Shown here: positions 1 through 64,000 of the stretch, one piece after another
How positions within the stretch are numbered: position 1 is the first letter of the stretch
Layout: each line of letters starts with the position of its first letter
NCBI GenBank assembly: GCA_036503335.1
Contig: DASXXC010000248.1
Coordinates: 11,748-75,747 of the forward strand
From: Thermoanaerobaculia bacterium
GTDB lineage: Bacteria > Acidobacteriota > Thermoanaerobaculia > Multivoradales > UBA5704
Direction of reading: 5' to 3'
Length of the DNA: 64,000 nt
The notes under the pieces: generated by a model
The model's database searches: none
Told to the model about the DNA's origin: nothing
What the model saw: only the letters and a program-made list of their open reading frames with translations
Position numbers and translations under genes: made by a program

Positions 1-986
1 TGGGGCTCCGCTTCCCGGATCTCGCGGCGGAGCTGCCGGGGTATCGCAAGGCGGCCGAGGGGGAGATGGGCGAGCTGGGGCTGCGCATCCTCTTCCGCCA
101 GGATCTCAAGAGCCGGGAGCGGGCTGACGCCGCCGCGGCGGGCTGGGGAGGGGACCGCTTCGCCGTCTACGAGAAGGGCGGCGGCCGGCTGGTCGTCTGG
201 ATCACCGAGTGGGATACCGAGGCGGACGCGGGAGAGTTCGGGAGCGCGCTCCAGGGAGTGACAGGGTGGCGGGTCGAGGGGGCTGGTCCCACCCGCGTGC
301 TGGCCGTCCGGGGCAGCTTGCCGGACGAGGCCTGGGCGAAGGTCCGGACGCGGCTGGCGGCGGTGACGGCGGAGCGGCCGGCCAACCAGAGGATCGACCT
401 CAAGGCGATCGGGGCCAAGCCGGCGGAGCTGGATGAGGAATCCCTGAAGAAGCTGCGGGAACGCTTGGAGGCGGAGGGCCCGGACGATCTCAAGAAGGAG
501 AAGGCGGGTGGTATGCGCGGCGAGGACGGCCGCTCCTACACCAACCCCCTGGTGGGCTTCTCCATCCGGATTCCGGAGCCGCTTCAGGGCTGGAAATTGA
601 AGACCAAGATCGCCGATCCCCAGTCCCTGCTGACGATCGCCGATCCGGAATCGACGATCTACATCTCCGTGGGATATCAGCCGCTCCAGGCGGGCGTCGC
701 GGCGGACTCCATGTGGGACATGGTGGAGCTGGGCATCAAAGCCGCGATGCCGGGGTACAAGAAGATGCGGCAAGAGGACGGCGAGCGGCCGGGGTACAAA
801 TTCCAGGATCGCTGGTTCACGGTGACGGTGGACGGCAACGAGCTGAACGGCGTGCTGCGGTTCGTGGGGAGGGGCTCGCAGGCCTTCTTCCTCCTCGCCA
901 TGGGGAAGGCGGAGCTCTGGGAGACGCTGCGGCCCTCGGCGCTCTCCGTGCTGGACACCTTCACCCTGTTCGAGCCGAAGAAGTAG
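1..986 (+). CDS. hypothetical protein (5' end probably outside window)
   Basis: Frame 3 is open from the window edge to TAG at 984-986. The first in-window ATG is at 66 (ORF track 66..986). Composition is non-repetitive and protein-like. No family recognised by eye. Confidence 0.6.
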   Translation, partial: GLRFPDLAAELPGYRKAAEGEMGELGLRILFRQDLKSRERADAAAAGWGGDRFAVYEKGGGRLVVWITEWDTEADAGEFGSALQGVTGWRVEGAGPTRVLAVRGSLPDEAWAKVRTRLAAVTAERPANQRIDLKAIGAKPAELDEESLKKLRERLEAEGPDDLKKEKAGGMRGEDGRSYTNPLVGFSIRIPEPLQGWKLKTKIADPQSLLTIADPESTIYISVGYQPLQAGVAADSMWDMVELGIKAAMPGYKKMRQEDGERPGYKFQDRWFTVTVDGNELNGVLRFVGRGSQAFFLLAMGKAELWETLRPSALSVLDTFTLFEPKK

Positions 987-988
987 GC

Positions 989-2332
989 CTACTCCTCCTC
1001 GCGCGGCACCGTCTCCGGCTGGTGGACGGTGATGCGGAGGGTGGCAACCCGGTTGAGCTGGACCTCCAGGACCTCGATCGTCACCGGTCCCAGCTCGACG
1101 CAATCCCCCACGGCGGGGTTCCGCCCCAGCTCGGAGAGCACGACGCCGCCGATGGTGTCCTCGTCGCGCTCGGACAGCTCGACGCCGAGCGCCTCCTCCA
1201 GGTCCTCGACCAGCATGCCGCCGGAGACCTGGTAGACCCCCTCCCCCTTCTCGACCAGCTCCGGCTTCTCGACGTCGAACTCGTCCTGGATCGAGCCGAC
1301 GATCTCCTCGATCACGTCCTCCAGGGTGACGATCCCGGAGACGCCGCCGTATTCGTCGATCACCGCGGCCAGATGGAAGCGCTCGGTGCGCATGCGCTTG
1401 AGCAGGCGGTCGAGCTCCAGGGTCTCGGGGACGAAGGCGATCTCGCGCGCCACCTCGGGTAACGCGGTGAGCGGGCGCTCGCGATGGAAGATGTCCTTGA
1501 TGTGGATCAGGCCGATGACGTGGTCGAGATCCCCGTCGCAGAGGGGGAAGCGGGTGTGGCCGCTACGGCGGGCCAGCCGCAGGTTCTCCGCCAGAGGGCG
1601 CTGGGTCGAGAGGTAGACCACGTCCTGGCGGGGGAGCATGATCTGCCGCGCCACCCGGTGCGACAGCTCGAAGATGTTGTCGAGGAGCTCGCGCTTCTGG
1701 GTCGAGAGCTGGCTCTCCTTGGAGGAGGAGAGGAGCAGCCGCAGCTCCTCCTCGTCGTGAGCCAGCTCACCCTCGGCCGCCGGGGTGACACCGATCAGCC
1801 TGAGCAGCCGGTTGGCGGAGTGGTTCAGCAGCCAGATCGCCGGATAGGTGATTTTGTAGAAGGCATAGAGGGGGAAGGCGATCAACAGCGCCGTCCCCTC
1901 GGCCCTGCGGATCGCCAGGGTCTTGGGCGCCTGCTCTCCCAGCACGATGTGCAGGACGGTGATGACCAGGAACGAGATCGTCAGGCTGATCGTATGGACG
2001 AGGTCGGGGTTGTTCCCCGCGACCAGGGAGACCGCCGGGCCGACGATCCAGGAGAAGGCCGGCTCGCCCACCCAGCCGAGCGCCAGGCTCGCCAGGGTGA
2101 TGCCGAGCTGGGTGGCCGAGAGATAGGCGTCGAGATGGCGGATCATGTGCCGCGCCATCCGCGCCCGGCGCGACCCCTCGCCGATGAGCGGCTCGAGCTG
2201 GGTGGGCCGCACCTTGACCAGGGCGAACTCGGCGGCGACGAAGAAGCCGTTGATCGCGACCAGCAGCAGGCCGAGAGCCATCCCCCAGCCGGGAGTCAGC
2301 GCGAAGCGGGTCATCCCCGTTCCTCCGGGCAC
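989..2332 (-). CDS. CNNM/CorC-HlyC family membrane protein (DUF21 + CBS pair + CorC_HlyC)
   Basis: N-terminal DUF21 helices (INGFFVAAEFALVKVR, ATQLGITLASLALGW), a central CBS pair, and a C-terminal CorC_HlyC-like region (YQVSGGMLVEDLEEALG). The start may be the internal MTRF at 2314. Confidence 0.9.
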   Translation of the reverse strand: MPGGTGMTRFALTPGWGMALGLLLVAINGFFVAAEFALVKVRPTQLEPLIGEGSRRARMARHMIRHLDAYLSATQLGITLASLALGWVGEPAFSWIVGPAVSLVAGNNPDLVHTISLTISFLVITVLHIVLGEQAPKTLAIRRAEGTALLIAFPLYAFYKITYPAIWLLNHSANRLLRLIGVTPAAEGELAHDEEELRLLLSSSKESQLSTQKRELLDNIFELSHRVARQIMLPRQDVVYLSTQRPLAENLRLARRSGHTRFPLCDGDLDHVIGLIHIKDIFHRERPLTALPEVAREIAFVPETLELDRLLKRMRTERFHLAAVIDEYGGVSGIVTLEDVIEEIVGSIQDEFDVEKPELVEKGEGVYQVSGGMLVEDLEEALGVELSERDEDTIGGVVLSELGRNPAVGDCVELGPVTIEVLEVQLNRVATLRITVHQPETVPREEE

Positions 2333-2462
2333 ACTCTTTCCCCAGGGCCTGTGAATCGGGGTTGCTGGAGGCCGGAGGAGAAGGGGTGGGTAGCGCGTCT
2401 AGGCGGGTCGTCTTTCAAGGCCAACCGATTTTACCACAGCCGGTTTTATGAGCTGGAGAGGC

Positions 2463-3593
2463 TCAGATCTGGAGCGCCGATTCGTACACCTCCCGGTACG
2501 CCGCGCACATAGCGGCGAAGGCGAAGCGCTCCTCGGCCCGGCGGCGGTTGAGGGCTCCGAGACGGCGGCGGGTTTGCAGGTCACGGGCGAGGGCGGCGAT
2601 GCGGCTGCCCAGGGCCCCGGCGGTGCCGGCGCCGTTCACCGGGACGAGGAACGGGGCCTGCTCCTCGGGGAGCATGGCGCGGACATCCCCCACGTCGGTC
2701 GAGGCGACCGGGAGCCCCGAGGCCATGGCTTCCACCAGACAGAGCGGCATCTGCTCGCTATCCGAGGAGAGGGCGAAGAGGTCCATCGCCCGGTACCAGG
2801 GGGCGGGATCGGCCTGGTAGCCGGCGAAATGGACCCGTCCGGCGAGGTCCGGCTCCGCCGCCCGGCGCTCCAGGACAGGGCGGTCTTCGCCGTCGCCGAC
2901 CACCAGGAGATGCACCTCCCTGGCGGCGGCGCAGGCGTCGAGCAGGCGGTGGAAGTTCTTCACCGGCCGCAGGCTCCCCACCGTCCCCACCACCGTCGCG
3001 CCGGCCGGGATCCCCAGACGGGCGCGTGTCTCCGGCCCGCTCTCCCCCGGGGTGAAGCGGTCGAGGGGGATGCCGTTGGGGATCAGCCGGACCTTGTCCT
3101 CCGGGACCTTCCAGAGGCCGGTGGCGATCGAGCGCAGGCGCTGCGAGGGGACGACGAGGCGGTGCGCGCCGGGGAGCACCACCCGGCGGGCGAGGACGCG
3201 GCGCATCTTGAAGCTCTCCGCCTCGTCCTCGTTGAACCCCTCCTCGTGATGGACCAGGCGCCGGAATCCCGACCCGCGGGCGGCCAGCAGCATGTCGAAC
3301 GCCCCCCAGTTGTAGGTCAGGACGAGGTCCGGCCCGGTCTCGGCCAGCAGCCGCCGGAGCCGCCGGGCGGTGGCGAGCGAGCCGGCCCGGGGAGGGCTCG
3401 GCAGCAGCGTCACGTCGGCCTCCGGGGGGAGGCGCTCGGCGGCGCTGGTGCGGCCGTCCATGGAGAGGATCGAATGCCGGAACCGCGCCCCGAAGGCGCC
3501 GATCAGCGCCACGGTGCGCAGCTCCGGCCCGGTGGGGACGAAGTTGGAGAAGACGTGGAGGAGGTGGGGGACCCTAGGGGTGAGGGTTGCCAT
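2463..3593 (-). CDS. glycosyltransferase, GT4 (GT-B fold)
   Basis: 376-aa ORF. The C-terminal half has the GT4 pattern (GSLRPVKN, LLVVGDGEDR, SDSEQMPLCLVEAMASGLPVASTDVGD). Confidence 0.85.
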   Translation of the reverse strand: MATLTPRVPHLLHVFSNFVPTGPELRTVALIGAFGARFRHSILSMDGRTSAAERLPPEADVTLLPSPPRAGSLATARRLRRLLAETGPDLVLTYNWGAFDMLLAARGSGFRRLVHHEEGFNEDEAESFKMRRVLARRVVLPGAHRLVVPSQRLRSIATGLWKVPEDKVRLIPNGIPLDRFTPGESGPETRARLGIPAGATVVGTVGSLRPVKNFHRLLDACAAAREVHLLVVGDGEDRPVLERRAAEPDLAGRVHFAGYQADPAPWYRAMDLFALSSDSEQMPLCLVEAMASGLPVASTDVGDVRAMLPEEQAPFLVPVNGAGTAGALGSRIAALARDLQTRRRLGALNRRRAEERFAFAAMCAAYREVYESALQI

Positions 3594-5862
3594 AGATCCG
3601 CACCGTGCGGTCCAGAAACTCCTCCCGTTCCTCCACCGGCCGCCAGCCCAGCCTCTCGCGGGCCAGGCGGGAGCTGAAGGGGACCGCCAGCGACCGGGTC
3701 TTGAGATCTCTGTACGAGGGGAAGGTCACGCCCGGCCGGCGGCCGGCCTTCTTGACGATCCACTTGCCGATCTCCATGGTCTGGCTGAGCCACAGGGGAC
3801 GCGGATGGAAGTGGAGGTCGCGGCCGGTGGCCCAGCGCATCTCCTGGACGATCTCGCGGGCCGAGAGCGGCGCTCTGGAGCACAGGTTGAGCGCCTGGCC
3901 GTCCAGATCGTGCCCGGGGTAGAGGGCCAGGAGCGCCAGGGCCTCGGCCACGTCGTCCACGTCCACCACCGGCAGCGGATGCTCGCCCAGGCCCCAGCCC
4001 ACGCAGTGATTGTCCCGCACCCAGAGGCCGAGGCCGCTGTGCTGGAGAGGTGTCCCCTCGCCGAGCACCACGCCCGGACGCACGATCACCAGCGGCAGGC
4101 CGCGCCGGCGGTGGAGATCCAGCAGGCGGCGCTCGGCCTCCATCTTGCCCCGGCTGTAGATCTCGCGCCCCTCCGGGGAGGGGTCGGTCTGGAGCTCGTC
4201 GTCGATCACGCTCGTGCCGCGGTCGGGGCCGGCGTAGAGGGCGGCGATCGAGGAGACGTAGACGAAGCGCTCGACTCCGGCGGCGAGCGCCGCCTCGGCC
4301 ACGTCGACCGACCCCTGGATCATCGAGCGCTCGATCTTCTCCCAGGAATCGCCGCCGCCGGTCGCCAGATGGAGGACCGTCTTCGTCCCCTTCAAGGCCG
4401 CCGCCAGCGCCTCGCCGTCCTCCAGCCGGCCGGGCACCAGACGCAGACGGCCGTCCCGCGCGGCCTCGGTGAGAACGGCGGGGAGGCTGTGCGCGCGGCG
4501 CACCACGGCGGTCACGGGGAGCCCCCGCTCCACCAGCTTCGCCACCACCCGGCGGCCGATGAAGCCAGTGCCGCCGAGCACCACCACCTCGTCCGGCCGC
4601 GCCGGGCCCGGCTCCGGCAGGCGCGCCTGGGACGCAGCCGCCTTCCGGCCGCGCGCGGCCTCGGCGGCGGTGGCGGCAACCCCGGCGATCGCCTCGCACC
4701 AGTCGAGCACCTCGGACGCCTGGGCGCCGTCCACCGGCAGGGGCTTGCCCGTTCGAAGGGCGTCGTAGAAGGCCTGGACCGAGCCGCGCATGCCGGCGAA
4801 GTAGCTGTCCATGCGGCGGCCCATCCCGAGGGTGAAGCGGGCGTAGCGCGCGACTCCCGCCGCCGCTCCCCGGGAGAGGGCGCGCGAGCGGCGCCATCCC
4901 GCCAGGAAGCTGTTCCAGAACTCCAGCCAGGGGGTCTTCTCCTCGTACGAGAAGAGGTTGTGGCCGAGGTCGGCCTCCGCCGAGCCGTCCGAGCCGAGCA
5001 CCTCCAGGGTCCAGCGGTTGAACCCCTGGCCGAACGCCAGGTAGATCTCCGCAGTCCCCTTCTCGCCGCGGGCCGCCACCAGCCAGCGGTCGTGGAAGAC
5101 CTGGCCGGGGTGGAGCTCGCGGGTGCCGAGGATGGTGGTCTTGGCCTCGCGCACGGCGCCGATCAGGCAGTGGAGCTGGGAGAGCGGGTGGGGCGCCTGC
5201 TCGAAGACGATGTTCTCGGGGGAGCGGAACATCCAGTGCGAGAAGTCCCCCGCCTCGAGCTGGGCCAGCGGCACCGAGAGGCAGACCCGCACGTGCTCCA
5301 CCTTGCCGATCCGTCCGGCCCGTACGTGGTCGAGCAGTTGGACGAAGGCGGGGTGCCAGACGTTGTTGTGATTCACCCCCAGAGGGAGACCCAGCCGGTC
5401 GGCCAGCGCCTGGAGCTCGCGGGAATCGGCGCTCGCCAGCGCCACCGGCTTCTCGACCAGGACGCCGATCCCCATCTCCAGCAGCTCGCGGGTGACCTTC
5501 ACGTGGAGGTCGGGCGGCACCAGGACGTGGGCGACGTCGATCGCCAGGTCGCCGAGCTCCTGGACCGAGCCGACGGCGTTGGGGATGCCCCACTGGCGGG
5601 CGGCGGCGCGGGCCCGCCCGGCGTCGGCGTCGCACACCGCCACCAGATTGACCCCCGGCGTCTCGGCCAGGATGTCGCGGTGGAACTGGGCCACGTAGCC
5701 GGCGCCGACGAGAGCGACCCGGAGGTTGCCCTTCCGGGTGGCGGAGGTGATTTTCGCCGCCGTGGGGGCCGGCGCGGCGTCCTGGAGGCGCGGCCCGCCG
5801 TCGAGCGCGGGCGTGGCGCTCCGCAGGACGGGCCGCATCGTCTCGGTCTCAGAGAGGTCCAT
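3574..5862 (-). CDS. bifunctional Gfo/Idh/MocA oxidoreductase - NAD-dependent epimerase/dehydratase (SDR) fusion
   Basis: One continuous 762-aa ORF. The N-terminal part is a Gfo/Idh/MocA Rossmann fold (VALVGAGYVAQFH, VLVEKPVA). An Ala/Arg-rich linker follows. The C-terminal part is an extended SDR (VVVLGGTGFIGRRV, FVYVSSIAALY). Confidence 0.85.
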   Translation of the reverse strand: MDLSETETMRPVLRSATPALDGGPRLQDAAPAPTAAKITSATRKGNLRVALVGAGYVAQFHRDILAETPGVNLVAVCDADAGRARAAARQWGIPNAVGSVQELGDLAIDVAHVLVPPDLHVKVTRELLEMGIGVLVEKPVALASADSRELQALADRLGLPLGVNHNNVWHPAFVQLLDHVRAGRIGKVEHVRVCLSVPLAQLEAGDFSHWMFRSPENIVFEQAPHPLSQLHCLIGAVREAKTTILGTRELHPGQVFHDRWLVAARGEKGTAEIYLAFGQGFNRWTLEVLGSDGSAEADLGHNLFSYEEKTPWLEFWNSFLAGWRRSRALSRGAAAGVARYARFTLGMGRRMDSYFAGMRGSVQAFYDALRTGKPLPVDGAQASEVLDWCEAIAGVAATAAEAARGRKAAASQARLPEPGPARPDEVVVLGGTGFIGRRVVAKLVERGLPVTAVVRRAHSLPAVLTEAARDGRLRLVPGRLEDGEALAAALKGTKTVLHLATGGGDSWEKIERSMIQGSVDVAEAALAAGVERFVYVSSIAALYAGPDRGTSVIDDELQTDPSPEGREIYSRGKMEAERRLLDLHRRRGLPLVIVRPGVVLGEGTPLQHSGLGLWVRDNHCVGWGLGEHPLPVVDVDDVAEALALLALYPGHDLDGQALNLCSRAPLSAREIVQEMRWATGRDLHFHPRPLWLSQTMEIGKWIVKKAGRRPGVTFPSYRDLKTRSLAVPFSSRLARERLGWRPVEEREEFLDRTVRIYGNPHP

Positions 5863-6775
5863 ATCCGTATCTCCGGTTCAGGGGAGCGACGAGCCTGTCG
5901 ATGGTGGTCATCTGCTCCGGAGTCAAAGCCTTTTTCCAGCTCTCGTCCAGGCGGATCTCGGAGGTGGAGGAGAGGCGCATGTCATTGCCGATGATGTGAT
6001 GGTCGACGGCGCGGAAGTTGTGGAAGCCGTTGCGGGATGGGATGCCGGCGAAGGCGTGGATCCGGCGCAGCGTCCCGTCGGGATCGGCGCAGAGGTCCTC
6101 GTAACGCAGGCTCATCCACTTGTGCGCCGGGAAGTAACGGCGGGCGTGCTCGGATCCCCGGTTGTCGGCGAGCCAGGAGAGCGCCGCCGCCTCGGGGCCG
6201 ATCTTCAGGTGCTTCATCGACGACCAGGAGACGGCCCGGCCGTCGCGCACCAGGTGGATCACCCGCAGGTCGAACTTCCCGGAGCGCTGCATGAGGGTGG
6301 CCCGCTCGGGCCGCTTGGAGCTGTCGAGGAAGACGTCGCACCCCTTGATGCGGAGGACGATCTCGGCCAGCGAGTCGATCCTGGAGACGATGCGGTCCCG
6401 CTCGCGGCGGGCTCTGGGGACGATCTGGAGGCCGACGTCACGGGCCGTTTCGAGCACCGGTCCCCGCTGTACCGCCCGCAGGAGCACGTCGGCGATTCCG
6501 CCCTCGGGGACGCGGAAGTCGAGGTCGGCGTCCCAGATGTCGAAGTCATGCCCCCGCGCGGCCATCTCGCGCGAGACGCGCTGCCAGAAGCCGCAGTCGC
6601 GGACCGGCGTGCGGCAGGAGCAGAAGTATTGCTCCGGCCGGCCGAATTCCTCCTTGGCCAGGGGCGCGATGCCGAGCTCGCCGATGGTGGCGATCTGCGG
6701 ATGCGTGCTCAGTAGAAAGGTCAGGAGCGTCGAGCCCGAATAGCCGTGCCCCATGATGTAGACGACTCTTGTCAT
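5849..6775 (-). CDS. sulfotransferase family protein
   Basis: PAPS 5'-phosphosulfate loop-like GHGYSGSTLL and 3'-phosphate motif-like HLVRDGRAVSWS. Start set at ATG 6775 (MTRVVYIMG), preceded by GGGAGA. The ORF-track start at 6841 adds an unlikely basic extension. Confidence 0.8.
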   Translation of the reverse strand: MTRVVYIMGHGYSGSTLLTFLLSTHPQIATIGELGIAPLAKEEFGRPEQYFCSCRTPVRDCGFWQRVSREMAARGHDFDIWDADLDFRVPEGGIADVLLRAVQRGPVLETARDVGLQIVPRARRERDRIVSRIDSLAEIVLRIKGCDVFLDSSKRPERATLMQRSGKFDLRVIHLVRDGRAVSWSSMKHLKIGPEAAALSWLADNRGSEHARRYFPAHKWMSLRYEDLCADPDGTLRRIHAFAGIPSRNGFHNFRAVDHHIIGNDMRLSSTSEIRLDESWKKALTPEQMTTIDRLVAPLNRRYGYGPL

Positions 6776-6841
6776 CAGTGATCTCCCGCCGCTACGAATA
6801 CAGCGCTGCCGTTGCCAAGCGTTGTGCAGAAGGCGTGCCAT

Positions 6842-9058
6842 TCACTTTTCAGGATGGGGTGGCGGACCCGCGAAGCTGAAGAGCGCGGCTTCCGTGGCCT
6901 GGATGCGGAACCGGAAGTGATTGCCGTCCAGGAGCTTGCGGCCGGTCCGCTCGTCGCGGACGTCGCGGATGGGAGCGGCCAGGCGGACCTCGATGGAGAC
7001 CTCCCCTCCGGTCAGCCCGGCGGCTCCGCCACCCCCGGTGGTCCGGCCGGCGATCGGTACGTTTTGCAGCACGAAGACGTACGTGCGGCCCCCTTTCGAC
7101 CAATAGGCCGCCTCCAGGGGGAGGGGCCGGTCGCCGCTCGCGGCGATCCAGGGAGCCACGCCGGCCCCGCGGATCGGGTCGAGGAACGGGCGCCGGCGCT
7201 CCTCGTCCCCCCGGCCCTCCTCACGCTCCATGAGATAGCGCTGCGGCGAGAGATTGAGATAGACGGCCCGCCCCTTGCCCACCCGCCGCTCCGTGCCCAC
7301 CGCCAGCTTCCGCTCGGCCACGGCGTACCCTTTCCGGAGCGGAGGCTGGAGGGTCGCGAAGAGATCGCGCCAGCGGCGGAAGCCATAGCCGGCGTCCTGG
7401 TTGGTCTCCACCCAGAGGCGGCCGGCGAAGAAGTCGCTCCGGGTCTCGCCGCCGTCATGCTCCACGCCGAAGAGGCCGTCGAGGGCGCCGCGCCTCCTCC
7501 CCCGGCCGTGCTGGTCGAAGAGGCCGCAGCCGAAGTCGGCGATCACCGTCCCGCCGGCCCGGGCGAACTCGGCGATCCGCCGGGCCTCGGCGTCCGAGAG
7601 GGCATAGACGGCGGGGAGGATCAGCACCCGGTATCCGGACGGCACGCCGTGCAGGGCCACGTCGTCGTAGGAGAGGAAGTCGTAGCGCAGCCCGGCGTCG
7701 GCCAGCATCGTCTCCCAGGCCTGGCGCACGTTGTGGGAGGTGCCGAGCCGGAAGTCGTCGTTGCGGTTGGCCCAGGTCTTTCCGTGGGCTTCGGCGTCCA
7801 GCATCCAGGAGACCTGGATCGAGGGGTGGGAGTAGTAGATCGCGACGCCGTCGTGGAGCGAGCGGGCGCCGGCCAGCTTGGGCCCCTGGACCTGCCCCAG
7901 CTCCTGAAGGACCGGCTTGAAGCGGTCGAGCCAGGGGCGGGGGCGCTCCCCCTCGAACCAGCTCCCGTCGACCCAGCCGATCATCCCCCGGTCGCCGTGG
8001 GCGAAATAGTGCCAGGCGAGCCAGACGTCCTGGTCCGTGCCCCGAGTCTCATCATGAAAATGGGTGGTCACCCGCGGGGCCGTGTTGTCGCGGTCGAAGG
8101 AGCGGAGGATCTCGTGAGAGGAGCCGAGGTCGTAGGCCTCGATGAATTGGACCTTCTTCGCCAGCTTGGCGTAGTCGAAGCCCCCCCAGAGCCCCGGGCC
8201 CTGGGCGCCCACCACGCCGCAGGGGGTCTCGGGGTCCTCCCGGTTGCAGCGCTCGACGAGCTCGCCCAGGAGGTTGGCCCAGACCGAGTCGTTGTAGCTC
8301 ATCCGGTCGAGCAGCGGCGAGAGGTCGATCTCCTTCAGCGGCTTCGCGAGCTGGGGGAAGAGGTCGGCGGGGGTGACCCAACGGGCCTGGGGGGCGTTCT
8401 CACCGTAGTAGCTCTGCAGCCAGCGCTGGTAGGCCCCGTTGTCGCCGTTGATCCGCCAGACGGCGGGGCGGGAGAACGATCCCCAGGAGGCCTCGTCGTC
8501 GAGGGCGTAGGCGATCCGCACGGGGCTCCGCCGGATGTTTCGCACCCGCGCCGCCACCGTCTCCCCCAGGCGGTCGATCAGGGCGCGGTCGAGCGGCCGG
8601 GGGCGGACGGCGTTGGGATCGCGCAGCCGGGCGTCGAGGCCGTCGGGGTCCAGATAGAGGTCCCCTTTGCCGGCCGTGTGGTCGTTGTAGAAGCGGAGGT
8701 GCCAGCGCTCCAGCCAGTCGAGGGGCCCCTCGCCGTGATCGGTCATGCCGCCGTTGATGCCGAAATCCCGGCAGAACCGTCCTCCCGCCTCCCCGGTGCC
8801 GATCGTCCACTGGTAGCGCCAGGGCATGTAGATCCAGGTGTCCCAGCGCTTGGCGGCCACCTTGCGGACGGGGCGGAATTCGGGGGCTTGGCGGAGGTAG
8901 GCGAGGTAGGCGCTCTCGGAGCGCTCCTGCGGCTCGGCCTGCGTGCAGGCCAGGGCGAGGCCGAGGAGGGGGAGGAGGCAGAGGCGGTGCACGGGGGAGG
9001 GCGCGGTGCGAGATGCGTGCCGGAAAGGTTGGCGCCCCTTCGCGATGATAAGGGTCAA
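6842..9058 (-). CDS. secreted lipoprotein, GH42-like / beta-galactosidase trimerisation-domain protein (function uncertain)
   Basis: Lipobox LLGLALAC near the N-terminus. The segment VLILPAVYALSDAEARRIAEFARAGGTVIADFG resembles the GH42 trimerisation (GATase-like) domain. The start is ambiguous (TTG 9058 or GTG 8992). Confidence 0.7.
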   Translation of the reverse strand: MTLIIAKGRQPFRHASRTAPSPVHRLCLLPLLGLALACTQAEPQERSESAYLAYLRQAPEFRPVRKVAAKRWDTWIYMPWRYQWTIGTGEAGGRFCRDFGINGGMTDHGEGPLDWLERWHLRFYNDHTAGKGDLYLDPDGLDARLRDPNAVRPRPLDRALIDRLGETVAARVRNIRRSPVRIAYALDDEASWGSFSRPAVWRINGDNGAYQRWLQSYYGENAPQARWVTPADLFPQLAKPLKEIDLSPLLDRMSYNDSVWANLLGELVERCNREDPETPCGVVGAQGPGLWGGFDYAKLAKKVQFIEAYDLGSSHEILRSFDRDNTAPRVTTHFHDETRGTDQDVWLAWHYFAHGDRGMIGWVDGSWFEGERPRPWLDRFKPVLQELGQVQGPKLAGARSLHDGVAIYYSHPSIQVSWMLDAEAHGKTWANRNDDFRLGTSHNVRQAWETMLADAGLRYDFLSYDDVALHGVPSGYRVLILPAVYALSDAEARRIAEFARAGGTVIADFGCGLFDQHGRGRRRGALDGLFGVEHDGGETRSDFFAGRLWVETNQDAGYGFRRWRDLFATLQPPLRKGYAVAERKLAVGTERRVGKGRAVYLNLSPQRYLMEREEGRGDEERRRPFLDPIRGAGVAPWIAASGDRPLPLEAAYWSKGGRTYVFVLQNVPIAGRTTGGGGAAGLTGGEVSIEVRLAAPIRDVRDERTGRKLLDGNHFRFRIQATEAALFSFAGPPPHPEK

Positions 9059-9096
9059 CCTGCGGGGACGCCGAATTCTGGAATCCGGCTGGTGCT

Positions 9097-10479
9097 ATGC
9101 TCGTTGCACCAATTATGCCGCACGTCCTCGCTGTCGACGACGACCCCAATTTCCTCTCCGCCCTCGCCGATCTCGTCGAGGGGCAGGGGTTCACTACCCA
9201 GACGGCGGGCACGCTCCGGGACGCCCGGGTCCTGATCGGCCAGCGGGTCCCCGATATCGCCCTGGTCGACCTCTATCTGCCCGACGGCAAGGGCGCCGAT
9301 CTGCTCACCAGCCAGGCGCTGGGCGTCGCGACCAAGGTCGTCTTCATGACCGGCTACGCCGACGTGGAGAGCGCCGTGGAGGCCCTGCGCCTGGGGGCCA
9401 GCGACTATCTGACCAAGCCGCTCGACATCGGCCGGCTCAAGAACCTCCTGGCCGACCTGGTCAGCGTCCAGCAGGAGGAGTCCCCCGACGCCGAGCCGAT
9501 ATCCGTCCCCCAGGAGCTCGGCCGGCTGGGGCTGCTGCTCGGGGCCTCCCCCCCGATGCAGGAGCTCTACGGGATGATCAACCGGGTGGCGCCCACCGAA
9601 GCCTCGGTCCTCCTGATCGGCGAGAGCGGCACCGGCAAGGATCTCGCCGCGCAGACCCTCCACCTGCTGTCGCGGCGGTCGAAGGCGCCGTTCCTGCCGC
9701 TCAACTGCGGCGCCGTCTCTCCCACGCTGATCGAGAGCGAGCTGTTCGGCCACGAGCCCGGCAGCTTCACGGGCGCCGACCGCCGGCACAAGGGGTATTT
9801 CGAGCGCGCTCATAAGGGCACTCTCTTCCTGGACGAGATCACCGAGATGCCGATCGACCTCCAGGTGAAGCTCCTGCGGGTCCTGGAGACCGGCTCGGTG
9901 ATGCGGATCGGGTCCGACGCGCCGGTGGACGTCGACGTGCGGGTGGTCGCCGCCACCAACCGCGATCCCCACAAGGCGGTGCAGGACGGCAAGATGCGCG
10001 AGGACCTGCTCTACCGGCTGCAGGTCTTCCCCATCCACATGCCCCTCCTGCGCGAGCGCGGCGACGACATCCTCCTGCTCGCCAATCACTTCCTGGACCA
10101 GCTCAACGAGCGGCAGGGGACCGCCAAGCAGTGGACCGAGGACGCGCTCCTGCGGCTGCGCGCCTATCCCTGGCCCGGCAACGTGCGCGAGCTCAAGAAC
10201 GTGGTCCACCGCGCCTTCATCATGGCGGACGACGAGATCGCCGCCCGCTGCCTGCCGCGCGAGGTGAGCGAGGCCGCCGCCAACGGCCTCAACGTCCAGG
10301 TCGGGATCTCGATCGGGGAGATCCGGCGCCGGCTGATCGCGGCGACCCTCGAGGCCTCCGGCGGCGACAAGCGCAAGACCGCGGCCCTCCTGGGCATCAG
10401 CCTCAAGACCCTCTACAACCATCTCAACAGCTCGCAGGAATCGCAGGAACAGGAAGAGGAAGCTCCCGCCACGGCATAA
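9097..10479 (+). CDS. sigma54-dependent response regulator (NtrC family: REC + AAA+ + Fis-type HTH)
   Basis: Receiver domain (LAVDDDP, ALVDLYLPDG), Walker A GESGTGKD, GAFTGA-like GSFTGA, and C-terminal HTH KTAALLGISLKTLYNHL. An alternative start is ATG 9115. No histidine kinase lies adjacent. Confidence 0.9.
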   Translation: MLVAPIMPHVLAVDDDPNFLSALADLVEGQGFTTQTAGTLRDARVLIGQRVPDIALVDLYLPDGKGADLLTSQALGVATKVVFMTGYADVESAVEALRLGASDYLTKPLDIGRLKNLLADLVSVQQEESPDAEPISVPQELGRLGLLLGASPPMQELYGMINRVAPTEASVLLIGESGTGKDLAAQTLHLLSRRSKAPFLPLNCGAVSPTLIESELFGHEPGSFTGADRRHKGYFERAHKGTLFLDEITEMPIDLQVKLLRVLETGSVMRIGSDAPVDVDVRVVAATNRDPHKAVQDGKMREDLLYRLQVFPIHMPLLRERGDDILLLANHFLDQLNERQGTAKQWTEDALLRLRAYPWPGNVRELKNVVHRAFIMADDEIAARCLPREVSEAAANGLNVQVGISIGEIRRRLIAATLEASGGDKRKTAALLGISLKTLYNHLNSSQESQEQEEEAPATA

Positions 10480-10502
10480 AAAAACCGGGCCCGAAGGCCC
10501 GG
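10478..10502 (-). terminator. intrinsic terminator candidate for the FN3-protein gene
   Basis: Hairpin CCGGGCC-CGAA-GGCCCGG (10485-10502). It is followed on the minus strand by a U7 run (plus-strand A7 at 10478-10484). It sits between the two convergent stop codons. Confidence 0.55.
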
Positions 10503-10529
10503 TCAAGGGAGCAAGGGTGGGAGGGACGT

Positions 10530-13500
10530 TCAGCGCACGGTGACCATCATCACCGTGCTGTAGGACGCCTGTCCGAAGGCGTCGACCGCCTTGACCCGGA
10601 AGTAGTACTTGACCCCCTTGGTCAGGCCCGTGATCTTGGCCGTGGTGGTGTTCGCCGGCAGGGTCGCCGCCGTCGCGAAGGTGCTGTTGTTGGTCGACTT
10701 CTCGACCACGAACTGCACCTCGGTCGAGGAGTTGTCCCGCCACTTGACCTGCACCGCGCCGCCGCCGATCCCGGTGGCCGAGGTGATCTGCGGGGCGGTG
10801 GGGGGAGGCGTCCCCGGCGTGCTGGTGCCGGTGGCCACGTTGCTGTAGGCGGAGTAGCCGGACGAATTTTCGGCCCGCACCCGGAAGGAGTAGCTGGCGC
10901 CGGCGGTGAGGCCGGTGATCTGGGCCGTGGTGACGTTCGCGCCGACCGCGTAGACCTCCTTGTAGACGCCGCCGATCAGCTCCTCGATGCGGAACGAGGA
11001 CTCGTTGCTCGAGTTGTCGGTCCAGGTGAGCTGGATCGTGCCGGCCACGCTCCCCCCCCTGGCGGTGAGGCCCGTCGGGGCGGCCGGCACCGGGGACGGC
11101 GGCGGAGTGGCGCTCTGCGTGGTGGCGCTGGCGACGTTGCTGTAGGCCGAGAAGCCGACGGCGTTGGCCGCCGCCACCCGGAAGCTGTAGGTGGTCCCGG
11201 CCGCCAGGCCGCCGATCTGGGTGCTCGTCACGCTGGGACCGAGGACCTGGATCTCCTGATAGGCGCCGTTCACGAGCTGCTGTACGTGGAAGGAGCCCAC
11301 GTTGGTCGAGCTCTCCTGCCAGGTGAGATTGATGGCGCTGGTCGAGGCGGCCTGCGCCGTCAGGGCGGTGGGAGCGGCCGGCGGGGTCGGGATGGCCGGC
11401 GTGGTGGCGGCGGCGACGTTGCTGTAGGCCGAGTAGCCGCCGGTGTTCGCCGCCCGCACCCGGAAGCTGTAGGAGGTCGAGGCCGCCAGGCCGGTGATCT
11501 GGACCGCGGTCGTGCCGGCGGTCAGGCTCTTGATCTCCTGGTAGGAGCCGTTCACGAGCTGCTCCACCCGGAAGGAGTCCTCGTTGGTCGAATTGTCCTG
11601 CCAGGAGAGATTGATCGCGGAGCTCGACGCGGCCTGGGCCGCGAGGGCGCCCGGCGCGTTGGGAGCGCTGGGGACCGGCGGCGGCGGAGCGCCGGCGCCG
11701 TTGGTGAGCAGGGCCACGGCCGGGTGGATGCGGGTCAGGTCCTGCCCCATCAGCTTGCCGAGCGGCACGTTCTCCTTGGCCGCGTCGCCGAGCATGTAGA
11801 TCGTCAGCTTGCGGCCGAAGTCGACCAGCGAGGCGTCGCCGTCCTGCTGGCCGGCGCGGATCAGCACCTCGGCGGCGCCGGTCTTCTCGGGGTCGTAGAG
11901 CTCGCGGTCCGACTCCGCCACGGGGCCCGCCAGCGTGCCGCCCAGGCGGGGGCCCGACCAGGTGTACTGGAGGAGCCGCGCCCAGAGGCCGGAGACCGTG
12001 CCGTCGCCGTAGACCACGGCGTCGAAGTCCTTGTAGGTGTGGGCGATCGACGAGATCACCTGGCTCGGCTTCAGGGCCGGGATGCCGAGCGCGGCGTCGC
12101 CGCTGTCCCGCTGATAGCGGTTCAGGTAGTGCATGTCGTACATGCCGATCGTCCACTGCGAATCGGTGAGGGCAGTCATGCCGGTGGTGCTGGAGGGCAT
12201 CAGGTCGGGGCCGCCCCAGAAGCCGTAGGTGACGCCGTTCTGGACCGGCGCCGCGTAGAGCTGGGTGATCATCCGCGCGAAGTTCAGCCGGAAGTCGTCG
12301 AGGAAGCTGGCGTCGTCGCTGGCCAGGCCCATGAAGCGGAAGATGTACTGCCACTGCTCGCCCACGCGGCCGGTGAGGGTGGCGTTCGGATCGTTGATCG
12401 GATAGTCCGCGGCGCAGGCCGGGCCGTCGGGGCCGTGCGGCGTCACCACCGGATTGGGGCCGCGCTGCGGGCACTCCCAGCGGCGCATGCTGTCGGCGCC
12501 CCGCTGGACGATGTCGATCACCGTCTGGTCGCCGGTCAGCCAGTAGTAGAGGATGAGGTTCTCGAAATAGGCGTGCGAGCTGTTGAAGTCGGTGCGGTAG
12601 GCGCCGTAGCCGGTCGGGGACTGGCCGCAGTAGAACCAGGCCGTGGCCGGGCCGCACTGCATGATCTGGGTGTGCAGGGTGCGCAGGGCGCCCGGGAAGG
12701 CGATCTCGTCGAGCCACTCGACGTCGCCGGTCCGCATCGCCCAGACCTGGGCCGTGCTGGTCGTGTTGTGGTAATCCGTGAAGGCGCTGCACCAGAAGGT
12801 GTCGTCCCAGTGCTCGGTGGGCGTGGGATCGGCGCCGGCGCCGCAGTCCACCTCGCCGTCATAGCCGGCCTCCCCCCAGTAGCGGGGGTAGACGCCGAAG
12901 GTCATCAGGCCGTTGAGGCCGATCGAGTCGACCTTGCTCACCGTGCGGTTGAGCACGTCCGGGACCACGGTGTCATAGGAGGCGAGGTCCGAGGGGAGCG
13001 GGCCCACCGGGAAGTCGTCGACCGCGTCCGAGGAGGCGAGCCACTGCGGCTCCGGCCAGGCCCGGAGCGGCCGGTTGAGCGGCGCCCAGGTGGTGCGATT
13101 CAGGGCGTCGCGGGAGGGGGCGCCCGAGGAGGCCGTCACCGCCAGGGTGGCGAAGAGGCCCTGGTGGTTGGCCAGCCAGGCCTTGTCGTCCACCAGGTCG
13201 ATCGCCAGATGGCCGGTGGCGAGCATCCGCAGGGCCTGCGGCTCATAGCGGTGCATGTGGTTGAGGGCGATCGCCACCGTGCCGGCCGGGCCGCTGGCGG
13301 CGAGCAGGCCGCCGTCCGCCTTGGCGCCGGTGGCCGTGGCGCCCGCCACGTTGAGGTCGAAGACCTGCGGCGCGGTGCGGTTGGCCCGGAGCTGCTGGCG
13401 CACCCAGGCGCTCTGGCCGGCGCCGACCGCGCCGGAGACCGCCGGGGCCGAGAAACCGCCCACGGTGGTGACGGTGGGGGTGCCGCCCAGCGAGACCTGC

Positions 13501-14354
13501 AGGTCGTCCTCCGCCTTGTCGATGCGCACGCCGTTGGTGGTGCCGGAGGCGGTGACGATGCACCCCTCGCAGTCGAGGGTCCCCTCCCAGTTGACCACGT
13601 GGCGGACGATGGCGGTGGGCGAGCCGGCGGTGAAGACGTAGCGCCGCCGCGTGCTCACCTGGCCGCCGCCGATGGCCGGCACGTCGTAGGCCCCCTTGAC
13701 CACCACGATGGCGGTGAGCGGGCCCTGGTGCTCGATCGTCACCGCGCGGGTCGTCGAGTGGCCGTAGGTCGCGCCGCCGGTCTGGAGAGACAGCGCGCTG
13801 CCGCCGATCACCTTCGTGCCGTCGGCGAGGTCGACCTCGTCGAACAGGGCGCCGGGATTGGCGCCGAGGCGGAAGGTGGCGGCGCCGGTGTTGACCGTCA
13901 CCGCGTTGCCGCTCTGGGTCAGGCTGATCCTGGTGATGGGGGCCGGGTTGGCCACCGAGCCGTCGGTGACCAGCCGGTAGGTGGCCGTCTGATTGGCGCC
14001 CACGGTGGCCGGGAAGGTGACGAGCAGCCACTGGATGGGCGCCGTCGTATCGCTCTTGCCGGCGTTCCAGCGCGCCGTCACCTCGAATTCGGCGGGCACC
14101 GGAGAGCCTGAGGAGTCGACGATGGCGAGGCCACCGGTGCCGAGCACGTTCAGGCTGCGCGGCAGCGGCATGCCAGAACGGACGACCTCGCCGCTGCGGG
14201 CCACGCCCGCGGTCTCACGGACGTCGAGGATCAGCTTGGAGGGTACGGACATCGTGGCCGCCGACGCCGCGACGTCGAACAGGCCCGCCAGACCGGCGAT
14301 CAGGGTTGCAAGGACGAAGAAGAAAGAACGGCGCGAGCCCTGCGACAGCGACAT
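10530..14354 (-). CDS. large secreted protein, unassigned N-terminal glycan-enzyme-like region + 4 C-terminal fibronectin type III domains
   Basis: Start set at ATG 14354 (MSLSQGSRRSFFFVLATLIAGLAG signal peptide), 6 nt after AAGGAG. About 900 aa are of unrecognised fold. Four FN3 repeats follow (INLSWQDNS..YSFRV pattern). Confidence 0.85.
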   Translation of the reverse strand: MSLSQGSRRSFFFVLATLIAGLAGLFDVAASAATMSVPSKLILDVRETAGVARSGEVVRSGMPLPRSLNVLGTGGLAIVDSSGSPVPAEFEVTARWNAGKSDTTAPIQWLLVTFPATVGANQTATYRLVTDGSVANPAPITRISLTQSGNAVTVNTGAATFRLGANPGALFDEVDLADGTKVIGGSALSLQTGGATYGHSTTRAVTIEHQGPLTAIVVVKGAYDVPAIGGGQVSTRRRYVFTAGSPTAIVRHVVNWEGTLDCEGCIVTASGTTNGVRIDKAEDDLQVSLGGTPTVTTVGGFSAPAVSGAVGAGQSAWVRQQLRANRTAPQVFDLNVAGATATGAKADGGLLAASGPAGTVAIALNHMHRYEPQALRMLATGHLAIDLVDDKAWLANHQGLFATLAVTASSGAPSRDALNRTTWAPLNRPLRAWPEPQWLASSDAVDDFPVGPLPSDLASYDTVVPDVLNRTVSKVDSIGLNGLMTFGVYPRYWGEAGYDGEVDCGAGADPTPTEHWDDTFWCSAFTDYHNTTSTAQVWAMRTGDVEWLDEIAFPGALRTLHTQIMQCGPATAWFYCGQSPTGYGAYRTDFNSSHAYFENLILYYWLTGDQTVIDIVQRGADSMRRWECPQRGPNPVVTPHGPDGPACAADYPINDPNATLTGRVGEQWQYIFRFMGLASDDASFLDDFRLNFARMITQLYAAPVQNGVTYGFWGGPDLMPSSTTGMTALTDSQWTIGMYDMHYLNRYQRDSGDAALGIPALKPSQVISSIAHTYKDFDAVVYGDGTVSGLWARLLQYTWSGPRLGGTLAGPVAESDRELYDPEKTGAAEVLIRAGQQDGDASLVDFGRKLTIYMLGDAAKENVPLGKLMGQDLTRIHPAVALLTNGAGAPPPPVPSAPNAPGALAAQAASSSAINLSWQDNSTNEDSFRVEQLVNGSYQEIKSLTAGTTAVQITGLAASTSYSFRVRAANTGGYSAYSNVAAATTPAIPTPPAAPTALTAQAASTSAINLTWQESSTNVGSFHVQQLVNGAYQEIQVLGPSVTSTQIGGLAAGTTYSFRVAAANAVGFSAYSNVASATTQSATPPPSPVPAAPTGLTARGGSVAGTIQLTWTDNSSNESSFRIEELIGGVYKEVYAVGANVTTAQITGLTAGASYSFRVRAENSSGYSAYSNVATGTSTPGTPPPTAPQITSATGIGGGAVQVKWRDNSSTEVQFVVEKSTNNSTFATAATLPANTTTAKITGLTKGVKYYFRVKAVDAFGQASYSTVMMVTVR
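10533..11666 (-). repeat. four tandem FN3-coding repeats (~285 nt each) within the CDS
   Basis: Protein repeats of 89, 94, 99 and 96 aa share W-x-D-N/S-S-x-N/T-E..F-x-V/I-E and YxFRVxA motifs. They are separated by Pro-rich linkers. Confidence 0.8.
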
Positions 14355-15004
14355 CGACAGCTCCTTGAAACGGTCCACCACCTGCACATCCACCCGGGTT
14401 GAGATGAAGATCCCCTGTGCGCGGAAAAGTGGACTCATCCACGCGGCGGGGGTGACGAACCGGCCAAGCGGGCGGTTCCGTCGGCGACTCGTTGGAACGG
14501 TGAGCGGTCAGCTCACCCTGATTTATGCAGAGGACGCTATACGGTGCAAGAAAGTAAAGTCAACGTTTTCCGATAGAGAAATTTGTTCAACATACCTTAT
14601 CGGACAACGATTTCCGGAATAAGGACCGTCTGAGAGGCGATTTGTCAAAATTACGCGTACCGGCAGGTCGAAGTCGAGGTTTTATGGGCTGGAGGCATCC
14701 GGGGGTGCTCAGTATCTGAGCACTCGCCGTACCGCCGGTGAGCGGGGATCAACCCGGTTCTTTTTGCAAAAGCGGCGGCCCGGGACGATAGTCTCTTGGT
14801 AATGTCTACTCTGGAGATGCTGGCTGGAAGGGAAAGCGCGCCGCGCCGGCGGACCCCGGTCTCGCCCACGCCTGGATCGAGCGCCAGGGGATTCCGGTGG
14901 GAGAGGCCCGCGACGTGGAGGAGCGCTTCGCGCCGCTCGGGCCGGCACAGGGATGCCGTGAGCAGAGCGCCGGAGCGCGCGGATTCAGGGGGAAGCATCG
15001 CCTT

Positions 15005-15300
15005 ATATAGGGAGCCCCCTCGTACTATATGGACGAGGGGTCTCCCCAAAAAGACGAGGAGTCTCCCAAAAAAGACGACCCCTCTCCCCAAAAAGACGGA
15101 GGCTCGTCCATATAGTACGAGGGGGCTCCCTATATGAACCTGGGGTCTCCCCAAAAAGACGACCCCTCTCCCTAAAAAGACGGAGGCTCGTCCATATGGT
15201 ACGAGGGGTCTCCCTATATGAGCCTGGGGTCTCCCCGAAAGGCGAGGCCTCCTCCAAAAAAGACGGGGAGCTCCCCTGAGAGGACGGGCCCTCTCCCGAA
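15005..15300. repeat. composite intergenic repeat array (33-bp perfect inverted repeat; 84-bp tandem units; phased A-tracts)
   Basis: 15005-15037 is the exact reverse complement of 15103-15135. The block starting at 15061 repeats at 15145 and, decayed, at 15229. A5-6 tracts lie at 15048, 15068, 15090, 15153, 15174 and 15256. Confidence 0.85.
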
Positions 15301-15345
15301 GCGTTGCCGCAGCCGGCCGGACAAGATCTTCTTCTCCCTCACCCC

Positions 15346-15374
15346 TTGACAGGCATTTTCCGTCTTCCTACACT
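15346..15374 (+). promoter_or_regulatory. sigma70-type promoter of groESL
   Basis: TTGACA (15346-15351), a 17-nt spacer, then TACACT (15369-15374). CIRCE follows immediately and the groES start is ~90 nt downstream. Confidence 0.6.
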
Positions 15375-15375
15375 G

Positions 15376-15402
15376 TTAGCAGTCATCGGCGGCGAGTGCT
15401 AA
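15376..15402 (+). promoter_or_regulatory. CIRCE operator (HrcA binding site)
   Basis: TTAGCAGTC-N9-GAGTGCTAA matches the consensus TTAGCACTC-N9-GAGTGCTAA with one mismatch. It is in the canonical position upstream of groES. Confidence 0.85.
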
Positions 15403-15466
15403 CAGCGGCCGCCGTGAGCCCAAATTCCCAAATCGGTCATCGAAGTCATACAAGGAGGTAGAAGCC

Positions 15467-15769
15467 GTGAATATCCGTCCGCTGCACGATCGGGTCCTGG
15501 TGAAGCGCGTCGAGCAGGAAGAGCAGGTCCGTGGGGGCATCATCATTCCGGACACCGCCAAGGAGAAGCCGCAGGAGGCCGAGGTGGTCGCCGTCGGCCC
15601 GGGCAAGCTCAGCGAGGATGGCAAGCGCTCCCCGATGGACGTCAAGGAGGGCGACCGGATCCTCATGGGCAAGTACTCCGGGAGCGAGATCAAGATCGAC
15701 GGCAACGACTACGTGATCCTCCGCGAGGACGAGATCCTGGCCGTCGTCAGCTCGAATGGCAAGAAGTAA
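15467..15769 (+). CDS. groES: co-chaperonin GroES
   Basis: 100 aa with a GTG start: [48 protein letters not shown] lies upstream. Confidence 0.97.
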
Positions 15770-15794
15770 GCACTCCTATCCAGGTTATTCATAG

Positions 15795-17456
<1,662 letters not shown>

Positions 17457-17499
17457 GACGAATTTCCTGACGGCTCCGGCCGTCGGTACAAATAAGAAA

Positions 17500-17535
17500 G
17501 GCCGGTCCGCGCGAGCGGGCCGGCCTCGTTGTTTT
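17500..17535 (+). terminator. intrinsic terminator of groESL
   Basis: An 11-bp GC stem GGCCGGTCCGC-GCGA-GCGGGCCGGCC (one G.U pair) is followed by TCGTTGTTTT. Confidence 0.8.
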
Positions 17536-17615
17536 CAGGTACAATCCGCTCCTCTGACAATCCAGGGGCCACGTACTCAAGAGCTGAGAGACCCTCAGCC
17601 AAGGGGTAGATCATC

Positions 17616-19925
17616 TTGAGCAGCAAGATCCGGGTACGCCTCTTCGGGGGGCTCGAAGTCTGGGCCGGCGAGCGGCAGGTCGCGGGATTCGAAGCCCAGG
17701 GCTCCGGGGCCTTGCTGGCCTATCTGGTCTGCAACCGGGGCCGGATCTTCCCCCGCGATCACCTGACCGGGCTGTTGTGGCCGGATCGCGACGGGGATAC
17801 TGTCCGCGACGCCCTGGGCGAGGCCGTCCACGACCTGCGCTCCCGGCTGCCCGAGGTGGAGAGCCTCCTCCAGGTCACCCATCAGGAGATCGGGCTCTCC
17901 CCCCGCGCCGACCTCTGGCTCGACGTCGAGGCTTTCGAGGAGTCCTTGCGCCTCGGCTCGGAGCGGACGATCGACCCGCACCACCTGTCCGCCGCGGTGC
18001 AGCTCTACCGCGGGGAGTTCCTGGCGGGCTTCTCCGCCGGCGGCAGCCCCGGCTTCGAGGGCTGGCGCGTGGGTGAGCAGACCCGGCTGCGCGATGCGGC
18101 CGTCGCGGCGCTGCACCATCTGATCGAGAGCTACCTCCGGCGGGGGGAGCACCGGTTCGGCGTGCACTACGCCCGCCGCCTGGTGGCGATCGAGCCGCTT
18201 TCGGAGGAGGCGCATCGCGAGCTCATGCGGCTCTGCGCTCTCGCCGGGCAGCGCAGCCGGGCGCTCGCCCAGTACGACGAGCTGGTGAGGCTGCTGCGCG
18301 AGGAGCTGGGGGCCGATCCGCTCGCGGAGACCCGCCAGCTCTACGAATCGATCCTCTCCCAGGTGGCCCGGGAGGAAATCGCCGCGGGCCTGGAGGAGCC
18401 GGTCGGACCGATCGTCCCTCTGGTCGGCCGGTCCGGCGCCTACTTCATGCTGCGGGAGGGGTGGGCGCGAGCGCTCGCCGGCAAGGTCCACCTCACGGCG
18501 GTGGAGGGGGCGCAGGGGATCGGCAAGACCCGGGTGATCAAGTCGTTCCTCGACGCCACCACGTCCAGGCGGCGCTGTGGCGTCCTCAAGGGGAGGTGCT
18601 ACGAGCTGAGCCCCTTGCTGGCCTATCAGCCGTTCATCGAGATGCTCCGCGGCGCGCTGGCGGAGGACGCCGAGGGCTCCGGGCAGGTCCTGACGCCGTT
18701 GCCCCAGGAGGTGCTGAAGGACCTGGCCCTCCTGATTCCCGAGCTCCGCGGTCTGCGGCCGGACCTCGGCGAGCCGGAGCCGCTCCCGCGCCCGGAGGGG
18801 CGGCGCCGCCTCTTCGCCGCGGTGGGGGTCTTCCTGGAGAGCCTGTGCCGCAGCGACGATCCGCTGATCCTCTTTCTGGACGACCTTCACCTGGCGGACC
18901 GCGACACGCTCGACCTGTTGGGCTTCCTGGTCTCGGAGCTCAAGGGGCCGATCTGGATCGTGGCGGCCTACCAGCCGGACGAGGAAGAAGAGGGAAAGGA
19001 AGAGGAGGAGGACGCCCACCCTTTGAGGGATCTTCTCCAGCGTGGCGAGCAGGAGGGGAGCGTGACGCGGCTGGAGCTCGAGCCCCTGGTGCTCCCGATG
19101 CTGGAGGAGATCGCGGAATCCCTGGCGGGGGAGTCCCATGCGGCCGAGCTCGCTGGCTTCCTCAAGGAGAATACCGGCGGCCTGCCGCTCGCGGTGAGCG
19201 AGCTCATCAACTATCTCTGGGACGAGGGAATCCTGGTGGCCGGGGAGGCGGGGCAGTGGAAGCTGGCCCGCCCGCTCCACGAGATCGAGGTGCCGGAGGA
19301 TCTCGACGAGCTGATCCGGCTTCGCATCCGCCGGCTCCCCAACTCCACCCGGCGCCTCTCGTCCCTGGCGGCGATCGTCGGCCAGACCTGCGACATGGAG
19401 CTCCTGCAGGAGGCGGCCGACGAGCACGCCAAGGTCATCGAGATCGGGCTCGAAATCCTGCTCAAGCGATGGTTGATCCGGCCGTTCGCCCATGCCTGGA
19501 CCGGCGGGCGCGCGGACGAGGAAAACGCCCTGGTCTGGGCGCGGGGGTTTCGCCGGGGGAGCTTCGAGCTCGCGCACGACCGCACCCGTGGAGCCATGTA
19601 CGGCGAGCTCAACCCCCTGCGCCGTCAGGCGATCCACACCCAGATCGCGACGGCGTTGGAGAAGCTGCGCGGAGACCACGACTGCGAGGCGTTGGCCTTC
19701 CACTACACCGTGGCCAACCAGTGGGAGAAGGCTCTCCCCCACCTCCAGCGGGCGATGGACCGGGCGCTCGCGATGGGGGCGGAGGATACCGCCGAGCGCT
19801 ACTACGATCAGACGATCGAGGGGCTCAGCCGGCTGGCGGCGGGGGCCCGCAGCGCGGCGGCGGCCGAGCGGTGGCGGGGGGAACGGGACGCGATGCGCGA
19901 GCGGGCCGCGAAGCTCTGGCCCTAG
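17616..19925 (+). CDS. SARP/AfsR-like regulator (winged-helix + BTAD + AAA ATPase + helical repeats)
   Basis: TTG start per the ORF track. N-terminal OmpR-type wHTH (RVRLFGGLEVW), BTAD (YRGEFLAGF..EAHRELMRL..ALAQYDEL), P-loop GAQGIGKT, Walker B LILFLDDLHLAD, and a C-terminal TPR-like region. Confidence 0.85.
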   Translation: MSSKIRVRLFGGLEVWAGERQVAGFEAQGSGALLAYLVCNRGRIFPRDHLTGLLWPDRDGDTVRDALGEAVHDLRSRLPEVESLLQVTHQEIGLSPRADLWLDVEAFEESLRLGSERTIDPHHLSAAVQLYRGEFLAGFSAGGSPGFEGWRVGEQTRLRDAAVAALHHLIESYLRRGEHRFGVHYARRLVAIEPLSEEAHRELMRLCALAGQRSRALAQYDELVRLLREELGADPLAETRQLYESILSQVAREEIAAGLEEPVGPIVPLVGRSGAYFMLREGWARALAGKVHLTAVEGAQGIGKTRVIKSFLDATTSRRRCGVLKGRCYELSPLLAYQPFIEMLRGALAEDAEGSGQVLTPLPQEVLKDLALLIPELRGLRPDLGEPEPLPRPEGRRRLFAAVGVFLESLCRSDDPLILFLDDLHLADRDTLDLLGFLVSELKGPIWIVAAYQPDEEEEGKEEEEDAHPLRDLLQRGEQEGSVTRLELEPLVLPMLEEIAESLAGESHAAELAGFLKENTGGLPLAVSELINYLWDEGILVAGEAGQWKLARPLHEIEVPEDLDELIRLRIRRLPNSTRRLSSLAAIVGQTCDMELLQEAADEHAKVIEIGLEILLKRWLIRPFAHAWTGGRADEENALVWARGFRRGSFELAHDRTRGAMYGELNPLRRQAIHTQIATALEKLRGDHDCEALAFHYTVANQWEKALPHLQRAMDRALAMGAEDTAERYYDQTIEGLSRLAAGARSAAAAERWRGERDAMRERAAKLWP

Positions 19926-21109
19926 CGGGCGATGCGGCGGACGCCGCCGGCCTTGGGTGCGGCCGCGGGTCCAAGCCCCAGCCCGAGCACCTCGGCCTTG
20001 ATCTCCTCCCGTTGCAGGCGGGCGAGGCGGCGGGCCTCCATCGCCATCCCCATCTGCCGCATGGTGAGGATGACGGTGAGCTCGAGGACCACCAGCACCA
20101 CGCCGAGGGCCGTCTCGCCGGTGAAGGCGACGAAGAGGGCCAGGGCGCAGAAGGAGAGGACGACGCCATAGATCACGGCGACGATGCGCCGGCGCTCGCC
20201 GCCGAAGTGGGCGAGCAGATGGTGCAGGTGCTGGCGGTCGGCTTGGAACATGCGCAGGAAGCGGCCGATGAGCGCCGACTTCGGGCGGTCCAGGAAGCGG
20301 ACGGCCATCACCAGCAGGGTATCCATCACCGGCACGCCGAGGGCGAGGATCGGCACCAGGATCGCCACCGCCGCGGGTGCCTTGAGGGAGGAGTGGACGG
20401 CCGTGGAGGCGAGCAGGAAGCCCAGCATGAGGGAGCCCGAATCGCCCATGAACACGCGCGCCGGCTCCCAGTTGTGGCGCAGGAACCCGAGGCAGGAGCC
20501 GGCCACGGCGGCCATCAGGATCACGGTGCCGGCGTTCCCCTGCAGCATGGCGTAGCCGAGGAAGCTCACCGAGATGATGGCGACGACGCCGCCGGCCAGC
20601 CCGTCCAGGCCGTCGATCAGGTTGATCGCGTTGGTGACGCCCACGATCCAGAGGAGCGAGACGAAGCCGCCGAGCAGCCCGAGGTGGATCTCGCCGAGGA
20701 AGGGCAGGCGCAGCACCTCGAACGCCCAGCCGGCGTGGACGAGCGGCCACGCCGCCACGAGCTGGAAGAGCAGCTTCTTGGCGGCCGAGACCCCCACGAT
20801 GTCGTCCACCACGCCGACCAGAAAGACCGTGATCGTGCCGAACGCCAGGGCGAGGAGCTCACCGCGGCCGACCGCGGCCCCGATCCGCCCCCACAAGGAG
20901 ACCGTCGCGCCGGTGCCGCCGAGGAGGAGGCCCAGGGCGATGGCGGCGCCCCCCAGCCGGGGCACGGCGCCCGTCTGCAGCTTGCGCTCTCCGGGGTGGT
21001 CGAGGGCGCGCAGGAGCACGGCCAGGCGCGCGACCGGCGGCACCATCAGATGGGTGGCGAGGGCGGCGACGAAAGACGCGGCTACGGCGTACAGCAGTAT
21101 CCCTTGCAT
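19922..21109 (-). CDS. polyprenyl-phosphate sugar-1-phosphate transferase (MraY/WecA family)
   Basis: Multi-pass membrane protein with VGVVDDIVGVSAAKK and NAINLIDGLDGLAGG motifs. Confidence 0.9.
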   Translation of the reverse strand: MQGILLYAVAASFVAALATHLMVPPVARLAVLLRALDHPGERKLQTGAVPRLGGAAIALGLLLGGTGATVSLWGRIGAAVGRGELLALAFGTITVFLVGVVDDIVGVSAAKKLLFQLVAAWPLVHAGWAFEVLRLPFLGEIHLGLLGGFVSLLWIVGVTNAINLIDGLDGLAGGVVAIISVSFLGYAMLQGNAGTVILMAAVAGSCLGFLRHNWEPARVFMGDSGSLMLGFLLASTAVHSSLKAPAAVAILVPILALGVPVMDTLLVMAVRFLDRPKSALIGRFLRMFQADRQHLHHLLAHFGGERRRIVAVIYGVVLSFCALALFVAFTGETALGVVLVVLELTVILTMRQMGMAMEARRLARLQREEIKAEVLGLGLGPAAAPKAGGVRRIAR

Positions 21110-21168
21110 ACGGCTACTCCGAGCGACCCGGCGCCTCGCGGCCCCGAAACTTCAACTCTGATCGCTAG

Positions 21169-22293
21169 TTATGGGTCGTATCTTACAGATTCCCGGGGCT
21201 TGTGCAAGCGTCCGATCTCCTCGAGGGCCCGGAAGACCCCCGCCGGATCGCCGGCATCCGCGCGCCAGTAGCGCTCCGGGGGAATTTCTCGCTCGCAGAG
21301 GAGATGGACGTCCGAGGCGGGGCTGCCGACGTAGAGGACGCCGCGGCCGGACTGGACGCAGCCGTAGACCTTGGAGGGGAGGACATAGCCCACGAAGCCG
21401 TCGCGCAGGGTGATCAGGTGGGCGTCCGGGGTGACGAGGAGGCGGGGGAGCTGCTCCAGAGGCACGGGCCGGCCGCGGTGGACCGGCAGTCCCTCCCGGC
21501 GGAGGATCTCCTCCACCCGGTCCGCCCTGGTACCGGTGGCGTTGAGCCAGAGGGCCACCCGTCCGGATCCCTCGCGGTGGTGGCGCCGGTAGCCCTCGAT
21601 GAAGGTCTCGTGATCGTGGGCGACGCCGAAGTTGCCGGAGTAGAGGAGGATCGCGTATCCCGCGAGCTCCGCCGGCCGGTCGAGCGGCGGGATGCCCGGC
21701 GGGATCTCGACCGGCGAGGGGTCGCGCTTGAGGGCGATCCGGCCGGGATCGATGCCGATCTCAAGCAGGCGCCGACGCTGGTCCTCTCCCAGAACCTCGA
21801 AGCGGTCCACCCGGCGGCGCAGCGCCACGGTCCAGCGATGGAAAAGGCGGAGCGGCGCCGGCACCCTTTCCATCTCGGCCATCAGGCACTCGGGATGGAA
21901 GTCGGTGATGCGGTAGGTGAGCCGCTTGCGGAGGAGGAGGTTGAGGGGGACGAGGAGCTGGATCAGGAAGGGAGGGCTGCCGGTGAAGAGGATCTCGTCC
22001 GCCGCCCGGAGCTCGCGGCGCACCGCCCAGACGAGGCCGAGATCGGTCCGCGCCGTCCACAGCGCCCGGGCGCGGAAATCCGCGCGGTCGTAGATGGCGG
22101 CCCGCCGGCGAACGATCCGCAGCCGGCCCTCCCCGTGCCGCTCCTCCTCGACCGAATCGGCGGTCGAGGAGAGGCCGGCGAGGACCACGTCATCCCCCTG
22201 GGCGGCGCGCTGGCGGGCGAAGAGGAGACTGTACTGGCCGACCGCGCCGAAGTCGGGCGGCAGCCAGTCGCAGAGATAGACCAACCGGACCAC
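21169..22293 (-). CDS. glycosyltransferase (GT-B fold, WcaI-like)
   Basis: 374 aa. The N-terminus MVRLVYLCDWLPPDFGAVGQYSLLFARQRAAQGDDV is typical of GT4/WcaI-like enzymes. The C-terminal half is less diagnostic. Confidence 0.75.
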   Translation of the reverse strand: MVRLVYLCDWLPPDFGAVGQYSLLFARQRAAQGDDVVLAGLSSTADSVEEERHGEGRLRIVRRRAAIYDRADFRARALWTARTDLGLVWAVRRELRAADEILFTGSPPFLIQLLVPLNLLLRKRLTYRITDFHPECLMAEMERVPAPLRLFHRWTVALRRRVDRFEVLGEDQRRRLLEIGIDPGRIALKRDPSPVEIPPGIPPLDRPAELAGYAILLYSGNFGVAHDHETFIEGYRRHHREGSGRVALWLNATGTRADRVEEILRREGLPVHRGRPVPLEQLPRLLVTPDAHLITLRDGFVGYVLPSKVYGCVQSGRGVLYVGSPASDVHLLCEREIPPERYWRADAGDPAGVFRALEEIGRLHKPRESVRYDP

Positions 22294-22302
22294 GACGGAC
22301 GT

Positions 22303-23322
22303 CTAACGCTCGGTGAGCATCTCCTGGAGGTAGCCGCTCACCGTCTCGCGCTGGCGGCTGCCGAAGTACCAGTCGATGGTCCGGTGGAGGCCGTCCATGA
22401 ACCTCATCTTCGGCTCCCAGCCGAGGAGCTCCTGGGCCAGCTTGTTGCTCGCCACGCGGTTGAGCGGGCCGGTCGGCATGTGGGGGAGGAGCTTGATCTC
22501 GGCCTCCTGGCCGGTGTAGCGCAGCACCTCGCGGACGGCGTCGATCACCCGCGTGCGTTCTTCCGTTCCAAGATTGACGGCGGTGCCGTCGTCGATCTTT
22601 TCGGCGGCGAGCGCCATGCCGCTCACGATGTCGCCGACGTAGGTCCAGTTGCGGATCTGGGTGCCGTCCCCCCAGACCTCGAACGGGTTCTGGCGCACGA
22701 AGGCGCGGGCGATCATGGCGATCACGGCGTGGTTCTCGACCCCGCGCTCGCCGTAGACGGTGAAGAACCGGCAGGAGGCGGACTTGAAGCCGAAGTCCCG
22801 CGCATAGGCGCGCAGCGTCATCTCGGTCATCAGCTTGGCCCAGCCGTACATGTTGTCGGCCTCGTAGGGAGGACCGACCATCTCCTCGGTCAGGTAGAGC
22901 TCCTTGGTGACGTCGTTCTGGAGATAGTTCGGGTAGACGCAGCCGGAGGAGGCGAAGACGAATTTCCCGACCCCCGCCTCGTAGGCGGCCTTGACCAGGA
23001 TGCCGTCCATCGCCAGGTTCTGGGCGCAGGCCGCCTGATGGAGGTCCACGAAGCCGCGCCCGCCGTGGATCGCCGCCAGATGGAAGACGACGTCGATCCC
23101 CTCGACCGCGCTCTGGGCGACGCCCGGGTGGAGGAGGTCCTCCTGGCGGAATTCGACGACTCCGGAGTCGATATGCCCCTGGATGTTCGCCAGGCGGCCA
23201 CTCGTCAGGTCGTCGACCACGCGGACCGACCGCGCCCCCTTCTCGACGAGATGATCGATCAGGTGGGAGCTGATGAACGAGGCACCCCCAGTGACCAGGA
23301 CCTTCTTCTGATTCCAATCCAT
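22303..23322 (-). CDS. NAD-dependent epimerase/dehydratase (extended SDR)
   Basis: Start at ATG 23322 (MDWNQKKVLVTGGASFISSHL), preceded by GGAGA. Contains the GxxGxxG motif, SSGCVY and YGWAK (YxxxK). Confidence 0.9.
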   Translation of the reverse strand: MDWNQKKVLVTGGASFISSHLIDHLVEKGARSVRVVDDLTSGRLANIQGHIDSGVVEFRQEDLLHPGVAQSAVEGIDVVFHLAAIHGGRGFVDLHQAACAQNLAMDGILVKAAYEAGVGKFVFASSGCVYPNYLQNDVTKELYLTEEMVGPPYEADNMYGWAKLMTEMTLRAYARDFGFKSASCRFFTVYGERGVENHAVIAMIARAFVRQNPFEVWGDGTQIRNWTYVGDIVSGMALAAEKIDDGTAVNLGTEERTRVIDAVREVLRYTGQEAEIKLLPHMPTGPLNRVASNKLAQELLGWEPKMRFMDGLHRTIDWYFGSRQRETVSGYLQEMLTER

Positions 23323-23376
23323 ACTCTCTGTCTCCACGCGGGGATGCCGCAAGCGAAAATATCCGGGATGGCCGGG

Positions 23377-24633
23377 TTAGTGTAATCGGGAAGAGCGAAA
23401 CGGCAAAGGGCCGGAGGACCGCAGAGCCTCGGCGATCCGCTCCCCCGCGAGCTCGTGCCCGCGCTCGTTGAAGTGGAGGTCGCCGGGGATGTACAGCCGG
23501 TGCCACTCCGGGACGCGCTGGAAGTCCGGGATCAGGTCGAGGAGCTCGATCCCCTGCTGGCGGCAGAAATCCTGGACCCTCCGCTCGTACTCGGTGACGA
23601 GAGGGCCCGGCCGCGTGCCCAGGATCACCTCGCGGTCCGCGAACCCCCGGGGGAAGGTCCGCTTGAGCACGGCATAGTAGGCGGGGTCCTCGCGGGTGTA
23701 GAGCATCTGGGGGATGGGATAGATCACGATCACCAGGCGGATGCCGTGCTCGCGGGTGAGGCGCTGGATGCGCCGCAGGCTCGCGAAGCTCGACCGCAGG
23801 CCATCCTCCGCCCAGCCGGCCAGGCTCGCGGGGTGGACCATCCAGTTGTTCCGTAGCACGCCGAAGGCCCAGGGGGAGAGCTGGACGAGCCGTTGCGCGG
23901 TGATCGGCGGCGCTCCGGGCTTGAGCTCGGGCGGGATCTCCGGGGGCTTCCCCTCCACCTGGACCTGGGGGCCGGCATGGAGGACGGAGGTCTCCGGATG
24001 CTGGGTCCACCGCCGGAGCGACCGCACCAGCGCCGAATGGTTGTACAGGGCCCGCATCCAGGGGTGATACCTCCAGCCCCGGAACCGCTCGGGCTCGCCC
24101 GAAGGGGAGTACTGATAGCGGGAGGTGTAGTAGATCTCGTCTTGGACGTCCGAGACGTCGTAGAGCAGCACGACGGTGTCCGCGTGGTAGCCGGCGTTGA
24201 GGAATTTCTTCAGGCGCTGGTACTCGAGGAGCGGGCAGTAGGAGGACCGTCCGCCGTTGAGCACCTCGCAGGGCCGGCCGGCCGCATTCAGCGTACGCTC
24301 GACGACCCCGCTCAAGGTCTGCTCCTGGACGTAGCCGACCCCCTCGGCGAAGGAGTCCCCCAGGATCACGATCCGCTCGCGGTCCGGCCGCTTCTCGACC
24401 ACCCGGCCCGGCCGGCCGTCCTTCCAGCCCAGAGAGTTGGTGTAGAAGCGGATCTTGCGGTCCCCCCAGACCTGCTCGTACTCCAGGAAGGGGCGGTACG
24501 AGTGGTCCTCGTAGGGGTCGACGAGGATGTTGAACCCTTCGCCATAGGTCTCCCGGGCCACCAGCTCCGCGAGCCCCAGGCCCACCAGGGTGGTCACCAG
24601 GACCGTGAGGAGACGGAGGGTCCTCAGGCTCAC
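23377..24633 (-). CDS. SGNH/GDSL-family hydrolase (membrane-anchored)
   Basis: N-terminal TM helix, GDS block IVILGDSFAEG, and a C-terminal block GDLHFNERGH (DxxH-like). Confidence 0.8.
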   Translation of the reverse strand: MSLRTLRLLTVLVTTLVGLGLAELVARETYGEGFNILVDPYEDHSYRPFLEYEQVWGDRKIRFYTNSLGWKDGRPGRVVEKRPDRERIVILGDSFAEGVGYVQEQTLSGVVERTLNAAGRPCEVLNGGRSSYCPLLEYQRLKKFLNAGYHADTVVLLYDVSDVQDEIYYTSRYQYSPSGEPERFRGWRYHPWMRALYNHSALVRSLRRWTQHPETSVLHAGPQVQVEGKPPEIPPELKPGAPPITAQRLVQLSPWAFGVLRNNWMVHPASLAGWAEDGLRSSFASLRRIQRLTREHGIRLVIVIYPIPQMLYTREDPAYYAVLKRTFPRGFADREVILGTRPGPLVTEYERRVQDFCRQQGIELLDLIPDFQRVPEWHRLYIPGDLHFNERGHELAGERIAEALRSSGPLPFRSSRLH

Positions 24634-26054
24634 CGGCTCGCCTCCGGATCAGGGCGGTAGACCGCGTAGCCATAGCCGGGCACCGTGTTGGCCACCTTGA
24701 TCCCGAGCAGGCGGCCGGGGCGCGGAAGGAACCGGTTCTCCACCATGCGGTAGCCCGGGAGGGGCGGAGGGGAGGTCAGGCCCGTGTAGCTCTGCTGGAC
24801 CATCACCGCGTCCTGGCCGGCGCGGGGGCCTTCGGCCAGGGGGAAGACCGTCATCCGCTCGTAGTCCTCGGCCACGACCCAGAGGGAGGGGGTCACCGCC
24901 ACCCGCGCCTGCGCCGGGAGGCGCCGGAAGGCCCCCCGGGCCTCCGCCAGGGGGATCCCCTGGGTCAGGAAGAGCCCGAACAGGACGAGCTGCCGCAGGT
25001 AGCCCAGGCCGGTCAGGCCGTGGGCCAGCGCCGCTCCACGGTCCGGCCACCGCCCCGCCTCTCCGCCCGCCAGGCGCAGGTTGGCCGCGAACACGGCGGG
25101 GGCGAAGAGCAGCACGTTGTAGGAGAGCTCGGGGACCTGGACCCCGGTGCGCCAGGCCACGGCGAGGAGCGGCAGGAGGACCGCCGCGAGCAGCGCCGGG
25201 GAGCGCACGGGGAGCTCCCGGCGCGCGGCGCGCCAGGCCAGGAGGGCGATCAGGAGCAGGTACGGGAGGGCGTAGAGGGTGCCGCCGGGGTTGGTGATCC
25301 AGTAGGGAATCAGCGTCCCCTGGGAGCCGCGGGCGGCCACCGCGCCACCGTGCCGGCGGAGCCCCTCCAGGGTCTCCCGGAGGCCGTACGGGCTCACCGC
25401 CAGGATGCCCGCGAAGACCGCCAGGGAGACCGCGAGCGTCCCGGCGGACCTCCCCAGGGCCCTGCCGGTGGGGAGCCGGGCCGCGTGGGCCATCACGGCC
25501 AGCAGCCCGAGCAGGAGCGCCCCCACGGGATGGGTGGCGCCCAGTAGCCCCAGGATCGCTCCCACAGGCAACCAGGAGCGCTCCGGCGACAGGGCGAGAT
25601 GGGCGTGGATCGCCAGCAGGACCCAGAGCGTGGCGAGCACCTCGGGGCGTCCCGTCTGCTCGCCCACCAGAAGGGTGGCGATGCCGAGGAGGGCCGCGGC
25701 GGCGGTGGCGAGCCGTCCAGGTCCGGCCGCGCGGGCGAACAGGAGGACGCAGAGGACCACGTTGATTACGTTGAGACCGGCGATCGCCAGGAAGGCGGCC
25801 GAGGGGGTGGGCCGCGCCATCAGCGCCGCCACGATCCAGGGGAAGAGGGGCGGGTACTGGAGATAGCGCGCCTGGCCCGTGGGATCGAGCTCGCGGGCCA
25901 GCTCCGAGATCGGATTGCGCAGCCCGCCCCCGCCCTTCAAGAGCAGGGCCGGGGGGACGAAAGCGTGGGAATCTCCCGAAGGGATGGGGAAGACGGAGAC
26001 CCCGAAGGCGAGCAGCGAAAGGATCAGCAGGCCCGGGAGGACGAAGGTCTTCAT
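24630..26054 (-). CDS. polytopic membrane protein, GT-C-like (ArnT/PMT-type) candidate
   Basis: Start set at ATG 26054 (MKTFVLPGLLILSLLAF). There are about 11 hydrophobic segments. The ORF-track extension to 26513 lies inside the carbamoyltransferase gene in another frame. Confidence 0.7.
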   Translation of the reverse strand: MKTFVLPGLLILSLLAFGVSVFPIPSGDSHAFVPPALLLKGGGGLRNPISELARELDPTGQARYLQYPPLFPWIVAALMARPTPSAAFLAIAGLNVINVVLCVLLFARAAGPGRLATAAAALLGIATLLVGEQTGRPEVLATLWVLLAIHAHLALSPERSWLPVGAILGLLGATHPVGALLLGLLAVMAHAARLPTGRALGRSAGTLAVSLAVFAGILAVSPYGLRETLEGLRRHGGAVAARGSQGTLIPYWITNPGGTLYALPYLLLIALLAWRAARRELPVRSPALLAAVLLPLLAVAWRTGVQVPELSYNVLLFAPAVFAANLRLAGGEAGRWPDRGAALAHGLTGLGYLRQLVLFGLFLTQGIPLAEARGAFRRLPAQARVAVTPSLWVVAEDYERMTVFPLAEGPRAGQDAVMVQQSYTGLTSPPPLPGYRMVENRFLPRPGRLLGIKVANTVPGYGYAVYRPDPEASR

Positions 26055-27817
26055 CACGTCCGGCGGATCACCACGTCCCCGAGCACCAGCCGGTCCATGC
26101 GGGTGCGCAGGAAGCAGTCGAGCGCCTCGGCGGGGGTGTTGACGATCGGCTCGTTCTCGTTGAACGAGGTGTTGAGCACCATGGGGACGCCGGTGCGGCG
26201 CTCGAAGGCGGAGATCAGCTTCCAGTAGCGGGGGTTGGCCCGCCGGGAGACGGTCTGGAGGCGGCCGGTGCCGTCGACGTGGGTCACCGCCGGGACGAGC
26301 GGCCGCTTCTCCGGCCGGATCGGGTAGACCTTGATCATGAACGGATCGGGGTAGTCGATGGTGAACCAGTCGCCCGTCCGTTCCTCCAGCACCGAGGGGG
26401 CGAACGGGCGGAAGGACTCCCGGCGCTTGATCTTGAGGTTGAGGACGTCCTTCATATCCGCACGCCGCGGGTCGGCCAGGATGGAGCGGTTGCCGAGAGC
26501 GCGGGGCCCCCACTCCGAGCGCCCCTGATACCAGCCGACCACGTCCCCCTGCGCGATCGATTCGGCGGTACGGTCCGCCAGGGCCTCCTCGTCGCGCACC
26601 GTCTCGACGTGGAATTCCCCCCAGGCGCCGTCCAGGCCGCCGGAGCCGGGGATCGCCGTCGCGAGCGCCCGGCGGATCTCGTCCTCGCCGTAGGCCGGGC
26701 CCCAGTAGGAGTGCTCCATCACGAAGCCGTTCCGCGGCGCTCCCAGCACGGCGTGATGGACGTAGAGCGCCGCGCCGAGCGAGGTGCCGGCGTCCCCGGC
26801 GGCGGACTGGATGAAGACGTCCTCCACATCGGTCCTCTCGAACAGCCTGCCGTTGGCGAGCGAGTTCATGGCGCAGCCGCCCGCGAGGGCCAGGCGCTTG
26901 AGGCCGGTGCGGCGCTGGAGGGCATTCACCAGGGCGAAGAAGCGGTCCTCATAGACCTTCTGGAGGGAGGCGGCGAGGTCCTTGTGGCGCTGGGTCAGCT
27001 CCTCGTCCGGCCGGCGTGGCGGGCCCAGGAGCTCCGCGAGCGCCGGGGTGTAGATCAGCCCCAGCTCCGGCGAGCCGTCCTCCCAGGTCATGTCCACCCC
27101 CTCGGAGAGGTGGCGGAAGTAGCGCAGGTCGAGGGCGAAGGTGCCGTCCGGCCGCGGCGGGACCATCCGGCCGACCTGAGCGGCGAGGGAGGGCTCGCCA
27201 TAGGCCGCGAGGCCCATCACCTTGTACTCGTCGCCGAACCCCGGGAAGCCCAGGTGCTGGGTGACCGCCGTGTAGAAGAGGCCGAGCGAGTGGGGGAAAT
27301 GGACCCGGTCGAGCACCTCGATCGCGTTGCCGCGCCCCACCGCCATCATGGTCGAGACGAAGTCGCCGAAGCCGTCCACCGTCAGGCACATCGCCTCCTC
27401 GAACGGCGAGCAGTAGAAGGCGGACGCCACGTGGGCCAGGTGGTGCTCGACCGGATGGAGAGCCGGGGCCGGGCCGCCGAGGGAGGCGGAGAGGCGATCC
27501 TCCAGGGAGGCCACCTGCCGGAGATTGCGAGCGCGGCCGAGGGCGCGGCGCAGGCTGCGCGGGTGGGAGAGGGCGAGCATCGCCTTGCGCGCCAGATAGG
27601 CCCGGGGCTGCCGGGCCACGGCGAGGGCGGTCACCGCCGCGAGATCGCCGCCGGTCATCTCCTCCAGGCAGAAGCGGATCGAGAGCTCGGGGAAGCCCGC
27701 CCAGTGCTTGATCCGGCGGAAGCGCTCCTCCTCGACCCCGGCCACGAAGCGGCCGTCCACCACCGCCGCGGCCGAGGCGTCCGCGTGATAGACCGAAAGG
27801 CCCAGAACCCGGCTCAC
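26054..27817 (-). CDS. carbamoyltransferase (NodU/CmcH family)
   Basis: 587 aa: VLGLSVYHADASAAAVVDGRFVAGVEEERFRRIKHWAGFP, GGCAMNS, and a C-terminal Carbam_trans_C-like region (LNTSFNENEPIV). Confidence 0.92.
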   Translation of the reverse strand: MSRVLGLSVYHADASAAAVVDGRFVAGVEEERFRRIKHWAGFPELSIRFCLEEMTGGDLAAVTALAVARQPRAYLARKAMLALSHPRSLRRALGRARNLRQVASLEDRLSASLGGPAPALHPVEHHLAHVASAFYCSPFEEAMCLTVDGFGDFVSTMMAVGRGNAIEVLDRVHFPHSLGLFYTAVTQHLGFPGFGDEYKVMGLAAYGEPSLAAQVGRMVPPRPDGTFALDLRYFRHLSEGVDMTWEDGSPELGLIYTPALAELLGPPRRPDEELTQRHKDLAASLQKVYEDRFFALVNALQRRTGLKRLALAGGCAMNSLANGRLFERTDVEDVFIQSAAGDAGTSLGAALYVHHAVLGAPRNGFVMEHSYWGPAYGEDEIRRALATAIPGSGGLDGAWGEFHVETVRDEEALADRTAESIAQGDVVGWYQGRSEWGPRALGNRSILADPRRADMKDVLNLKIKRRESFRPFAPSVLEERTGDWFTIDYPDPFMIKVYPIRPEKRPLVPAVTHVDGTGRLQTVSRRANPRYWKLISAFERRTGVPMVLNTSFNENEPIVNTPAEALDCFLRTRMDRLVLGDVVIRRT

Positions 27818-28671
27818 CGCCCCTCCTCTTTGATCAGCTCTTCCAGCCGGATGTCCACGATCAGCCGGAACCAGAAGGCCTGGAGGAAATGGAAGACGAA
27901 TCCCGTCTTGCCGTCCAGGATGCCGAGCAGGAAGAAGTACCGGTAGAGGAAGTACAGCGTGGGACGGACAAACAGGGGCATGCGGTAGTAGAGCGACTTC
28001 ATCCAGAGGATTCTCTCGTCCGGGGTCCCGAGCAGGCGGGGGGCCGTCTTCCAGGGGATGTCCCCGCGGCGGCGCTCGAATTCTTCCCGGGCGAACGCCT
28101 CAGCATAACGGAGATGCTTCTGAAGATAGAACTGGATCGAGTCCTCCTTGACGTTCCATTCCTCCAGGGGCGCCCGCAGGCGGCCGACCGGGCCGCGCAC
28201 GTAGACGCGGGTGTCCTGCTCGACCGGGTCGAGCCCGGAGCGGCTGCGCCGGAAGAGCTTCAGCAGGACCTTGCCGCCGTACCCCCCGAAGCGCAGAGGC
28301 TTGCCGCGGAAGATCTGCCGGCGGCGGATGTAGAAGCCGTCCTCGCGGACCGCGTCCGGCCGGGCGAGCAGGGCCGCGATCTCCTCCCGGAGCTCGGGCG
28401 TCACCGCCTGATCGGCCTCCAGGATCAGCACCCAGTCGTTGCGCAGGGGGAGGTTGTCGAGCCCCCACTGGAAGATCCAGGGGATGATCCGGCTGTGGTC
28501 GTAGGCCAGGGTGTGGACCTCGGCGTACTGGCGGGCGATCTCGACCGTGCGGTCCGTGCTCTCGGAGTCGAGCACGAAGATCTGGTCGGCGAAGCCGTGG
28601 ACGCTGCGCAGGCAGCGCTCGACGTTCGCCTCCTCGTTGCGGGTGGTGACCAGGACCGACAGCGGGATCAT
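27814..28671 (-). CDS. glycosyltransferase, GT2
   Basis: Start at ATG 28671 (MIPLSVLVTTRNEEANVERCL). Contains DSESTDRT and a DxD-like EAD. Overlaps the upstream stop as ATGA. Confidence 0.9.
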   Translation of the reverse strand: MIPLSVLVTTRNEEANVERCLRSVHGFADQIFVLDSESTDRTVEIARQYAEVHTLAYDHSRIIPWIFQWGLDNLPLRNDWVLILEADQAVTPELREEIAALLARPDAVREDGFYIRRRQIFRGKPLRFGGYGGKVLLKLFRRSRSGLDPVEQDTRVYVRGPVGRLRAPLEEWNVKEDSIQFYLQKHLRYAEAFAREEFERRRGDIPWKTAPRLLGTPDERILWMKSLYYRMPLFVRPTLYFLYRYFFLLGILDGKTGFVFHFLQAFWFRLIVDIRLEELIKEEGR

Positions 28672-29792
28672 GGCGCCACGCTCTCCGCGGCCCGCAGGAG
28701 GTTGCGCCAGGTGGCGGCGTAGTCCCAACGAGACAGGATGGCGGCGCTCCGCTGTCGGACCCGTTCCGGGTCGAGCGCCAGCGCCTCGCCGATCCGGTGG
28801 GCCAGCCTCTCGGGATCGCCGGCCGGGTAGACGAAGCCGTTGCCGTCGGCCTCGATCAGGTCGTATCCCGCTCCCACCCGCGAGGAGGCGACCACGGGGA
28901 GCCCGCAGGCGAGCGCCTCCTGCACCGAGACCCCCCAGCGCTCCTCCCGGGCCGGATGGACGAAGAGGTCGGCGGCCGCATAGAGGGCCGGCAGATCCGG
29001 GTAGGGAATGTAGCCGGGGAAGCGCGCCCGGGAGAGGCGGCGGGCGAAGTCTTCGAGCGCCGGCCGGGCGGGACCGTCCCCGGCAAGCACGAGCCAGACG
29101 TCCGGGTTCTGGACGCGGACGAAGGCGCGCAGGAGGTCCCAGGGGGCCTCGCGCTCATTGAATTTCGCCAGCCCCAGGACGACCCGGGCCCCGGTGGGCA
29201 CGCCGAGCCGCTCCCGGAAGGCGGCGCGCTCTTCGGGGGAGAGCCGGGAGCGCCCGGCGAAGCTCTCCACGTCCACTGAGTAAGGGAAGAGGCCGGTCCG
29301 CTCGCGCGGCACGCCGAAGGCGCGGAGGTAGTCGAGCGTGAGGCTCCCCACGCCGAGGAAGAGGTCATAGGTCCGTTTCATGTACGTGGCGAAGAGTATC
29401 CGTTTGGCGAGATTCCTGGACCAGGAGGCGTCCCAGAGCACCGAATCGAGCCGCAGGGCGGTGGCGATGCCCGCCCTCTTCGCGACCCGGGCTCCCAGGC
29501 GGTAGAGCGGCTGGGTGTAGCCGTTGGCGATCAGCAGGTCGCACCGCTCGGACGTGAGCCGCTCCGCCAGCCAGCGGCCGGCGCCTTCCGAGGGGCAGAC
29601 CTCATGAGGATAGCCGCCCAGCAGGTCGATCCCCCAGGCGACCGATACCTTGAGCTCGGGATCGAAGACCGGCTCCGCCACGCCGCGCCCGGTGAAGAGC
29701 ACACGGAATTCGTGCTCCGGGTCCCGGGCGGCGAAGCGGTAGAACGGCGCCTCGAACTGCGTCGGGCGTTCGACGAGAAAGGCGATCTTCAA
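28668..29792 (-). CDS. glycosyltransferase, GT4
   Basis: The only in-frame start after the upstream stop is TTG 29792 (LKIAFLVERP), overlapping the TGA of the upstream gene. The C-terminus is EERWGVSVQEALACGLPVVAS. The ORF-track 776-aa version is a shadow extension. Confidence 0.85.
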   Translation of the reverse strand: MKIAFLVERPTQFEAPFYRFAARDPEHEFRVLFTGRGVAEPVFDPELKVSVAWGIDLLGGYPHEVCPSEGAGRWLAERLTSERCDLLIANGYTQPLYRLGARVAKRAGIATALRLDSVLWDASWSRNLAKRILFATYMKRTYDLFLGVGSLTLDYLRAFGVPRERTGLFPYSVDVESFAGRSRLSPEERAAFRERLGVPTGARVVLGLAKFNEREAPWDLLRAFVRVQNPDVWLVLAGDGPARPALEDFARRLSRARFPGYIPYPDLPALYAAADLFVHPAREERWGVSVQEALACGLPVVASSRVGAGYDLIEADGNGFVYPAGDPERLAHRIGEALALDPERVRQRSAAILSRWDYAATWRNLLRAAESVAP

Positions 29793-30931
29793 GCGTGAAT
29801 CCTCGCGTAGATCTCCTCCATCTCGCGCGCCACCGCCGGCCAGCCGAAGCGCTCCCGCACAGCCTTCTCGCCGCGCCGGCCCATCTCGTCGAGCCGGGTG
29901 GGATTGGCGAGGAGATCCTTCAGCGCCTTCCCGAGGTCCCCTTCCAGCACGATCCCGGCTCCGGTCTCGCGGACCGTTCCGGCGAGCCCCACCTCGGGGG
30001 TGACGGCGACCGGCCGTCCCGCCGCCCAGGATTCCAGGATCACGTTGCCGAAGTTCTCCGAGCGGGAGGGGAGGACGAGCGCCGCGGCCCGGTGGAGGAG
30101 CGCCGCCTTGTCCGCCCCGTGGACCGGACCCGGGAAACGGACCCGGCCGGAATCTCCGGCCAGGCGCTCCAGATCCGGCCGGAGAGCCTCCTCGTCGTTG
30201 CCGGCTACGGCGAGCACGGCGTTGGGGACGGAGGACAGGGCAGGGATCAGCCGGTCGAGCCCCTTCTTCCAGGAGAGGCGCCCCAGGAAGAGGAGGAACG
30301 GCGGGCCTTCCACGATCTCGCGGACCGGCTTCGAGAGCGCGCTGAGGTCCCCGTCCCAGGGCTCGGGATCGATCCCGTTCGGTACCACGGCCACGGGCGG
30401 CAGAGGGAAGCCCAGCCGGGCCGCCTCCTCCGCTTCGAGGGCGCTCGTGGCGTGGAGGACCGCGGCCCTCTCGATCGTCCGGCGCTCGGCCAGGGCCATC
30501 CAGGCGAGCTTGCGCCAGCGCCCACGCTCCCGGATCAGATCCGGCACCAGCATCCCTCGCGGCGAGAGGACGTAGGGGACGTCCGCCCGCTCGGCGGCCC
30601 GCGCCACGGCCGAGGTGGGCCAGAGGAAGACCGAATGGAGGTGGACGGCGTCGGAGCGCCCCACCTCCGTTCGCGCCGCCTCGGCCAGCTCCGGGGCCCA
30701 GTAGAGACGGCGGAGGGAGCGCACCGGGAAGTAGCGGACCTCGACGCCGTCGATCCCCACCGGCCGGCCGAGAGGGACGTCGAGGGACCCGTTCCCATGG
30801 ACGTCCGTCGTGAGGACGGTCACCTCGTGCCCCCGCGCCGCCAACGCCTTGCAGAGACCGTGGACGGCCAGGATCGGGCCGCCGTGGCGCCAGGCCGGGA
30901 GATAGGTCGGGACCACGTGGAGGATCTTCAC
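29789..30931 (-). CDS. glycosyltransferase, GT4
   Basis: GTG 30931 (VKILHVVPTYLPAWRHGGP) overlaps the upstream TGA as GTGA. The C-terminus is SRSENFGNVILESWAAGRPVAVT. Confidence 0.85.
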   Translation of the reverse strand: MKILHVVPTYLPAWRHGGPILAVHGLCKALAARGHEVTVLTTDVHGNGSLDVPLGRPVGIDGVEVRYFPVRSLRRLYWAPELAEAARTEVGRSDAVHLHSVFLWPTSAVARAAERADVPYVLSPRGMLVPDLIRERGRWRKLAWMALAERRTIERAAVLHATSALEAEEAARLGFPLPPVAVVPNGIDPEPWDGDLSALSKPVREIVEGPPFLLFLGRLSWKKGLDRLIPALSSVPNAVLAVAGNDEEALRPDLERLAGDSGRVRFPGPVHGADKAALLHRAAALVLPSRSENFGNVILESWAAGRPVAVTPEVGLAGTVRETGAGIVLEGDLGKALKDLLANPTRLDEMGRRGEKAVRERFGWPAVAREMEEIYARIHA

Positions 30932-32040
30932 AGGATCTCTCGCAGGAGCTCGGCGAGCCGCTGGTGGTAGGCCGGCCAGGTGGCGGCTTCCGCGGCACGC
31001 CGGCACTCCGCTCCCAGCGCCCGGACCGCCTCCGGGTGAGCGGCGCACCAGGCCATCCTCTCCGCCAGGGCCTCGGCGTCCCCCACCGGCACGATCCAGC
31101 CGGTCTTCCCCTCGCTCACCAGGTCCTTCGATCCCACCATCCCGGAGACGAGCACCGGGGTCCCCGAGGCCAGCGCCTCGGTGACCACCATGCCGTAGGA
31201 GTCGTTGCGCGAGGGGAGCACCAGCACGTCGGCCCGCCGGAGCTCCGCCGCCAGCGCCGGCTGGGGCAGGGGGCCGAGGACCTCGATCCCTTCCGTGCCG
31301 CGCCGGTCGAGCAGGTGGGCGGCGTCGCCGCGCGGCCCGGCGAGGCGGAGGCGGACGGCCGGGTTCGCCGCCCGTACCCGGTCGAACGCCTCCAGCAGCA
31401 GGTCGAACCCCTTGCGGTGGATCGTGGCGCCGGAGAAGAGGAAGACGAGGTCCCCGGTCTTGGGGGCCCCATCCGGCGAGAACAGCTCCAGGTCGGCCCC
31501 CAGGGGCACGGCGTGGACCTTCTCCGGCGGCACCCCCGCCTCCAGATAGGTCTCCCGGGCCAGCTCCGAGACGGTCAGGATGTGATCGGCGAGCGCGATC
31601 TCCTCGTCCTTGACCGCCACGATCCGGCGGTGGAGGGACGGCGAGTCGGTGGTCCCGTGCAGGCGGTCCTGGGCGGCGTGGTGGATCGACGGCGCGTCGA
31701 GGAGCGTGGCGATCCCCCGCCGATGCGCCTCCCGGAAGGTCGAGAGGGCGGAGATCTCGCAGGCGATCACGGCGCCGGCGCCGCTCCTCCGCAGCCCCCG
31801 GGCGGCCCAGCGGTCGAACAGCCTGCAGGCGGCGTAGTCGGACCAGGGGCCCGCCCGCCGCAGGGCCGGGGTCCAGGGGAACCAGCGCGTGAGCCGCCGC
31901 TCGAGGGGCACCGGAGCGTAGCGCCGGAGCCCGGACGCCGGCACCCCCGACCAGTAGCCGGCGAGCATCCCCGCCTTCTGGAGCGCCAGCGCGGCCTGGT
32001 GCGAGTGCTGGCGGCCGGGGTGGGTGATCAGGACCTTCAT
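30928..32040 (-). CDS. glycosyltransferase, GT4
   Basis: MKVLITHPGRQHSHQAALAL, with C-terminus SRNDSYGMVVTEALASGTPVLVS. Confidence 0.85.
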   Translation of the reverse strand: MKVLITHPGRQHSHQAALALQKAGMLAGYWSGVPASGLRRYAPVPLERRLTRWFPWTPALRRAGPWSDYAACRLFDRWAARGLRRSGAGAVIACEISALSTFREAHRRGIATLLDAPSIHHAAQDRLHGTTDSPSLHRRIVAVKDEEIALADHILTVSELARETYLEAGVPPEKVHAVPLGADLELFSPDGAPKTGDLVFLFSGATIHRKGFDLLLEAFDRVRAANPAVRLRLAGPRGDAAHLLDRRGTEGIEVLGPLPQPALAAELRRADVLVLPSRNDSYGMVVTEALASGTPVLVSGMVGSKDLVSEGKTGWIVPVGDAEALAERMAWCAAHPEAVRALGAECRRAAEAATWPAYHQRLAELLREIL

Positions 32041-33464
32041 CGCGCCACCGGCAGGGCCGGCTTCGGGAGCGGCTCCGGCGCCGCCGGCCGTTGGGCCGCC
32101 GCGGCCCGGGCGGCCTTCCGGACGGCCTCGCGGTCGAGCCGGATCGCCAGCATCAGGAGGCCGACGAAGAACCAGTAGTAGAAGTCGGAGGTCACGTCGA
32201 AGACCGCGCCCCCGGGGAGGGCGGTGAGGAAGAAGAGGAAGCTCGCGATGGCCAGCGCGCGGTGGAAGCGGGTGCGCAGCGCCAGGACCTGGCGGAAGGC
32301 GAAGACCGCGAGGTAGACGCGGACGAAGTAGACGAGGAGGAACCCGATCGGCCCCAGCTCCAGCATGATCCGGCCGCTCTCGACCTCCACGTTGAGCCCA
32401 TGGAGCCAGCTGTAGGGCACCAGATTGGGCGCCAGGGTGGCGGCGGTCTGGTGGGTCGAGCCGATGCCGAAGCCGAGGAGGCCCACGTCGGGGAGGAGCA
32501 GATAGGGGGAGAGGATCGGGGAGGCGACGCGGGTGGGCACGTCCCCACCGCCCGCGGCCCGGCCCAGGAAGGCGTCGATCGCCTTCTGGCCCGTGGCCGT
32601 GGAGTACATGGCCAGCGCCACCAGGGTAAGGGCGACCAGCAGGCGGCCGAAGGCGGCGCCGCCCCCCCGCTCACGGATCACCCCCAGCCACCAGTAGAGC
32701 GGGAAGAGCACGGCGAGGAACAGCACCGGTGCCCGCGAGCCGCTCATCAGCATGCCCAGGATCGTCATGCCCAGGGCCGCGAACAGGGGCAGATGCCCCC
32801 GGAACCGCCAGAGCCCCGCCCCCAGGAGGGCCAGGATGAGGATGGCGGTCGCCAGCAGGTAGGTGGTGAAGCCGGTGATGAAGGAGAAGGTCGACGTCAC
32901 CCGCACGTAGGCCGAGCTGCCGAAGGTGGCCACGTAGGCGTCCTCGCCGCTCCGCGCGTAGGTGTTGAGGACGCTCGACGCCGGGCTGAAGAACTGCGCG
33001 ACGGCCAGCAGGCCCACCGGGATGGCCACCAGGGCGTAGCGCCGCAGGAAGCGGTAGAGCTCCGCGTCGGTGGGAAAGGCGGCCGGCACCACGAAGAGCA
33101 GCGGCACGTAGAAGAAATAGGCCTTGAAGCCGAAGATCCCCACCAGCAGGTTGGGCAGCGCGGGGTTGAAGACCTCCAGCAGGCCGATCAGGGCGGAGGC
33201 CGCCAGCACGCCGTAGAGGGCGGGCAGGGCCGGCAGCCGCAGGCGCAGCCGGGGGCGGTCGCGGAAGAACCCCAGATAGGCCCCCAGGAGCAGGACGTCC
33301 TTGGCGAAGTAGACCAGGTCCTGGGCGCCGGGGAAGACCCACTTGCGGATCGCCCCCTCGAAGATCATCAGGAAGAGGGCGTACTGGACGGCGGTGCGCC
33401 AGCGCCGGAAGGCCCAGACCGCCGCGGCGCCGCCGGCGAGGACGATGAGGAGCCGGATATTCAT
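32037..33464 (-). CDS. O-antigen ligase/polymerase-family membrane protein (Wzy-like)
   Basis: Start at ATG 33464 (MNIRLLIVLAGG). There are about 10-12 TM segments and a Wzy_C-like loop (LMSGSRAPVLFLAV). The ORF-track N-terminal 273 aa is a shadow extension over the upstream GT4 gene. Confidence 0.85.
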   Translation of the reverse strand: MNIRLLIVLAGGAAAVWAFRRWRTAVQYALFLMIFEGAIRKWVFPGAQDLVYFAKDVLLLGAYLGFFRDRPRLRLRLPALPALYGVLAASALIGLLEVFNPALPNLLVGIFGFKAYFFYVPLLFVVPAAFPTDAELYRFLRRYALVAIPVGLLAVAQFFSPASSVLNTYARSGEDAYVATFGSSAYVRVTSTFSFITGFTTYLLATAILILALLGAGLWRFRGHLPLFAALGMTILGMLMSGSRAPVLFLAVLFPLYWWLGVIRERGGGAAFGRLLVALTLVALAMYSTATGQKAIDAFLGRAAGGGDVPTRVASPILSPYLLLPDVGLLGFGIGSTHQTAATLAPNLVPYSWLHGLNVEVESGRIMLELGPIGFLLVYFVRVYLAVFAFRQVLALRTRFHRALAIASFLFFLTALPGGAVFDVTSDFYYWFFVGLLMLAIRLDREAVRKAARAAAAQRPAAPEPLPKPALPVAR

Positions 33465-34483
33465 CTCCCGGCCCTCCCCACGGCCTCTTCCATCTCCCGC
33501 AGGTAGGCCGCCGCCATCCGGCTCGTGGAGTGGCGGGCGAGGTGGGCCGGACCCTGCTCCAGGCAGGCGGCGTCGAGCTCCGGGTGCCGCAGCCGGTGAG
33601 CGAGCACGCGGGCGAGGTCCGCCGCGTCGCCATTGCGGAAGGTGTCGCCGCAGGGGCCGATCGCCTCCTTGAGGCCTCCCCCTTCGGAGCCCACGACCAC
33701 GCAGCCGCAGGCGATCCCCTCCAGGGCCACGATGCCGAACGGCTCGTTGTAGCGGGAGGGGACGACCAGGATGCGGTGGCGGTTCAGGATCTCCACCAGC
33801 TCCTCCCCCGTGCGGACGCCGAGGAACCGCACCTGCCCGGTGAGACCGAGCCGCGCCGCCTGCTGCCGCAGGGGGACCGCCTCGGGACCGCTGCCGATCA
33901 CATCGAGCCGGGGGCGCAGCCCCTCCCCGGCGAGCAGGGCCAGCGCGTCGAGCAGGAGGTCCATCCCCTTGTCCGAGACCAGGCGGCCCAGGAACACCAG
34001 CTCCTCCGAGCGCTCGACCCCCTCCAGGCGCCGGAAGAGGCCGTCGCGATAGGCATTGGGGATCACCACCGACGGCGTCGCGAGGTCGTTCGCCACCCCC
34101 CGGCTGACGGAGATCGAGGAGGCGGCGAAGCGGAGGAGCCAGCGCTTGAGCCGGTCCCGCCAGGTGATCCGGCCATCGCTCTGGCAGTACCAGCTGTGGT
34201 GGGAGACCACCCAGGGCCGGCGGACCAGCAGCAGGGGCCAGAGGCCGCGCAGGCTGACGTTGGCCTGATGGTACACGTCGCACCAGCGGGTCCAGCGCAG
34301 GAGCTCAACCGGAGAGGGATTGCGGACCACCCGGTAGCCCTGATCCGGGCTGCTCCCCGGCGTGGTGGTGATCACCGTCACCTCGTGGCCCTCCCGCCGG
34401 AGCTCGTCGGCGAGGTTGGCCGTGTTCAGCTCCAGCCCGCCGATCTTCGGCAGGAAGGCGGGGGAGTAGACGAGGATCCTCAT
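33461..34483 (-). CDS. glycosyltransferase, GT4
   Basis: MRILVYSPAFLPKIGGLELNTANLADELRREGHEVTVIT, with SRYNEPFGIVALEGIACGCVVVGS. Confidence 0.9.
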   Translation of the reverse strand: MRILVYSPAFLPKIGGLELNTANLADELRREGHEVTVITTTPGSSPDQGYRVVRNPSPVELLRWTRWCDVYHQANVSLRGLWPLLLVRRPWVVSHHSWYCQSDGRITWRDRLKRWLLRFAASSISVSRGVANDLATPSVVIPNAYRDGLFRRLEGVERSEELVFLGRLVSDKGMDLLLDALALLAGEGLRPRLDVIGSGPEAVPLRQQAARLGLTGQVRFLGVRTGEELVEILNRHRILVVPSRYNEPFGIVALEGIACGCVVVGSEGGGLKEAIGPCGDTFRNGDAADLARVLAHRLRHPELDAACLEQGPAHLARHSTSRMAAAYLREMEEAVGRAGR

Positions 34484-35445
34484 GCCGCCAGGAGCTCCCG
34501 GAAACGCTCCGCCTGCCGCTCCAGCGAATGCCCACGGTACCAGGCGCGGGCCGCCGCGGCGGTCTCCTGGGGATCGCCACCGCTCCAGACCGGGGCCGGG
34601 CCGCCGGCCGGGGAGCGCCGCCGCCAGGCCTGGACCGGCAGCACCCCGTGGGCGCAGTAGGCGGCGAAGATGCTCGACTTGGGGAGGAAGTAGGCCGGAT
34701 AGGCCACGAAGCCGGCCAGCGAGCCGAGCAGCAGGCGGCCGACCTCGGCGGCGGGCAGCACGCCCAGCCTCCGGATCGGGATGCCGTCCACCGTCTCCTC
34801 CGTCCCCTCCAGGGGCGGTCCCACGTCGGCGATCTCCTCGACCCCCAGGCTCCGGCAGGCTTCCACGAGATCGCGCCTCGCCTCGCCGTAGGCCCGGCCG
34901 CGGGCGCCACGGCCGCCGAAGAGGACCATCCGCCGGGCGCGGGCGCTCAAAGGGGGGACCTCCGGCGGCTCGCCCACGGTGGAGAAGACGGGGGTCACCG
35001 AGGTCTTCCCCGGCGCCGCCGCCGGACCGATCCGGTGGACGTAGAGGTCGAGGCTGGTGACCAGGGCGTCGCTCGCCCGCGCCACCGCCGCCGCGATCCG
35101 TTGCTGGAAGGGCTGGGTCCAGAAGGAGCTCCGCCAGGGAGGGCCGGTGGCGTAGACCTCGTGGAACACCGTGACCAGCCGGCGACCCCCGCGGCGGCGC
35201 CAGCGGCGGAGCGCCCCGGGCATCCAGAACGGGCAGCCGCGGCGCTGGTAGCCGTAGTTGGCGTAGTGGAGCAGGAGGGCCTCCTCCTCCGACTCCTCCA
35301 GGCTCGGGATAAGCCCACCCTCCGCGGTCAGAAAGCGGGTGGAGATCCCGTGCCCGGCCAGGGCCCGCTCCAGGCAGAGAGCGTAGCTGCCGACCCCCTC
35401 CTCGGGCGGGGGGAGGCGCGGCACGATCTGGAGGAGGCTCACCAT
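34480..35445 (-). CDS. divergent GT-B-like protein (family unassigned)
   Basis: Start at ATG 35445 (MVSLLQIVPRLPPPEEGVGSYAL). Only loose GT-B features are visible (KSSIFAAYCAHGVLPV). It sits inside the coupled operon. Confidence 0.6.
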   Translation of the reverse strand: MVSLLQIVPRLPPPEEGVGSYALCLERALAGHGISTRFLTAEGGLIPSLEESEEEALLLHYANYGYQRRGCPFWMPGALRRWRRRGGRRLVTVFHEVYATGPPWRSSFWTQPFQQRIAAAVARASDALVTSLDLYVHRIGPAAAPGKTSVTPVFSTVGEPPEVPPLSARARRMVLFGGRGARGRAYGEARRDLVEACRSLGVEEIADVGPPLEGTEETVDGIPIRRLGVLPAAEVGRLLLGSLAGFVAYPAYFLPKSSIFAAYCAHGVLPVQAWRRRSPAGGPAPVWSGGDPQETAAAARAWYRGHSLERQAERFRELLAA

Positions 35446-36554
35446 CCGGCCACCTCGCGGGCGGCGGCGAGCGCCTCGTCCGGCGTGGCCAGGGAATCCC
35501 GGGATCCCGGCTCGCGGCCCAGGCTGCGGCAGGTCCCGGGGTACCCCCACTGGGCCTGATGCCCGCTCGCCGAGGGGAAGGACTCGCCGAGGAGCACCAC
35601 CGTGGGGCGGCGGAACGCCGCGGCCACGTGCAGCAGCATGCTGGAGTTGCAGAGCACGAGATCGGAGGCGGCGACCAGGGCGAAGGTCTCCCGCAGGCTC
35701 AAGGCAGGGAGGCTCCGGGCCCCGGGGACGCCGGCCGCCATCTCCTCCGTCCAGCCGCGTTCCATGGGGCCCCCCACCACCGCCGCCTCGACCTCCCCGA
35801 GCTCGCCCAGGCGCCGAAGCAGCTCCGCGAACCGCTCCCGGGGCCAGAGCTTGACGGCGAGGCCGCCGCCCGGGCCCACCACCACGCGTCGCCCGCGCGG
35901 GCCGGACCACAGACGCTCCCCCGCCTCCCGCTCCCCGGCGCTCAGGAAGATCTGGGGGCGTGCCTCGGGGAGGTCGGTGGCGCCGAGGAGCTCGGCGAAG
36001 CGGAGGGCCGCGCGGCCCACGTGCTCGCCGGGGTCGTAGCGCACCGTGAGGTGGGCGGCGGAGTGGCCGCCGGCGTACCCCCGCACCCCGAGCCGGCAGG
36101 GGATGCCGGCCCGCAGGAGCAGCAATGACCCCCAGGCGCTCCCCACCACGTCGATCCCGACGTCGAACCGGCTCCGGAGCGCCCGGATCTCCGGCGAGCG
36201 CCAGAGATAGGCCAGGCGCCCCGCCGTCCCCTGGCCGCCGGTGTACTTGTTGAACCAGGGGGCCTGGACCGTCACCACCTCGGAGATGTGGGGATTGCCG
36301 CGCAGCACGTCCGCGCTCCAGGGGCCTACGCCGGCCACGACGCGGGCGGCGGGGAAGCGGCGGCGCAGGGCGTCGAAGAGGGGGGTGACGACCAGAACGT
36401 CCCCCACGTCGTTGTTGCGGAGCACGAAGATGGATTCCGGCGCCGCGGGCGGCCGGGCGTCCCGCCGCGGCCGGCCGAGGGCGAAGACCGCGCCCTCGAG
36501 CAGCCCGGCGCCCGCCCCCCGGACGATCCGTCCGGCCGTCCGCCGGAGGCTCAC
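35439..36554 (-). CDS. glycosyltransferase, GT9 (heptosyltransferase-like)
   Basis: GTG 36554 overlaps the upstream TGA. GT9 hallmarks are present: IFVLRNNDVGDVLVVTPLFDALRRRFP and ASDLVLCNSSMLLHVAAAF. Confidence 0.85.
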   Translation of the reverse strand: MSLRRTAGRIVRGAGAGLLEGAVFALGRPRRDARPPAAPESIFVLRNNDVGDVLVVTPLFDALRRRFPAARVVAGVGPWSADVLRGNPHISEVVTVQAPWFNKYTGGQGTAGRLAYLWRSPEIRALRSRFDVGIDVVGSAWGSLLLLRAGIPCRLGVRGYAGGHSAAHLTVRYDPGEHVGRAALRFAELLGATDLPEARPQIFLSAGEREAGERLWSGPRGRRVVVGPGGGLAVKLWPRERFAELLRRLGELGEVEAAVVGGPMERGWTEEMAAGVPGARSLPALSLRETFALVAASDLVLCNSSMLLHVAAAFRRPTVVLLGESFPSASGHQAQWGYPGTCRSLGREPGSRDSLATPDEALAAAREVAGW

Positions 36555-37321
36555 CGCTTCCCTCCCGGCGGCAGGCAGAGCAGGTTGGCCGATCCCTCCA
36601 GCCGCTCCAGGTCCCCGGGGCGGACCGCCTCCTCCCGGCCGTCGCGCAGCAGCCGCAGATCGGAGTAGCCGAGCCCCCTCACGAGATCCGCGATCTCGCC
36701 CGGCCCGTAGCCGAAATCGCGCGTCCAGGCCGGATAGACCTCCAGATGGAGGACCGGATGATGGCGCTCCAGCAGCCCGGCGGCGCCGCGGAGCACCGCC
36801 AGCTCCGCCCCCTCCACGTCGCACTTGAGGAAGTCGATCCGCCGGACCCCGTTCTCCCGGGCGTAGCCGTCGAGCGTGATCAGCGGCGACTCGTGCTCGG
36901 TCACCGCCGGGCCGGCGCTCCAGGAGCCCTCGGCGTGGCGGGCGAGGGAGGCCTGGCCGTGGTCGCTCCCCGGCTGGAAGAGGACGGCCGAGCCCTCCCG
37001 GTCCCCCACGGCCGTCCGGCGGACCCGCACGTTGGGGAAGCGCTGCTCGCGGGCGAGGCTCTCCCGCAGCCGCTCGAAGGTCGCGGGGACCGGCTCGAAG
37101 GCGTGGACCTCCCCGCGGGGGCCGGCGAGATGGGAGAACAGCACCGTGTAGTAGCCGAGGTTGGCGCCGACGTCGAAGACCACGTCCCCGGGACGGACCA
37201 GCCCCAGGAAGGCGATCTTGTCCAGATCGCGCGCCGGCCGGCGGCGGAGGGCGGCGGCATAGAGGGCCGGCCAGCGCGTCAGCAGGAAGTCGATCCGCGA
37301 GCGGAGGGTCCGTCCGGCCAT
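36551..37321 (-). CDS. FkbM-family methyltransferase
   Basis: VFDVGANLGYYTVLFS, HAFEPVPATFERL, and C-terminal IDFLKCDVEGAE. Confidence 0.88.
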   Translation of the reverse strand: MAGRTLRSRIDFLLTRWPALYAAALRRRPARDLDKIAFLGLVRPGDVVFDVGANLGYYTVLFSHLAGPRGEVHAFEPVPATFERLRESLAREQRFPNVRVRRTAVGDREGSAVLFQPGSDHGQASLARHAEGSWSAGPAVTEHESPLITLDGYARENGVRRIDFLKCDVEGAELAVLRGAAGLLERHHPVLHLEVYPAWTRDFGYGPGEIADLVRGLGYSDLRLLRDGREEAVRPGDLERLEGSANLLCLPPGGKR

Positions 37322-37324
37322 GGC

Positions 37325-38290
37325 CTAGAGCCCTCCCAGGAGGGCCCGCAGGGGGAGCCGCCGATGCCGGCCGTTACCCCAAGAGGTGGAGAAGTAGGGA
37401 GCCACCCGCAGGCCGGCCCGGAAGGCCCGCCAGCGCTGACCCCGCGCGAGGCCGGAAGCGTAGTAGGCCAGGAGATCCTCCACGAAGCGCCGGTCGCCGT
37501 CGTCGAGCAGGGGGAGCTCCAGGGCGTCGCGCAGCCGCGCGCTCTCGGCCTCGCACCGGCGGCGCCAGCCCTCCCGGAAGCTGCCGTCCAGCAGGGCCCG
37601 CCCCAGCCCCTCCTGGCGGACCCGCTCCTCCGGCTCCGCCCAGGTCAGGCTGGCCCGGTGGCGGCGGTAGACCTGGAGCCGCTCGTCCAGATAGACGATC
37701 CCGCCCATCTTCGAGGCCACCAGGGCCAGCCAGGCGTCGTGATAGGGCTGGTGCGGCGGGATGGGCAGGGCGTGGGGAACGAGCTCCCGGCGGAACATCA
37801 TGCTGTGGCTCACCACCCAACTCTCGGCCAGCAGGTAGCGGGTGGGCCGGCCGCTGCCGTGGGCGCGGGCGAAGCGGAAGATTGGCTCGAACGCCGCCTC
37901 GACCTTCCGCTCGCCGTCCAGGTCGATGTATTCCTGGATGTTGCCGTAGATCAGGGTGTGACCGCCGATCCGTTCGGCCAAAGTAGCGATCTTGTGCGGC
38001 TTCCAGACGTCGTCCTGGTCGGAGAGGGCGATGAGATCCCCCCGGCAGAGGGAGATGGCGCGCTCGAAGTTCCTCACCAGCCCCAGAGGCGTGGGGTTGG
38101 CCTCCCAGCGCAGCCCCCGCTCGCGGGCATACTCGGCGAGGATCTCCGGGGTGCCGTCGGTCGAGGCGTCGTCGGTGACCACCACCTCCAGATGGGGCCA
38201 GGTCTGGGCGTAGATCGAGTCGAGCTGCTCGCGCAGATAGGGGGCCCCGTTGCGGGTGGCCATGGCGACGGAGACGAGAGGGGCGGTCAC
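37325..38290 (-). CDS. glycosyltransferase, GT2
   Basis: VSVAMATRNGAPYLREQLDSIYAQT, VVVTDDASTDGT and SDQDDVW. Confidence 0.9.
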   Translation of the reverse strand: MTAPLVSVAMATRNGAPYLREQLDSIYAQTWPHLEVVVTDDASTDGTPEILAEYARERGLRWEANPTPLGLVRNFERAISLCRGDLIALSDQDDVWKPHKIATLAERIGGHTLIYGNIQEYIDLDGERKVEAAFEPIFRFARAHGSGRPTRYLLAESWVVSHSMMFRRELVPHALPIPPHQPYHDAWLALVASKMGGIVYLDERLQVYRRHRASLTWAEPEERVRQEGLGRALLDGSFREGWRRRCEAESARLRDALELPLLDDGDRRFVEDLLAYYASGLARGQRWRAFRAGLRVAPYFSTSWGNGRHRRLPLRALLGGL

Positions 38291-38952
38291 GGCTTGCGGG
38301 CCCGGGTCAGGAACTGGAAGACGAAGAAGTCGTGCAGCCGGCCGAAGGTCAGCCGGTCGAGCGCCTTGTGGCGGAGGCCGTAGGCCCCCATGGTCTCCTC
38401 CATCCGCTCCACCACCAGCCCGGCCCCCTCGAACAGCTCGCGCACGTTGCGCCGGCAGAAGAAGCGCAGGTGGGAGCGGTCGAGCAGGCCGGCGGGCGCG
38501 TAGCGGAAATCCCCCTGGAGGACGATCGCCCGCAGCGCCCGGTGGTTGCGGATGTTGGGGATGCTGCTCAGGAAGAGCCCCCCCGGCCGCAGGTAGCGGG
38601 CCAGGCGGGCCACCGCCCGCCAGGGGTCGACCAGGTGCTCCAGCACGTCGGCGCAGAGCACGGCGTCGAAGCCGCCGGCCGGCAGGTCGAGCTCGAGCGC
38701 CTCGAAGTTGCCGTGGATGAAGCGGTCGACCCCCGGCGCCCCTCCCTCCGGCTCGGCGAGGTCGATGCCCACCGTATGGGAGGCGAGCCCCATCTCCTTC
38801 GCGGCCCGGAGGGTCGCGCCGTCGCCGGCCCCCAGCTCCAGCAGCCGCAGGCCGCCGCCGGAAGGGAGCAGGCGGAGGAGCTCCAGCCGGGCGGCGGCGT
38901 AGTACCCCCGCTCCTTCTCCTCGTAGAGGCGGGCCGTGGCGTCCGTTGTCAT
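38287..38952 (-). CDS. class I SAM-dependent methyltransferase
   Basis: Motif I LLELGAGDGA and post-I DAVLCADVLEHL. Confidence 0.88.
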   Translation of the reverse strand: MTTDATARLYEEKERGYYAAARLELLRLLPSGGGLRLLELGAGDGATLRAAKEMGLASHTVGIDLAEPEGGAPGVDRFIHGNFEALELDLPAGGFDAVLCADVLEHLVDPWRAVARLARYLRPGGLFLSSIPNIRNHRALRAIVLQGDFRYAPAGLLDRSHLRFFCRRNVRELFEGAGLVVERMEETMGAYGLRHKALDRLTFGRLHDFFVFQFLTRARKP

Positions 38953-40142
38953 CCCCGGATCTCCTCCAGGCGGCGCAGATAGGCCTCGCGGGTCGCCGCC
39001 GCGATCTCCCGCCAGGAGAGCCGGGCGGCGGCCCGCAGGCTGTCCTCGGCGAGCTCGGCGTAGCGGTCCGGCGGCAGCAGGAGGAGCCCGGCCACCCGGC
39101 CGGCGAAGGCGTCCGTGTCCCCGAGGGGGACCATGGCGGGATTTTCGAGCAGGCTCATGGTGTCCCGCGGGCCGGGGGCGTCGTAGGTCACGGTGGGGAG
39201 CCCGGCCGCCAGCTTCTCCAGCACCGAGAAGCCGAACCCCTCCAGATAGCCGGGGAAGGCGCCCACGGTGGCGCCGGCCAGCAGCGGGGGCAAGCCCCGG
39301 CTCTCATAGCGGGGCACCACCTCCAGGGCCGCGCGGTCCTCCGGGCGGAAGCCGGCGAGCACGTAGTCGCGGTCGTGCCCCGTCCCCAGGAACAGGAAGC
39401 GGGCGTCCGGCACCCGCTCGCGCACCCGCCGCACGATCGCCGGCCAGTCGCGCGACCCCTTGCGGCTGTTCCAGGCGCCGATGAAGGCCACCGTGCGCGC
39501 CGCCAGCCGTTCGGCCACGCCGGCCCGGGCGGCGCGGAAGGCCTCCCGCCGGGCCTCCGGCAGGCCGAAGGGGAACATCACCACCTTGTTCCCGAAGCCC
39601 ATCCCCTCGGCGACCGCCTTCAGGTCGTCCCGGTTCGAGACGTTGATCAGGTCGGCGTGGCGGAAGCTCCGCTCCACGTCGCGCAGCCGGCGGCGGTGCC
39701 CCGGCCAGGTGAGCGCCCGATAGACCAGCCGGCGGGCGGAGGGGGGCTCCGGCCACCGCCGGGCCGCCCAGCGCTCGAAATCCTCGTAGGCCGGGATCAG
39801 CCCCACCGAGCGGGCGACCAGCAGGCCGGAGAAGCCGAGGTCCCGCTTGGGGAAGGGGAGGTCGGTCTGATTGGCGTCGATCACGTCGAAGCGGTGGCCG
39901 TGGGCCCGCACGTGGTCGCGGGCGCGCGCCGCGAAGCTGCGGTTGCTGCGCAGGAAGTCGCGCACCCGCAGGGCGCTCCCCGGGCGGGCCGGGGGGACGG
40001 GCGGAAAGGCGTCCTCGTAGCTGAATTTCTCCACGTGGTCCCCGCGGGCCGCCAGCTCCTCGCCCAGCTCGATCTGCGCCCGCGGCCCCCCCAGGTTGGG
40101 GCTCCATTCGGTGTGGATCACCATCAGGATGCGCAGGCTCAA
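38949..40142 (-). CDS. glycosyltransferase, GT4
   Basis: TTG 40142 (LSLRILMVIHTEW) overlaps the upstream TGA. An alternative start is ATG 40124. The C-terminus is GYLEGFGFSVLEKLAAGLPTVTYD. Confidence 0.8.
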   Translation of the reverse strand: MSLRILMVIHTEWSPNLGGPRAQIELGEELAARGDHVEKFSYEDAFPPVPPARPGSALRVRDFLRSNRSFAARARDHVRAHGHRFDVIDANQTDLPFPKRDLGFSGLLVARSVGLIPAYEDFERWAARRWPEPPSARRLVYRALTWPGHRRRLRDVERSFRHADLINVSNRDDLKAVAEGMGFGNKVVMFPFGLPEARREAFRAARAGVAERLAARTVAFIGAWNSRKGSRDWPAIVRRVRERVPDARFLFLGTGHDRDYVLAGFRPEDRAALEVVPRYESRGLPPLLAGATVGAFPGYLEGFGFSVLEKLAAGLPTVTYDAPGPRDTMSLLENPAMVPLGDTDAFAGRVAGLLLLPPDRYAELAEDSLRAAARLSWREIAAATREAYLRRLEEIRG

Positions 40143-41197
40143 AGACCGTACGCCTCCAGGCAGCGGCCGGCGACCTTTTCCCAGGTGAATCGCTCCTCGA
40201 CCCGCTGGCGGGCTCCGGTGGAGAGGCGGCGCCAGAGCTCCAGATCCCCCCGCAGCCGCTCCAGGGCTCCGCCGATGGCGGCGGGATCGTTCGGCGGCAC
40301 CAGGAGGCCGCTCACCTCGGGCTCCACGATCTCGGGGAGAGAGGCCGCGTCCGAGGCGATCACCGGGCACCCCCGGGCCATCGCCTCCACCAGCGCCAGG
40401 CCGAACAGCTCGTGGACTCCGGCCGAGCCGTCCGGCCCCACCGGCGTGGGATGGACGAGCGCCATGGCCCGGCCCAGCCGCCCGATCACCTCCGCGTCCG
40501 GCAGCGGGCCGTGGAAGCGGACGTCCTTGCCCGCCGCGAGCGACCGCAGGCGTTCGAGATAGCCCGGGTCGAGCAGCGGGCCGATGACGTGGAGGGGGAT
40601 GCCCGGCGGCAGCCCCTCGATCAGGAAGTGGACCCCTTTGTGCGGCAGCACCCGGCCGAGGAAGACGGCCGAGCCGTCGTGCTCCCCCTCCGGTCGCATG
40701 GGATAGCGGCCGAGGTCCACGCCGCCGTGGATCACCTGGTAGCGCCGGTTGCGGCCGTGGAGCCCGCGGGCGGCGTACTCCGAGATCGGCAGATGGGCGG
40801 CGATCCAGCGCGACTGGTCGATCTGATAGGCCGGCGTCCAGTCGCCGCCTCCCAGGTCGGAGACGAACACCCGGCTCCCCCGCAGCCGGCCGGTGAGGGC
40901 GGCCAGGAAGGTGGGGAGCACGAAGTACTGGTGGCAGTGGATCACGTCCGCGCCCTTGAGCTCGCGGAACAGGCCGGGAGAGAAGGGGACCATGGGGCGC
41001 GGCCCCCAGCTCCGCAGGATCACCCGCTCGAAATGGGAGGCCGGCCGCTCGCGGATCTCCCGCGGTCCGAAGCTCACCAGCTTGACCTCGGCCCGGCCGG
41101 CCATCGCCCGCGCCAGCTCCTCGGCGAAGCGCTCGCCGCCGCCGAGCGCCGACTCGGGGGCGAAGTAGGTGGGGGTGACGTGGCAGACCCGCAGCAT
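40139..41197 (-). CDS. glycosyltransferase, GT4
   Basis: MLRVCHVTPTYFAPESALGGGERFAEEL, FLGRVLPHKGV and FGLALVEAMARGCPVIASD. Confidence 0.9.
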   Translation of the reverse strand: MLRVCHVTPTYFAPESALGGGERFAEELARAMAGRAEVKLVSFGPREIRERPASHFERVILRSWGPRPMVPFSPGLFRELKGADVIHCHQYFVLPTFLAALTGRLRGSRVFVSDLGGGDWTPAYQIDQSRWIAAHLPISEYAARGLHGRNRRYQVIHGGVDLGRYPMRPEGEHDGSAVFLGRVLPHKGVHFLIEGLPPGIPLHVIGPLLDPGYLERLRSLAAGKDVRFHGPLPDAEVIGRLGRAMALVHPTPVGPDGSAGVHELFGLALVEAMARGCPVIASDAASLPEIVEPEVSGLLVPPNDPAAIGGALERLRGDLELWRRLSTGARQRVEERFTWEKVAGRCLEAYGL

Positions 41198-41198
41198 C

Positions 41199-42500
41199 TC
41201 ACGGCATCCATTGCACCCACCGGGGGCGGAAGAAGCCGGTCAGGGTGATCATCATCTGGAGCGACAGGCCCACGGCGCCCGAGAGCAGGTTGAAGGAGAG
41301 CACCCCCGAAGTCCGCGACAGCGGCAGGACGGCCACCATGACCGCCTGGGCGGCGATGAGGAGCACCACCGCCAGCCCCTCCCAGCGGTTCCAGGAGCGG
41401 GCGAGGTTGACCGACACCGCGTACCCCCCGACGAGGGTGAATCCGGAGGAGCCGACGGTCAGCAGCAGCTCCGTATACAGCCCGGAGTACTTCCTGCCCA
41501 GGAGCAGCAGGAAGAGGTCGGGGACCACGGCCGCGGCGAGGAGGACCGCCGCCGCGATGCCCAGGAGCAGGGCGCCGAACTGGAGATAGCGCCGCCAGTA
41601 GAGCCGCTCGTCGGTGATCCGCGCCAGCCGGGGGAGGAAGACCACGCCCGTCAGGCTGGAGAAGATCCCCATGATCAGGCCGAGCCGCCCCAGGGCGCCC
41701 ACCTCGGCGATGTTGCGGGTCGAGCCGAAGGTGGCCGCCAGCCAGACGGTGAGCGGCCCCTGGATCGAGAAGTAGAGGGCGCTCGGCAGGCTGGGCAGCA
41801 GGTAGCGCAGGATCTTCCGGCGGTAGGGGGCGAGGTCCTCGGCGATCCGGACCGGGCTGGCGGGCTTGGTCAGGAACGAGGTCAGGGCCATGCCGAGCCC
41901 GGCGGAGAGCACGCCCAGCCAGGCCCACAGGGCGCCCGCCGCGGCCATCGCCAGGGCGATGGCGAGCCGGAGCCCGGAGCCCGCCACCTCCGCCCGGTAG
42001 GACTGGCCGTAGCGGTCGAGCAGGCGCAGGGCCAGCACCCGCACCGAGGAGCTGAGCTGGAACCAGGCGCAGAGGATGATCCCCGCCGCCGCCGGCAGCG
42101 ACTCCCGCAGGCCGAACCCGCGGGCGGCCGAGGCGCGCGGGAAGGCCGCGGCCACCGCGAGCGCGCCCGCCAGGAAGGCCACCTTGCGCAGCGAGAGCAC
42201 GGCCGCCACGAAGCGCCGCAGCTCCCCCTCCTCCCCCTGCGAGCGGCGGAAGAAGAAGACCAGCGAGGAGGTGCTCCCGAGGTCCGAGAGGAAGGTGAAG
42301 AAGGTGACCACCGAGGTCGCCAGCGTGTAGAGGGCGAACTCCCGCACCGGCATCAGGTTGACGAACAGCAGCCCGGCCAGGATGCCCAGGGCTTGCGTGA
42401 GCGTCTGGGCGGTGAGGTAGGCGGCGAGGATGCGGGTCCAGCGGGAGAGCCATCCTCCCTCCGCCGGGGCGGGGGTGAGGGCGCGGGCGGGGACGCTCAC
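41199..42500 (-). CDS. polysaccharide flippase (Wzx / MOP superfamily)
   Basis: GTG 42500 overlaps the asnB-like TGA. There are about 12 TM segments with typical Wzx composition. The ORF-track N-terminal 114 aa is a shadow extension. Confidence 0.8.
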   Translation of the reverse strand: MSVPARALTPAPAEGGWLSRWTRILAAYLTAQTLTQALGILAGLLFVNLMPVREFALYTLATSVVTFFTFLSDLGSTSSLVFFFRRSQGEEGELRRFVAAVLSLRKVAFLAGALAVAAAFPRASAARGFGLRESLPAAAGIILCAWFQLSSSVRVLALRLLDRYGQSYRAEVAGSGLRLAIALAMAAAGALWAWLGVLSAGLGMALTSFLTKPASPVRIAEDLAPYRRKILRYLLPSLPSALYFSIQGPLTVWLAATFGSTRNIAEVGALGRLGLIMGIFSSLTGVVFLPRLARITDERLYWRRYLQFGALLLGIAAAVLLAAAVVPDLFLLLLGRKYSGLYTELLLTVGSSGFTLVGGYAVSVNLARSWNRWEGLAVVLLIAAQAVMVAVLPLSRTSGVLSFNLLSGAVGLSLQMMITLTGFFRPRWVQWMP

Positions 42501-44254
42501 CGGAAGGCCTCCAGCACCCGCAGGGCCAGCCACCGCGACCGTTCCCCCGGCCGTTTCGCGGCCAGCTCCGGCCGCATCCACTCGGCCACCGGGATGTAGA
42601 ACCCGGTCTTGGGCCGCGCCAGGACCTCCGTGGGGAGCTCCGGGGCGGCCCGCCGCACCAGCTCCGCCTTGCCCGCGCTCCGGGCGGGCTCGAACCCGTT
42701 CGCGGCCAGCCGCCGGTAGAGCCAGGCGTCCACCAGCGGCACCCGCAGCTCGACCGACCAGGCCATGGAGGCCCAGTCCGAGTCGCGCAGGAGCTGGTTG
42801 CGCATGTAGCGGGCGCTCTCCAGGAGATGGACGGCCGTCCACCCCTCGGCGGCCCGGCCGTTGCCGGCCGCGAGCACCCGCGCGGCGTCCGCCACCGGGT
42901 CGTAGCTCCGCAGCCCCTCGGAGGCGGCGTCGCGGCCCATCAGGCCGGGGAGCTCCTCGGGGAGGAAAAGCCCCCGGCGGAGGAAGTAGGCGCCGGGGAG
43001 CGTGCGGCCGTAGCGGAGGAGCCCCTGGAGCTTCGGGCGGCCGGAGGCGAAGGCCTTCGCGAGCGGCGGCCAGGCCGCGGGGAGGCCCGGCACCCGGCCC
43101 AGCCTCCGCGCCATCCGCTCCAGCCGGGGCACGTCCACGAACGAGGGATAGCTGCCGAAGGCCTCGTCTCCGCCCAGGCCGGAGAGCACCACCTTCAGCC
43201 CCGCCTCGTGCGCCGCCCGGCTCACCACCCAGGTGTTGAAGCCGTCGATGCTCGGCTGGTCCATGGCCGCGAGCGCCCCTTCCCAGAGGTCCCCGCAGTC
43301 GGCCCGGCCCACCCGGCGCTCCACGTGGCGGGTCCCCAGGCGGCGCGCCACCTCGGCGGCGAGCGGCGCCTCGTCCTGGGGCGTCCCCTCCAGGGCGTCG
43401 AAGCGGAGGGTGAACGTGGCCGGCGGCTCCGGCAGGTGGCGCCTGGCGAGCGCCGCGATCAGGCTGGAATCGAGCCCCGCCGAGAGGAAGACGGCCACCG
43501 GCACGTCCGAGACCAGATGCGCCCGCACCGAATCCTCGACCGCCGCCGCGGGCTCCATCGGCTCGATTTTCGGGATCTCGAATGACGCGGGCTCACCCAC
43601 CTGGCCGTCCCGGACGAGCAGGAAATGCCCGGCCGGCAGGGCCCGCACCGCCTTGCGGAGGGTGAACGGCTCGGGGACCGATCCCCAGAGGAGGAATCCG
43701 GCCATCCCGGCGGGATCGATCTCGCGGGAGACCGCGCCCCCCCGCTCCAGCGCCTTCACCTGCGAGGCGAAGCGGAGGTATCCGCCCGCGGTCGAGACGT
43801 AGAGCGGCTTGATGCCCAGCGGATCGCGGGCCAGGAGCAGCGTCCCCTCCCGCCCGTCCCAGATCGCCAGCCCGAACATCCCCCGCAGGCGGGAGAGCAT
43901 GGCCGCCCCCTCGCGGGCGTAGAGGGCGAGCACCACCTCCGTATCGCTGTGCGACCGGAAGGAGACCCCCTGGGCTTCCAGCTCCCGGCGAAGCTCCCGG
44001 AAGTTGTAGATCTCGCCGTTCATCACCAGCCGGAAGCGGCCGTCCGCCGAGGCCATGGGCTGGGCCCCGGCCTCCGAGAGGTCGAGGATCGCCAGCCGCC
44101 GGCTAGCCAGCCCCACCCGGCCGTCCTCCGCGATCCAGGCCCCACAGCCGTCCGGCCCCCGGGCGGTCATGGCGTCGCGGGTGCGCAGGAGCTCATCCCC
44201 ATCGACCGGAGGGGCCGAATCCGCCAGGCGGAGGATGCCGTTGATGCCGCACAT
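42497..44254 (-). CDS. asparagine synthase (glutamine-hydrolysing), AsnB-like amidotransferase
   Basis: MCGINGIL (Ntn Cys2), NGEIYNFRELR, and the PP-loop FLSAGLDSS. Confidence 0.93.
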   Translation of the reverse strand: MCGINGILRLADSAPPVDGDELLRTRDAMTARGPDGCGAWIAEDGRVGLASRRLAILDLSEAGAQPMASADGRFRLVMNGEIYNFRELRRELEAQGVSFRSHSDTEVVLALYAREGAAMLSRLRGMFGLAIWDGREGTLLLARDPLGIKPLYVSTAGGYLRFASQVKALERGGAVSREIDPAGMAGFLLWGSVPEPFTLRKAVRALPAGHFLLVRDGQVGEPASFEIPKIEPMEPAAAVEDSVRAHLVSDVPVAVFLSAGLDSSLIAALARRHLPEPPATFTLRFDALEGTPQDEAPLAAEVARRLGTRHVERRVGRADCGDLWEGALAAMDQPSIDGFNTWVVSRAAHEAGLKVVLSGLGGDEAFGSYPSFVDVPRLERMARRLGRVPGLPAAWPPLAKAFASGRPKLQGLLRYGRTLPGAYFLRRGLFLPEELPGLMGRDAASEGLRSYDPVADAARVLAAGNGRAAEGWTAVHLLESARYMRNQLLRDSDWASMAWSVELRVPLVDAWLYRRLAANGFEPARSAGKAELVRRAAPELPTEVLARPKTGFYIPVAEWMRPELAAKRPGERSRWLALRVLEAFR

Positions 44255-45357
44255 CAGCCGATCAACCTCTCCAGCAGGGGCCGCAGCCGCTCGCGGAACC
44301 GCTCCAGGCCCAGCTCCTTCCGCCAGCGCTCGAAGCCGGCCTCGCCCATCCTTTTGGCCTCTCCGGGATAGTCGAGCAGGCGGCCGAGGGCGCCCCGCAG
44401 CTCCTCGCGGTCGTCCGGATTGACCAGGAGACCGGTGGCGCCGTCCACCACGATCTCCTCGGCGGCGCTGTCCCGGGCGGCCAGCACCGGCTTGCCCGCC
44501 CGCATCGCCTCCAGGTAGACGAGCCCGAACCCCTCGCCGCGGCTCGGCATGGCGAAGGCCGCGCAGCGCCGGTAGAGCTCCATCAGAGTCGCCTCGCTGG
44601 TGAAGCCCGTGAAGAGGACGCGGTCGGAGATCCCCAGCGCCGCCGCCTTGGCCTCCAGCCGGTGGCGGTCGTCGCCGTCGCCGGCCACCACCAGCCGGGC
44701 GTCCGGGACCCGCACCAGCGCCTCCAGGAGCTGGTCGTGCCCTTTATACCGCTCGCGGGGGTCCATGCGCCCCACGATCAGAAAGAACCCGCGGCCCAGG
44801 CGGCCGAGCAGGGGGGCGTCCACCGCCCCCTCGGGCCGGCGATCCTCCAAAGCCAGAGGGAGGACGGGCGCGCCGTTCAGCCCCGGGACGAAGGGCCTGG
44901 CCCGCTCCCGGGTGTGGGCCGAGATGGCGAAGAGCACCGTGGCATGGGCGAGCGCCCGGCGGCGGTCCCACTTGAGGGGCCGCCAGACCTCGATCCCGTA
45001 GAGGGGGATGAGGTAGGGCGCGCGGAGGAACGCCGGCAGATAGCTCTGCGTCCGCGCCAGCCCCAAGAGATCGAAGACGAAGGCCGCCCGGCGGTCCCTC
45101 ACCTGGCGCTTCCAGACCTCCATCGCCAGCGCCCGTTGATGATCCTCGAAGCCACGGACGGGGGCCTCGCTCTCCGGAGGCTCGCTGCCGTCGAGCGTCA
45201 GGATCTCGAAGCCGAGCCCCCGCTCGCGGGCGAAGGCGGCGCACCCGTCCGCCAGGAGGCGGCCGGCCAGGGCCCGCCCCCCGCCGTCCAATCCCAGGCC
45301 GGCGGAGACGAAGACGAGATCGCGTCGGGGCTTCATGATCGGTTTGATCGGTTGCAA
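44254..45357 (-). CDS. glycosyltransferase, GT4
   Basis: The C-terminus is PSRGEGFGLVYLEAMRAGKPVLAARD. An alternative start is ATG 45336 (MKPRRDLVFVS). Confidence 0.85.
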   Translation of the reverse strand: MQPIKPIMKPRRDLVFVSAGLGLDGGGRALAGRLLADGCAAFARERGLGFEILTLDGSEPPESEAPVRGFEDHQRALAMEVWKRQVRDRRAAFVFDLLGLARTQSYLPAFLRAPYLIPLYGIEVWRPLKWDRRRALAHATVLFAISAHTRERARPFVPGLNGAPVLPLALEDRRPEGAVDAPLLGRLGRGFFLIVGRMDPRERYKGHDQLLEALVRVPDARLVVAGDGDDRHRLEAKAAALGISDRVLFTGFTSEATLMELYRRCAAFAMPSRGEGFGLVYLEAMRAGKPVLAARDSAAEEIVVDGATGLLVNPDDREELRGALGRLLDYPGEAKRMGEAGFERWRKELGLERFRERLRPLLERLIG

Positions 45358-45440
45358 GGGGGCCCGGGCAGGCTCCGCCCCCTTCGGTGTACATCACGGA
45401 AGACACCGAGGGGTGGGCGCCACACGGGCGCCAGAAGGCT

Positions 45441-46010
45441 TCAGCCCGCCGCGGCCAGCCGGCGCCGCAGGGGCACCACGGCCTCGCGGTCGAGCTCGGC
45501 GGCGACCGACTGCCGGAGGAAGGTGACGGAGACCACCAGCCGCAGCGGCCCCTTCTCCCGCAGCACCGTGCCGGTCACCCCCCGGAACGGGCCGTCCACG
45601 ACCTCCACCTCGTCCCCGGGCTCCAGATAGGGATGGGGGACGAGCGGTATCCCGGCCTCCTGGAGGAGCCGGAGATTGCGCAGCTCCGCGTCCAGCCCCG
45701 CCTGATCGCTCACCGGCAGGATCTCCACGATGAGATCGCTCCGCAGGGCGGTCCGCCGCGCCTCAGCCGGGCCCCGGAAGAAGAGGTAGCCCGGGAACAG
45801 CGGCAGGCTGGAGACGAACGTCCGTCCCGCCCGCCGCACGCGCTTCTCGGTCTGGGGGAGGTAGAGCCCCACCCCGTGCCCGGCCAGATGGCGGGCCAGC
45901 CCCTTCTCCTGACGGCTGCGCACGTAGGCCACCCACCAGGGGTGCTCCGTCGCGGACAGCTCGAACAGGTGCGAGGGGGAGAGATCGACTTCGCGCTTCA
46001 GGATCGGCAC
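45441..46010 (-). CDS. NusG paralog (RfaH/UpxY/LoaP-like operon-specific antiterminator)
   Basis: GTG start. NGN domain (WWVAYVRSRQEKGLARHL..LYLPQ, LFPGYLFF) and KOW (GDEVEVVDGPFRGVTGTV). It is the first gene of the glycan operon. Confidence 0.85.
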   Translation of the reverse strand: MPILKREVDLSPSHLFELSATEHPWWVAYVRSRQEKGLARHLAGHGVGLYLPQTEKRVRRAGRTFVSSLPLFPGYLFFRGPAEARRTALRSDLIVEILPVSDQAGLDAELRNLRLLQEAGIPLVPHPYLEPGDEVEVVDGPFRGVTGTVLREKGPLRLVVSVTFLRQSVAAELDREAVVPLRRRLAAAG

Positions 46011-46115
46011 GTCGGGCTTGCTGCTACTCCGAAGGTCAAACCGCTTTTTCTTTCAGGACGCTGGGGGAATTGTTGCAGAAGAAGGGCTTGGAGGCAAGGC
46101 GGGCCCTCGCCGGGG

Positions 46116-47033
46116 CTACCGCCGCCCGGCCTTCTTCCCCATCGCCGCCCGGACCTTCAGGAGCGCGGGCATGTTCTCGCCGATCCAGCGCTCGGCGCGG
46201 GTGAGGTTCCGGTACTGGCGCTCGCGGCGGCGGAACTCGGGGGTGTGGAAGAGCCGCTTGCCCCCCCGGATCTCGGGGGGCATGTCGGCGTGGAGCATCT
46301 CGTGGAAGACCACCGCCTCCACCACGTAGCGCGGCACCTCGGGGTGGTCCAGCACCCGGTGAATGCGGATCAGACGGTCCTCATACGAATAGCTGCCGAG
46401 CTGCAGGCTGGCGCTCCGGCGCCGCCCGCAGCGGGAGGAGACCGACGACTTCCCCCAGGTGATCCCCGCCGCCAGCCGCCCCTCGAAGTAGCGCTCGTTG
46501 AGGTCGGTGAACACCTCGCGCAGGTCGAGGGCGACCCCCACCGGCTGGAGGACCAGCTTGCGGATGCGGACCGTCTGGCGGTGGACGGTGAAGTGCTCGC
46601 GGATGAGCGTCAGCGCCTGCCGGGCCTGGTCGCTCCCCCGGCGGCTCTCCACGAAGGTGGCCACCGCCCGCAGCACCTCCTCCGGCGCCTCGGTGAAGGA
46701 GTGGTGAATGCGCAATTCCAGGGGCGCCCGGCCGCCGATCCGCCCGGCGCGGACGCTCAGGATGGTGCGCCGGTTGTCGGTCAGCTCCAGGGAGCGGAGG
46801 CGGCCGCCGGTGAGGCTGTTGAGCTTGCGCAGGAGATGGAACCGCAGGGCGTTGGGATCGGCCGGACCCGCCGGCAGGGGCGGCAGCGCGGGGACCGGGA
46901 CCGGACGGAACCCGAACAACTCCAACTGCACCGGGCGCCCCGGGACGGGGCCTCCCCGCCGGCTGCGTTCGGGCGCGGAGCGCCTGGATTCACGTGGAAG
47001 CTGCTGCTGCGCCGAGGATCTCGTCGTACCCAT
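46116..47033 (-). CDS. SprT-like zinc metallopeptidase-domain protein
   Basis: Start set at ATG 47033 (MGTTRSS). Basic N-terminus and a C-terminal SprT-like block (FTDLNERYFEGRL, HExxH = VVFHEMLHA). The ORF-track start at 47162 lies inside the repeat array. Confidence 0.7.
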   Translation of the reverse strand: MGTTRSSAQQQLPRESRRSAPERSRRGGPVPGRPVQLELFGFRPVPVPALPPLPAGPADPNALRFHLLRKLNSLTGGRLRSLELTDNRRTILSVRAGRIGGRAPLELRIHHSFTEAPEEVLRAVATFVESRRGSDQARQALTLIREHFTVHRQTVRIRKLVLQPVGVALDLREVFTDLNERYFEGRLAAGITWGKSSVSSRCGRRRSASLQLGSYSYEDRLIRIHRVLDHPEVPRYVVEAVVFHEMLHADMPPEIRGGKRLFHTPEFRRRERQYRNLTRAERWIGENMPALLKVRAAMGKKAGRR

Positions 47034-47088
47034 GCGTTGCTGCCCCGAGCTGCGGGGAAATGACTGTACCACAGGGCCCCGCGAGCCA

Positions 47089-47390
47089 GGATGAGCCTTC
47101 GCGAAGGAAGATGGGCTCTCGGGAACGAAGATGACGGCCCGGATGGCTTCCCGAACGGCCATCTTGCGAAGATGGCGCTCCGGATAGCTTCCCGGGCGGC
47201 CATCTTACGAAGATAGCGATTTTTTTTCGCAGGATGACGCTCCGGGAAGAAAGATGGCCGCCCGGGAAAGCTCAAAACCGTCCGGGAAGCCAAAAAACGG
47301 GAAATCCAACGAAAAATCCGGTTATCCAGGGCTCGAAATCCGTCCGGACGGCGAAAACGGCGCCATCCTGAGAAAAACGGCGTCCGGGAG
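47089..47390. repeat. intergenic array: 41-bp imperfect-palindrome tandem units plus phased A-tracts
   Basis: Units at 47127-47167 and 47168-47208 have GAAGATGG/CCATCTT arms. Related words occur at 47089, 47107, 47209, 47231 and 47250. T8 at 47220-47227. A-tracts at 47274, 47292, 47312, 47336, 47354 and 47373. Confidence 0.75.
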
Positions 47391-47395
47391 CCCTT

Positions 47396-48367
47396 TCAGC
47401 CCGCCGGGATTCTCCAGCGCTCGCCCACGGCCATCGTGAGGACCCGGGAACGGTCGGCGCCGGTCCGGTCCAGGATCTCGGCCAGGACCTTGGGCGCGAG
47501 ATCGACGGGCTCGTCCGTGAGGTCGAAGCACCCCCAGTGCATGGGGATCATGGTCCGCGCGCCGAGGTCGAGGAAGGCGCGGTAGGCCTCCCCGGGGTCG
47601 GCGTGCTGGGGTCGCATGAACCAGCGGGGCTCGTAGGCGCCGATGGGCAGGAAGGCGACGTCGATCGGCCCCAGCCGCCGGCCGATCTCGGCGAAGCCGT
47701 GATAGTAGCCCGAGTCCCCGGCGAAGTAGTAGCGGCGGCTCCCGGAGTCGAGCAGCCAGGAGCACCAGAGGGTGGAGTTGCGGGCCATGCCGAAGCGGTT
47801 CGACCAGTGCTGGGCGGGCAGGCAGGTGAGGGTCCACCGCCCGTGGCGGACGCTCTGCCACCAGTCGAGCTCCACAGCTTGGCGCCCGCGCTTCCGGAGC
47901 CACCCGGCGAGCCCCAGGGGGGCAAACCACCGGATCGAGGCCGGCAGCCGGCGCACGCTCCAGTCGTCCAGATGGTCGTAGTGGTTGTGGGAGAGGACGG
48001 CGAAGGCCTCGGCCGGCACCGCCTCCAGGGGGATGCCCGGCGGGCTCTTCCGCTTGGGGAGCAGCGCCCGCGCCCCGAAGTGGGGGTCGGTGAGAAAGAC
48101 CTCCCCGCCGTCCTGGACCGCGAACGTCGAATGCCCCACCCAGGTCACCGAGTCCGGCTGCCCCCCGTCCCTCAGATAGGCGCCGTCGTTGGCCAACACC
48201 GGGATCTGCGGCGGGACGCTCTTGTCATATCCCTTGTCCTTGGAGAATTGCCACCGGAGCAGGTCGAGAAACCGGGTGTTGAACGGAGCCCAGGGATTGA
48301 AGAACCGCCCCGGCTCGCCGTGGGGGGCGTAGAGGAGGTCGGTCTGGGGGTCGGAGTCTGCGGCCAT
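47396..48367 (-). CDS. MBL-fold metallo-hydrolase (NAPE-PLD-like)
   Basis: HxHxDH motif (SHNHYDHLD), later FAGDSGY, and PMHWG. Confidence 0.85.
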   Translation of the reverse strand: MAADSDPQTDLLYAPHGEPGRFFNPWAPFNTRFLDLLRWQFSKDKGYDKSVPPQIPVLANDGAYLRDGGQPDSVTWVGHSTFAVQDGGEVFLTDPHFGARALLPKRKSPPGIPLEAVPAEAFAVLSHNHYDHLDDWSVRRLPASIRWFAPLGLAGWLRKRGRQAVELDWWQSVRHGRWTLTCLPAQHWSNRFGMARNSTLWCSWLLDSGSRRYYFAGDSGYYHGFAEIGRRLGPIDVAFLPIGAYEPRWFMRPQHADPGEAYRAFLDLGARTMIPMHWGCFDLTDEPVDLAPKVLAEILDRTGADRSRVLTMAVGERWRIPAG

Positions 48368-48456
48368 GGCGGGCTTCAGAGGATATCCCGTCGGGCCCGA
48401 TCGTGCCTCTTGCGCCGCTCGTCGTTCCTTGTGAGAATGCCGCGTTCTTTCCTGGC

Positions 48457-49431
48457 ATGTCGAACGGAGGGGTGGTGGCGGAGCACGATTCCGGATACAA
48501 GCTTCTTTTCTCCCATCCCGAGATGGTCGAGGACCTGATCCGCGGCTTCGTCCATGAGGACTGGGTGCGAGACCTCGACTTCTCCACCTTGGAGAAGGTC
48601 CCTGGCAACTACGTCGCTCCCAATCTGATGCCCCGGGAGAGCGACTGCGTCTGGAAGCTCGGCTGGAAGGATGGCCGCGTCCTCTACGTCTATCTCCTGA
48701 TGGAATTCCAATCCACCGTCGACTCCTCGATGGCGCTACGCATGATGGTCTACCTGGGGCTGTTCTACCAGGACCTTCTCAAGCGGGGAGAGACCACCCC
48801 TTCGGGCAAGCTGCCACCCGTCCTGCCGCTGGTTCTCTATAATGGATACGCGCTCTGGAACGCCGCCCGGGAGGTCTCGGAGCTGATCGAGGAGGTCCCC
48901 GGCGGTCTGGAGCGCTACCGGCCGCAGCTCCGCTACTGTCTGCTGGACGAGATGCGGATGGCCGACTCGGAGCTGGAGCCGTTGCGCAATCTGGCCGCGG
49001 CGGTGTTCCGGCTGGAGAAGAGCTTCGATACGGAGGCCATGGAACGGGTCCTGGAAGCGGCGAGCGAGTGGTTACGGGCGCCGGGTCTGGAGGGATTGAG
49101 GAAGTCGTTCACCGATTGGGTGCTGAAGGTTCTTCTCCCGTCCCGGATCCGCGGGGTCAGGTTCCCCGAGTTACTCGATCTTGAGGAGGTCAAGGCGATG
49201 CTTGCGGAAAGCGGCTTTAGTTGGTCCGATCGCTGGGAGCGGGAAGGGATGGAAAAGGGGCTCCAGGAAGCTCGTGGAGCTCTCCTGCAGGATCTCGAGA
49301 GGCGCTTCGGTCCCCTGCCCGAGACGATCCTCCGGCGGGTGGACGCGTTTGCGTCCCTCGCGGAGCTCACGAAATTCAGCTTCCGCGCGGGAGCGGCCTC
49401 CTCTTTGGCTGAGCTCGCCACCATCCCGTAG
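48457..49431 (+). CDS. Rpn-family recombination-promoting nuclease / putative transposase (PD-(D/E)xK, YhgA-like) with DUF4351 tail
   Basis: Start at ATG 48457. EHDSGYKLLFSHPEMVEDLIRGF, a DxxW.. core (ESDCVWKL..YVYLLMEFQS), and C-terminal DUF4351-like LLQDLERRFGPLPETILRRVDAF. GC is slightly lower than the flanks. Confidence 0.85.
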   Translation: MSNGGVVAEHDSGYKLLFSHPEMVEDLIRGFVHEDWVRDLDFSTLEKVPGNYVAPNLMPRESDCVWKLGWKDGRVLYVYLLMEFQSTVDSSMALRMMVYLGLFYQDLLKRGETTPSGKLPPVLPLVLYNGYALWNAAREVSELIEEVPGGLERYRPQLRYCLLDEMRMADSELEPLRNLAAAVFRLEKSFDTEAMERVLEAASEWLRAPGLEGLRKSFTDWVLKVLLPSRIRGVRFPELLDLEEVKAMLAESGFSWSDRWEREGMEKGLQEARGALLQDLERRFGPLPETILRRVDAFASLAELTKFSFRAGAASSLAELATIP

Positions 49432-49440
49432 CGGCCGGCC

Positions 49441-49890
49441 TCAAGCCGCCCCGAAGATCTCCCTCAGCCGCCTCTCCCGGTAGGCGAAGATCTTCCGGAC
49501 GTCTCGCGCCACCATCAGCCGGTTCGCCAGGGCCCCGAAGGGCACGGCGTAGCGGACGAAATCGCCGCAGAGCGTGCCGTCGCCGTCCTCCTCGAAGGTG
49601 TGCTCGTGGAGCCAGAGGCGGTAGGGGCCCCGGAGCTGCTCGTCCATGAACCGGTTGGGCGGCTCCCAGACGGTGATCCGGGTTTGCCAGCGGATCGGGA
49701 TGAAGCGGAGATGGAGGCGGTAATCGATCAGGGCCCCGGGACGCATCTCGACCGGCCGCGGGGTGAGGATCTCGAACCGCAGCCAGGGGGGCGTCAGCTC
49801 CTGGAGATTGCCGGCGTCAGCGAAGAAGGCGAAGACCTCGGCGCGCGGACGGGGGACCCGGGTCTTGGCGCGGAATTCGAAGATCCTCAT
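49441..49890 (-). CDS. SRPBCC-family (START/cyclase-dehydrase fold) protein
   Basis: Start at ATG 49890 (MRIFEFRAKTRVPRPRAEVFAFF), overlapping the upstream stop as ATGA. Contains IPIRWQTRITVWEPPNRFMDEQLRGPY. Confidence 0.85.
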   Translation of the reverse strand: MRIFEFRAKTRVPRPRAEVFAFFADAGNLQELTPPWLRFEILTPRPVEMRPGALIDYRLHLRFIPIRWQTRITVWEPPNRFMDEQLRGPYRLWLHEHTFEEDGDGTLCGDFVRYAVPFGALANRLMVARDVRKIFAYRERRLREIFGAA

Positions 49891-50315
49891 CGGGGGGCGG
49901 CCCCGGCCCTCTCGAACGCCGCCCGGATCTCCTCCATCCGCTTCCGGTTCACCCCGAAGTCCTTGCGGCCCAGGCGCGAGGCGGAGCGGAAATGGATCCG
50001 CTTCGCCCCCTCGTCGAAGACGAATTCGACGTCGTCCACGAAACGGAAGAGCTTCGAGCGGCACTCCGCTTTGAGGTAGTGAGGCTCCAGGCTGGGGTCG
50101 CTGACGATCCGGGTCCGCGGGTACTCGCGCAGTACCTGCTGGAGCCGCGCCCGCGCCTCGTCGAGCGAGCCCGTATACGGGATGGGGTCCATGCGCTTCG
50201 ACGACCCCGGCGGCGCCTCGGTGGAGACGCAGTTCGGGGTGCGCGGGCAGGGGGCCAGGCGGGAGGCGGGATCGGTCGTCGCCATGAGGCGCATTGTAGA
50301 CCGATGCTCTATCAT
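49887..50315 (-). CDS. DUF1499 domain protein
   Basis: CPRTPNCVST, LFRFVDDVEF, and RSASRLGRKDFGVNRKRMEEIR. The start may be the internal ATG at 50294. Confidence 0.85.
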   Translation of the reverse strand: MIEHRSTMRLMATTDPASRLAPCPRTPNCVSTEAPPGSSKRMDPIPYTGSLDEARARLQQVLREYPRTRIVSDPSLEPHYLKAECRSKLFRFVDDVEFVFDEGAKRIHFRSASRLGRKDFGVNRKRMEEIRAAFERAGAAPR

Positions 50316-50347
50316 CTGCGGTTCCGACGGAAGGAGAGGATCACGAC

Positions 50348-51778
50348 ATGCTGATGCTGGACGCCGAGACCCGGGGCGAGCTGTGGCGCCGCCTGGTGGA
50401 GGCGATCGAATCCTATCTCAACGGGGTGGGGGAGGCCCGGGTGGCCCCGCCGCTCGACGTCGAGGCGATCCGCGGGGCGCTCGCCCCCTTCGACTTCGAG
50501 CGCCCCCTCGACCCCCTGGAAGCGCTGGATTTCGCGGTGGAGAGCCTCTGGAAGTGGCAGGTCCACACCCCGCATCCGCGCTATTTCGGGCTGTTCAACC
50601 CGGCGCCGACCACCATGGGGATCGCCGGGGACGCCCTGGTGGCCGCCTTCAATCCGCAGCTCGCGGCCTGGAGCCATAACCCGATCGCGGCCGAGATCGA
50701 GCAGCACCTGATCCGGGCCCTGGGGAGCCGCTTCGGCTTCGATCCGGCCCGGGTGGAGGGGAATTTCACCTCCGGCGGCGCGGAGGCCAACCACACCGCC
50801 CTGCTGACGGCGCTCACCCGCGCCTTCCCCGAGATCGGCCGGCGGGGGATGCTCGCCCTGCGCAGCCAGCCGGTGCTCTACGTCTCGCCGGAGGCCCATC
50901 ACTCGTTCCTCAAGGCGGCGCGCCTCTCCGGGATCGGTACCGAGGCGGTGCGCGAGGTGCGGGTGGACTCCAGCCTGCGGATGATCCCTGAGGATCTCGC
51001 CGCCAGAATCGAGGAGGACCGGGGAGCGGGGCACACCCCCTTCCTGGTGGTCGCCACCGTGGGCTCGACCAGCGCCGGGGCGATCGACCCGGTGGCCGAG
51101 GTCGCCCAGGTAGCGGACGAGGCCGGGGGCCTATGGCTCCACCTCGACGCGGCGTGGGGTGGCGCGGCGGCTCTGGTGCCCGAGCTGCGGCCGGTGCTCG
51201 ACGGCGCCGCCCGCGCCGACTCGATCACCTTCGACGCCCACAAGTGGCTCTCGGTGCCGATGGGGGCCGGGATCTACCTGACCCGCCACCCCGGCATCCT
51301 GGAGCGCACCTTCCGGGTGGCGGCCGGCTACATGCCGCGCGAGGGGAGCGTCCTGCCGGTGGCCGACCCCTACGCCCACTCCATGCAGTGGTCCCGCCGG
51401 TTCATCGGCCTCAAGCTCTTCCTCTCGCTGGCGGTCGCCGGCTGGGAGGGGTACGCGGAGGCGATCCGCCGGCAGACGGAGATGGGAAACCTCCTCCGCG
51501 AGCGGCTGCGGGAGGCGGGTTGGACGATCGTCAACGACACGCCGCTCCCCGTGGTCTGCTTCGTCGATACTGACAAGGACGGCCGCTCGGCGCAATTCCT
51601 GGAGGCGGTCGCCGCGCGCGTGGTCGCCTCGGGGGAGGCCTGGATCAGCACCGTCTCGCTGGGGGAGGCGGGACCCGCCCTGCGGGCCTGCATCACCAAC
51701 TACCGCACCGGTCCGGAGGACCTGGACGCCCTGGTGGCGGCCCTCGGCCGGGCCCGGCAGGCGGTGGAGACGGCGTGA
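50348..51778 (+). CDS. PLP-dependent decarboxylase (group II, fold-type I)
   Basis: TSGGAEANHTAL, HLDAAWGG, and the PLP-lysine block SITFDAHKW. Confidence 0.9.
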   Translation: MLMLDAETRGELWRRLVEAIESYLNGVGEARVAPPLDVEAIRGALAPFDFERPLDPLEALDFAVESLWKWQVHTPHPRYFGLFNPAPTTMGIAGDALVAAFNPQLAAWSHNPIAAEIEQHLIRALGSRFGFDPARVEGNFTSGGAEANHTALLTALTRAFPEIGRRGMLALRSQPVLYVSPEAHHSFLKAARLSGIGTEAVREVRVDSSLRMIPEDLAARIEEDRGAGHTPFLVVATVGSTSAGAIDPVAEVAQVADEAGGLWLHLDAAWGGAAALVPELRPVLDGAARADSITFDAHKWLSVPMGAGIYLTRHPGILERTFRVAAGYMPREGSVLPVADPYAHSMQWSRRFIGLKLFLSLAVAGWEGYAEAIRRQTEMGNLLRERLREAGWTIVNDTPLPVVCFVDTDKDGRSAQFLEAVAARVVASGEAWISTVSLGEAGPALRACITNYRTGPEDLDALVAALGRARQAVETA

Positions 51779-51870
51779 GCCGTGGCGTGCTACTCTTTCC
51801 TTTCTTCCTCCGAGGATGTCACGCCTGGGACGTTTTCGGCACTTAGGAGGAGGAACAGAAGGAGAACCAC

Positions 51871-52116
51871 ATGAGCTGGGAAGATAGAGAAGACAACACC
51901 ATCTACAAGGTGGTGGTGAATCACGAAGAGCAGTATTCGATCTGGCCCGCCCACCGCGAGAACCCTCTCGGCTGGAACGACGTGGGCAAGTCGGGCCCCA
52001 AGCAGGAGTGCCTCGACTACATCAAGGAAGTCTGGACGGACATGCGCCCGCTCTCCCTCCGCAAGAAGATGGAGGAGATGGAGCGCGCCCGCCAGGCGGG
52101 TCAGGAAGCCAACTGA
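51871..52116 (+). CDS. mbtH: MbtH-family NRPS accessory protein
   Basis: 81 aa: [24 protein letters not shown], with three signature Trp. RBS AAGGAGA. Confidence 0.93.
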
Positions 52117-52117
52117 C

Positions 52118-52900
52118 TTGCGGCCGAGCGGTAATCCTCCGGACCGGTGGCTGGCCTACCGCGACGTAAATCCCCGTGCCAGGATGCGGATGTTCTGCCT
52201 CCCCTACGCGGGGGGTGGCGCGTCCGTCTACCGCGGCTGGGGGGCCTCGCTGCCCGGCGATCTCGAGGTCTGCCCGGTGCAGCTCCCCGGCCGGGAGAGC
52301 CGGCTGCGGGAGCCCGCCTACACCGATCTCGGCACGATGGTGCCGGCGGTGGCCGACGCGCTCGATCCGTACCTGAATCTCCCCTTCGTGCTCTTCGGGC
52401 ACAGCATGGGGGCCGCGATCGTCTTCGAGCTGGCGCGGGAGCTGCGCCGGCGGGGCCGTCCACAGCCGCTGCACCTGTTCGTCTCCGGCCGCCGCGCGCC
52501 GCAACTGCCGGCCCGTGAGGAGCCGATCCACGCGCTCCCCGAGGCGGAGTTCATGGCCAAGCTCCGGGAGCTCAACGGCACGCCGGAGGAGGTGCTCCAG
52601 CACGAGGAGCTGATGAAGCTCCTGCTCCCCATCCTGCGCGCCGACTTCGGGGTCAACGAGAAGTACGAGCCGACCCCCGACGAGCCTTTGGAGGCCGGGA
52701 TCTCCGCCTTCGGCGGGATCGGCGACAAGGACGTCACCCGGGAGGACGTGGAGGCGTGGAAGGAGCACACCCGCGGCCGGTTCCGGGCCCGGATGTTCCC
52801 CGGAGACCACTTCTTCATCCACGGCAACAAGGATCTCGTCCTCGAAGCGGTCGCGCGGGATCTCGCGGAGATCTCGGCGGCGGCCCCGCGGCCCTGGTGA
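52118..52900 (+). CDS. type II thioesterase (alpha/beta hydrolase, GrsT/TEII-like)
   Basis: TTG start 1 nt after the mbtH stop. FCLPYAGGGASVY, nucleophile elbow GHSMGA, and C-terminal GDHFF. Confidence 0.88.
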   Translation: MRPSGNPPDRWLAYRDVNPRARMRMFCLPYAGGGASVYRGWGASLPGDLEVCPVQLPGRESRLREPAYTDLGTMVPAVADALDPYLNLPFVLFGHSMGAAIVFELARELRRRGRPQPLHLFVSGRRAPQLPAREEPIHALPEAEFMAKLRELNGTPEEVLQHEELMKLLLPILRADFGVNEKYEPTPDEPLEAGISAFGGIGDKDVTREDVEAWKEHTRGRFRARMFPGDHFFIHGNKDLVLEAVARDLAEISAAAPRPW

Positions 52901-53667
52901 CCGGTTTCCCTCCAAGATCGCCCGCCGCCGGCCTGGAGCTCCAGGCCGGCGAGATCCACGTCTGGTCGGTCCAGCTCGATCCTCCCCCGGAGCAGGTCGA
53001 GCGGCTGGGGCGTTCCCTCTCCACGGACGAATGGGAGCGCGCCCACCGGTTCCGCTTCGAGAAGCACCGGCGCCAGTACGTGGTGGGGCGCGGGGCGCTG
53101 CGCACCCTGCTCGCCGCCTATCTGGGCACCCGGCCGGAGGCGGTCCGCTTCCGCTACGGTCCGCGGGGGAAGCCCTTCCTCGACTCTCCCCCCGCCTCGG
53201 CGGCCGACCTCCAGTTCAACCTCTCGAACTCGGACGAGATGGCCCTGGTGGGCTTCGTGAGGGGCCCCGAGATCGGGGTGGACATCGAATATCTGAAGCC
53301 GATGCCCGACTGCGAGCAGATCTCGGAGCGCTTCTTCTCGGAGAGCGAGCGGAAGGTGCTGCGGGGGATTCCCGGGCGGGCCAAGGAGGAAGCCTTCTTC
53401 AACTGCTGGACGCGGAAGGAGGCCTACCTCAAGGCGGTGGGGGAGGGGCTCGCGGCGCCGCTCGACTCCTTCGACGTTACCCTCGCCCCGGGCGATCCGC
53501 CCCGCATGCTCACCCTCGAAGGGGACCCCGAACGGGCCGCCCGCTGGTTCTTCCACCACCTCGTGCCGGCCGAGATGTACGTCGGCGCCGTGGCGATCGA
53601 AGGGGGGGCCTGGGAGGTGCGGACGTGGCGATTTACTGCACCGTCACAGCCTTTTTCTCCTCCTTGA
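52897..53667 (+). CDS. 4'-phosphopantetheinyl transferase (Sfp type)
   Basis: GTG 52897 overlaps the TEII TGA as GTGA. FNLSNSDEMALVGF, GVDIEY, and FFNCWTRKEAYLKAVG (WxxKEAxxK). Confidence 0.88.
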   Translation: MTGFPPRSPAAGLELQAGEIHVWSVQLDPPPEQVERLGRSLSTDEWERAHRFRFEKHRRQYVVGRGALRTLLAAYLGTRPEAVRFRYGPRGKPFLDSPPASAADLQFNLSNSDEMALVGFVRGPEIGVDIEYLKPMPDCEQISERFFSESERKVLRGIPGRAKEEAFFNCWTRKEAYLKAVGEGLAAPLDSFDVTLAPGDPPRMLTLEGDPERAARWFFHHLVPAEMYVGAVAIEGGAWEVRTWRFTAPSQPFSPP

Positions 53668-55501
53668 CCACCCCCGCCTTCCCCTCCAGCCACGCCGCCA
53701 GGTGGGCCTTCTGCTCCGGGGTGGCGTCGGGCCTCGCCTCCAGCGTCCAGCGATTCTTGGGCTTCTCCCCGAAGGTGACGGGAAGGCGCGTCAGGCGCTC
53801 CCGCCGCGCCACCAGCAGGGTGGCCTTCTCGCCGGGGCGGTAGTACTTGAGCCTCCCTTCCAGCCCCTCGGGCGGGACCCGGAAGTCGTCGATGGCGAGG
53901 ATCTCGTCGCCCACGTTGACGCCGGCCTCGTAGGCGGGGGTACCCCGCCGCACCGCGGTCACGGTGACCCGGCCGTCGCGGTTGCTCACGTCCATCCCCA
54001 GCCAGGCGGCGGGGAGCTCCTTGGGCTCGGCGTCCTTCTTTTCCGCCGGCTCGGGGGTGAAGCGGAGGCCGTACCAGTCGAGGGCCTCGGCGTAGTCGAG
54101 CTCCCCGGTGGTGTCCACGGACTTGCGGAGCCAGTCGCCGAGATCGGTCCCCGCCACCTCTCCGAAGGTCTTCCACAGCTCCTCGGGACGGTAGCCGCGC
54201 TCCCCCGAGTAGCGCTGGTATGCCAGGCGCATGGCGTCGTCCAGGCTCTTCCGGCCGCCCGTGGCGCGGCGGATGCGGGCGTCGAGCAGGAAGGCGACGA
54301 CCTCCCCCTTGGTGTAGTAGCTGATCGTGGTGTTGCCCGAATTCTCGGTCGGCCGGTATTGCTTGATCCAGGCGTCGAAGGAGGACTCGTCGAGCGGCTG
54401 GACCTGGCGGCCCGGCGTGGTCTGGAGCGTCTCGATCGATTTGCTCAAGGCTTTCAGGTACTCCTTGACGGTCGAGAAGCCCGCCCGGTGCACCATGAGG
54501 CCGCCGTAGTAGGAGGTGAAGCCCTCGACCACCCAGAGGCTGCGGGTGTAGACCTCCCGCTCGTAGTCGAAGGGCCCGAGCTCGACCGGGCGCAGCCGCT
54601 TGCCGTTCCAGGCGTGGAAGAATTCGTGGCTGACCAGGCCCAGCCAGTCGAGGTACCCCTCGCGGGTGCGGGTGCGCCAGCGGCTGCTCATCAGGGTGCA
54701 GGCGCTCTTGTGCTCCAGGCCGCCGCCGTTCTCGGTGAGCAGGTTGAAGATCACGTAGCGCGGATAGGGGGCGACGCCCCAGAAGTCGACCTCGGCCTGG
54801 ACGATCTTCCGCGCGTCCGCCGCCGAGCGGGGGCCGTCCCACACCCCGTCCTCCCCCTCGTTGACCAGGAGATGGGGCTTGCCCGCGACCTCGAAGGGGT
54901 AGGTGCGCGCGTTGCCGGCATAGAGGGGGGAGTCGACCAGGGTGTCGAAATCCTCGGCCACCCAGGCGTGCTCGCCCCCTCCCGGCAGGGGTGAAAGCGG
55001 GCTGGCCGAGACCTTCCAGGCGGCCGGCAGCTCGAGCCGGACCTCATGCGGGCGTTTACCATCCTCGGCCAGGGTGAGGAAGGTGGCGGCGCCGTTGAGC
55101 AGCGCGAAGCTGGAATCGACGAAGTTGGTCCGCACCGACATCTCCCGGGAGTAGACCCGGTAGCGGACGACGATCCGAGGGGCCCGCCGCGTTTCGACGC
55201 GCCAGCGGTTCTTGACGGTCTTCTCGACCGGCAGCGGCTCGCCGGTTTCGGTGGCGGCCGAGACCGCCTCCACGGTGCGGGCGTACTCCCGCAGGATATA
55301 GGAGCCGGGGGTCCAGACGGCCATCATCAGCTCGACCTCGGGTCGGCCGCTGGTGGGGACCCGCGCCTCGACCTCGACGTAATGGGTCTGGGGGGCCGGG
55401 AAACGCAGGGTGTAGGCGATCGGCTCGGGCATCTGGGCTCCCAGAAGGCTCGCGCTGGAGAGCGCCAGCGCCAGGACCAGGGGTGTCGTCTTTTTCAGCA
55501 T
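53633..55501 (-). CDS. M61 family glycyl aminopeptidase with C-terminal PDZ domain (secreted)
   Basis: Signal peptide, HEFFHAW zinc motif, and a PDZ-like block (GTPAYEAGVNVGDEILAID). Confidence 0.92.
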   Translation of the reverse strand: MLKKTTPLVLALALSSASLLGAQMPEPIAYTLRFPAPQTHYVEVEARVPTSGRPEVELMMAVWTPGSYILREYARTVEAVSAATETGEPLPVEKTVKNRWRVETRRAPRIVVRYRVYSREMSVRTNFVDSSFALLNGAATFLTLAEDGKRPHEVRLELPAAWKVSASPLSPLPGGGEHAWVAEDFDTLVDSPLYAGNARTYPFEVAGKPHLLVNEGEDGVWDGPRSAADARKIVQAEVDFWGVAPYPRYVIFNLLTENGGGLEHKSACTLMSSRWRTRTREGYLDWLGLVSHEFFHAWNGKRLRPVELGPFDYEREVYTRSLWVVEGFTSYYGGLMVHRAGFSTVKEYLKALSKSIETLQTTPGRQVQPLDESSFDAWIKQYRPTENSGNTTISYYTKGEVVAFLLDARIRRATGGRKSLDDAMRLAYQRYSGERGYRPEELWKTFGEVAGTDLGDWLRKSVDTTGELDYAEALDWYGLRFTPEPAEKKDAEPKELPAAWLGMDVSNRDGRVTVTAVRRGTPAYEAGVNVGDEILAIDDFRVPPEGLEGRLKYYRPGEKATLLVARRERLTRLPVTFGEKPKNRWTLEARPDATPEQKAHLAAWLEGKAGVVKEEKKAVTVQ

Positions 55502-55524
55502 CGGGCGTCAACTATACTTCGGCC

Positions 55525-56655
55525 ATGGAGACGGCGGCCCCCCACGCGCTCGATCTGGCCTCGGCCTTCGGCGACCTTCCTCCCGGGGATCTGGAGGCGG
55601 CGCTGCGCGAATCTCCGGTCGAGGGGCTGCCCGAGATCCGGTGGCGCTGGCGGGAGCGGCAGCGCCGTGGGGTCCCCGGCGGGGTGCCTTCCAGCCTCCC
55701 CCTGGTGACCGCGGGCTTGAGCCACGGCATCTCCCTGCTGGCCGACCTTTTCGGCGGCGAGGGGAAGGCGGTGGCGGTCCCCGCCCCGTTCTGGGGGAAC
55801 TACCGCCAGGCGTTCGCCCTGCGCACGGGGGCGAGGGTGCTTGAGGGCCCCGCCTATGTGGACGGGCGGTACAACCCGCGGGCGATCGCGGACGCGCTGG
55901 CGGGATTGCCGGAGGGGGAGCCCGCCGTGGGGATGCTGAACATCCCCTCGAACCCCGGCAGCTACACGCCGGACCGCCAGGAGCGCCGGGCCACCCTCGA
56001 ATCGCTGCTCGCCGAGGCCGATCGCCGGCCGCTGGTGATCGTCTGCGACGATGCCTACGCCGGGCTGGTCTTCGAGCCGGAGATCTCCCGCGAGTCGCTG
56101 TTCTGGGATCTCGCCGGGGCGCACCCCAATCTGCTGGCGGTGAAGGTCGACGGCGCCACCAAGGAGCTCTCCTTCTTCGGCGGCCGGCTCGGTTTCCTCA
56201 CCTTCGGCGCCGGGCCGGAGTCGGAGCTGGTCCGGGACCTCGAGGCCAGAGTGAGGATGCTGGTGCGCACGGAGCTGGGCTCGCCGCCCGCCGTGAGCCA
56301 GGTGATCGCCCTCCAGGCCTTGCGGAGCCCCACGGCCGATCAGGAGGTCGAGGCGGTGCGCCTCCTCCTCGAAGGGCGCTACCGGGTGCTGAAGCGGGCG
56401 CTCGCCGGGGTCGACCCCGGCCTCCTGACGGTGCTCCCCTTCAACTCCGGCTGCTTCGCCCTGGTGGAGATCCCCGAGCGGCTCGGGATCGACGCCCAGA
56501 CCGCCCGCCGCCACCTGCTGGCCCACCAGGATACCGGCCTGGTCTCGATCGCTCCGCGCTACCTGCGGATCGCCCACTGCTCGGTGGAGGAGTCGGCGAT
56601 CCCGGAGCTGGTGCGGCGGGTGGAGGCGGGGGTCCGGGAGCTGGCTAGGCCTTGA
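55525..56655 (+). CDS. PLP-dependent aminotransferase (class I/II)
   Basis: Start at ATG 55525. NPGSYTP, DDAYAGLVF, and the lysine block GATKELSFFGGRLGF. Confidence 0.85.
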   Translation: METAAPHALDLASAFGDLPPGDLEAALRESPVEGLPEIRWRWRERQRRGVPGGVPSSLPLVTAGLSHGISLLADLFGGEGKAVAVPAPFWGNYRQAFALRTGARVLEGPAYVDGRYNPRAIADALAGLPEGEPAVGMLNIPSNPGSYTPDRQERRATLESLLAEADRRPLVIVCDDAYAGLVFEPEISRESLFWDLAGAHPNLLAVKVDGATKELSFFGGRLGFLTFGAGPESELVRDLEARVRMLVRTELGSPPAVSQVIALQALRSPTADQEVEAVRLLLEGRYRVLKRALAGVDPGLLTVLPFNSGCFALVEIPERLGIDAQTARRHLLAHQDTGLVSIAPRYLRIAHCSVEESAIPELVRRVEAGVRELARP

Positions 56656-57526
56656 TCCGCTCCCCGTTCTCGTTGTACGTGTAGACCCCCCGCCCCACCT
56701 TGCGTCCCAGCCGGCCGGCGCGGACGTGCTGGACGAGGATCTGATTGGGCCGGTAGGCCTCCCCCAGGCTGCGGTGGAGGAACTCGAGGATCGACAGGCG
56801 GACGTCGAGGCCCACCAGGTCGACCATCTCGAAGGGGCCCATCGGGTGGTTGAGGCCGAGCTTCAGCGCCTTGTCGATGTCCTCGGCGCTCGCCACCCCC
56901 TCCTGGAGCATGCGGAAGGCCTCGTTGCCGATGAGGGCGTTGATGCGGCTGGTGACGAACCCCGGGGCCTCGTTCACCACCACGATCTCCTTGCCCATCC
57001 GCTCGCCCACGGCCCGCAGCGCGTCGATCGTCTCCTGGGAGGTCTCCAGCCCCCGGATCAGCTCGATCAGCTTCATCACGTGGACGGGGTTGAAGAAGTG
57101 CATTCCCGCGAAGCGCTCGGGGCGGCCCGTGGCGGCGGCCATCTCGGTGATCGAGAGGGCCGAGGTGTTGCTGGCGAACAGGGCATGCTCCGGAGCGTGC
57201 AGGGCCACCGAGCGGAAGGTCTCGATCTTGAGCTGGATGCTCTCCGGCACCGATTCGATGACCAGGTCGGCCCTCTCCACGGCGTCGAGCAGGTTGTCGT
57301 AGAGGCCCAGGGACTGCCGGGCCCGCTCCGCCACCTGGGGGTCGACCTTCTTCAGCTCGACCCCCTTGGCGAGGTTCTTGTGGATGCTCGCCTCGGCCTT
57401 CTTCAGGGCCTCGGCGCTGGTGTCGTAGAGATGCGTCTGGTATCCGGCCTGGGCGCAGACGTGGGCGATGCCGCGCCCCATCGTGCCCGCGCCCAGCACG
57501 GCGATCGTCGAGATCTGGTTTTCCAT
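56645..57526 (-). CDS. hbd: 3-hydroxyacyl/3-hydroxybutyryl-CoA dehydrogenase
   Basis: Start at ATG 57526 (MENQISTIAVLGAGTMGRGIA). Contains NTSALSI and HFFNPV. The ORF-track N-terminal 151 aa is a shadow extension. Confidence 0.93.
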   Translation of the reverse strand: MENQISTIAVLGAGTMGRGIAHVCAQAGYQTHLYDTSAEALKKAEASIHKNLAKGVELKKVDPQVAERARQSLGLYDNLLDAVERADLVIESVPESIQLKIETFRSVALHAPEHALFASNTSALSITEMAAATGRPERFAGMHFFNPVHVMKLIELIRGLETSQETIDALRAVGERMGKEIVVVNEAPGFVTSRINALIGNEAFRMLQEGVASAEDIDKALKLGLNHPMGPFEMVDLVGLDVRLSILEFLHRSLGEAYRPNQILVQHVRAGRLGRKVGRGVYTYNENGERIKA

Positions 57527-57540
57527 GGTCCTTTTGCGTC

Positions 57541-58200
57541 TCAGGAGACGGGAATGTTGTGGACGCCGGTCGTCTTGGCGGCCAGGTTGCGGAGCTCGTC
57601 CGCGATCGCCAGCGTGTTGCGCACGGCGGAGGCGGTGAGCTCCTGGAGCTCGGGGGTGGTGGCGTACTTTTCCAGGATCTCCCGGCCGAGCAGGTGGTGG
57701 TGGTGCTCCTCGGGCTGGATGACGTCCGAGTAGAGCCGGGCCGTGCCGGCGTCCCCCACCGACAGGCAGAACCTCACGAACTGGGCATTGCGTACGGTGG
57801 CGATCGCCTCGCTGGTGAAGACCCCGGCGGCGATCCGCTCGACCGTGGTGCGCAGGCCGCGCAGGTACTGGTAGAGCGGGCTGTGGCCCTCGGCGTGAGG
57901 ATCGAAGCCGGCGAGGTCCTCGCCGAGCTCGGCCAGGCGCTGGCTGATCAGGCCGTAGTGCTTCATCTCGTCGCCGCACTGGAGGGCGAGGGCCATCTTG
58001 GCGTCCACCTCCGGGGTGGTGGGGAGCCAGAAGCCGGCGAGCTCGCTCGCCTCGATCTCGCTCTTCAGGGCGAGCCGGAGCAGGGTGACCACGTCCACCT
58101 GGCCCTCGGACTCCGACTCCAGCGTATCGGTCTCGCCGAGCCGCGCGAAGAGCTGGTCCATCTCCTCGACCAGGCGCGCGACGAATTCCTTGCTCGTCAT
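57541..58200 (-). CDS. ferritin-like (di-iron) domain protein
   Basis: Start at ATG 58200, preceded by GGAGGAGGG. Two ExxH-type motifs are present (GDEMKHY; PEEHHHH). Confidence 0.7.
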   Translation of the reverse strand: MTSKEFVARLVEEMDQLFARLGETDTLESESEGQVDVVTLLRLALKSEIEASELAGFWLPTTPEVDAKMALALQCGDEMKHYGLISQRLAELGEDLAGFDPHAEGHSPLYQYLRGLRTTVERIAAGVFTSEAIATVRNAQFVRFCLSVGDAGTARLYSDVIQPEEHHHHLLGREILEKYATTPELQELTASAVRNTLAIADELRNLAAKTTGVHNIPVS

Positions 58201-58243
58201 GGGAAAGCCCTCCTCCAAATCGATCACTATTCTATCCCGCGCC

Positions 58244-58867
58244 TCAGGCTTCGAGGGTCCGCAGCACGGCCCGCACCGGCGAGGCGTCGAGCCCGGCCAT
58301 GCGGAGCGGCAGGGCGATCAGCTCGTAGACCCCCTCCGGCACGCCGTCGAGCACCAGCCCCTCCAGGATGGCGACGCCGCCGCGGAACAGGGCGTGGTGG
58401 GCGTCGAGCGTCTTGCTGTCGAAGGGGTCGACCGAGGGGGTGTCCATGCCCACCAGGAGGACCCCTTTCTCGGCCAGCAGGGCCGCGACCTCGGGGGAGA
58501 GGGCGGTGAACCGCTCCGGGAAGCTCTTGCGGTCGCGCACGCTCTCGCTCTTGAACAGGATCCGCCGGGGGTTGGTGAGGTCGATCCCCTCCAGATGGCG
58601 CGGCTCGATCAGCGGCTGCGGCGGCACCTTCACCACCCGGCAGGGACCGAGATAGCGGTCGAGCGGCATCTCGGCCATCCCCTCCCCCCGCGGCTCGGTG
58701 TGGAACGGGGCGTCGGCGTGCGACCCCAGGTGCGGGGTGGTGGTGATCGACGAGAGATTGACGCTGGCCCCTTCGGCGATCGACCAGCTGAGATGGGTCT
58801 GGAACTGGGTATCCCCCGGCCAGACCGGAGTCTCCGGGCGGATGGTAGGCGAGAGGTCATAGAGCAT
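58244..58867 (-). CDS. cyclase-family protein / kynurenine formamidase-like
   Basis: Start at ATG 58867, preceded by AAGGAGG. Contains the HxGxHxDxPxH motif (PHLGSHADAPFH). Confidence 0.85.
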   Translation of the reverse strand: MLYDLSPTIRPETPVWPGDTQFQTHLSWSIAEGASVNLSSITTTPHLGSHADAPFHTEPRGEGMAEMPLDRYLGPCRVVKVPPQPLIEPRHLEGIDLTNPRRILFKSESVRDRKSFPERFTALSPEVAALLAEKGVLLVGMDTPSVDPFDSKTLDAHHALFRGGVAILEGLVLDGVPEGVYELIALPLRMAGLDASPVRAVLRTLEA

Positions 58868-58942
58868 GAGCGCCCTCCTTGCCCCTCGCATCATAAGCGA
58901 ATCTCCCCCTCTCCACGCCTGGAGAAGGGGAGAGGGGTGAGG

Positions 58943-59371
58943 CTACTGCGAGATCTTCTCCACCACCCGGCTGACCTCCGGCGAGGTGCCCAGCGCGCGG
59001 GCGAGGTCGGCCTGGGCGACGATGCCGACGACGCGGTCCTGGCCGTCGACCACGGGGACCCGGCGCACCTGCTGGCCGGTCATCACGCGCTCGACCGCCT
59101 TGAGATCGTCGTCCACCTTCACCGAGGTGATGTTCTTGGTCATCGCCTCGCGGACGGGGGTGTTGGAGTCCAGGCCCCGGCCGAGGACGCGGAGGGCGAG
59201 GTCGCGGTCGGTCACCATCCCGACCAGCTTCATCGAGTCGCGGCTCTCGACCACGGGGAGGCTCCCGCAGTCGTTGTCCTGCATCAATCGGGCGGCTTCC
59301 TGGGAGCTGGTCTGCGGGGTGCAGACCGCCGGGCTGCCGGTCATCAGGTCGCGGGCGTTGGTTGACGGCAT
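58943..59371 (-). CDS. CBS-pair domain protein
   Basis: Start at ATG 59371, preceded by GGAGA. Two CBS motifs are present (LVGMVTDRDL; VVGIVAQADL). Confidence 0.85.
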   Translation of the reverse strand: MPSTNARDLMTGSPAVCTPQTSSQEAARLMQDNDCGSLPVVESRDSMKLVGMVTDRDLALRVLGRGLDSNTPVREAMTKNITSVKVDDDLKAVERVMTGQQVRRVPVVDGQDRVVGIVAQADLARALGTSPEVSRVVEKISQ

Positions 59372-59405
59372 ATTTTTCTCCTTCCCGAAAGGGTTGCTAT
59401 TGGGC

Positions 59406-59777
59406 TCAGACGGTGGCGTGGGCCGCGCCCACATGGGCGTACGACTCCACTTCCGCCGCCGGCTCGTCCTTGGGCCGGGTGACCTCCTCGGAGACGATGT
59501 AGTGGACCCGGCTCGCCGGGATCAGGAACGTGCGGCTGCCGCTCTTGACCTTGATGGGGTTGTTCTTCTCCAGGTCCTTGCTGATGTCCTTGAGGGCGGT
59601 CTTGGCCTCGTCCTCGGTCTCGAAAAAGCCGTAATTCAGGCGGTCGAAGGCCGGGGGCGCCGTGACGCCCGAGGCCGCGCCGGGGGTGAGCACGGGGTCG
59701 TGGCGGTTCTCCCGGGTCTCCAGGCCGCTCGGGACGTGCTCGCGGTCCACCAGCCAGATCATCACGCTGTAGGGCAT
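59406..59777 (-). CDS. hypothetical protein
   Basis: 123-aa ORF with a strong RBS (AAGGAGGAAGCG-ATG) and non-shadow composition. No family recognised. Confidence 0.55.
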   Translation of the reverse strand: MPYSVMIWLVDREHVPSGLETRENRHDPVLTPGAASGVTAPPAFDRLNYGFFETEDEAKTALKDISKDLEKNNPIKVKSGSRTFLIPASRVHYIVSEEVTRPKDEPAAEVESYAHVGAAHATV

Positions 59778-59917
59778 CGCTTCCTCCTTGCTGAGGGATG
59801 CCTCCGCGAGGCACCCGGTGCCCCAGGGCTACTGCAAGATCGCTACCGGCCGCCGCCGGAGGCCCCCTGGTGTAGGATAGGGGGCCGTTCGACAGGACCG
59901 GATTAAGGAGCCGATTC

Positions 59918-60559
59918 ATGAGCCAGGAGCCCGAAGTGATCGTCCCCGGGCACATTCCGCCGATCGCGATGACCGATCTGGACGACGCCCAGCAGAACAA
60001 GGTCGCCGCGATCGCCCACCACGTGCGCGGGATTCTGACGGCGCTCGGGCTGGATCTGAAAGATCCCAACCTCGCCGAGACCGACCTGCGGGTCGCCAAG
60101 ATGTACATCGAGATGTTCGGCGGGCTGGCCGAGGGGGCGGAGCCGAAGGTGACCACCTTCCCGAACGAGGAAGGCTACAGCCACATGGTGATGGAGAAGG
60201 AGATCCCTTTTTACTCCATGTGCGCCCACCACCTGGTGCCGTTCTACGGGCACGCCCACATCGCCTACATCCCGCGCGAGCGCATCCTCGGGCTCTCCAA
60301 GTTCGCCCGCATCCTGGAGTTCTACGCCAAGCGGCCGCAGCTCCAGGAGCGGCTGACCGAGCAGGTGGTGACCTACCTGGAGGAGAAGCTCCAGCCGCTC
60401 GGCGCCATGGTCGTCATCGAGGCCCGGCACCTCTGCGTCGAGATGCGCGGCGTCAAGAAGCCCGGGGCCCTCACCGTGACCTCGGCCCTCCGCGGCATCT
60501 TCCACCAGAAGCAGGTGCGCGAGGAGTTCCTCGACCTGCTCCGCCATCATGGCCATTAG
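59918..60559 (+). CDS. folE: GTP cyclohydrolase I
   Basis: FYSMCAHHLVPFYGHAHIAYIP, LQERLT and IEARHLCVEMRGV. Confidence 0.96.
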   Translation: MSQEPEVIVPGHIPPIAMTDLDDAQQNKVAAIAHHVRGILTALGLDLKDPNLAETDLRVAKMYIEMFGGLAEGAEPKVTTFPNEEGYSHMVMEKEIPFYSMCAHHLVPFYGHAHIAYIPRERILGLSKFARILEFYAKRPQLQERLTEQVVTYLEEKLQPLGAMVVIEARHLCVEMRGVKKPGALTVTSALRGIFHQKQVREEFLDLLRHHGH

Positions 60560-60572
60560 GATGGCCATCAGG

Positions 60573-61172
60573 ATGGATAAACGCGGCCCGCTCCTCCTGC
60601 TGCTGCTCCTCCTCCTCGCCGCCGGCTGCGGCGGCGGGGGGACCACGGTCCCCTCCCGCTCCCGGGCGGAGCTGATCAATCCCGCCCTGGGGCCGGACTA
60701 CTCCGCCTGGATGGTGGGGGCCGCCTCGCGCCTCGCCACCCCCGAGGAGATCAACGAGTTCCTGACCCTCAAGGACGACCAGCAGGCGGAGGCCTTCGTC
60801 GACCGCTTCTGGCAGAAGCACAACCCGACCCCCGGCAAGCCGGCCAACCCGCTCCGCCAGGAATTCGAGAAGCGCTCCGAGAACGCCGACCGCCAGTTCA
60901 GCGAGGCCGGCCTGCTCGGCCGCCGCAGCGACCGCGGCACCATCTACGTGCTCTACGGGCTGCCGAAGAAGATCGACCACGAGGTGTCCCCCGTCCCCAA
61001 CGGTCCCCCCCTGGAGGTCTGGATCTACGGCACGGACGCCCCCTCCGGGCTCGACGGCAAGCGGCCGTCCCCCCTCTACCGCTTCGTGAAGAACGGCGAC
61101 GTGACGGTGCTCTACCAGGGCCGCGCGACCGCCGTCCCGCTCCTCCCACCGGGAGAGGGGCCTCCTCAGTAG
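60573..61172 (+). CDS. GWxTD-domain lipoprotein
   Basis: Lipobox LLAAGC. FW..HNP and NPLRQEFEKR..ADRQF are followed by a degenerate GWxTD block (GRRSDRGTIYVLYGLP). In-frame ATGs also occur at 60549 and 60561. Confidence 0.75.
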   Translation: MDKRGPLLLLLLLLLAAGCGGGGTTVPSRSRAELINPALGPDYSAWMVGAASRLATPEEINEFLTLKDDQQAEAFVDRFWQKHNPTPGKPANPLRQEFEKRSENADRQFSEAGLLGRRSDRGTIYVLYGLPKKIDHEVSPVPNGPPLEVWIYGTDAPSGLDGKRPSPLYRFVKNGDVTVLYQGRATAVPLLPPGEGPPQ

Positions 61173-61195
61173 CGCCTGACAGGAGAACTGTTGCG

Positions 61196-62266
61196 ATGAC
61201 CCAAGCTCGTGCCGTGCTCGCGGGGACCGGAGTCTGCGTTCCGCCGCTGAAGGTCGACAATCCGATGCTCTCCCGCATCATCGAGACCAGCGACGACTGG
61301 GTCCGGGAGCGCAGCGGCATCGTGACCCGCTACTACGTCGAGCGCGGGGTGGCCTCCTCCGATCTCGGAGCCGAGGCGGCGCGGGCGGCCCTCGCGGACG
61401 CCGGGGCCGGCGTGGAGGAGGTGGACTACCTCGTCTGCGCCACCATGACCCCGGACCACTACTTCCCCGGCACCGGCACCCTGATCCAGCAGAAGCTGGG
61501 GCTGCGGCCCCTGCCGGCGCTCGACATCCGCCAGCAGTGCGCCGGCTTCGCCTACGGCCTGCAGGTGGTCGACGCTCTGATCCGCGGCGGCGCCGCGCGC
61601 ACCGTGCTGCTGGTCGGCACCGACGTCCACACCTCCCTGATGCCCTTCTCCGACCGTACCTTCGAGGTGCTGCACGGCCGCGACCCCGGCCCCCTCTCGG
61701 ACGAGGATTTTCAGTGGAACTCCAAGTTCCGGCACCTCCTGGTGCTGTTCGGCGACGCCGCGGGGGCGATGGTCTTCCGGGCGCAGGAGGACGACGGCCG
61801 GGGGATCCTCGCCTCGGCCCTCTATGGCGACGGCAACCACCGGGACATCCTCTACGTCCCCGGCGGTGGCTCGGCGCGGCGTCCGTTCGTCAGCTGCGAC
61901 ATGATCCAGGCGGCGGACACGGTGCCGAAGATGGACGGCAAGGCGGTCTTCAAGCTCGCCGTCACCCGCATGCCGGAGGTCACCCAGGAGGTGCTCCAGC
62001 GCTGCGGCTACACCCTGAAGGACCTGGACCTCGTGATCATGCACCAGGCCAACCTGCGCATCAACGAGAAGGCGCAGCAGATCATGGGCCTGCCGGACTC
62101 CAAGGTCTTCAACAACATCCAGAAGTACGGCAACACCACCTCCGCCACCCTGCCGCTCGCCTTCCACGAGGCGCGCCAGGCGGGGATGGCGCCGGAGGGC
62201 TCCCTCGTCGCCTTCACCGCCCTCGGCGCCGGTCTCCACTGGGGGTCGGTGCTGATGCGGGTGTGA
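61196..62266 (+). CDS. fabH: 3-oxoacyl-ACP synthase III (KAS III) with ~30-aa internal insertion
   Basis: Catalytic Cys (RQQCAGFAYG), His (MHQANLRI) and Asn (KYGNTTSATLP). It is 356 aa versus ~320 for typical FabH. Confidence 0.9.
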   Translation: MTQARAVLAGTGVCVPPLKVDNPMLSRIIETSDDWVRERSGIVTRYYVERGVASSDLGAEAARAALADAGAGVEEVDYLVCATMTPDHYFPGTGTLIQQKLGLRPLPALDIRQQCAGFAYGLQVVDALIRGGAARTVLLVGTDVHTSLMPFSDRTFEVLHGRDPGPLSDEDFQWNSKFRHLLVLFGDAAGAMVFRAQEDDGRGILASALYGDGNHRDILYVPGGGSARRPFVSCDMIQAADTVPKMDGKAVFKLAVTRMPEVTQEVLQRCGYTLKDLDLVIMHQANLRINEKAQQIMGLPDSKVFNNIQKYGNTTSATLPLAFHEARQAGMAPEGSLVAFTALGAGLHWGSVLMRV

Positions 62267-62289
62267 TCTCGGAATCGAAAGGAGCCGCC

Positions 62290-62466
62290 ATGGAGAGGAG
62301 CGCCAGGAAGCAGACCGTCATACCCTTGGTCATGAGCATGTTCGCCCTGTTCTTCTTTTTCCGCACGCCGGGCGCCGACACGGTGCGGTGGGTCCAGATC
62401 CTCCTCCTCTTCGTGGCCGGCATGCTCTCGGGCGTCGCTCTGGCCGGCTTTCTCAGGCGGGGCTGA
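62290..62466 (+). CDS. small two-helix membrane protein (hypothetical)
   Basis: ATG 62290 follows AAGGAG. 58 aa with two hydrophobic stretches (VIPLVMSMFALFFFF; ILLLFVAGMLSGVALAGF). Confidence 0.5.
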   Translation: MERSARKQTVIPLVMSMFALFFFFRTPGADTVRWVQILLLFVAGMLSGVALAGFLRRG

Positions 62467-62548
62467 TACAGGTGAAGGTCTACTTCAGGAGCAGGTGAAG
62501 GCGGTCGAGGAGATCTGAGTCTTCGGCCGTGAGGAGACGCTAAACGCC

Positions 62549-62797
62549 ATGAAGTCTGTCGCCCTCACAGAAGCCAAGACCCAACTCTCTTCACTGGTCG
62601 ACGAAGTCCGTGCCTCCGGAGAGCCGATCGAGATCCGCGAACGGGGGGAGCCTGCTGCCTATCTCGTGGAAGTGGAGACGTTCAAACGTCTCAGGGAAAT
62701 TGAGGACAGTGTCCGGACCGAGCAGTTGCGCAGAGACCTCGAAGGCCCAAAATACGACCTGGAAAATGTCTTGGCGAAGCTCGGTCTTTATCCCTAG
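62549..62797 (+). CDS. type II antitoxin, Phd/YefM family
   Basis: MKSVALTEAKTQLSSLVDEV..GEPIEIRERGEPAAYLV..ETFKRL. RBS GAGGAGA. Local GC is lower. Confidence 0.85.
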   Translation: MKSVALTEAKTQLSSLVDEVRASGEPIEIRERGEPAAYLVEVETFKRLREIEDSVRTEQLRRDLEGPKYDLENVLAKLGLYP

Positions 62798-62804
62798 GGC
62801 CTCG

Positions 62805-62905
62805 GTGCTCAAGCTCGATGTTCCCGATGTTCCCGGAGGCCGCATCTGGGATCGCCCGGATTGGACTCTGGTCTATCAAGTCGACGATCAGGCTGAAACG
62901 GGTGG
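62805..62905 (+). pseudogene. decayed RelE/ParE-like toxin remnant (C-terminal half only, frameshifted)
   Basis: Frame 3 reads VLKLDVPDVPGGRIWDRPDWTLVYQVDDQAET, resembling the xYRxxYxVDDxxxxVxVxxIxHR end of RelE/ParE. The matching tail ..ETVDVSRIERLL* is found 517 bp downstream at 63411-63450. Confidence 0.3.
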
Positions 62906-62936
62906 ATGTCAGCAGAATCGAGAGGCGCCCATAATC
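62893..62936 (+). repeat. direct repeat copy A (decayed gene-junction copy)
   Basis: ctgaaacgggtggatgtcagcagaatcgagaggcgcccataatc is ~80% identical to 63410-63452, with one 1-nt indel. Confidence 0.7.
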
Positions 62937-63003
62937 CTGTCCCTTTCATGCCCTCAAAGAGGATGTGAGGCCCTCGGCAGAGCCGAAAGCCTCGTCCGTT
63001 CAG

Positions 63004-63412
63004 GGAGACTGTCCGTACCACTGGGGGAATGTTTCGTCCATACTGGGGGAATCTCTCCCCGACGGGGACCATGGTCCGGCGGAGAGGGGGGCGTCTCCCC
63101 CTTTCCGGGGAACCATTCCTGGAACGGGGAGAACGTTCCGGACGCCGGGGGGAATGTTCCAACCCAGCGGGGGAATGTTCCATCGGTTTTGGGGAATGTT
63201 CCAACCTTTGGGGTGGAACATCCGTCCGAATGGGGGAATGTTCCGTCGGCTCGGATGGAACATCCGTCGTTTTGGGGAATGTTCCGTCCCTCCGGATGGA
63301 ACATTCGTCCGATTGGGGGGAACGTTCCCCCCACAGGTCGGAACGTTCCCCCCACAGGTCGGAACGTTCCCCTTTTTGGGGGAACGGTTCCCCTCCGGCG
63401 ACGGAACATCTG
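63004..63412. repeat. ~20-unit tandem array, 21-bp period, GGAAYRTTCC palindromic core
   Basis: Cores start at 63026, 63048, 63066, 63109, 63130, 63151, 63172, 63193, 63215, 63235, 63257, 63276, 63298, 63319, 63340, 63361, 63381 and 63403. Two perfect 21-mers lie at 63319-63360. Confidence 0.85.
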
Positions 63413-63452
63413 AGACAGTGGATGTGAGTAGAATCGAGAGGCTCCTATGATC
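63410..63452 (+). repeat. direct repeat copy B (functional gene junction)
   Basis: ctgagacagtggatgtgagtagaatcgagaggctcctatgatc contains GAGAGG, the ATG at 63447, and an overlapping TGA. Confidence 0.7.
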
Positions 63453-64000
63453 TCCTCCCCCTCCCGCCCTTTGGTGGGTCCCGATCCGGCCACCATCGCC
63501 GAGGCGCTCTCGAAGCGCATCCTCGGCCAGGACGAGGCCATCCGCGAGATGGCGGTCGCCCTCTCGAAGCAGCTCGCGGGCTTGAGGGTGGGCAACATCC
63601 TGATGATCGGCTCCTCCGGCACGGGCAAGACGACGCTGATGCGCGCCGTCGAGACCTACCTCGCCTCGGACCCGGTGCTCAAGGCCCGCTCGACGGTGAT
63701 CCGCATCCACGCCAACGTGCTCGGTGAGGAGGCGGAGCGCGGGAGGCCCGGGGAGGCCGTGCTCGGCCGGCTCCTGGAGCGGGCGCGCGAGCAGCTCGGC
63801 CCCAGCGTGCCGGTCGACATCCTGCTCCGGCGGGCCGCCTCGGGGATCGTATTCGTGGACGAGGTGGACAAGATCCGCTCACACGTAGGGGGCCAGCCCA
63901 ACGTCTCGGGCATCCGCGCCCAGGAGGCCCTGCTGACCCTGATCGAGAACGAGGCCGTCCCATTCGTCCTGCCGGAGTGGGCCGGCGGCGGGGTGGCGAC
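63447..64000 (+). CDS. AAA+ ATPase, ClpX/HslU-like (3' end outside window)
   Basis: Not in the ORF track because no stop occurs before the window edge. My translation is MISSPSRPLVGPDPATIAEALSKRILGQDEAIREMAVAL..NILMIGSSGTGKTTLMRAV (Walker A)..GIVFVDEVDKI (Walker B). It is open to position 64000. Confidence 0.85.
   Translation, partial: MISSPSRPLVGPDPATIAEALSKRILGQDEAIREMAVALSKQLAGLRVGNILMIGSSGTGKTTLMRAVETYLASDPVLKARSTVIRIHANVLGEEAERGRPGEAVLGRLLERAREQLGPSVPVDILLRRAASGIVFVDEVDKIRSHVGGQPNVSGIRAQEALLTLIENEAVPFVLPEWAGGGVA

Follow-up and report, generated by a model that had tools for sequence, protein, structure and literature searches.

A 21-bp-period array of short palindromes between a decaying toxin-antitoxin module and a ClpX-like ATPase gene

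Positions 63004-63412 of the window (the whole stretch of DNA analyzed, 64 kb) hold ~20 repeat units with a unit length of 21 bp, directly upstream of an AAA+ ATPase gene. The original prediction took them for an array of iterons or transcription-factor sites, which raises the question of whether the array controls the neighboring gene, serves some other factor, or is a by-product of how the locus evolved. Comparison with related genomes argued for the last of these. At this locus, the outcome is mostly a correction: the array would be no ancient regulatory device of the AAA+ gene but would have arisen recently, as a by-product, while a toxin-antitoxin (TA) module decayed (Table 1).

Table 1. 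Features of the array and its flanks, in window coordinates
Feature	Position	Strand	Basis
Phd/YefM-family antitoxin gene, 82 aa, intact	62549..62797	+	Pfam PF02604, E = 2.9e-15; NCBIfam phd_fam, E = 8.4e-11
RelE/ParE-like toxin gene remnant	62798..62934	+	Alignment A1 against the intact 89-aa toxin of L203, L206, and L207
Junction copy 1, duplicated ancestral toxin-end/ATPase-start junction	62902..62954	+	Repeat family D4; alignment A1; promoter scan
Left, weakly repetitive part of the 516-bp insertion	62955..63003	.	Missing from L203, L206, and L207; homologous arrays in other metagenomes start here
Seven older, diverged units with differing short palindromes	63004..63150	.	21-bp register; dyad scores and spacings; D1 family at 60-74% identity
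Palindromes of the seven older units: GGAGACTGTCC, GGAATGTTTC, GGGGGAATCTCTCCCC, GGACCATGGTCC, GGGGGCGTCTCCCCC, GGAACCATTCC, AGAACGTTCC	63004..63150		
Three head-to-tail units, GGGG(G)AATGTTCC plus spacer	63151..63213	.	Unit register and repeat-family search
41/42-bp higher-order unit, 3.3 copies: GGAATGTTCCGTC alternating with inverted GGATGGAACATCC	63186..63328	.	TRF period 41; D2 family; terminator-like hairpin listing
GGAACGTTCCCCCCACAGGTC, 2.6 perfect copies	63319..63372	.	TRF 100% match; Logan contigs end at 63348
Final two units, GGGGGAACGGTTCCCC and CGGAACATC	63373..63417	.	Sequence; collinear end (GERFPSGDGT) in P0287 and P0288
Junction copy 2, with the working ATPase start (ATG at 63447)	63418..63470	+	Repeat search; alignment A1
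ClpX-like AAA+ ATPase gene, 5' part, runs off the window	63447..63998	+	Pfam AAA/AAA_2

Periodicity, sub-structure, and coding potential

A core of the type GGA(A)-N4-6-(T)TCC was found at every position originally listed (19/19). One further unit, GGGGGCGTCTCCCCC at ~63087, closes a 43-bp gap in that list and gives 399 bp over 19 intervals, or 21.0 bp per interval, which upholds the mean spacing of 21 bp that had been claimed; individual units are spaced 19-23 bp apart. The comparison with shuffled controls that had been proposed was conducted on 1000 dinucleotide-preserving shuffles of 63004-63412. Self-identity of the array was 0.523 at lag 21 and 0.556 at lag 42, compared to 0.261 ± 0.024 for the shuffles, where the maximum reached 0.358 at lag 21 and 0.365 at any lag. 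Columns conserved among the units comprise a G-run and AAYGTTCC, followed by a variable 7-nt spacer, the seven columns of which are not conserved. GC content of the array is 61%. All eight exact GGAAYRTTCC sites in the window lie inside this array (8/8), and no single units were found outside arrays in the 64 kb.

The sub-structure of three direct units, three alternating units of ~42 bp, and perfect 21-mers was recovered in full, as was the distance of 35 bp between the last unit and the ATPase start codon. TRF assigned a period of 21 to 63148-63244, a period of 41 (3.3 copies) to 63191-63328, and 2.6 copies of GGAACGTTCCCCCCACAGGTC, with a 100% match, to 63319-63372. These perfect 21-mers lie near the ATPase-proximal (3') end of the array, and we infer that they represent its most recent amplification. 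Single cores are palindromes of 10-16 bp with a 2-nt center, and real hairpins can arise only from inverted pairs, that is, from the 42-bp super-units that inverted units create; each GGAATGTTCCGTC/GGATGGAACATCC pair could fold into a 13-pair hairpin that has a single bulge and a single G-T/G-U pair. Up to 63348, the sequence agrees base for base with Logan short-read contigs from many samples, every one of which ends within the perfect 21-mers. This agreement rules out an assembly artifact, with the copy number of the perfect 21-mers lying beyond that support, and no copy-number variation among samples of the same strain was seen in these contigs.

The view that the array is neither a gene nor a CRISPR locus also stood. 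Five frames are open across it; GC3 was 0.59-0.64 in all six frames, compared to 0.81-0.97 in the genes of the window, and the array ORFs had no Pfam match, such that a coding array was ruled out on GC3 and Pfam. The only database protein "homologues" of these ORFs were ORFs over similar arrays, and no GC3-supported ORF overlapped any of 14 acidobacterial arrays (0/14). CRISPR repeats measure 23-50 bp and alternate with unique spacers of similar length; here, units are contiguous, the 7-nt "spacers" belong to the repeat, no unique spacers are present, and no cas gene was seen near the array. A search of the whole window against Rfam 15 at gathering thresholds returned no matches, and a permissive search returned only generic long-hairpin matches of 35 bits or less against thresholds of 55-137. 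Nothing was found in a tRNA/tmRNA search, and no plasmid or phage similarity of the array was detected.

The locus in related genomes

In three relatives with ~92% nucleotide identity (L203, L206, and L207), the antitoxin gene is followed by an intact gene for an 89-aa RelE/ParE-like toxin and then by the ATPase gene, with the toxin stop overlapping the ATPase start (ATGA). Aligned with these relatives (alignment A1), the window has a 516-bp insertion, the array, between the toxin end and the ATPase gene. The comparison shows that the ancestral gene order was antitoxin, toxin, ATPase, including the overlap of toxin stop and ATPase start, and that the toxin gene is decaying in the sub-lineage of the window. 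Its remnant has lost the N-terminal 126 bp (junction at 62796/62797), carries a 9-bp duplication, CGATGTTCC twice, at 62816-62833, and is shifted in frame by an extra G at ~62900. The reconstructed toxin peptide matched ParE_toxin (positions 55-85) with E = 0.01, below the Pfam cut-off, and so did the intact toxin of a relative, at E = 8.6e-4.

Two 53-nt copies of the toxin/ATPase junction with 77% identity (repeat family D4) are spaced 516 bp apart, with 463 bp of array sequence separating them. In copy 1, the first 33 nt match the relatives exactly, ATA stands in place of ATG, and the distal sequence has degenerated; part of a third copy, GAGGATGTGAGG, lies at 62959-62970. The promoter scan found a sigma-70-like match, ATGTCA-N18-CATAAT, at 62906-62935 in copy 1. 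The toxin-derived part of copy 2 carries four substitutions relative to the relatives, one of which converts CAGAAT to a -10-like TAGAAT (63427-63432), 18 bp downstream of GGAACA at 63403-63408; relatives that lack an array also have TA-AAT-like hexamers, 8-12 nt upstream of the ATPase start. An origin of the insertion by tandem duplication of 516 bp at the ATPase 5' end, with later decay, was considered and rejected, as no similarity to the ATPase gene is left in the insertion interior (score of 22 against a shuffle mean of 22).

The ATPase has 363 aa in the relatives and no zinc-finger N-domain. It scored 134 bits against the NCBIfam ClpX model, for which the cut-off is 359, and its gene had no strong PADLOC match. 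At nine orthologous ATPase loci the array is missing (L014, L015, L016, L010, L012, L013, L203, L206, and L207); an array conserved with the ATPase gene, as an operator array would be, was thus not found, and a conserved regulatory role for that gene was not supported. The check for variable-number behavior across relatives turned out positive: apart from the absence in the three close relatives, collinear arrays in other metagenomes (behind P0286-P0288), compared as translated ORFs, show gaps of 7 or 14 aa relative to one another. These correspond to 21 or 42 nt and so to whole 21-bp units. These alignments extend into the ATPase 5' region, and between the collinear arrays, too, cores are much better conserved than spacers. 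Overall, on comparative evidence, the array appears to be a recent, copy-number-variable insertion in a decaying TA module and not a conserved ATPase control region.

Arrays elsewhere in the window and in other genomes

Two further arrays in the same 64 kb, A and B, have a ~21-bp period and other cores, and the existence of such arrays in one genome speaks against a single, specific operator-binding factor. Array A, which lies 5' of groES, is missing from three relatives with 93-95% identical GroES and is a second array with the same behavior; one of these three relatives has a different long palindrome at the site. Array B adjoins an Rpn/YhgA-like gene at 48403-49431, the sole transposase-like gene in the window. 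The window arrays sit 5' of groESL, a SprT-like gene, and the ClpX-like gene. The idea that arrays mark proteostasis genes was dropped as coincidence, as 14 acidobacterial and 10 other arrays have unrelated housekeeping genes on their flanks.

A scan of other genomes for GGAAYRTTCC, in which periods of 19-23 bp were allowed, returned 57 arrays, and ~47 of these have a period of exactly 21 bp. They comprise 44 distinct unit consensus sequences in at least seven phyla (Acidobacteriota, Bacteroidota, Spirochaetota, Planctomycetota, Verrucomicrobiota, Cyanobacteriota, and Bacillota), with a strong concentration in Acidobacteriota and in one MAG project. The arrays sit in unrelated intergenic spacers and adjoin unrelated housekeeping genes. 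No shared neighbor gene or functional theme emerged across the 57 loci; when the ORFs lying up to 3 kb from the arrays were compared all-vs-all by blastp, the only clusters consisted of spurious array ORFs. Other tandem arrays at the same loci show a broad spectrum of periods. In the literature searched, nothing relevant was found on the core sequences or on 21-bp bacterial repeats, in agreement with the earlier failure to match the core to a known operator; exactly periodic GGAAnnTTCC arrays are apparently a large population undescribed there.

A control scan was conducted for GGWWNNWWCC repeated four times at 21 bp. All 16 arm classes and all center dinucleotides occurred, and GGAAYRTTCC accounted for only ~4 of 120 arrays; most of the control arrays are non-palindromic, lie inside long ORFs, and are coding heptads, a different population. 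A universal GGAAYRTTCC-binding factor, first suggested by the 57 genome hits, was weakened but not killed by this control. Among 21-bp cyclic-palindromic arrays in a metagenome sample, 13 of 20 have GGAA..TTCC arms, and dyad symmetry of the units is enriched at ±6, with a second enrichment at the spacer center (±9 and ±10).

Two extended unit families recur among Acidobacteriota. The family ggGGAAYGTTCC(a/g)(g/t)c is present in the window and in L030, L034/L066, L039, and L069, and the family cTCAGGAAYRTTCCTCTGGAcc in L033/L057, L042/L045, L048, and L052. In other Acidobacteriota, the same extended family occupies two loci per genome, always as arrays, and related arrays take every orientation relative to neighboring genes. 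Flanking target duplications were scored for 54 other arrays; most fell below z = 3 and a few were higher, so that such duplications are not general. Separately, 3-4 GGAACGTTCC sites spaced 20-22 bp apart were noted inside phage terS genes.

Explanations for the array

The account that we prefer, tentatively, is that of an evolutionarily young minisatellite, non-coding and palindrome-bearing, rather than an element dedicated to controlling the ATPase gene. It is favored by the insertion relative to the three close relatives, the flanking 53-nt duplication, the non-coding GC3, the whole-unit differences, and the perfect recent units; the 9-bp duplication of CGATGTTCC in the toxin remnant points to a slippage-prone neighborhood. 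Absence from the other orthologous loci, the like behavior of array A, the lack of a neighbor gene or functional theme common to the 57 loci, and the lack of a match in Rfam or to plasmids or phages also speak for it. A seed of ~21 bp (G-run, AAYGTTCC, and a 7-nt spacer) would have been amplified through replication slippage or unequal recombination, probably aided by hairpin formation. Occasional inversion of a unit would have produced the 42-bp higher-order repeats, with the perfect 21-mers near the ATPase-proximal end as the latest round of amplification. Conservation of the core could stem from intra-array homogenization, quasi-palindrome correction, or another constraint. The insertion would have uncoupled ATPase translation from the TA operon; -10-like hexamers would have arisen in both junction copies (CATAAT and TAGAAT), and fold-back into an extremely stable hairpin or cruciform could stop read-through. 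The locus would then be a clean example of the birth of a minisatellite at a gene junction, with an operon uncoupled.

Known bacterial variable-number tandem repeats (VNTRs), such as the mycobacterial MIRU-type intergenic repeats, are likewise head-to-tail repeats of tens of bp located between operon genes, and the array has the head-to-tail unit of 10-100 bp and the whole-unit copy-number differences among related genomes that characterize minisatellites and VNTRs. Both are young and dispensable, break short-read assemblies, and require no dedicated function. Unlike VNTRs, the units of the array carry a conserved short palindrome and some are inverted, and many unrelated genomes share the core and the exact 21-bp period, a recurrence that ordinary VNTRs do not show. 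Pure slippage does not predict the period, yet ~47 of the 57 arrays have exactly 21 bp. Together with the conserved cores, the spacer-center dyad, and the excess of GGAA..TTCC, this exact period hints at a constraint beyond neutral expansion, imposed by a protein, DNA shape, or a dedicated mechanism.

It is possible, if unlikely, that such a constraint is the main story and that the array is a phased binding platform, in which each core binds a dimer of a DNA-binding or nucleoid-associated protein and the 21-bp spacing places the dimers on one face of the helix. There they would polymerize or wrap the DNA and serve as an insulator, as a barrier to topological change, or as a regulatory array upstream of a gene. 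The phasing at two helical turns claimed originally is supported, and the idea that one-face phasing matters may hold, since the period across genomes is almost always exactly 21 bp even though 19-23 bp was allowed. The sharing of one core by 44 distinct unit consensus sequences, the conserved core beside a free spacer, and the over-representation of GGAA..TTCC in 13 of 20 palindromic 21-bp arrays are consistent with this; the dyad at the spacer center includes adjacent bases that an RNA hairpin cannot pair, and the sites in phage terS genes offer a precedent for a protein reading the motif at such a spacing. Against a platform stand the different cores of arrays A and B at the same period, the dispensability implied by absence from close relatives, and a central dinucleotide that is unconstrained in the wider GGAA..TTCC set, and no candidate protein or linked gene was found. 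Cooperative operator arrays of dimeric repressors are known from MetJ met-boxes, ParR/parC and omega-type centromeres, and hipBA operators spaced 21 bp, and they adjoin, and are conserved with, the gene for the binding protein. The present array resembles them in its tandem palindromic or repeated sites, in its dyads within and between sites, and in a helical phasing that permits a one-face filament; it differs in having no linked binding-protein gene, in being dispensable, and in that cores differ within one genome.

A broader form of this idea, which we hold to be more doubtful, is that exactly 21-bp GGAAnnTTCC arrays are a cross-phylum class of chromosomal element, of which the window array would be a young member. 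Such elements would be maintained because they load a phased filament of dimeric DNA-binding or nucleoid proteins, or adopt a curved or cruciform-prone structure, and could act as insulators of domains or transcription or as decoys for phage small-terminase-like proteins, which may recognize this motif with this spacing. Should a constraint from a protein or from DNA shape underlie the fixed two-turn period, the arrays would represent a new kind of bacterial chromatin or insulator element.

We consider it improbable that the array is a mobile or dispersible repeat, similar to REP/BIME or MITE elements, that was copied ready-made from another locus with duplication of a ~53-nt target. Direct repeats of the target do flank the 516-bp insertion, other Acidobacteriota have one and the same extended unit family at two loci of a genome and in several genomes, and one relative has a different long palindromic insert at the array A site. 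On the other side, target duplications are not general among the 54 other arrays, no terminal inverted repeats or solitary units were seen in the window, and all eight cores of the 64 kb lie in one array, not dispersed as REP copies are. To our knowledge, a duplication of 53 nt far exceeds the target duplications of known transposases. Like REP/BIME elements, the array consists of short extragenic palindromes that often alternate in orientation within clusters, allows larger fold-backs, and belongs to lineage-specific families with several per genome. REP palindromes are imperfect, 20-40 bp long, and able to form a stem-loop; in the array, single cores are shorter, and hairpins would come from the 42-bp inverted pairs. 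It departs from them in its palindromes of only 10-16 bp with a 2-nt center, in units that occur only in arrays, in its strict 21-bp period, and in that no RAYT (Y1) transposase gene was seen among the genes examined, the Rpn/YhgA-like gene being the only transposase-like one in the window. CGTC-tagged REP families have stems of 8-9 bp and loops of 4-5 nt (Di Nocera et al. 2013, PMC3733652); set against that description, the unit consensus showed neither a GTAG nor a CGTC head.

Still less credence is given to a structured RNA, in which a hairpin-rich leader of ~500 nt on the ATPase mRNA, or a separate RNA, would start at the promoter-like site in junction copy 1 and control stability or translation. 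That sigma-70-like match is directed into the array, array and ATPase gene share an orientation, and the + strand folds more stably than the - strand (-251.3 kcal/mol, z = -9.2, compared to -215.5, z = -7.6) because of G-U pairs. However, a strong fold z-score is expected of any palindromic tandem repeat, and the G-U excess stems from one unit type that was later copied three times. A 2-nt palindrome center cannot make a loop, adjacent-base complementarity at the spacer center is a feature of double-stranded DNA, related arrays occur in every orientation to neighboring genes, and Rfam yielded no family beyond the generic long-hairpin matches far below threshold.

Very improbable is the reading as an iteron set or replication origin, or as an operator array of the neighboring TA module, which was largely refuted. 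Plasmid and phage iterons are 17-22-bp repeats typically phased at 21-22 bp, a phasing that the array shares, along with direct repeats at about two helical turns and conserved cores with variable spacers, and it does sit within a TA module. It differs in having ~20 units where iterons have 3-7 and in not being conserved with any replicon. Its neighbors are the antitoxin gene, the toxin remnant, and the ClpX-like ATPase gene; neither a rep or other initiator gene nor an AT-rich unwinding region is present, comparison with plasmids and phages gave no match, and the synteny (folE, GWxTD, fabH, ..., ATPase) common to window and relatives is a chromosomal housekeeping context. Against a TA operator, the array lies 3' of the antitoxin gene, outside its promoter, and it is missing where the TA module is intact. 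Type III TA systems (ToxI-type) have repeats of ~34-45 nt that are processed by a ToxN/AbiQ-type endoribonuclease encoded immediately downstream. Tandem repeats directly upstream of a gene in a TA context recall this arrangement; here, the period is 21/42 bp, the downstream gene encodes a ClpX-like ATPase, and the decaying TA module belongs to type II.

Scarcely credible is a heptad-repeat protein encoded by the array (21 bp = 7 codons), as the five open frames and the location of most non-palindromic 21-bp arrays of the metagenome control inside long ORFs might suggest, given GC3 values in every frame below the minimum of 0.81 of genes here, the lack of a GC3-supported ORF over any of 14 acidobacterial arrays, the lack of a Pfam match, spacings of 19-23 bp that shift the frame from unit to unit, and "homologues" that are themselves ORFs over similar arrays. 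Such arrays interrupt short-read assemblies and yield spurious ORFs in protein databases.

Periodicity and noncoding character of the array

The array upstream of the AAA+ ATPase gene was compared with 1,000 dinucleotide-preserving shuffles of itself. Self-identity reached 0.523 at a lag of 21 bp and 0.556 at a lag of 42 bp, compared with 0.261 ± 0.024 (maximum, 0.358) for the shuffles, confirming the periodicity claimed in the original prediction. The core was likewise present at every position at which it had been listed, and an extra unit at ~63087 closes the sole gap among them. The 64-kb window, which is 70% GC and belongs to Thermoanaerobaculia (Acidobacteriota) judging by the names of homologues, contains eight exact GGAAYRTTCC sites, every one of them within the array. 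Tandem Repeats Finder returned periods of 21 and 41 (the latter with 3.3 copies), as well as GGAACGTTCCCCCCACAGGTC in 2.6 perfect copies; when units were aligned on the dyad, the consensus was tGGGG(G)AAYGTTCC plus a stretch of seven unconstrained bases. Many public runs yielded short-read contigs that match the window base for base, and the array is therefore real; all of them end at 63348, inside the perfect 21-mers, where independent short-read support stops, and the copy number of these 21-mers is that of the window assembly.

A coding reading of the array is essentially excluded, as had been proposed: GC3 was 0.59 to 0.64 across the six frames, compared with 0.81 to 0.97 for genes of the window, and a Pfam search of the long overlapping ORFs gave no match. 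One of these ORFs had ten weak matches among 1.8 billion representative proteins, and those inspected were ORFs over similar arrays. Rfam returned nothing at curated thresholds and only generic long-hairpin matches below them, a tRNA search found none, and plasmid and phage records held no similarity to the array.

Three such spurious ORFs from other metagenomes (P0286 to P0288) are collinear with the window array. [quoted passage not shown] As tblastn alignments of P0287, P0289, and P0290 run on 120 to 180 nt into the ATPase 5' region, these arrays probably represent the same locus in sister lineages.

Origin of the array at the toxin-antitoxin/ATPase locus

The downstream gene encodes a ClpX-like AAA+ protein (363 amino acids in relatives) that scores well under the ClpX equivalog cut-off and had no strong match in a PADLOC search. 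Its orthologous loci occur in three states. In the first, which has neither toxin-antitoxin module nor array, the ATPase gene is directly adjoined by fabH (relatives L015 and L016) or, through an ATGA overlap, by a small membrane ORF (L014). In the second (L203, L206, and L207), the antitoxin, ATPase, and fabH genes are 88 to 94% identical in nucleotides to those of the window, and a Phd/YefM antitoxin is followed by an intact 89-amino-acid RelE/ParE-like toxin whose stop overlaps the ATPase start. The window constitutes the third state; the ATPase loci of L010, L012, and L013 likewise carry no array.

Aligned with the second state, the window displays a 126-bp deletion that takes the N-terminal half of the toxin, a 9-bp duplication (CGATGTTCC, twice), a +1 frameshift in the toxin remnant, and a 516-bp insertion. 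Flanking this insertion are two copies, 77% identical, of a 53-nt junction that ancestrally joined the toxin end to the ATPase start. The original end of the toxin persists in copy 1, in which ATA replaces ATG; copy 2 preserves the original start of the ATPase gene and shows four substitutions in what used to be toxin sequence. No similarity to the ATPase gene remains inside the insertion. Together, these comparisons identify the array as a lineage-specific addition inside a decaying toxin-antitoxin module, and its insertion appears to have broken a translationally coupled toxin-ATPase junction.

Among relatives that are ~92% identical, the fabH-ATPase interval is hypervariable, with or without the toxin-antitoxin module, a 269-amino-acid gene, TPR genes, or the array. 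The type II pair of L203, L206, and L207, coupled to the ATPase gene by ATGA, may constitute a three-gene toxin-antitoxin-unfoldase arrangement. The split ATPase ORFs of L010, L012, and L013 may reflect frameshift error, which would account for the many database homologues marked "partial." Coordinates are collected in the table.

Coordinates of the array and of other features in the window and related records
Feature	Record	Position	Description
Array	window	63004-63412	~20 units of 21 bp
Junction copy 1	window	62902-62954	
Junction copy 2	window	63418-63470	
Array A	window	~14990-15300	21-bp units, 84-bp super-period; GGGGTCTCCCC / GGAGCCCCCTC palindromes, phased A5 or TATATA spacers; between Transglut_core3-like gene stop and groES promoter (TTGACA-N17-TACACT) with CIRCE element
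Array B	window	~47090-47400	weaker; periods 19-21 and 41 bp; inverted AAGATGGCC...GGCCATCTT units followed by A-tracts at ~21-bp intervals; between metallo-beta-lactamase-fold and SprT-like genes
Rpn/YhgA-like (Transposase_31) gene	window	48403-49431	near array B
282-bp tandem repeat	window	11117-11649	1.9 copies, 81% match; in 1302-aa fibronectin-type-III protein gene
Near-perfect palindrome	L200 (relative, groES locus)	2735-2880	~150 bp, centred on GGGGAATCCCC
Toxin-antitoxin pair and ATPase gene	L206	3001-4599	
Palindromes in spacer 3' of fabH	L010 (related genus)	2080-2330	four of GGGGAACGCTTCCCC type, ~62 bp apart; one lengthened to 13-bp stem, GTGACGTTGGGGA...TCCCCAACGTCAC
ATPase gene, split	L010, L012, L013 (contig_N record names)	6001 onward	two ORFs, e.g., 229 + 159 aa
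Terminase repeats	L076 (viral)	446-499	GGAACGTTCC
Terminase repeats	L074 (viral)	10989-11042	GGAACGTTCC

Distribution and symmetry of 21-bp arrays

One genome per species was scanned for three GGAAYRTTCC cores, allowing gaps of 9 to 13 bp. The census returned 57 loci, against a rough chance estimate of ~0.002 matches, from Acidobacteriota (14 loci), Bacteroidota, Spirochaetota, Planctomycetota, Verrucomicrobiota, Cyanobacteriota, and Bacillota; those off the 21-bp period were mostly three-site cases from Actinomycetota. The period was exactly 21 bp at ~47 of the 57, some with 10 to 16 perfect cores, and 44 distinct unit consensus sequences were represented. A single MAG project (accessions JAIR-JAIT, k119 contigs), presumably of termite-gut origin, supplied 27 loci from Bacteroidota, Spirochaetota, and Planctomycetota, in which spacers differ while core and period are constant. 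Acidobacteriota units form extended families that are shared by several genomes and occupy two loci in a genome, in every case as arrays. Census arrays are intergenic, in every gene orientation, and no supported ORF overlaps them at the 14 acidobacterial loci. The core and spacing for which the original prediction had proposed a search thus recur in other genomes. The neighborhoods have no gene in common, consisting of ordinary genes such as dapF, metK, ahpC, dnaE, atpB, and lptF.

A control scan of metagenomes for four GGWWNNWWCC copies at a fixed 21-bp period found at least 120 loci. Every one of the 16 arm classes was present, as was every centre dinucleotide, and GGAAYRTTCC made up ~4 of 120 among the matches listed; the 57 census loci therefore do not prove one universal GGAAYRTTCC reader. 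The control population is heterogeneous, however: non-palindromic units accounted for 81 of the 120 matches listed, and the 57 of these inside ORFs reaching well past the array are likely coding heptads. Cyclic palindromes made up 20 of the 120 listed, compared with 1.2% expected from shuffled units, and 13 of these 20 have GGAA..TTCC arms. Other tandem arrays at the same loci displayed a broad spectrum of periods in which 21 was not dominant.

Complementarity outside the core, taken over the 44 unit types, was 0.59 at ±6 from the dyad (null, 0.29), 0.45 at ±9 (0.25), and 0.41 at ±10 (0.28), with no enrichment at ±7 and ±8. The enrichment at ±9 and ±10 therefore places a second dyad at the spacer centre, adjacent bases included, which is a symmetry of double-stranded DNA and not of RNA pairing.

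In all five viral matches (IMG/VR contigs L074 to L078), three to four copies of GGAACGTTCC lie 20 to 22 bp apart inside small-terminase genes, just past the HTH-coding part (the three scanned against PHROGs matched phrog_1889 / 2606). The copies stand in different reading frames, indicating a DNA-level motif, likely a pac/TerS-binding site.

Interpretation and other repeats of the window

Our tentative preference is for a young palindromic minisatellite that plays no conserved part for the ATPase gene. The duplicated gene junction would have been its seeding site, and growth would have come from slippage or unequal exchange, with a unit inverted from time to time. Neutral expansion leaves unexplained the exact 21-bp period of dozens of independent arrays, the conservation of cores above spacers, and the double dyad; a phased protein-binding or DNA-shape element is therefore the main rival, although we consider it rather unlikely. 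A dispersible REP/BIME-like element, similar in cluster architecture, is improbable: the array fails the runnable REP tests, in that the head of GTAG/CGTC-tagged REPs (PMC3733652) is missing, dispersed single units are lacking in the window, and no RAYT gene was seen among the genes examined. Flanking target duplications are not general at census arrays. Slightly less probable still is a structured leader RNA; predicted fold-back energies are −251 kcal/mol (z −9.2) for the plus strand and −215 kcal/mol for the minus strand, but the spacer-centre dyad belongs to DNA. Iterons and cooperative operator arrays have the same phasing but also linked genes, which the array lacks, and the original prediction's reading along these lines is essentially excluded.

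Overall, the array comes closest to a VNTR in its behavior, and we class it as a variant of the palindromic tandem repeat. Very stable fold-back and −10-like hexamers, each arising by one substitution (CATAAT in junction copy 1, TAGAAT in copy 2), are plausible local side-effects of the minisatellite; TA-AAT-like hexamers also lie just upstream of the ATPase start in relatives without the array.

Two further arrays (A and B) with this period occur in the window, and cores differ among arrays within one genome. Three relatives with GroES 93 to 95% identical lack array A, the upstream gene leading straight into the groES promoter, and in one of them (L200) a different palindrome lies exactly at its site. 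With array A absent or replaced in close relatives, such arrays come and go quickly. The 282-bp repeat is an ordinary coding domain repeat.
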